Positions 1 to 24,015 of a DNA stretch of 24,015 nt are shown in pieces (the stretch's first letter is position 1; each line of letters begins with the position of its first letter). The stretch is taken from NCBI GenBank assembly GCA_947629605.1, contig CANREK010000001.1:1-24015 (forward strand), given 5' to 3'. The notes under the pieces were generated by a model. That model was given only the letters and a program-made list of their open reading frames with translations, was not told the origin of the DNA and made no database searches. The DNA comes from an uncultured Clostridia bacterium (GTDB taxonomy: Bacteria > Bacillota > Clostridia > Christensenellales > Borkfalkiaceae). The position numbers were made by a program, and so were the translations under genes.

Positions 1-285
1 CATGACATCGGCGATGTCGGAGGCATGTCCCTCCTCGGCGAGGGAGATGCAGTATAAAAGACTGCTCTTGTCGATGCTTCCGCCCGCTTCCACGGTGGAA
101 AGGAGGCTTAAAACGACCTCTCCGCCGACATCCGCCTTCTCGCCCGTGAGCCGTATCTCGGTGCCCTCGACATGCGTCATGAGATCGAGTTCCCGCGCTA
201 TAAGTGCGAGATTTTCATCGAAAATGCCGAGCACCGCGCTCAATTTTGCGAGGCTTCCCGTGTCGACCGTGACAGTTTTTTCCAT
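1..285 (-). CDS. phoH: PhoH family protein, N-terminal part (runs off window edge)
   Basis: ATG at 285 with GAGGAGG RBS just after the yqfD stop. Frame is open to position 1: MEKTVTVDTGSLAKLSAVLGIFDENLALIARELDL... The G-x-x-D-E-N-L pattern resembles PhoH N-termini, and yqfC-yqfD-phoH is conserved Firmicute synteny. The ATPase domain lies outside the window. Confidence 0.7.
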   Translation of the reverse strand, partial: MEKTVTVDTGSLAKLSAVLGIFDENLALIARELDLMTHVEGTEIRLTGEKADVGGEVVLSLLSTVEAGGSIDKSSLLYCISLAEEGHASDIADVM

Positions 286-293
286 GTTCCTCC

Positions 294-1151
294 TCAGCCG
301 AAGTTTCTTGCTCCTTCGGCATGGCCCGTACCCTCGACCAGCCAGCCGTTTGCCGTCTTTGTCGTATGTAACTCCGTTAGTTCCCCAAAATCCAAAAGCG
401 CTTGCAGACGCGCCTGTTCCTCTCCCGTGGCATACTCTTTCGCAACGGGGAAAGAGACCTTGACGCGGGCGACGACGATACAGTTCTGTTTCTCCTCGCC
501 GAACAGCATGTAACTGCCGACGACTTCCTGCCCCGCCTCCACGCTGTCTCCCACAGACACAAGGGGCGTGCCGCGGAGCACCGTGAGCGCTTCCACCGTC
601 CCCGCCGCGGGGGCAAAAAGAGGAGTGGGGTCGGCTTTTTGGGTCTCGTCGCCGACTTCCACATCGACGGTGAGAATGCCCCCTTCCCCTTTGACCGAAC
701 AAAAATGCACGCGCGGAAGGGACAAGATCTCGGCGGCCACCTCATTGGGGCTCGGCATCGCGGAGAAGTACCCCACGCCCCGCCCGTCGAGAATGGACAG
801 GATCTGCGGCCTCAGATAGGCGCCGCTCCCCGTGACATCGATCCTAAGGACCCTGTTCTGCAAGGAAAGTACGGCGAGAAGCGCGACCGCAACCCCGAGG
901 AGAATTCCGACGCCGCGGCGGGCCCTTTCAAGCACACGCATAAGTCCCAATGGGTGTGACTTATTTATATTATAACACGACCCACTGAGAATTGCAAAGG
1001 TTTTTTTTCGTTCATTTGCGGATACGACAATTTTCAACCGATTTTTCGGCGCTTTTTTGGCAGAAAGGATGGTGATGCCCTCTCTTCGGAGGCGGTCGAC
1101 GGCCCGATGCACGGAGAGACCTTGAAGTTCGAACTCATAACAAAACATCAT
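294..1151 (-). CDS. yqfD: Sporulation protein YqfD (stage IV) family
   Basis: N-terminal soluble part, one TM segment, then IDVTG...GGILTVDV and APAAGTVEALTVLRGTPLVSVGDSVEAGQEVV motifs typical of YqfD. Start moved from 1208 to ATG 1151, which makes an ATGA overlap with the upstream stop. Confidence 0.75.
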   Translation of the reverse strand: MMFCYEFELQGLSVHRAVDRLRREGITILSAKKAPKNRLKIVVSANERKKTFAILSGSCYNINKSHPLGLMRVLERARRGVGILLGVAVALLAVLSLQNRVLRIDVTGSGAYLRPQILSILDGRGVGYFSAMPSPNEVAAEILSLPRVHFCSVKGEGGILTVDVEVGDETQKADPTPLFAPAAGTVEALTVLRGTPLVSVGDSVEAGQEVVGSYMLFGEEKQNCIVVARVKVSFPVAKEYATGEEQARLQALLDFGELTELHTTKTANGWLVEGTGHAEGARNFG

Positions 1152-1399
1152 GCGCCGCGTTCCACCTTTTTGATGTCGCCGACGACACTGACGTCGCCGA
1201 GGTAGCACTTGCCGAGAGAAAGGGCATTTCCCTCAATCGTGACGGTCCCCCGCTTCCCCGCGAGCACGATGCGCTCTTCGGAGAATTCGAGGATCTTTTT
1301 GACGTTCTGAAAGTATCCGCCCCTGCCGTCCTGCACCGTGTATTGCACCCTGCTCGTGTCGAGCTCCCGCGCCCCGCTCTTTCCAAGAAAATCCCTCAT
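1148..1399 (-). CDS. yqfC: YabP/YqfC family sporulation protein
   Basis: 83 aa with FQNVKKILEFSEERIVL...VTIEGNALSL...GDVSVVGDIKKV, matching the YabP/YqfC pattern. Lies immediately upstream of yqfD. Confidence 0.7.
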   Translation of the reverse strand: MRDFLGKSGARELDTSRVQYTVQDGRGGYFQNVKKILEFSEERIVLAGKRGTVTIEGNALSLGKCYLGDVSVVGDIKKVERGA

Positions 1400-1407
1400 A
1401 TGTGCTT

Positions 1408-1434
1408 ATTTTATGCGACTTATGTGCGTTTTAC
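1408..1434 (-). promoter_or_regulatory. Putative sigmaE/sigmaK-type sporulation promoter of yqfC-yqfD
   Basis: Minus strand GTA-N16-CATAAAAT against the B. subtilis sigmaE consensus ATa-N16-18-cATAcanT. yqfCD is sigmaE-dependent in B. subtilis. The -35 match is weak. Confidence 0.45.
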
Positions 1435-1483
1435 TACTTGTGATCGCCTTGTGGAGGGCGGGCGCAACGCAGGTGCGTGCGGT

Positions 1484-1847
1484 GTCATGCTGAGCCACGC
1501 GCATTCTTGTTGCACTAAGCGCGGCACGAGGAGCGTAGCGACGAAGTAGCGCAGCGAAGAATCCCAGCAAACGGGCGGAGCAACACCCCCTCAGTCGCTA
1601 CGCGACAGCTCCCCCTCAAGGGGGCGCCAAGAGTCCGCCTTGCCCACCCCTTCGAGGGGTGGGTGTCACGCAGTGACGGGAGGGGTGTCATTAGTATGTG
1701 TCCTGTTGCGGCGGCAGGGACCGCCGCAACCCGTCGGCGAGGCCACGCCTCCTGTCGCGGCGCAGCTCACAGCCCACAGGGCTGTTGAGCAGAATTGCGC
1801 CGCTCCGCCACAATTTTTCATTTTTAATTTATAATTTTTAATTTCAT
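1484..1847. repeat. REP/BIME-like palindromic repeat cluster 1
   Basis: GTCATGCTG..GAAGAATCCC arm (1484-1565), B unit (1583-1624), C unit (1644-1687), hairpins 1706-1731 and 1757-1803, heptamer tract 1808-1847. Modules recur at 12185-12459 and 19725-19941. Confidence 0.9.
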
Positions 1848-1856
1848 AAAAAACGG

Positions 1857-1885
1857 TTTACATTGTGGTCAAAGCATGCTATAAT
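1857..1885 (+). promoter_or_regulatory. sigmaA promoter of thiT leader
   Basis: TTTACA (1857-1862), 17 bp spacer, TG-n-TATAAT (1880-1885), directly upstream of the riboswitch. Confidence 0.8.
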
Positions 1886-1903
1886 AGGAACACAATTTGA
1901 ATA

Positions 1904-1980
1904 TCCGTCGTGGGTGCCCCATGGGGCTGAGATGATACCATTTGAATCGGGCAAGGTAATGCTTGCACGAAAGCAACGGA
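1904..1980 (+). ncRNA. TPP (THI-box) riboswitch aptamer, variant P4/P5
   Basis: P1 UCCGU/ACGGA, GGU-GCCC-CAUG-GGGC-UGAGA-UGAU-ACC, UUUGAA junction, P5 CAAG-GUAAUG-CUUG. Lies upstream of a thiamine transporter and is followed by a terminator. Confidence 0.8.
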
Positions 1981-2000
1981 AACTCTTCGGAAAAATTCTG

Positions 2001-2032
2001 CCGCTCACGCCCTCTTTTGTGAGCGGTTTTTT
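2001..2032 (+). terminator. Attenuator terminator of the riboswitch expression platform
   Basis: CCGCTCAC-N10-GTGAGCGG followed by TTTTTT, between the aptamer and the thiT RBS. Confidence 0.85.
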
Positions 2033-2075
2033 CTCCGTCACGGACATTCAAACACACATCTTACGGAGGTTTTTT

Positions 2076-3209
2076 ATGTTTCTCAATTCCCTCTTGGCGG
2101 ACAAACCCGTGTGGTATCCCGTCCTATTTGATTCCCCGCTCAACATTGCGCGGGGCATTGCGTTTTGGCTGACGCTCATTCTCGCCATCGGTTTTGTGCT
2201 CGGCGCATTGCTCTTGAAGGGGCCGCAGCGGAAAAAATTCCTTAGATATGCTTCGATTTCCGCCATCGCCTACGCCTGTGCGGTCGCCCTGCTGTTCCTC
2301 ATTTGGACTTTCGTTGATGACGGCATAGTGACAATGCTCTTCGTTCCCATACTGATCCTCATCGTCGCGATCGCCGGAAGCGCTGTTACCCTGTTTTTCA
2401 ACCGCTCCAAGACCGTTGTCACTGTGCTTGCTTGCACTGTTGGCGCAGCCGCTGTTGCAACCCTTGTCTGCCTCGGTGTGTTCTATGCCCGGAACATCGC
2501 GGGCGACGGCTACTACAACTCCGAAGTCGCGTCGGTCAATCAAATCGTCCTCTACATCAGTGCGGCCGCGCTCATCGTCGTCATCGTTGCACTCGGATTC
2601 CTTCTCGGCACGGGCGACAAAAAGGGATTCGACAGCAAATCGATTGCCTATGCGGGCATCTGCATCGCCATGAGCTTTGCGCTCTCCTATGTGAGATTTT
2701 TCAAGCTCCCGCAGGGCGGTTCCGTGACCCTCGCCTCCCTTCTCCCCCTCATGATCTATTCGTGCATGTTCGGAACGCGTAAGGGCGTATTTGCGGGGCT
2801 CATCTACGGCATTTTACAGGCGGTACAGGATCCCTACATCATCCATCCCGCACAGTTCCTTTTGGACTACCCCATCGCCTTTGCCGCGATCGGGCTTGCG
2901 GGGGCATTCTTCAATGTGAAAAAACTCGATCGGCTTCCGCAGGTGCAGTTTGCGCTCGGCGCGATCGTTGCAAGTGCGCTCCGCTATCTCTCCCATGTGC
3001 TCTCGGGCGTGTTTGCCTTCTCCGCCTATGCCGCCGACGCCGAAATGGGCGCGTGGATCTACTCCCTCGCCTACAACTCCTTTGTGTTCGCCGACATCGC
3101 GATCGCGATCGTGGTCGGGATCCTCGTGTTCAGTTCCAAGTCCTTTGTGAAGGAAGTCAAAAAAGTCCGCCCCGCCGAAAAGAAAGAGGAACCGGCGGAA
3201 GAGGAATGA
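2076..3209 (+). CDS. thiT: ECF S-component thiamine transporter ThiT (YuaJ family) with about 180-aa N-terminal membrane extension
   Basis: GGAGG RBS before ATG 2076. The C-terminal half has AMSFALSYVRFFKLPQGGSVTLASLLPL, PAQFLLDYPIAF and HVLSGVFAF...SLAYN motifs of ThiT. TPP riboswitch upstream. Confidence 0.85.
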   Translation: MFLNSLLADKPVWYPVLFDSPLNIARGIAFWLTLILAIGFVLGALLLKGPQRKKFLRYASISAIAYACAVALLFLIWTFVDDGIVTMLFVPILILIVAIAGSAVTLFFNRSKTVVTVLACTVGAAAVATLVCLGVFYARNIAGDGYYNSEVASVNQIVLYISAAALIVVIVALGFLLGTGDKKGFDSKSIAYAGICIAMSFALSYVRFFKLPQGGSVTLASLLPLMIYSCMFGTRKGVFAGLIYGILQAVQDPYIIHPAQFLLDYPIAFAAIGLAGAFFNVKKLDRLPQVQFALGAIVASALRYLSHVLSGVFAFSAYAADAEMGAWIYSLAYNSFVFADIAIAIVVGILVFSSKSFVKEVKKVRPAEKKEEPAEEE

Positions 3210-3247
3210 CTTTTTACGGTTTTACCCCGTGGAAGCCAACCCGCAGG

Positions 3248-3476
3248 TGCGGCGTCATGCTGAGCAGTGGACTACAAGCGCAGTCTACGGGAGCATGTCC
3301 GAAGCATCTCGCCGCACCATTGTGGACATCGCCCCGCGAGATTCTTCGGAATTGCCCCCGTACTCTCTATGAGCCCCGTGGCTCAGAATGACGCGGGGCG
3401 AGCAAAGCGCTTACAGATAAATCATTCCCCACCACAATTTTTCATTTTTCATTTTTCATTTTTAATTTTCAATTTC
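3248..3476. repeat. REP-like repeat cluster 2 (153-bp E unit plus heptamer tract)
   Basis: 3248-3400 aligns without gaps to 21515-21667 (16 mismatches by eye). Its ends GTCATGCTGAGC and GCTCAGAATGAC are inverted arms. ATTTTTC/A heptamers at 3432-3476. Confidence 0.9.
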
Positions 3477-3505
3477 AAAAAAAGCGCCTTTGGGGCGCTT
3501 TTTTT
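3477..3505. terminator. Bidirectional intrinsic terminator between thiT and rseP
   Basis: AAAAAAA-GCGCC-loop-GGCGC-TTTTTTT between convergent genes. Confidence 0.85.
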
Positions 3506-3522
3506 GATACTTATGTTGCGAT

Positions 3523-4833
3523 TTACACGAATTGCAGAACGTCGACGAGGATGGCAAAACCGATGAGGAGCACAAAGCCGACGGCGTGGATGACCGCCTC
3601 GATCTTGCGGGAAATGGGTTTGCCCCGCGCCCATTCGATGGCGGTGAACACGACCTTACTGCCGTCGAGGGCGGGTATGGGTAGCAGGTTGAATACGGCG
3701 AGATTGACGCCGATGAGGGCGGAAATTTCCAAAAAATCCCTTACGCCCTGCGAGGCGATCTGCGAGGTCATGGTGATCGTCGTCACGGGTCCGCCGAGGG
3801 CATTGAGCCCCAGCCGTCCCGTCAGAAGTTCCCCGATGACCTTAAAGATGGACCCCGCGAGGCGCCACGAATACACGAAGGAGTGGCCGAGCGTGGCGCC
3901 GAACCCGAGGCGGTTGGATGCGGTGCCGAGCATGTAATATCTGCCGTCCTCTCTCGTCTCGACGTCGATGCCGAGGGCGCTCCACACGCCGTTGAAATCG
4001 GCGCTGTTCTTGACCTCGACGGCGGTGCGGAGCACGACCGTGACTTTTTCCTCCCGCCGCGTGCCGTCCTCTTGGAGACGGGAGACGGTGAATTCTACCC
4101 TGTCGCCCTCCGCCCTGTGGTTGATGGCCGAGGCGATGTCCGTCGTGAGGTAGAAATCGTGCCCCTCGGCGCCGAGCAGATAGTCCCCCGCTTGCAGGGA
4201 GAGTTCGGGCCCCCATGTGTCCGAGGGGGCAACGCCGCGCACTTCGATGACGCTTTGGCCGAAGGAGAAAAACTCGATGAGGATGAGGAACAGCGCCAAG
4301 AGATAGTTCATGGTCGCACCCGCGACGAGCACGATGATGCGCTTCCACGGCTTCATGTGGGTGAAGTCGCCGTCGTCCGACCAGTGACGCTTGGGAGGGT
4401 CGGAAGGCTCGGGGCGGACCCCCTCTGAGTTCCCCTCCTCAGTCGCCTGTGGCGACAGCTCCCCCCCAAGGGGGAGCTCTGTTTCGTCCTCTATGGCGGG
4501 GGCGGGGTCCGTCAATTCGATGTGCTCTCCCTCTTCGGCGGTCTCTTCAAAGGGTGGAGCGGGCGGGGCGGGCTCATCGAGGCCGTCCTCGCCGTGGAAG
4601 GCGCAGTACCCGCCGAGCGGAATGAGGCGCACGGCAAAGAGTTCCCCCGACTTCTTCCGCGTGATCTTAAAGAGCGCGGGACCGAATCCCACGGAGAACT
4701 CGTCAATCTTGAATTTCAACACCTTTCCCGCGATATAGTGCCCGAATTCGTGAATGGTGATCATCACGAGAAGGATGAGAATGGCGAGCGCGACCGAGCC
4801 GATCGTGCTCCAAACAGTCAAGAGATTACCCAT
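3523..4833 (-). CDS. rseP: RIP metalloprotease RseP (site-2 protease, M50) with long acidic/Pro-rich loop insertion
   Basis: HEFGH zinc motif, RLIPLGGY, PDZ-like region and NLLPIPALDG. Follows dxr with an 8-nt overlap. Confidence 0.95.
   Translation of the reverse strand: MGNLLTVWSTIGSVALAILILLVMITIHEFGHYIAGKVLKFKIDEFSVGFGPALFKITRKKSGELFAVRLIPLGGYCAFHGEDGLDEPAPPAPPFEETAEEGEHIELTDPAPAIEDETELPLGGELSPQATEEGNSEGVRPEPSDPPKRHWSDDGDFTHMKPWKRIIVLVAGATMNYLLALFLILIEFFSFGQSVIEVRGVAPSDTWGPELSLQAGDYLLGAEGHDFYLTTDIASAINHRAEGDRVEFTVSRLQEDGTRREEKVTVVLRTAVEVKNSADFNGVWSALGIDVETREDGRYYMLGTASNRLGFGATLGHSFVYSWRLAGSIFKVIGELLTGRLGLNALGGPVTTITMTSQIASQGVRDFLEISALIGVNLAVFNLLPIPALDGSKVVFTAIEWARGKPISRKIEAVIHAVGFVLLIGFAILVDVLQFV
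4432..4479. repeat. B-type palindromic repeat unit inside the rseP coding sequence
   Basis: CCTCAGTCGC-CTGTG-GCGACAGCTCCCCCCCAAGGGGGAGC matches intergenic CCTCAGTCGC-TAC-GCGACAGCTCCCCCTCAAGGGGG at 1589-1624. It is read as ELPLGGELSPQATEEG. Confidence 0.85.
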
Positions 4834-5914
4834 CGATCAAGCGCCGCGCCTCCTCCCGCGCCCGCGCGTCGGCGCGGGACAGCGTTCCGTAGCTGTCCGC
4901 CCTCTCGGAGGGAATATGACTGAGAACGCCTTCGATAGTTTCTGCGATCTTCAAGAACCCTATTCTCCCCTGTAAAAATGCCTGTACGGCGATCTCCGCC
5001 GCCCCGTTGAGGAGCGTCGGGGCCGTTCCCCCTTCCTTGCCCGCCGCGATGGCGAGGCCGTAGCAGGGGAATTTTTCCTCGGGCAGCCGTTCAAAGTGCA
5101 GCGTCCCGACCTCGGCAAGGTCCACCGCTTCACAGCAGGGAAGCCGCGAAGGGTACGTCAGGGCGAGCTGAATGGGAAGTTTCATGTCGGGATAGCCGAG
5201 CTGGGCGAGCATGGCGCCGTCCTCAAAGAGCACGAGGGAATGCACGATGCTCTCGGGGTGCACCACGGCCTGAATTTGCGAAAACTCCGCCCCGTACAGC
5301 CACTTCGCCTCGATGACTTCATAGCCCTTGTTGAGGAGCGTCGCGCTGTCGATCGTGATCTTCGCCCCCATCTTCCACGTGGGATGGCGTAGGGCGTCGG
5401 CGGCCGTCACATTCTGCAAAATTTGAGAGTTATAGTGCAAAAACGGGCCCCCGCTCGCCGTCAGAATGAGTTTTTTGAAGGGGGCGTCCCGTTTCATTCC
5501 GAGGCACTGGAAGAGGGCGGAATGCTCGCTGTCCACGGGCACGATGTCGACCCCTTTCTTTTTCGCCGCTCTCGTGACGAGTTCGCCGCCGCACACCAGA
5601 CTTTCCTTGTTGGCGAGGGCGACCGTCTTGCCCTCTTCGATGGCGGCAAGGGTGTAGCGAAGTCCCGCAAAGCCGCCCGAGGCGATGAAGGCGACGTCGG
5701 CATCCGAAAAGAGCGCCGAGTGCGACGGGATGTCGGCGGCGAGGCATGCGATCTTGGGGGAGAACTCCCTTTGGAGCGCGTCGAGCCCCGCCCGATCGCT
5801 TCCCGCGACCAGCGTCGTAAAACAAAATTCCTCCCTGTGGGAGCGAACGACCTCTGCGACCTGCCGTCCGATGCTGCCTGTGCAGCCGATGAGTGCGATT
5901 TTTTTCATTTTCAT
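4826..5914 (-). CDS. dxr: 1-deoxy-D-xylulose-5-phosphate reductoisomerase
   Basis: GCTGSIG, LANKESLV, VDSEHSALFQ, SGGPF and HPTWKMGAKITIDSATLLNKG motifs. Start could be 5914 or 5908. Confidence 0.97.
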   Translation of the reverse strand: MKMKKIALIGCTGSIGRQVAEVVRSHREEFCFTTLVAGSDRAGLDALQREFSPKIACLAADIPSHSALFSDADVAFIASGGFAGLRYTLAAIEEGKTVALANKESLVCGGELVTRAAKKKGVDIVPVDSEHSALFQCLGMKRDAPFKKLILTASGGPFLHYNSQILQNVTAADALRHPTWKMGAKITIDSATLLNKGYEVIEAKWLYGAEFSQIQAVVHPESIVHSLVLFEDGAMLAQLGYPDMKLPIQLALTYPSRLPCCEAVDLAEVGTLHFERLPEEKFPCYGLAIAAGKEGGTAPTLLNGAAEIAVQAFLQGRIGFLKIAETIEGVLSHIPSERADSYGTLSRADARAREEARRLIDG

Positions 5915-5963
5915 TGAAAACGCCCGCCTGCGCGAGCGTCGGATACAGAATATGATATGCTTC

Positions 5964-6974
5964 TCAGCCGAAAATCATGATGCGGATGACGACAACGAGG
6001 CAGACGATGAGCCCCGCATAGAGCGAAGAGTCGATCCTGTCGAGGATCCCGCCGTGGCCGGGGAGAAGTTTGCCCATGTCCTTGATGCCGATCTTGCGCT
6101 TGATGGCGCTCTCGACGAGGTCGCCGACCTCGCAGAACACCGCCGTCAGAACGCCGAGGCCGATGAAAAAGAGCGCTTCGGGGAAGTTGAAGGTGAATTC
6201 CCCGCGGATCGGGGCGGCAAGAATGCTTTCGGGAATGAGCGTCAGGCCATAGTAACAGAAGAAGATGACCGCGCCGCCGAGCGCGCCGCCGAAGAGCCCG
6301 CCGAGCCCGCCGACGACCGTCTTTTTGGGGGAGACGTGCGGCGCCATCTTTTTGGGGAACCTCTTGCCGAGCCACTTCCCGAACACGAGCGCAAAGGAAT
6401 CGGCGAACGGGCAGAGCACGAACACAAAAAGGAGCGCGAGCACAGAATAGATCTCAAAATGGTTGCAGACGGAGAGTACGACGAGGAAATTCGACGGATA
6501 GACGAAGGATAAAAGCGCATAGCCCGTCGATTCGAGCGAGGTCTCCTCGTGGCGGAACACGAGCAGGGACAAAAGCACGGCAAGGCCCGCGATGAACACG
6601 CCGCTCGTGATAAAGACGGAGTAGTTTCTGCCGACGGTCTCCGAGGGGTCTGCCCCGGGTGCGGGCAGCATGATGTCGAGAAGGTCGGAGAAGATGTAGT
6701 CGCTGATGGCGTACGTCAGAACGATGAGCGCCGCAAAGACCATGACGATGACCCGCTGGGCCTTGGTCATCTTGTCGCGGAAGGCCCTGAGCATTTCAAA
6801 GGTCCCGATGACGGTGAAGGCCAAAATGAGCGCATCGAAAAAGAGCACGTTCACAAAGACCTTCAAGGCAAAAAACACAAGAAGTACTGCGCAATAGGCG
6901 ATGCCCGTGAAGAGCCTCACCCAAAATTCATCCAATTTTTTCGGCGCGGGTGCGCCGATCTGCTCTGTTTCCAT
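5964..6974 (-). CDS. cdsA: Phosphatidate cytidylyltransferase
   Basis: Polytopic membrane protein with SPKKTVVG and GDLVESAIKRKIGIKDMGKLLPGHGGILDRIDS signature. uppS-cdsA-dxr synteny. Confidence 0.95.
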   Translation of the reverse strand: METEQIGAPAPKKLDEFWVRLFTGIAYCAVLLVFFALKVFVNVLFFDALILAFTVIGTFEMLRAFRDKMTKAQRVIVMVFAALIVLTYAISDYIFSDLLDIMLPAPGADPSETVGRNYSVFITSGVFIAGLAVLLSLLVFRHEETSLESTGYALLSFVYPSNFLVVLSVCNHFEIYSVLALLFVFVLCPFADSFALVFGKWLGKRFPKKMAPHVSPKKTVVGGLGGLFGGALGGAVIFFCYYGLTLIPESILAAPIRGEFTFNFPEALFFIGLGVLTAVFCEVGDLVESAIKRKIGIKDMGKLLPGHGGILDRIDSSLYAGLIVCLVVVIRIMIFG

Positions 6975-6983
6975 GATGTATCC

Positions 6984-7658
6984 TTACAGTTTGCCGAAGC
7001 GTCTGTCCCGCCCCGCAAAGTCTTTGAGCGCCCTGTCGAGATCCCCGTTGGAGAAGTCAGGGAAGAGTTTTTTCGAAAAATACAGTTCGGCATATGCCGC
7101 CTGATAGAGTAAAAAATTGGAGAGGCGCACTTCCCCGCCCGTGCGGATGAGAAGGTCGAGCGGCGGCAGTCCCGAAGTGCCGAGATAGGAGGCAAATTCC
7201 TCTTCCGTGACCTCTTTCCCCTCTCTCACCGCCCGATTGGCGGCCGCGACGATCTCCTGCTTGGCGCCGTATGCGAGCGCGAGGACCAAGGTCCCCTTTT
7301 GCCCGCCTTCCGTCAGGGTCACGGCCTCGCCGATCATCGCTTGGATATCCGCGGGGAAGCGGGTGACGTCGCCGATGACGCGGAGCGCGATGCCGTTCTC
7401 TTTGAGGCGCAGAGACTGCGCGGGGAAGTACTCGCGGAAGATCGAAAAGAGCCCGTCGAGTTCCTCTTGGGGGCGGGAAAGATTCTCCGTGGAGAGCGCA
7501 AAGAGCGTGAGACATTCGACCCCGCAGGTGAATGCGTGGTCTGCGAGGGCGAGCATCCGCTTGAATCCCGCCCTGTGCCCCGCGCCGCGCGGCAGAAGGC
7601 GCTTTTTGGCCCAGCGCCCGTTTCCGTCCATGATGATCGCAACGTGTCTTGCGGTCAT
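6984..7658 (-). CDS. uppS: Undecaprenyl diphosphate synthase
   Basis: HVAIIMDGNGRWA, FALSTENLSR and DLLIRTGGEVRLSNFLLYQAAYAELYF motifs. Start moved to ATG 7658 (TGATG overlap with the frr stop). Confidence 0.97.
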   Translation of the reverse strand: MTARHVAIIMDGNGRWAKKRLLPRGAGHRAGFKRMLALADHAFTCGVECLTLFALSTENLSRPQEELDGLFSIFREYFPAQSLRLKENGIALRVIGDVTRFPADIQAMIGEAVTLTEGGQKGTLVLALAYGAKQEIVAAANRAVREGKEVTEEEFASYLGTSGLPPLDLLIRTGGEVRLSNFLLYQAAYAELYFSKKLFPDFSNGDLDRALKDFAGRDRRFGKL

Positions 7659-8230
7659 CAAACGGTCATGAGCTCCTTTTCCTTGGCGGAAACGGTCGTC
7701 TCGATCGAGGTCATGCACTTTCCGACGGCCTCTTCGACATCCTGCTCGCAGTTTTTGCTCTCATCCTCGGAGAGCTCCTTGCCTGTTTTCATCTTTTTGA
7801 GGGCTTCCATGGCTTCCCTGCGCACGTTGCGGGCGGCCACTTTTGCGTCCTCGCCCATCTTGCGGACTTGCTTGACGAGCTCCTTTCTGCGCTCCTCGGT
7901 GAGCATCGGGAACACGAGGCGGATGACGTTGCCGTCGTTGACGGGCGTAATGCCGATGTTGGAGGCGAGAATGGCCTTCTCGATGGCCTTTAAGAGGGAC
8001 TTATCCCACGGGGAGATGACGAGGCATCTCGCATCGGCGACGGAGACATTGCCGAGCTGTTGGAGCGGGCTCATGCTGCCGTACGCCTCCACTTGCAGTT
8101 TATCGAGAATGTGCGGATTTGCGCGGCCCGCACGGATCGCGGCATAGTCGTCCTGCAAGACCGCGACGGTCTTGTCGAGTTTGTCCTCGAGCGTGAGAAA
8201 GATCTCTTCCACTTTTTCGTTGTCGATCAT
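7658..8230 (-). CDS. frr: Ribosome recycling factor
   Basis: IRAGRANPHILD, ISPWDKS, FPMLTEERRKELVK and KVAARNVRREA motifs. AAGGAG RBS. Confidence 0.97.
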   Translation of the reverse strand: MIDNEKVEEIFLTLEDKLDKTVAVLQDDYAAIRAGRANPHILDKLQVEAYGSMSPLQQLGNVSVADARCLVISPWDKSLLKAIEKAILASNIGITPVNDGNVIRLVFPMLTEERRKELVKQVRKMGEDAKVAARNVRREAMEALKKMKTGKELSEDESKNCEQDVEEAVGKCMTSIETTVSAKEKELMTV

Positions 8231-8279
8231 ACTATGTTCTCCTTAATTGATTTTATGATTGAATAATGAGCTCATGCGC

Positions 8280-8987
8280 TCAGTTCGTAATCAACGTTCC
8301 CAATTTCTCGCCGCAGACGGCGCGGAGGATGGAGTCCTTCTCGCCGAGCCCGAAGGCAAGCACGGGGATGTTGTTCTCCATGCACATCGTCGCGGCGGTG
8401 AAGTCGATGACTTTGAGCCTCTTTTCGATGATCTCCCCGAAGGTCAACGTGTCGTATTTTTTGGCATTCGGGTTGACCGTGGGGTCGCTGTCGTAGATGC
8501 CGTCCACGTTCTTTGCCATGAGCAGGACATCGGCGTTGATCTCGCACGCCCGCTGGGCGGCCGCCGTGTCGGTGGAGCAGTACGGATTGCCCGTGCCGCA
8601 CGCGATGATGACGATCCTGCCCTTTTCAAAGTGGCGAAGCGCCCTTCTGAGCACATAGGGCTCGGCGACGGAGACCATGTTGAGGGCGGTCTGCACGCGC
8701 GTCGGGATGCCACGCTTCTCGATGATATCCATGAGGGCGAGGGAATTCATCACCGTGGCGAGCATGCCCATCTGGTCGGCCGTGGCGCGGTCCATGTTGG
8801 TGCCCTGCCTTCCCCGCCAAAAGTTGCCGCCGCCGATGACGAGGCCGATATCCACCCCCATCTCGTGGACTTTGACGAGCTGGTCGACGACGCCGTCAAC
8901 GACGTCTGCGTTGAGGCCGAATCTCTGCGGTCCCGCAAGCGCCTCGCCCGAAAGTTTCAACAGAATGCGTCTGTATTTCGCAGTCAT
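8280..8987 (-). CDS. pyrH: Uridylate kinase
   Basis: YRRILLKLSGEAL, IGGGNFWRG, DQMGMLATVMN and GTGNPYCSTDTAAA motifs. Start set at MTAKY (8987), downstream of the promoter. Confidence 0.97.
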   Translation of the reverse strand: MTAKYRRILLKLSGEALAGPQRFGLNADVVDGVVDQLVKVHEMGVDIGLVIGGGNFWRGRQGTNMDRATADQMGMLATVMNSLALMDIIEKRGIPTRVQTALNMVSVAEPYVLRRALRHFEKGRIVIIACGTGNPYCSTDTAAAQRACEINADVLLMAKNVDGIYDSDPTVNPNAKKYDTLTFGEIIEKRLKVIDFTAATMCMENNIPVLAFGLGEKDSILRAVCGEKLGTLITN

Positions 8988-9014
8988 ACGTTTTCCCCAC
9001 ATACAATTTTTTCC

Positions 9015-9043
9015 ATTATACCATGGAATTCATGAAAAAGCAA
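9015..9043 (-). promoter_or_regulatory. sigmaA promoter of the pyrH operon
   Basis: TTGCTT, 17 bp spacer, TG-n-TATAAT on the minus strand. Confidence 0.75.
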
Positions 9044-9066
9044 GACATTTCTTTGAAACGCCTTAC

Positions 9067-9099
9067 AAAAAGAGAGCCCCGCAGCAAGCGCCGCAGGGC
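9067..9099 (-). terminator. Intrinsic terminator after khpA
   Basis: GCCCTGCGGC-GCTT-GCTGCGGGGC (10 bp including G-U pairs) followed by TCTCTTTTT. Confidence 0.7.
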
Positions 9100-9105
9100 A
9101 CGGGG

Positions 9106-9345
9106 TCATTCTTCCCGTTCCTTGATCTCGATGTTGTATTTTTTGGAATCGCGGGGCGTCGCGGCGCGGACCAAAGTCCTGAGCGCCTTGGCGATCTTCC
9201 CCTGCTTGCCGATGACCTTGCCCATGTCGGAATCGGAGAGGAGAATGGTGACGTCGATGGCGTCCTCGGTCTCCTCCACAACGTAGTCGACATGCTCCTT
9301 GTCCTCGGCGAATTGATCGACGATATACTTGATTAAATCTAACAT
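9106..9345 (-). CDS. khpA: KH-domain RNA-binding protein KhpA (YlqC)
   Basis: 79 aa with DMGKVIGKQGKIAKALRTLV KH motif. AAGGAG RBS. Follows rpsP. Confidence 0.95.
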   Translation of the reverse strand: MLDLIKYIVDQFAEDKEHVDYVVEETEDAIDVTILLSDSDMGKVIGKQGKIAKALRTLVRAATPRDSKKYNIEIKEREE

Positions 9346-9401
9346 ATGTTCTCCTTTTTTGCCTCTTTGCCTCTTTCGGGAAAGCCTTGGCGGGACATTA
9401 T

Positions 9402-9673
9402 CCCCCCACCACCGCCTACGGCGGAGCCTCCCCCCAAAGGGGGTAGGCCTTTTTGCCCCCTCCCGAGGAGGGGGGTAGGGGGGTGGGCAACGCGTTCCAA
9501 AATACTGCGCGGGGCAGGGTCTCCCTGCCTAAGCGCACCCTATTTGGTACCCTACGGGAACCTTAATGTCCTTGCAAAGTGCCTTACGAAACAAGTCGAT
9601 TGATGAACCGAGCACTTTCGCTCGAACAGTTTCTTTTCGAAGGCCGTAGGCCGAGCAAAGAATTGTTCGAAAT
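9402..9673. repeat. Direct repeat copy 1 (multi-hairpin element after rpsP)
   Basis: 9432-9673 equals 10179-10420 except T9637/A10384. 9402-9429 equals 10038-10065. Confidence 0.95.
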
Positions 9674-9677
9674 CTTT

Positions 9678-9971
9678 TTACTTCTTCTTTTTCTTCCCCT
9701 TGGTCTTGGGGGCGGAGAGCTTTGTGGGCTTTTCCATCGCGCCGACCTGCACCAAGAGGCTCTTGACGGTCTCGGTGGGTTGCACGCCCTTGGAGAGCCA
9801 ATCCTTCGCCTTTTCGACGTCGACCGTGAGCGTCACGGGGTTCGACTTGGGATCGTAGAAGCCGACTTTTTCGATGTACTCGCCCGTGGCGGCCTTCCGC
9901 GCGTCCACAACTACGATACGGTAAACGGGAGATTTTTTGTCACCCATTCTCACCAATCTCATTTTGACCAT
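9678..9971 (-). CDS. rpsP: 30S ribosomal protein S16
   Basis: MVKMRLVRMGDKKSPVYRIVVVDARK...YIEKVGFYDP, WLSKGVQPTETVKSLL. AGAGAGG RBS. Confidence 0.98.
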   Translation of the reverse strand: MVKMRLVRMGDKKSPVYRIVVVDARKAATGEYIEKVGFYDPKSNPVTLTVDVEKAKDWLSKGVQPTETVKSLLVQVGAMEKPTKLSAPKTKGKKKKK

Positions 9972-10037
9972 TGTTTGTTACCTCTCTATAAATTTTTATT
10001 TTTTGACTGTTTTTCGCAACATATGTTGCATTTTTTA

Positions 10038-10420
10038 CCCCCCACCACCGCCTACGGCGGAGCCTTCGCGCACGGGTAGAGGCCCGTGCTTGGTCGGCAT
10101 TTGCCCGTTGCATATGGGCAAATGCTATAAGAATTTTGCGCTAAGAGTTATCAACTCTTAGCAGAGTGCAAAATTCTTCCCCAAAGGGGGTAGGCCTTTT
10201 TGCCCCCTCCCGAGGAGGGGGGTAGGGGGGTGGGCAACGCGTTCCAAAATACTGCGCGGGGCAGGGTCTCCCTGCCTAAGCGCACCCTATTTGGTACCCT
10301 ACGGGAACCTTAATGTCCTTGCAAAGTGCCTTACGAAACAAGTCGATTGATGAACCGAGCACTTTCGCTCGAACAGTTTCTTTACGAAGGCCGTAGGCCG
10401 AGCAAAGAATTGTTCGAAAT
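10038..10420. repeat. Direct repeat copy 2 (after ffh) with an additional 111-bp three-hairpin insert
   Basis: Same element as 9402-9673, with 10066-10178 replacing CC at 9430-9431. Confidence 0.95.
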
Positions 10421-11731
10421 TCAGAAGGGGAGCCGTTTCTTCCCGCGGAAGCGTTTCATCATTTCCTTGGTCTGTTCAAACTGCTTCAAGAGCTGGTTGA
10501 TGTCCTGCACGGTCGTGCCCGAGCCGAGCGCGATGCGGCGTTTCCTCGACGAGTTGATGATCTGCGGGTTGTCCCTCTCCTTGGGCGTCATGGAGAGAAT
10601 GATGGCGCGGATGCGCTCGATCTTGCTCTCGTCGATGTCGCCGTCTTTGAGTTTCATCTTGTTCGCCCCGGGGAGCATGTTGAGAAGTGCCCCCGCGCCG
10701 CCCATCTTTTTGAGCGTTTCAAACTGCGTCAGATAATCGGCAAGGGTGAAGGAATTCTCGCGCATCTTGCGCTCCATTTCCTTGGCCTGCTGTTCGGTGA
10801 CGGCCTCCTGCGCCTTTTCGATGAGGGAAAGAACGTCCCCCATTCCCAAAATTCTCGACGCCATGCGGTCGGGGTAGAAGGGTTCGAGATCGGTGATCTT
10901 CTCCCCCACGCCGATGAATTTGATGGGCTTTCCCGTGACGGCCTTGATGGAGAGACATGCGCCGCCGCGCGTGTCGCCGTCGAGCTTGGTGAGGATGACG
11001 CCCGTGATGTTGAGGCGGGCGTTGAAGGTCTCGGCAACGTTGACGGCATCCTGCCCCGTCATGGCGTCGACGGTGAGAAGGACTTCGCTGACAGTCACCT
11101 CTTTTTGGATGTCTTCGAGCTCCTGCATGAGCTTTTCGTCGATATGAAGGCGCCCCGCCGTATCGATGACAACGGTGTCGAATCCCATTTTGAGGGCGTA
11201 TTCCACGGCCTGTTTGGCGGTCTTGGGGGGAGCCTGTGTGCCCTTTTCAAACACTTCCGCCCCCGCCTTGGCGGCGACGACCTTCAATTGGTCGATGGCC
11301 GCGGGGCGATAGATATCGCATGCGACAAGCAGCGGTTTTTTGCCCTGTTTTTTGAGCTGCACGGCGAGCTTTGCGCACATCGTCGTCTTGCCCGCGCCTT
11401 GCAGACCGCACATCATGATGACCGTCGGGGGCTTGGGGCTGACTTCGAGCTTGGCATTTGCGGGCCCCATGAGGGCGATGAGCTCCTCGTTGACGATCTT
11501 GATGACCTGCTGGGCGGGGTTGAGGCTTTGAAGGACCTGCTGTCCCACCGCCTTCTCGCTGACTTCGGCGATGAAATTTTTGGCGACTTTGAGGTTGACG
11601 TCGGCCTCCAAAAGGGCGATACGCACCTCGCGCATGGCCTGTCTGATTTCAAGTTCGGTGAGTTTCCCGCGCTTGGTCAATTTTGAAAAGATATGGTTGA
11701 GCCGCTCGGAGAGCGATGCGAAGAGCGCCAT
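10421..11731 (-). CDS. ffh: Signal recognition particle protein Ffh
   Basis: GLQGAGKTT, DTAGR, TKLDGDTRGG, RILGMGD and M-domain SRKRRIALGSG. GAGGAG RBS. Confidence 0.98.
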   Translation of the reverse strand: MALFASLSERLNHIFSKLTKRGKLTELEIRQAMREVRIALLEADVNLKVAKNFIAEVSEKAVGQQVLQSLNPAQQVIKIVNEELIALMGPANAKLEVSPKPPTVIMMCGLQGAGKTTMCAKLAVQLKKQGKKPLLVACDIYRPAAIDQLKVVAAKAGAEVFEKGTQAPPKTAKQAVEYALKMGFDTVVIDTAGRLHIDEKLMQELEDIQKEVTVSEVLLTVDAMTGQDAVNVAETFNARLNITGVILTKLDGDTRGGACLSIKAVTGKPIKFIGVGEKITDLEPFYPDRMASRILGMGDVLSLIEKAQEAVTEQQAKEMERKMRENSFTLADYLTQFETLKKMGGAGALLNMLPGANKMKLKDGDIDESKIERIRAIILSMTPKERDNPQIINSSRKRRIALGSGTTVQDINQLLKQFEQTKEMMKRFRGKKRLPF

Positions 11732-12109
11732 TCAATTCTCCTCTTTGTCGTGGTCGACCGTTTCGCCGACTTCGACTTTTTTGATGATGTCGTCCATTTC
11801 CCGCGCAAATTCGGGGTGCTGTGCCTTGAAGGTTTCGAGCGCACGCGTCACATCCGTCATCATGAACGAGACCGCGAGCGAATAGGCTTGGTTTTGCTCG
11901 TTGAAGTGCAGTTTTTCCTCGTAAAGATCGAGAAGTTCACGGCTCGTTTTGAGCGCATCGGACACGGCTTGCTTGGAGATGCCCTTTTCCTCGGCGATCT
12001 CGGAGAGGGAAAGGTCGTACATGTAGTACTTTTCGCAGATCTCCCGCTGGCTCTCGGTGAGCAGCGGCCCGTAGGCATCCCACAGCTGCAAATATCTCAG
12101 ATCTTTCAT
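11732..12109 (-). CDS. ylxM: YlxM family SRP-associated HTH protein
   Basis: YGPLLTESQRE...DLSLSEIAEEKGISKQAVSD...LDLYEEKL pattern, immediately upstream of ffh. Start moved from TTG 12151 (which overlaps the promoter) to ATG 12109. Confidence 0.9.
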   Translation of the reverse strand: MKDLRYLQLWDAYGPLLTESQREICEKYYMYDLSLSEIAEEKGISKQAVSDALKTSRELLDLYEEKLHFNEQNQAYSLAVSFMMTDVTRALETFKAQHPEFAREMDDIIKKVEVGETVDHDKEEN

Positions 12110-12118
12110 CGTATTGAC

Positions 12119-12147
12119 ATTATAGCAAACAAAAACTCCCCTGTCAA
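12119..12147 (-). promoter_or_regulatory. Consensus sigmaA promoter of ylxM-ffh-rpsP-khpA
   Basis: TTGACA, 17 bp spacer, TG-n-TATAAT: a full consensus match. Confidence 0.85.
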
Positions 12148-12184
12148 GCATTTTTCCTTGACAGGAGAGAAAAAATATGGTACG

Positions 12185-12459
12185 CGCTCATGCTGAGCGT
12201 AGCGAAGCATCCCGTTAAACACACGGAGCAGCTGCTTCCGTAGGTTTGCCGGGATTCTTCGGGGGCGGTGCCCCCTCAGAATGAGCGGGTGGGCATACCG
12301 GAATAACACCCCTCCCGTCACTGCGTGACACCCACCCCTCGGAGGGGTGGGCAAGTCTTGGCTCCCCCTTGAGGGGGAGCTGTCGCGCCGCCCTTGCGCG
12401 ACTGAGGGGGTGTTTCTCCGCCCGTTTGCTGCCCTTTGCTACGCTCATGCTAAGCAAAC
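12185..12459. repeat. REP/BIME-like cluster between ftsY and ylxM
   Basis: Complete arm pair CGCTCATGCTGAGC..GAAGCATCCCG / CGGGATTCTTCG..CTCAGAATGAGCG (12185-12287). Inverted C+B doublet at 12307-12413. GTTTGCT..AGCAAAC hairpin at 12424-12459. Confidence 0.9.
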
Positions 12460-12465
12460 GAAATC

Positions 12466-13362
12466 TTAAAAGAATCCTTCTACAAACTGTTCGGCGTTAA
12501 AGAGCTCTAAGTCGTCGATCTTCTCGCCGACGCCGGCAAAGACGACGGGCACTTTGAGTTCGCCGCAGAGGGAGAACACAAATCCGCCCTTGGCGGTGCC
12601 GTCGAGCTTGGTGAGCACGATGCCGTCGAGGTCCACGGCCTCGTTGAATACGCTGGCCTGTGAAAAGGCGTTCTGCCCCGTCGTAGCGTCGAGCACCAAA
12701 AATTTATAGAACGTCGCCTCGGGGAACTCCCGCCCGACGACCCTGTCCATCTTGGAGAGCTCCTTCATGAGATTTTCTTTGACATGGAGGCGCCCCGCGG
12801 TGTCGATGAGGAGCACGTCTGTCCCCCTCGCCTTGACGGAAGAGACAGCGTCGAACACGACGGCGGAGGGGTCACTCCCCTCTTCGTGCTTGACGATGCG
12901 GACCTTGGCCCGCTCCGCCCAGATTTCGAGCTGTTCGGTCGCCGCCGCGCGGAAGGTGTCCGCCGCCGCCACGGTGACGGATTTTTTCTGCTTGACGAAA
13001 TAGTTGGCCACTTTCCCGATGGTCGTCGTCTTGCCGACGCCATTCACCCCGACGAACATGATGACGCAGGGGTATTTGAATTCGGGCACAGGCGCCTCGT
13101 TGAGAGTATCTTCGAGGATGTCTTTGAGAAGGTCGGTGACGAACCCTTCGTCCTTGATCTTATTGCCGATTGCCTCTTCCTTGACCTGCTCCACGACGTC
13201 CTCGGCGGTCCTGACGCCGACATCGGCGGAGATGAGGATCTCTTCGAGTTCGTCATAGAAGGCGTCGCCGAGCTTGTTTTTGAGAAAGAGTTGCCTTAGC
13301 TTCGTGGCAACGGAGTCGCGCGTCTTTTTGAGCGCATCACGGATCTTACTGAAAATTCCCAT
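12466..13362 (-). CDS. ftsY: SRP receptor FtsY (NG domain only)
   Basis: GVNGVGKTTTIGK, DTFRAAA, DTAGR, TKLDGTAKGG and GVGEKIDDL motifs. Confidence 0.97.
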   Translation of the reverse strand: MGIFSKIRDALKKTRDSVATKLRQLFLKNKLGDAFYDELEEILISADVGVRTAEDVVEQVKEEAIGNKIKDEGFVTDLLKDILEDTLNEAPVPEFKYPCVIMFVGVNGVGKTTTIGKVANYFVKQKKSVTVAAADTFRAAATEQLEIWAERAKVRIVKHEEGSDPSAVVFDAVSSVKARGTDVLLIDTAGRLHVKENLMKELSKMDRVVGREFPEATFYKFLVLDATTGQNAFSQASVFNEAVDLDGIVLTKLDGTAKGGFVFSLCGELKVPVVFAGVGEKIDDLELFNAEQFVEGFF

Positions 13363-13420
13363 AAAATTTCACACTTATGTTGCGGTTTTGATAAGTCGTA
13401 CTAAGCCGATACGGGCACAG

Positions 13421-13810
13421 TGCCGCCCCGCGTCATTCTGCCCCGCCCGCACGTTCTTTATGGCGTCGAAGGGCGGCACGAGCGCCCTAAGGCGCGAAGT
13501 AGCCACGGAACTCATAGAGAGTAAGGGGGCTATTTCGAAGAATCTCGCGGGGCGAATACGGACCATTCTGATTGCGTCATGGTGAGCGTAGTCGAACCAT
13601 CACCTTATTATTGCTGCGGTGATCCTTCGACACGACGCAAGGGCGCGTCGGGGCAGGATGACGCATTTGTACGGTGCCGTAGAATGTGCGGCGAGATGCT
13701 TCGGACTTGCTTCCGTGGACTGCGTTTGTATTCCGCGGCTCAGCATGACGCCGCACGCAACGGCTTCCGTAGGTTTGCTGCCCTTCGGCTACGCCTCAGG
13801 ATGAGCAAAC
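13421..13810. repeat. Nested REP-like cluster between smc and ftsY
   Basis: Inverted E unit split into 13424-13555 and 13686-13755 by a second arm pair (13573-13665). Also a 60-bp insert at 13441-13500 and a terminal GTTTGCT..AGCAAAC hairpin at 13773-13810. Confidence 0.9.
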
Positions 13811-13815
13811 AGAAA

Positions 13816-16800
13816 CTACATGACCGTATCTCCGCCGAGACGGGATTCGACCTCGGAGAGTTTGACGGAGACGATCTTGGAAACGCCCTTTTCTTCCATC
13901 GTGACACCGAAGAGACTGTCCGCCTGATTCATCGTCGGCTTTCTGTGCGTGATGACGATAAACTGCGTATCCTGCGAGAATTTTTTGAGATACTTGGCAA
14001 ATCTGTCGACATTGGCCTCGTCGAGCGCGGCCTCGATCTCGTCGAGGATACAGAAGGGCATGGGGTTGGTTTTGAGAATGGCAAAGAGGATGGCGATCGC
14101 AGTGAGCGCCCGCTCGCCGCCCGAGAGCAGCGAGATCTTGGCGAGCTTCTTCCCCGGGGGACAGGCGATGATCTCAACGCCCGCATCGAGGGGATCGGCG
14201 CAGTCGGTGTAGTCGAGCTGCATCTCTGCCTTGCCGCCGCCGAAGAGTTCCTTAAAGATCTGCGTGAAGTTCTTGTTGATCTCGTTGAAGCCCTCGTCGA
14301 ACTTCCTCTGCATCTCGGTTTTGAGCTCTTCGAGCACGGTCGTGAGGTCCATGATGCCCTTGTCGAGGTCGTCCTTTTGCGTCTGCATGTCGCTGTAACG
14401 CTCAAAGAGGGCGGCGTAGTCCTCTTCGGCCCGCGGGTTGATGGGCCCGAGCGCCGTGATCTTGCGCTTTAAGTTGGCGATATTGTTGGCGGCCTGTGAG
14501 AGGTCGTATTCGGGATCGCGATATTCGAGCGCGGTCTCGTAGGTGAGCTGGTATTCCTCTTCCATGCGCTGCTGCATGTTTTCGAGAAGGGTCTCGGCCT
14601 TGGAAATTTCCAGCTCGCTCTGGTGCTTCTTTTCGGAGAGCGTCATCTGGCGGGCGAGGAGCTTTCTCTTCTCCTCCGCGAGGAGGGTCTGCCGCTCGTA
14701 GACGGCCTTCTTTTCCTCATCCGCCGCGGCGAGTTTCTTGCGGAGAATGCCGACGGCTTCCTGTTCTTCCTCGGTGAGCGCCGCCTTCTCCTCGTCGCGC
14801 TTCAAGGCCTCGATCTGCTTCTCGGTGCCCGCGATGGAAGAGCGCGTCTCCTCTACTTTCAACAATAAGTCCTGTTTTTCCTGTTTGAGGCGGGCGAGGT
14901 TGTCCTCGTCCGAGGCGAGCGTACTGCGGAGCGTCGCACCCTCGACTTCGAGCGCGTGCAGGCTCTCCGAGAGGGCGTCGCGGTTCTCTTTGAGTTTGCC
15001 GATCTCGACCTCCCGCTCCCCCGCTTCCTTGGCGGCCTCGCTGCGGATCCTGCTGAGAAGTTCCTCGTTTTCGGCCGAAGAGAGCACCTCGCTTTCGAGT
15101 TCGTCGGCCTTCCGCGTGAGCTGGGCAAGGAGGGCCGTGAAGTCGGCGATGTCCTTGTCGGCATCGGCGATGAGCGAGACGATGGCGAGTTCCTTCTCCG
15201 ACAGCGCGGCAAAGCTGGCCGTCTGCTCCTGCACCTTGATGCGGAAGGCCTCGTAGGCCGCCCGTGCCTCGTCGAGGTCCTTGCCGCACGATTCGAGCGC
15301 CCCTTTGAGCTTTTCGATGACCGCCGTCTTTTTGGCGATCTCGTCCTCGCATTCCTTGATGCGGCGTTCCCCCGCAAAGAGGTGGCCGCTCTCTTTCCGT
15401 CTCGAACCGCCCGTGATGGCGCCCGAGGTCGCAATGGTGTCCCCGTCGAGGGTGACGATGCGGAAGGCGTGCGGATAGCGCTTGGAGATGTTCGTCGCGC
15501 TCGCGATCGTGTCGACGATGAGCGTGTTGCCGAGAAGGTTGGTGACGACACTGCTGTAATAGGGATCGTACTTGACGAGTTCGTCGGCGAGCCCCATTGC
15601 CCCGCTCTCACGGAGCGCGGAGCGGACCTCCGCGGAGTTGACGCGGGAGCGCATGCCGTCGACGGGAAGGAAAGTGACGACGCCCCAGCCCGTGCGCTTT
15701 AAGTATTCGACGAGCCATCTCGCGTCGTCCTGCGTGGCCGTGACGAGGTTCTGCATGGCCGCACCGAAGGCCGTCTCGATGGCGACTTCGTATTTTTTAT
15801 CGGTATGTACGATGTCCGCGATCGCGCCCTTGATGCGCCGCCCCACTTCGGGATTCTTCTGCCCTTCGAGTTGGAGACGGCGAACGGAATCGCGGTAGCC
15901 CTCAAATTGATTTTTGAGGCTCTTGTAGAGTTCGAGATTGTTCTTGTAGCTTGCGATGGAGGAATTGGCCTCGACGATCTCCTGCGAGATCCTGCGCTCG
16001 CTGTTGGCGAGGTCGGAGATCTCGGAGGCGAGAGCGCTCTCCTCGTCGTTCTTCTTGTTGAGGAAGGCCTCGCAGAGCGCCTTTTCTTTGAGGCACTCCT
16101 CCTTTTGGCGGACATATTCGGTGCGGCGGGTCTGCGCCTTTTCGATGGCCGCCCTGACCTCGGCCGCACGGTCCTGCGCGGCGTCGCGCTTTGCCGCAAG
16201 ACTGCCCGCGTTGGCCCTGAGGTCCGCAAGGTTTTCCACGGAGGAGAGCTCGCTCGCCCGCTTTTCGACGGAGAGCTTTTCGTAGGCCGTGATCCGCGCT
16301 TCGGCTTCGCGCAGTTTCATCGTGAGCTCTGCGCTCTCCCTGCCGATCTCGGCGGAACGCTCCCGCATCTTGCCGAGCTTCTTTTCGCCCTCTGCGACGA
16401 GCCCGTCGATGGTCTTGGTGCGGCGGACAGAGTAATCCACCGTCTCGGAAGCGGCGGCAAGTTCGCGCTTGTAGCTCTCGATACGGGCGGAAAGCACCTT
16501 GGCCTCCCCCGTCTTGTGCTCCATGCCGACCTCGTAGAGGCGGAGATTGTCATTGAGATCGCGGAGAACGGCGTCGTTGCGTTCCACCTGTCCCCTCGCG
16601 TCGGTCTCCTCGTTGTCGACCTCGGCAAGGCGCGCCTCGACGCCCGAGAGCTCCCGTTCGGCCTCTTCGATCTTCTTTCTGTGGCGGCCCGTCTCCTCGG
16701 TGAAGTTCTCATAGCGGAGAAGATAGGTATTGACTTCCTCGTGGCGGAGGTCCTCATAGTACCCGCGATATTTTTTGGCGGTCTCGGCCTGCTGTTCGAG

Positions 16801-17412
16801 GGGGCGGAGCTGTTTTTCGGCCTCGTCCATTCTCTGGATGAACACGGTGAGGTTGTCCCGCGCGTTCTGCAATTTATTCTCGATCTCGCGGCGTTGCAGT
16901 TTGAACTTCATGACGCCCGTCGCCTCTTCAAAGACGGCACGCCTGTCCTCGGGCTTGGCGTTCATGATGAGGTCCACCCTGTTCTGCCCGATGATGGAGT
17001 AGCCCTCCTTGCCGATCCCGACGTCATGCAGGAGCGCGACGATCTCTTTGAGCCTGCACGGCTGCATATTGAGAAGGTACTCGCTCTCGCCCGAGCGGTA
17101 GAGACGGCGCGTCATGGCGACCTCGGAATAGTCGACGTCGAAGAGGCGTGTCGAATTGTCGAACACGAGCGTAACTTCGCAGTAGCTGAGCTGACGCCGC
17201 GCCTCGGTGCCGTTGAAGATGACGTCCTGCATGGAAGTGCCGCGCAGGACCTTTGCCGACTGTTCGCCGAGCACCCATCTTACGGCGTCGGCGACGTTGG
17301 ATTTGCCGCAGCCGTTGGGGCCGACGATACAGGTGACGCCGTCCTCGAATTTGATGGAGGTCTTGTCTGCGAAGGATTTGAACCCCGCCACCTTGATTTC
17401 TTTCAGATTCAA
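13816..17412 (-). CDS. smc: Chromosome segregation protein SMC
   Basis: GFKSFA, Walker A GPNGCGKSN, coiled coils, hinge GWGVVTFLP/GGS, LSGGE signature and Walker B CILDEIEAALD. TTG start overlapping the rnc stop. Confidence 0.98.
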   Translation of the reverse strand: MNLKEIKVAGFKSFADKTSIKFEDGVTCIVGPNGCGKSNVADAVRWVLGEQSAKVLRGTSMQDVIFNGTEARRQLSYCEVTLVFDNSTRLFDVDYSEVAMTRRLYRSGESEYLLNMQPCRLKEIVALLHDVGIGKEGYSIIGQNRVDLIMNAKPEDRRAVFEEATGVMKFKLQRREIENKLQNARDNLTVFIQRMDEAEKQLRPLEQQAETAKKYRGYYEDLRHEEVNTYLLRYENFTEETGRHRKKIEEAERELSGVEARLAEVDNEETDARGQVERNDAVLRDLNDNLRLYEVGMEHKTGEAKVLSARIESYKRELAAASETVDYSVRRTKTIDGLVAEGEKKLGKMRERSAEIGRESAELTMKLREAEARITAYEKLSVEKRASELSSVENLADLRANAGSLAAKRDAAQDRAAEVRAAIEKAQTRRTEYVRQKEECLKEKALCEAFLNKKNDEESALASEISDLANSERRISQEIVEANSSIASYKNNLELYKSLKNQFEGYRDSVRRLQLEGQKNPEVGRRIKGAIADIVHTDKKYEVAIETAFGAAMQNLVTATQDDARWLVEYLKRTGWGVVTFLPVDGMRSRVNSAEVRSALRESGAMGLADELVKYDPYYSSVVTNLLGNTLIVDTIASATNISKRYPHAFRIVTLDGDTIATSGAITGGSRRKESGHLFAGERRIKECEDEIAKKTAVIEKLKGALESCGKDLDEARAAYEAFRIKVQEQTASFAALSEKELAIVSLIADADKDIADFTALLAQLTRKADELESEVLSSAENEELLSRIRSEAAKEAGEREVEIGKLKENRDALSESLHALEVEGATLRSTLASDEDNLARLKQEKQDLLLKVEETRSSIAGTEKQIEALKRDEEKAALTEEEQEAVGILRKKLAAADEEKKAVYERQTLLAEEKRKLLARQMTLSEKKHQSELEISKAETLLENMQQRMEEEYQLTYETALEYRDPEYDLSQAANNIANLKRKITALGPINPRAEEDYAALFERYSDMQTQKDDLDKGIMDLTTVLEELKTEMQRKFDEGFNEINKNFTQIFKELFGGGKAEMQLDYTDCADPLDAGVEIIACPPGKKLAKISLLSGGERALTAIAILFAILKTNPMPFCILDEIEAALDEANVDRFAKYLKKFSQDTQFIVITHRKPTMNQADSLFGVTMEEKGVSKIVSVKLSEVESRLGGDTVM

Positions 17413-18083
17413 TGCTGTGTCCTCTCTTTGAGTTTTTCAAGGAGCATCGCGGCCGCGCCTTCCTTTGCGGCCTGTTTGCTCTTTCCTCTTCCCGTCCCCC
17501 TTTCGCCGAGGGCCGTAACTTCCGCGACGAATTCCTCGCCGTCGGGGCGTTCGTGGTAGACGGGCGTCATCTTCGCCCTCTCCTGCACATACACTTGCAG
17601 GGCGGAGATGGGGTCTTTCATATCCATATATTCGAGATTTCTCTTCAAAAACTTTGCCGCCTCTTCGATGCCGCCATCGAGATAGATGCCCGCGGTCACG
17701 GCCTCGAAGATGCTCGAACGGACCTTGCCGCCCTTTCCGCCCATGTCCTCTTCGCGGTTGGAATGGCGCAAAAATTTCATGAGCCCCAACTTGTCCGCGA
17801 CGGGCGTCAACGCCTCCTTGGAGACATATCCCTTGCGCTTTTCGGTCAGTTTCCCCTCATCCTTGTCGGAAGTGCGGAAGAGATAGTCGGAGACGATGAG
17901 TTGCAGAACGGCGTCTCCCAAAAATTCCAGCCTCTCGTTGTCCTCGCCGCCGTGGGCGATGTTGTTGCGGTAGGTGGAGTGGGTGAAACAGGTCTTTAAG
18001 AGCGACTTATCGCGGAAGGTGTAGCCGATGGCCTCCTCCGCCTCCCGGTACGTCTCCTCCGTCCAATCCTCGCCGTTTTTCAT
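17409..18083 (-). CDS. rnc: Ribonuclease III
   Basis: NERLEFLGDAVL signature and C-terminal dsRBD. Start moved to ATG 18083 (GGAGG RBS, ATGA overlap with plsX). Confidence 0.96.
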   Translation of the reverse strand: MKNGEDWTEETYREAEEAIGYTFRDKSLLKTCFTHSTYRNNIAHGGEDNERLEFLGDAVLQLIVSDYLFRTSDKDEGKLTEKRKGYVSKEALTPVADKLGLMKFLRHSNREEDMGGKGGKVRSSIFEAVTAGIYLDGGIEEAAKFLKRNLEYMDMKDPISALQVYVQERAKMTPVYHERPDGEEFVAEVTALGERGTGRGKSKQAAKEGAAAMLLEKLKERTQH

Positions 18084-19102
18084 TCTTCCTCCGTTGAGGC
18101 GCCCGAGACGTTCAACATCTCCGCGATCTTGCCGATGAGGTCTCCCTCGTAGGCGTCGAGGATCTGGAACACGGCGGGCGTGATGCTGTTGGCCTTGGAG
18201 GAGCCGTGGCACTTGACGACGAGCTTTCTGAGCCCCAAGAACGGGCTCCCGCCGAGCTTGGCATAGTCGAGCATGTCACGAAGGCGATTGATCTGCTTCT
18301 TTGCAAACAGATAGCTGAGCTTACTGCCGAAATTTTTCTTGAATTCCGTCTTTAAGACGGCGGAGACCGTCTTTCCGCATCCCTCCACGGCCTTTAAGGC
18401 GATGTTGCCCGAGAAGCCGTCCGAGACGACGATGTCGACGTCGCCGTACATGATGTCTCTCCCCTCGACGTTGCCGACAAAATCGATGCCGCCAAAGTCT
18501 TTGAGAAGGGCAAACGCCTCTTGGTGCAGGGGGTCTCCCTTGTGCTCCTCGGTGCCGTTGTTGAGAAGGCCGACCTTGGGATGTTCGATGCCCTTGGTCC
18601 GCGCATACGCCGTTGCCATGAGGGCGAATTGCACGAGATATTGGGGCTTGCACTCGGCATTCGCGCCGCAGTCGCAAAGCAGGGTCTGCCCGCCGTGCAC
18701 GTTGGGGATCCCGGGGCAGAGGGCGGGGCGAAGGATGCCCTTGATCCGCCCGATGTGCATGACGCCGCCCGTGAGCACTGCGCCCGTCGAACCCGCGGAG
18801 AGGAACCCCGCAACGTCCGGCTCGTCTTTGAGCATTCTGAGCCCGACGACGAGGGAACTATCCCGCTTGGTCCTGACGGCGGAAGTGGGGATATCGTCGC
18901 CCGTGATGACTTCCTTGCAGGGAATGACCTCGACGCGGTCGGGGTCGTAACTGTACTTTGCGAGTTCCCGCTCCACAAGCGCCTCATCGCCCGTAAAGAC
19001 GAGGGAAAAATTCTTTCTCTTTTCGAGCGCAAGGAGCGCTCCTTTTATGATCTCCGCGGGGGCGTTGTCGCCGCCCATCGCGTCTACGATAACTCTTACC
19101 AT
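18080..19102 (-). CDS. plsX: Phosphate acyltransferase PlsX
   Basis: VDAMGGDNAP, SAGSTGA, DCGANAE, LNNGTEEHKG and SDGFSGNIALK motifs. Start ATG 19102 with GGAGAGAGG RBS. Confidence 0.97.
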   Translation of the reverse strand: MVRVIVDAMGGDNAPAEIIKGALLALEKRKNFSLVFTGDEALVERELAKYSYDPDRVEVIPCKEVITGDDIPTSAVRTKRDSSLVVGLRMLKDEPDVAGFLSAGSTGAVLTGGVMHIGRIKGILRPALCPGIPNVHGGQTLLCDCGANAECKPQYLVQFALMATAYARTKGIEHPKVGLLNNGTEEHKGDPLHQEAFALLKDFGGIDFVGNVEGRDIMYGDVDIVVSDGFSGNIALKAVEGCGKTVSAVLKTEFKKNFGSKLSYLFAKKQINRLRDMLDYAKLGGSPFLGLRKLVVKCHGSSKANSITPAVFQILDAYEGDLIGKIAEMLNVSGASTEEE

Positions 19103-19139
19103 TTTCTGCCTCTCTCCGTATAAAAAACGATACGTAGTT

Positions 19140-19168
19140 ATTATACCATTTTTTTTTGGAAAAGACAA
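19140..19168 (-). promoter_or_regulatory. sigmaA promoter of plsX-rnc-smc
   Basis: TTGTCT, 17 bp spacer, TG-n-TATAAT on the minus strand. Confidence 0.8.
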
Positions 19169-19237
19169 TTCTTTGCGGCAATTTTCAGGGCGGGAAACGG
19201 TATATTTCCGCAAGAAATCGTCAAAAATGCGGGTACG

Positions 19238-19287
19238 GTGAGCGAAATGTCCTCCCGTTACATACAATGATAGCGGAGGATGCTCAC
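19238..19287 (+). promoter_or_regulatory. Stem-loop/inverted repeat immediately upstream of the mazF RBS
   Basis: GTGAGC/GCTCAC, GTCCTCC/GGAGGAT and GTTA/TAGC pairings around the loop CATACAATGA. Function is inferred only. Confidence 0.55.
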
Positions 19288-19301
19288 AAAAGAGGTTATG
19301 T

Positions 19302-19664
19302 ATGATCGTCAAACGCGGAGAATTGTATTATGCGGATCTGAGCCCCGTGGTGGGGAGCGAACAGGGCGGCGTGCGTCCCGTGCTCGTCGTGCAGAACGAT
19401 ACGGGAAACAAATACTCCCCCACCGTCATCGCCGCTGCCGTGACGAGCAAGATCCACAAGGCACGGCTCCCCACGCACATCGAACTGCCGTCCGCATTCG
19501 GCCTCGCGCGGGACAGCGTCATTCTTTTGGAGCAGATCCGTACGATCGACAAAAAGAGGTTGATGGCGCGGATCGGGGAACTTCCCCCCTCCACCATGTC
19601 CCGCGTCAACCGTGCGATCCTCATAAGTCTCGGCTTTGACAGCAGCATTGAGGCGAAGCCGTAA
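19302..19664 (+). CDS. mazF: MazF/PemK family endoribonuclease toxin (NdoA/YdcE-like), no adjacent antitoxin
   Basis: [49 protein letters not shown]...LPTHIEL...[17 protein letters not shown], closely matching Firmicute NdoA. AGAGG RBS. Confidence 0.95.
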
Positions 19665-19724
19665 TATTGCGCGGCGGAATGCTATGTACACCCATTCCGC
19701 CGCCGTGCACGGCGGCACGCCGTG

Positions 19725-19941
19725 CGCTCATGCTGACCCTGAGCGCAGTCGAAGGGGAAGCATCCCGGCAAACGGGCGGTGTAACACCCCCTCAGTCGCG
19801 CAAGGACAGCGCGACAGCTCCCCCTCAAGGGGGCGCCAAGAGTCCGCCTTGCCCACCCCTCGAGGGGTGGGTGTCACGCAGTGACGGGAGGGGTGCCATT
19901 CTCAATCCCCGCCGCAATTTTTAATTTTTCATTTTGAATTT
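19725..19941. repeat. REP/BIME-like cluster after mazF
   Basis: 19762-19895 nearly matches 1561-1687 (differs mainly in the B-unit loop). Heptamer tract at 19912-19941. Confidence 0.9.
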
Positions 19942-19944
19942 CCC

Positions 19945-19972
19945 CCGTTGCGGCGAATGCAACGGTTTTTTT
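19945..19972 (+). terminator. Intrinsic terminator downstream of mazF and the repeat cluster
   Basis: CCGTTGC-N7-GCAACGG followed by TTTTTTT. Confidence 0.8.
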
Positions 19973-19973
19973 C

Positions 19974-20002
19974 TTGCCTCAAAGCGTTTTGTGTGCTATA
20001 AT
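19974..20002 (+). promoter_or_regulatory. sigmaA promoter of the aminopeptidase gene
   Basis: TTGCCT, 17 bp spacer, TG-n-TATAAT. Confidence 0.8.
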
Positions 20003-20034
20003 CTGTGGTATAAGAAAAGAAAGCGGAGGAAACC

Positions 20035-21435
20035 ATGTCAGACAAAAAGAGCAAGGGCCAAGCGCTGCAAAAGGCGCTCGCCTACAAAAAACAAAATTAC
20101 TATGAACAGGCCGACAAGGCCGAGCGGAAGGCCATCTTCGCCTATGCGGAGGGGTATAAAAACTTCCTCAACGCCGCCAAGACCGAGCGCGAGGCAACGG
20201 ACTATGCCGTTTCCGCCGCCGAGAAGGCGGGATTCACCGAATATCACTTCGGCGATGCGCTCCGTGCGGGCGACAAAAAGTATTTTATCAACCGCGGCAA
20301 GTCCGTCGTCGTGTTCCGCGTCGGAACGCTCCCCTTGGAAGAGGATGGGCTCCGCATCATCGCCTCGCATATCGACGCCCCGCGCGTGGACATCAAGCAG
20401 AATCCTCTCTATGAGGACAGCGGCATGGCCTTTCTCAAAACGCACTACTACGGCGGCATCAAAAAGTATCAATGGACAGCGATCCCCCTCGCCCTGCACG
20501 GCGTCGTCATCTTAAAAGACGGCACCAAGGTGACGGTCAAAGTCGGCGAAGATCCCAAGGACCCCGTGTTCTACATCAACGACCTTCTCCCCCACCTCGG
20601 CGGCGAACAGATGAGCGGCAGTGCCAATAAGCTCATCGAGGGCGAACAGCTCAACGTGCTCGTCGGCGGCATGCCCTATCCCGACGACGAGGTCGACGGC
20701 AAGATCAAGCTCAACGTTTTGAATGTCCTGCACGACAAATACGGCATCGAAGAGGAAGATTTCCTCTCCGCGGAGCTCTCCGCCGTGCCCGCCTTCCCCG
20801 CCCGCGACGTCGGCTTTGACAGGGCCCTCATCGGCGCCTACGGCCATGACGACAGGGTCTGCGCCTATCCCGCATTGACGGCGGTGCTCGACAACGACAC
20901 CCCTCATACCGTGCTCGCCATGCTCGTCGACAAGGAAGAGATCGGCAGCGAGGGCAACACGGGCATTCAATCCAAGGTCTACGAGGACCTCATGGAGGAG
21001 ATCTCCCTCGCCATGGGCGCCAATTTCAGAAAGGTCAGGGCGGCGTCGAAGTGCCTCTCCTCGGATGTGACGGCGGCATTCGACCCCAACTTTGCGGGCG
21101 TCTACGAGAAGATGAACGCCGCAATGCTCTCCTGCGGGACTGCGATGTGCAAGTTCACGGGCGCACGGGGCAAGAGCGGCAGTAACGACGCCAATGCGGA
21201 ATTCATCGGCGAGGTCAGAAAGATGTTCGCAGAGGGCGGCGTCGTCTGGCAGACGGCCGAGCTCGGCAAGGTGGATATCGGCGGCGGCGGAACGGTCGCA
21301 AAGTTCGTGGCCAACCTCAACATCGACACCGTCGATCTCGGCGTGCCCGTCATCTCGATGCACGCACCGTGGGAAGTCATCTCCAAGGCCGATTTGTATA
21401 GCAATTACAAGGCATTTTTGGCATTCATGAAATAA
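20035..21435 (+). CDS. M18 family aminopeptidase (aspartyl aminopeptidase/ApeA-like)
   Basis: SHIDAPRVDIK, YYGGIKKYQW, GHDDRVC, DKEEIGS, SSDVTAAFDP and SMHAP metal-ligand motifs. GGAGG RBS. Confidence 0.92.
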   Translation: MSDKKSKGQALQKALAYKKQNYYEQADKAERKAIFAYAEGYKNFLNAAKTEREATDYAVSAAEKAGFTEYHFGDALRAGDKKYFINRGKSVVVFRVGTLPLEEDGLRIIASHIDAPRVDIKQNPLYEDSGMAFLKTHYYGGIKKYQWTAIPLALHGVVILKDGTKVTVKVGEDPKDPVFYINDLLPHLGGEQMSGSANKLIEGEQLNVLVGGMPYPDDEVDGKIKLNVLNVLHDKYGIEEEDFLSAELSAVPAFPARDVGFDRALIGAYGHDDRVCAYPALTAVLDNDTPHTVLAMLVDKEEIGSEGNTGIQSKVYEDLMEEISLAMGANFRKVRAASKCLSSDVTAAFDPNFAGVYEKMNAAMLSCGTAMCKFTGARGKSGSNDANAEFIGEVRKMFAEGGVVWQTAELGKVDIGGGGTVAKFVANLNIDTVDLGVPVISMHAPWEVISKADLYSNYKAFLAFMK

Positions 21436-21447
21436 GCGTATCCGCAT

Positions 21448-21476
21448 AAAAACGGCGACATATGTCGCCGTTTTTT
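21448..21476 (+). terminator. Intrinsic terminator after the aminopeptidase gene
   Basis: Perfect palindrome AAAAACGGCGACAT/ATGTCGCCGTTTTT, 12 nt after the stop. Confidence 0.85.
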
Positions 21477-21514
21477 GATGTCTGCCCCATGTTTGGCGGA
21501 GAGTCAAGTGCGTG

Positions 21515-21754
21515 TGCGGCGTCATGCTGAGCAGTAGAGTAAGAACGCAGTCTATGGAAGCGTGTCCGAAGCATCTCGCCGCACAATTGTGAATATCGCC
21601 CCGCGAGATTCTTCGAAATTGCCCCAATACGCTCTATGAGCCTCGTGGCTCAGAATGACGCGGGGCGGCAATGCGGTGACCCACCCCCTACCCCCCTCCT
21701 CGGGAGGGGGCGTTTTCACCGCAATTTTTCATTTTTAATTTTTAATTTTCAATT
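21515..21754. repeat. REP-like cluster (E unit, C-rich hairpin, heptamer tract)
   Basis: 21515-21667 matches 3248-3400. 21680-21711 is nearly the reverse complement of 9455-9487 in the rpsP direct repeat. Heptamers at 21719-21754. Confidence 0.9.
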
Positions 21755-21782
21755 AAAAAAACACCCCATTGGGGTGTTTTTT
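21755..21782. terminator. Bidirectional terminator after rplQ
   Basis: AAAAAAA-CACCCC-ATT-GGGGTG-TTTTTT between convergent genes. Confidence 0.85.
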
Positions 21783-21785
21783 GGG

Positions 21786-22292
21786 TTATACAAGTTCGAT
21801 GATCGCTCTTTCGGCGCCATCGCCGCGGCGCTCGCCGAGGAGATAGATCCTCGTGTATCCGCCGCCCTGTCCGATCTCTTCCTTTCTCTGCGCATACTTG
21901 GGCGCGAGTTCGTCGAAGAGTTTCTCCATCAAGGGGTGCTGGTGATCCTGCGTGCGCTTTTTGAAGTCGCTCTTCTTTTCGTTGAACTCCTTCACTTCCT
22001 GCAAATCATACGTCTTTGCCATGACCGCGCGGCGGGCCGCAAGTTTCTTGGGACCGTCTTTATACGTCTTGGTCCTGATCTCCTTGCCCTTCTTGTCCTT
22101 GGTGACCTTTTCAACCTCGACGACGTCGTCGTAGGTGTTGACGGCCTTGGTGATGAGCTTTTCGACATAGGGGCGAAGCTCTTTGGCTCTCGCCTGCGTC
22201 GTTTCGATTTTACCGTACCACAAAAGCTGCGATGCTTGGTTCCTCAGAATCGCAAGTCTCTCCTTTGTGGGTCTGCCTAATTTCCCGGGCAT
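21786..22292 (-). CDS. rplQ: 50S ribosomal protein L17
   Basis: KLGRPT..RLAILRNQASQLL..GKIETTQARAKE, GGYTRI...RRGDGAERAIIELV. Follows rpoA, AAGGAGG RBS. Confidence 0.96.
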   Translation of the reverse strand: MPGKLGRPTKERLAILRNQASQLLWYGKIETTQARAKELRPYVEKLITKAVNTYDDVVEVEKVTKDKKGKEIRTKTYKDGPKKLAARRAVMAKTYDLQEVKEFNEKKSDFKKRTQDHQHPLMEKLFDELAPKYAQRKEEIGQGGGYTRIYLLGERRGDGAERAIIELV

Positions 22293-22295
22293 CTT

Positions 22296-23249
22296 TTAAT
22301 CCTCCTTTTTTTCAAGCGAAAGACCGTACTGTTCGAGTTTTTGCATGACTTCGTCGAGAGACTTTTTGCCGAGGTTTCTCACCTTCAACATCTCGTCCTC
22401 CGTCTTGCGGATGAGGTCCTCCACGGTGTGAATGTTTGCGCGTTTCAAGCAGTTGTAGGAGCGGACCGAGAAGTCCATGTCCTCGATCTTCATATTGAGG
22501 ATCTGCTGCTGTTTATCGTCGTCCGTCTTGACGAGGATATCCATATCCTTGATGGTATCCGAGAGGTTGACGAACAGGTTGATGTGGTCCTGCATGATCT
22601 TTGCGGCCAGCGACACGATCTCTTTCCCCGAGAAGGTGCCGTCCGTCCAAACTTCTATCGTGAGCCTGTCGTAGTCGATGTTTTGGCCGACGCGGGCGGG
22701 CTCCACCTGATAGTTGACCTTTTGCACGGGCGTGTAGATGGAATCGATGGGAATATAATCGATGACGGGCTGTTTATTGTCCTTTGCGGGATGATACCCT
22801 CTGCCGCGGCCGATCGTGATCTCCATGTCGAGCTTTCCGCCCGCGTCCACCGTGCAGATGTATTGGTCGGAATTGATGATCTCGACCTCCGCATCCTGCG
22901 AGATGTCTGCGGCCGTGACGACGGCGGGGCCCTCCACGGTGAGGCGGAGAGTTTTGGTATAATCCTTATCGGTAACTCTTGTCTTGATGGCAAGCAGTTT
23001 GAGGTTGAGGATGATCTCGGTGACGTCCTCTTTGACGCCGGGAATGGAGGAGAACTCGTGCTTGACGGTCCCGTCCATGAACTTGATCCCCTGCGCGGCG
23101 GCCCCGGGGAGCGCGGAGAGCAGGATCCTCCTCAGACAGTTGCCTATTGTAAGACCGAATCCCTTTTCGAGCGGCTCAACGACGATCTTCGCATAGGATT
23201 TTGCTTCGTTTTCCGTGACCTCGATCTTGGGCATATCCATTTCTATCAT
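22296..23249 (-). CDS. rpoA: RNA polymerase alpha subunit
   Basis: EPLEKGFGLTIGNCLRRILLS, HEFSSIPGVKEDVTEIILNLK and alpha-CTD SVRSYNCLKRA/VRNLGKKS. Confidence 0.98.
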   Translation of the reverse strand: MIEMDMPKIEVTENEAKSYAKIVVEPLEKGFGLTIGNCLRRILLSALPGAAAQGIKFMDGTVKHEFSSIPGVKEDVTEIILNLKLLAIKTRVTDKDYTKTLRLTVEGPAVVTAADISQDAEVEIINSDQYICTVDAGGKLDMEITIGRGRGYHPAKDNKQPVIDYIPIDSIYTPVQKVNYQVEPARVGQNIDYDRLTIEVWTDGTFSGKEIVSLAAKIMQDHINLFVNLSDTIKDMDILVKTDDDKQQQILNMKIEDMDFSVRSYNCLKRANIHTVEDLIRKTEDEMLKVRNLGKKSLDEVMQKLEQYGLSLEKKED

Positions 23250-23268
23250 AGGGCTACCTCCTTAACGG

Positions 23269-23892
23269 TTACTTGGAGTACAACTCAACAATCATATGCT
23301 CCGCGATCTGACTGTCGACATCTTCGCGGGTAGGAAGCGCCAAAACCTTGCCTTCCAGCTTCTCCGGATCGAATTCCAGCCACTTGGGCATGTTTGCGAC
23401 CTTCATCCCTTTGATCTGCTCAAAGAATTTGTTGTCCTTTTTGTTCTCCTTGACGGCGATGACGTCCCCCGCCTTTACGCTGTAAGAGGGCACGGTGACC
23501 GTTCTGCCGTTGACGGTGAAATGGGCATGGTTGACGAGCTGTCTTGCCTGCGTCCTCGAAACGCCGATCCCCATGCGGAAGATGACGTTGTCGAGCCTTC
23601 TTTCGAGCAGGGAGAGCATGTTCTCGCCCGTGATGCCCTTCATGCGGTCTGCGACCTCGTAGTAGTGGCGGAATTGCCCCTCCTGCACGCCGTAGATGCG
23701 CTTGGTCTTTTGCTTTTCACGAAGTTGAAGCCCATACTCGGAGACCTTTTTCCTGCCTGCGCCGTGCTGTCCGGGAGGAAGGGGGCGCTTGTTGAAGGGG
23801 CACTTTTCCATGTAGCACTTGTCGCCCTTCAAAAAGAGCTTGGAGCCTTCACGTCTGCAAAGTTTGCATTTTGCGTCTCTATATACTGCCAT
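23269..23892 (-). CDS. rpsD: 30S ribosomal protein S4
   Basis: [39 protein letters not shown] and IVELYSK. Confidence 0.98.
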
Positions 23893-23907
23893 TGCATTAT
23901 CCTCCTG

Positions 23908-24015
23908 TTATACTCTTCTGCGCTTGGGCGGGCGGCAGCCGTTGTGGGGAATGGGCGAAACGTCGGAGATGAGCGTCACTTCCAGCTCGCAGTTCGCGAG
24001 CGCTCTGATCGCCGA
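23908..24015 (-). CDS. rpsK: 30S ribosomal protein S11, C-terminal 35 codons plus stop (partial)
   Basis: Reads [35 protein letters not shown] upstream of rpsD. Confidence 0.95.

Follow-up and report, generated by a model that had tools for sequence, protein, structure and literature searches.

A TPP-riboswitch-derived aptamer with a collapsed pyrophosphate arm precedes the thiamine importer gene thiT in gut Christensenellales and may have changed ligand specificity

What does a riboswitch sense when the arm that reads the pyrimidine ring of its ligand is canonical and the arm that should read the pyrophosphate is not? This question is raised by the leader of a thiT gene in a 1.28-Mb metagenome-assembled genome (MAG, 86% complete) of an uncultured Clostridia bacterium from rabbit gut. 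No riboswitch class is more common than TPP, and it serves as a model both for the recognition of ligands by RNA and for RNA as a drug target. The locus was analysed within a stretch of 24,015 nucleotides, hereafter the window. A sequence-only reading of the window had described an altered pyrophosphate-sensing arm next to a canonical pyrimidine arm and L5, and both descriptions hold, with the motifs UGAGA (1928-1932), UCGGG (1947-1951), L5 GUAAUG (1956-1961) and CACGA (1966-1970) found where they had been placed. Its proposal of a changed ligand specificity is plausible from the comparisons presented below.

When the entire 24-kb window was scanned with cmscan at the Rfam gathering thresholds, zero families were matched. 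A search with the TPP model RF00059 and an inspection of its P4/P5 columns had been proposed together with the initial reading, and this search, run at an E-value threshold, aligned positions 1900-1991 end to end at 43.5 bits (E 1.8e-7), below the gathering cut-off of 54.3 bits. The deficit lies wholly in P4, J4/5 and J5/4, where one P4 pair is non-standard and one position is deleted on each side of P5, in agreement with the reading of the arm as one nucleotide shorter on each side; P1, P2, P3, J3/2 and L5 are canonical in the same alignment. A covariance model made from an alignment of the genus (R1) gave 96.9 bits with the core 1902-1983. Besides RF00059, no Rfam family was found in the leader at E up to 10 except for a chance small RNA match, anti-hemB at 1997-2077 (15.8 bits, E 0.28), which covers only the terminator and the hairpins at the ribosome-binding site. 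A second TPP-like match in the source genome (contig 25, 19 bits) is located inside a minus-strand coding region and was rejected as spurious.

The bases of the leader are not an assembly artefact, because exact copies of 1892-1973 and 1944-2090, without a single difference, are present in contigs from independent rabbit-gut metagenome runs. In runs X1, X3, X4 and X8, contigs of many different species share the aptamer core (1890-1975) and diverge right outside it, and since such contigs pile up on the core, several family members carrying the variant switch co-occur in single rabbit-gut samples.

The elements of the leader lie on the forward strand, and the promoter, P1, terminator and thiT are intact, as had been reported from the letters alone. 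A sigma-70-type promoter (TTTACA-17 nt-TATAAT with a TG extension, 11/12 consensus matches) is located at 1857-1885. The TPP-derived aptamer (1900-1991) is closed by P1, with the 5' strand UCCGU (1904-1908) read from the sequence as pairing with ACGGA (1976-1980). According to the RF00059 alignment, the pyrimidine-sensor arm (1910-1941) is composed of P2 (1910-1913 and 1915 paired with 1935 and 1938-1941), P3 (1916-1919 paired with 1924-1927) and the J3/2 motif UGAGA. The second arm (1947-1970), which is recognised as remodelled by genus and family comparison, contains P4 (1947-1949 paired with 1968-1970), G1950 opposite A1967, a layer formed by the pair G1951-C1966 that is a variable N·N layer elsewhere, and P5 (1952-1955 paired with 1962-1965) capped by L5. 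An intrinsic terminator follows at 2000-2033, with a 10-pair stem (2000-2027), a 5' arm at 2002-2009 and a T-run, and then a ribosome-binding site read as GGAGG (2065-2069), 6 nt 5' of the ATG of thiT (2076-3209). Just 5' of the promoter, at 1700-1740, there is a perfect GC-rich inverted repeat, GTTGCGGCGG...CCGCCGCAAC, with no T-run, which may mark the end of the upstream transcription unit.

In the numbering of E. coli thiM, the conserved pyrophosphate pocket of the TPP riboswitch comprises U59, A80, G60, C77 and G78; a metal that coordinates the pyrophosphate is held by G60, C77 and G78, and direct bonds to the pyrophosphate come from C77 and G78 (PMC3764141; PMC7824784). The roles of the J3/2 T-loop and of a P2 guanine in binding the aminopyrimidine ring are described in the same works (PMC3764141; PMC7824784), and A69 in L5 docks on P3 (PMC2018614). 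In the genus, J3/2 UGAGA and the GGGUGC of P2/P3 are invariant in 56/56 elements, so the aminopyrimidine-binding features are present, and L5 reads GUAAUN with an invariant fourth base A, the A69 equivalent, predicted to dock on P3. The second arm is nearly identical among the genus elements, with the core GAA-YCG-G-R-CARG-GUAAUN-CYUG-V-A-CGR-AAG. Of the pyrophosphate pocket only the G60 equivalent is retained in it: the equivalent of the U59-A80 pair is G-C in the genus, and C77 and G78 are without conserved equivalents.

Family-wide, the 3-bp P4 of the arm is followed by a G that faces an A, then by at most one variable N·N layer, by P5 CAAG/CUUG and by L5 GUAAUN. The P4 versions covary freely (UCG/CGA, CCG/CGG, CCC/GGG, CCU/AGG, UCU/AGA, UCC/GGA), and P5 has the compensatory versions CGGG/CCUG, CAUG/CAUG and CACG/CGUG. 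Among 41 family representatives, the first base of J4/5 is G in 38, the base facing it is A in 28 and G in nine, and C-G in J5/4 was found in one. The extra layer is a Watson-Crick pair in 13/41, leaving a helix broken solely by G·A, and the same holds for the window, where this layer is G1951-C1966 and G1950·A1967 is the sole break in the P4-P5 helix.

These comparisons modify the base-by-base assignment made initially. The retention of C77 had been proposed, and it is due to chance, because the position of C1966 varies among the genus elements (A 27, C 18, G 11) and the C of the window pairs with G1951. The change of G78 to A (1967) is not supported either: in sister families of the same order, thiT-leader aptamers score 57-74 bits and read CCU-G-U-[P5]-C-G-A/U-AGG, and with A or U already in the third place of their J5/4, a deletion of G78 is the better reading than its replacement by A. 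The Watson-Crick pairing of the proposed G60 equivalent with C1968 is real, G1949 forming the third P4 pair, and it is the assignment as G60 that has to be moved, since the invariant G1950 is a better equivalent than G1949. The variant arm is derived, given that the sister-family thiT aptamers retain C-G and score 57-74 bits, and most simply it would have originated by the loss of G78, with C77 becoming free to vary and the A at position 79 retained opposite G60. In the thiT leaders of another genus, g59 (L232, L245 and L246), a different arm is present, CCG-UG-CGCG...CACG-CG-CGG, which may retain the C-G of J5/4; these leaders have the lowest scores under either model (25-37 bits for R1), and R1 matches were absent in 3/10 sampled g59 genomes.

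The homologous thiT leaders that the initial reading had called for were gathered, and the arm is not unique to this assembly. Exactly one TPP-like element was found in 59 of the 60 species sampled in the genus, and in 55/60 it is the variant, 89-93 nt long and scoring 29-47 bits with RF00059; a ThiT gene lies 3' of every genus variant element for which the contig is long enough. R1 matched 143/150 sampled genomes of the family, covering 23/23 genera with related sub-variants, some of which reach 54-55 bits with RF00059. In 40 further representatives, chosen from every other genus of the family, the element precedes a ThiT gene in all 40, and the C-G of J5/4 occurs in just one. A scan with a loose pattern, in which P5 and L5 were unconstrained, detected the arm core in at least 119 species-level genomes, and the matches listed were all gut MAGs, assigned to Candidatus Gallimonas, Candidatus Borkfalkia, or uncultured Christensenellaceae, Clostridia or Firmicutes. 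Among the pattern-scan matches listed (80 loci), the extra layer was A·A in 39, G·G in 20, G-C in 12, A·C in six, U-A in two and G·A in one. Three genomes (G151, G183 and G233) carry two R1 matches each, and their thiT-riboswitch units may have been duplicated.

The alignments show that this shape is maintained. P2 to P5 are 97-100% paired in the genus alignment, with four compensatory pairs. In the family-wide alignment A2, which was fitted to the model, 95.6% of the cells are paired and double changes occur in 9/15 pairs, including three of the three pairs of P4 and three of the four of P5; compensatory changes were also seen in P2 and P3. This level of covariation was reached by 0/500 shuffles, and partners slid by 1-3 columns scored far lower. 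P1 can be formed in every species, and its column-wise pairing is only 51.9% because bulges in its 3' strand vary between species. As judged from these alignments, the variant fold is under purifying selection, and the conservation together with the compensatory changes supports the earlier opinion that the switch is not decayed.

A terminator is located 95-125 nt from the start of the aptamer in nearly every species, typically with the 5' arm CGCCCGC, and this arm is complementary to the invariant 5' strand of P1/P2. In the window, C1909-G1916 can pair with C2002-G2009 in a duplex of 8 bp with a computed energy of -10.9 kcal/mol, which makes CGUGGGUG (1909-1916) the putative 5' partner of an antiterminator. 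The register of this pairing is the same in 44/44 species with a clean terminator, and its mean energy is -11.9 kcal/mol compared with -9.5 kcal/mol for shuffled arms, a modest gain of about 2.4. From this complementarity we infer a standard OFF switch of the terminator type. Binding of the ligand would lock P1 and P2 and make CGUGGGUG unavailable to the 5' arm of the terminator; with this strand sequestered the terminator would form and thiT transcription would halt. Without ligand, the antiterminator would form and RNA polymerase would read through into thiT.

The gene controlled encodes a ThiT protein of 377 aa, the ECF S-component for thiamine, as indicated by matches to TIGR02357 (122 bits, cut-off 108) and PF09515 (9e-41). 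The ThiT domain corresponds to residues 190-357 and is preceded by a hydrophobic extension of about 190 aa, for which no Pfam or NCBIfam match was found. Residues 1-190 (window positions 2076-2645) contain, by appearance, about five hydrophobic helices. The extension is present in most relatives, and about eight ThiT proteins of the genus begin directly at the ThiT domain; in a sister family (locus L008), a canonical TPP switch precedes a long ThiT with the extension, 46% identical over residues 2-348. Thiamine pyrophosphokinase (TPK, PF04263) was found in 5/5 genomes tested, and thiamine-phosphate synthase ThiE (PF02581) in 0/5. With TPK present and ThiE absent, the hosts are thiamine auxotrophs that must import thiamine and pyrophosphorylate it.

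Canonical TPP aptamers, with scores of 57-69 bits, occur in four members of the genus and in another family member, G234, and they precede thiazole operons, either thiS-thiF-thiG or, in G234, thiS-thiF-rhodanese. These five aptamers carry a P3a stem (loci L088, L089, L027 and L030 in G019, G025, G048 and G047, and L255 in G234). Neither a ThiT gene nor a variant match was found in the four genus members with thiazole operons, and no R1 variant match was found in G234, which suggests that thiazole synthesis was retained or horizontally acquired in an otherwise auxotrophic family. Of the genomes sampled, 60 in the genus and 150 in the family, none carried both a canonical and a variant switch. 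The pattern among the sampled genomes is strict: the importer gene of auxotrophs has the collapsed pocket in its leader, and biosynthesis genes have the canonical one.

The suspicion in the initial reading that similar TPP variants might already have been reported was correct. McCown et al. 2017 (RNA 23:995, PMC5473149, citing Roth et al., in preparation) mention TPP riboswitch variants with mutations in P4-P5 in many bacteria and state that the affinity of these pyrophosphate-core variants for thiamin is similar to that for TMP and TPP. The mutations of those variants and of the thiT leader lie in the same P4-P5 core, and the behaviour mentioned is what the architecture of the leader predicts, the two being likened by description, as the 2017 work gives neither sequences nor a consensus, and names neither taxa nor gene contexts for its variants (PMC5473149). 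Variants that share a genome with a canonical switch are noted in that work; because no genome sampled here (60 in the genus, 150 in the family) carries both switch types, the argument that two specificities operate in one cell is inapplicable to these genomes. No paper after the 2017 mention was found with sequences or biochemistry of P4-P5 TPP variants, and such a class is not listed in the Breaker 2022 ligand review. TPP aptamers whose P4-P5 pocket is mutated were thus already known from a brief mention. New are the explicit architecture, its distribution over 23 genera of gut Christensenellales, the support from covariation, the strict association with thiT-only auxotrophy and the contrast, within the genus, with canonical switches on thiazole operons.

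The closest known system is the TPP riboswitch or THI element itself (RF00059; E. coli thiM, PDB 2GDI; Lactococcus lactis thiT leader, PMC8862789). The leader shares with it the three-way junction of P1, P2/P3 and P4/P5, the UGAGA pocket, GGGUGC in P2/P3, the conserved A of L5, a thiamine gene downstream and an OFF platform of the terminator type, here predicted. It differs in that the pocket of J4/5 and J5/4 is replaced: where C77-G78 would stand there is a base that varies or a Watson-Crick pair, U79 is an A opposite G60, and P4 in the genus reads YCG/CGR, not CCU/AGG. The HMP-PP riboswitch (thiS motif; Atilho et al. 2019, PMC6478431), a small hairpin aptamer embedded in a terminator that acts as an ON switch of thiazole genes, is also a thiamine-pathway switch distinct from TPP, but its aptamer is unrelated and retains pyrophosphate recognition; the leader showed no match to that family (Rfam, E up to 10), and its gene context is thiT, not thiS. 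Variants with shifted specificity are known in other classes (guanine to adenine or 2'-dG, c-di-GMP-I to cGAMP, and the ykkC subtypes; PMC5473149), and they share the theme of a retained scaffold in which a few pocket nucleotides are changed. In contrast to them, the thiT leader deletes a whole sub-pocket, which predicts a loss of discrimination and not a new ligand.

The ligand is expected to be some thiamine compound, because the pyrimidine pocket is canonical and the link to thiT is exclusive. The leader descends from the TPP (THI-box) aptamer and would control thiT, the sole thiamine-acquisition gene of a thiamine-auxotrophic gut bacterium; its internal loop for Mg2+ and pyrophosphate (A61-U62 facing C77-G78) has collapsed to a near-continuous helix. 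With this loop collapsed, the RNA most likely recognises the thiamine moiety without much phosphate discrimination. The explanation that we favour, and regard as probably correct, is an OFF switch of relaxed specificity that reads the thiamine moiety with little discrimination among thiamine, TMP and TPP. Such a switch would measure the total intracellular B1 pool.

The loss of both phosphate-contacting bases and the closure of the loop argue against canonical discrimination in favour of TPP. The invariant G and its opposing A could still organise a metal-phosphate site and restore selectivity via new contacts. If the G·A platform and Mg2+ built such a different but functional pyrophosphate site, the RNA would still be a TPP-selective riboswitch in which the chemistry has changed and the specificity has not. 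The retention of the G60 equivalent (38/41 representatives) and of the opposing A (28/41), the conversion of imported thiamine to TPP by the host TPK and the 54-55 bits of some sub-variants with RF00059 speak for this alternative, which nevertheless seems to us unlikely, if the strongest of the competitors: both bases in direct contact with the pyrophosphate are missing, the single-mismatch continuous helix of 13/41 representatives and of the window leaves no loop for a pocket, and relaxed discrimination of P4-P5 mutants has been reported by the Breaker laboratory (PMC5473149).

TPP is normally the dominant intracellular thiamine species, and since the hosts also have TPK, it may be the physiologically relevant ligand irrespective of the specificity in vitro. 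With an active TPK, free thiamine is expected to be scarce, and this weighs against a thiamine-specific sensor that would prefer the unphosphorylated vitamin, disfavour TPP and provide direct feedback from the transported substrate. Such a sensor would explain why the element is tied only to the importer and never to biosynthesis genes, and the closed helix could exclude Mg-pyrophosphate sterically or electrostatically; however, there is no evidence for exclusion of TPP, the sole published remark is of similar affinity for thiamin, TMP and TPP (PMC5473149), and we consider this reading improbable.

Still further down the scale is the sensing of another aminopyrimidine, such as HMP or a thiamine breakdown product, in place of thiamine. 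The pyrimidine pocket is the only one that is demonstrably canonical, as this would require, but hosts without ThiE could not use HMP, the controlled gene is always ThiT, no other Rfam family was matched at E up to 10, and the strict conservation of L5 and P4-P5 implies a continuing role of the second arm in ligand-dependent folding, so that this possibility is very slight. Finally, the view of the element as a decaying, non-functional relic of a TPP riboswitch, to which its score below the Rfam threshold might point, is practically refuted by the covariation data, as 23 genera conserve the element, every helix shows compensatory changes, the promoter and terminator persist, and true decay looks different, as in genome G027. 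In that member of the genus (contig 5, minus strand; L214, 1441-1590) thiT is absent and a mutated 3' half of the variant, GAAUGGGACGAGUAAGUACUUGAAUAAAAG, is followed by a terminator; this element appears to be a decayed remnant left after the loss of thiT.

Beyond the relaxed-specificity OFF switch, a bolder idea may be put forward tentatively, as one that we would not expect to prove right: the family-wide arm might be a purpose-built surface for the thiazolium/hydroxyethyl end of unphosphorylated thiamine and deserve a riboswitch class of its own. If this were true, it would be a true thiamine riboswitch class with its own binding chemistry and not a leaky TPP switch, and the first natural RNA sensor of the vitamin rather than the coenzyme, with which auxotrophs would gauge what the transporter delivers.

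The leader is a natural and strongly conserved aptamer from which the phosphate-sensing sub-pocket has gone while the remaining fold is retained, and a deletion of about two nucleotides may have been the route by which aptamer specificity was relaxed or re-aimed. Dozens of covarying natural sequences are now at hand for structural and binding work on a variant type that has been "in preparation" since 2017.

For the bacteria themselves, because the Rfam threshold misses the element in the genus, B1 regulation is unannotated across an abundant family of gut Christensenellales, the relatives of Gallimonas and Borkfalkia. The occurrence within one genus of the canonical pocket on biosynthesis operons and of the collapsed pocket on the importer amounts to a natural experiment on the circumstances that call for phosphate discrimination. 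Being thiamine auxotrophs, the members of this family compete with the host and with other microbes for thiamine.
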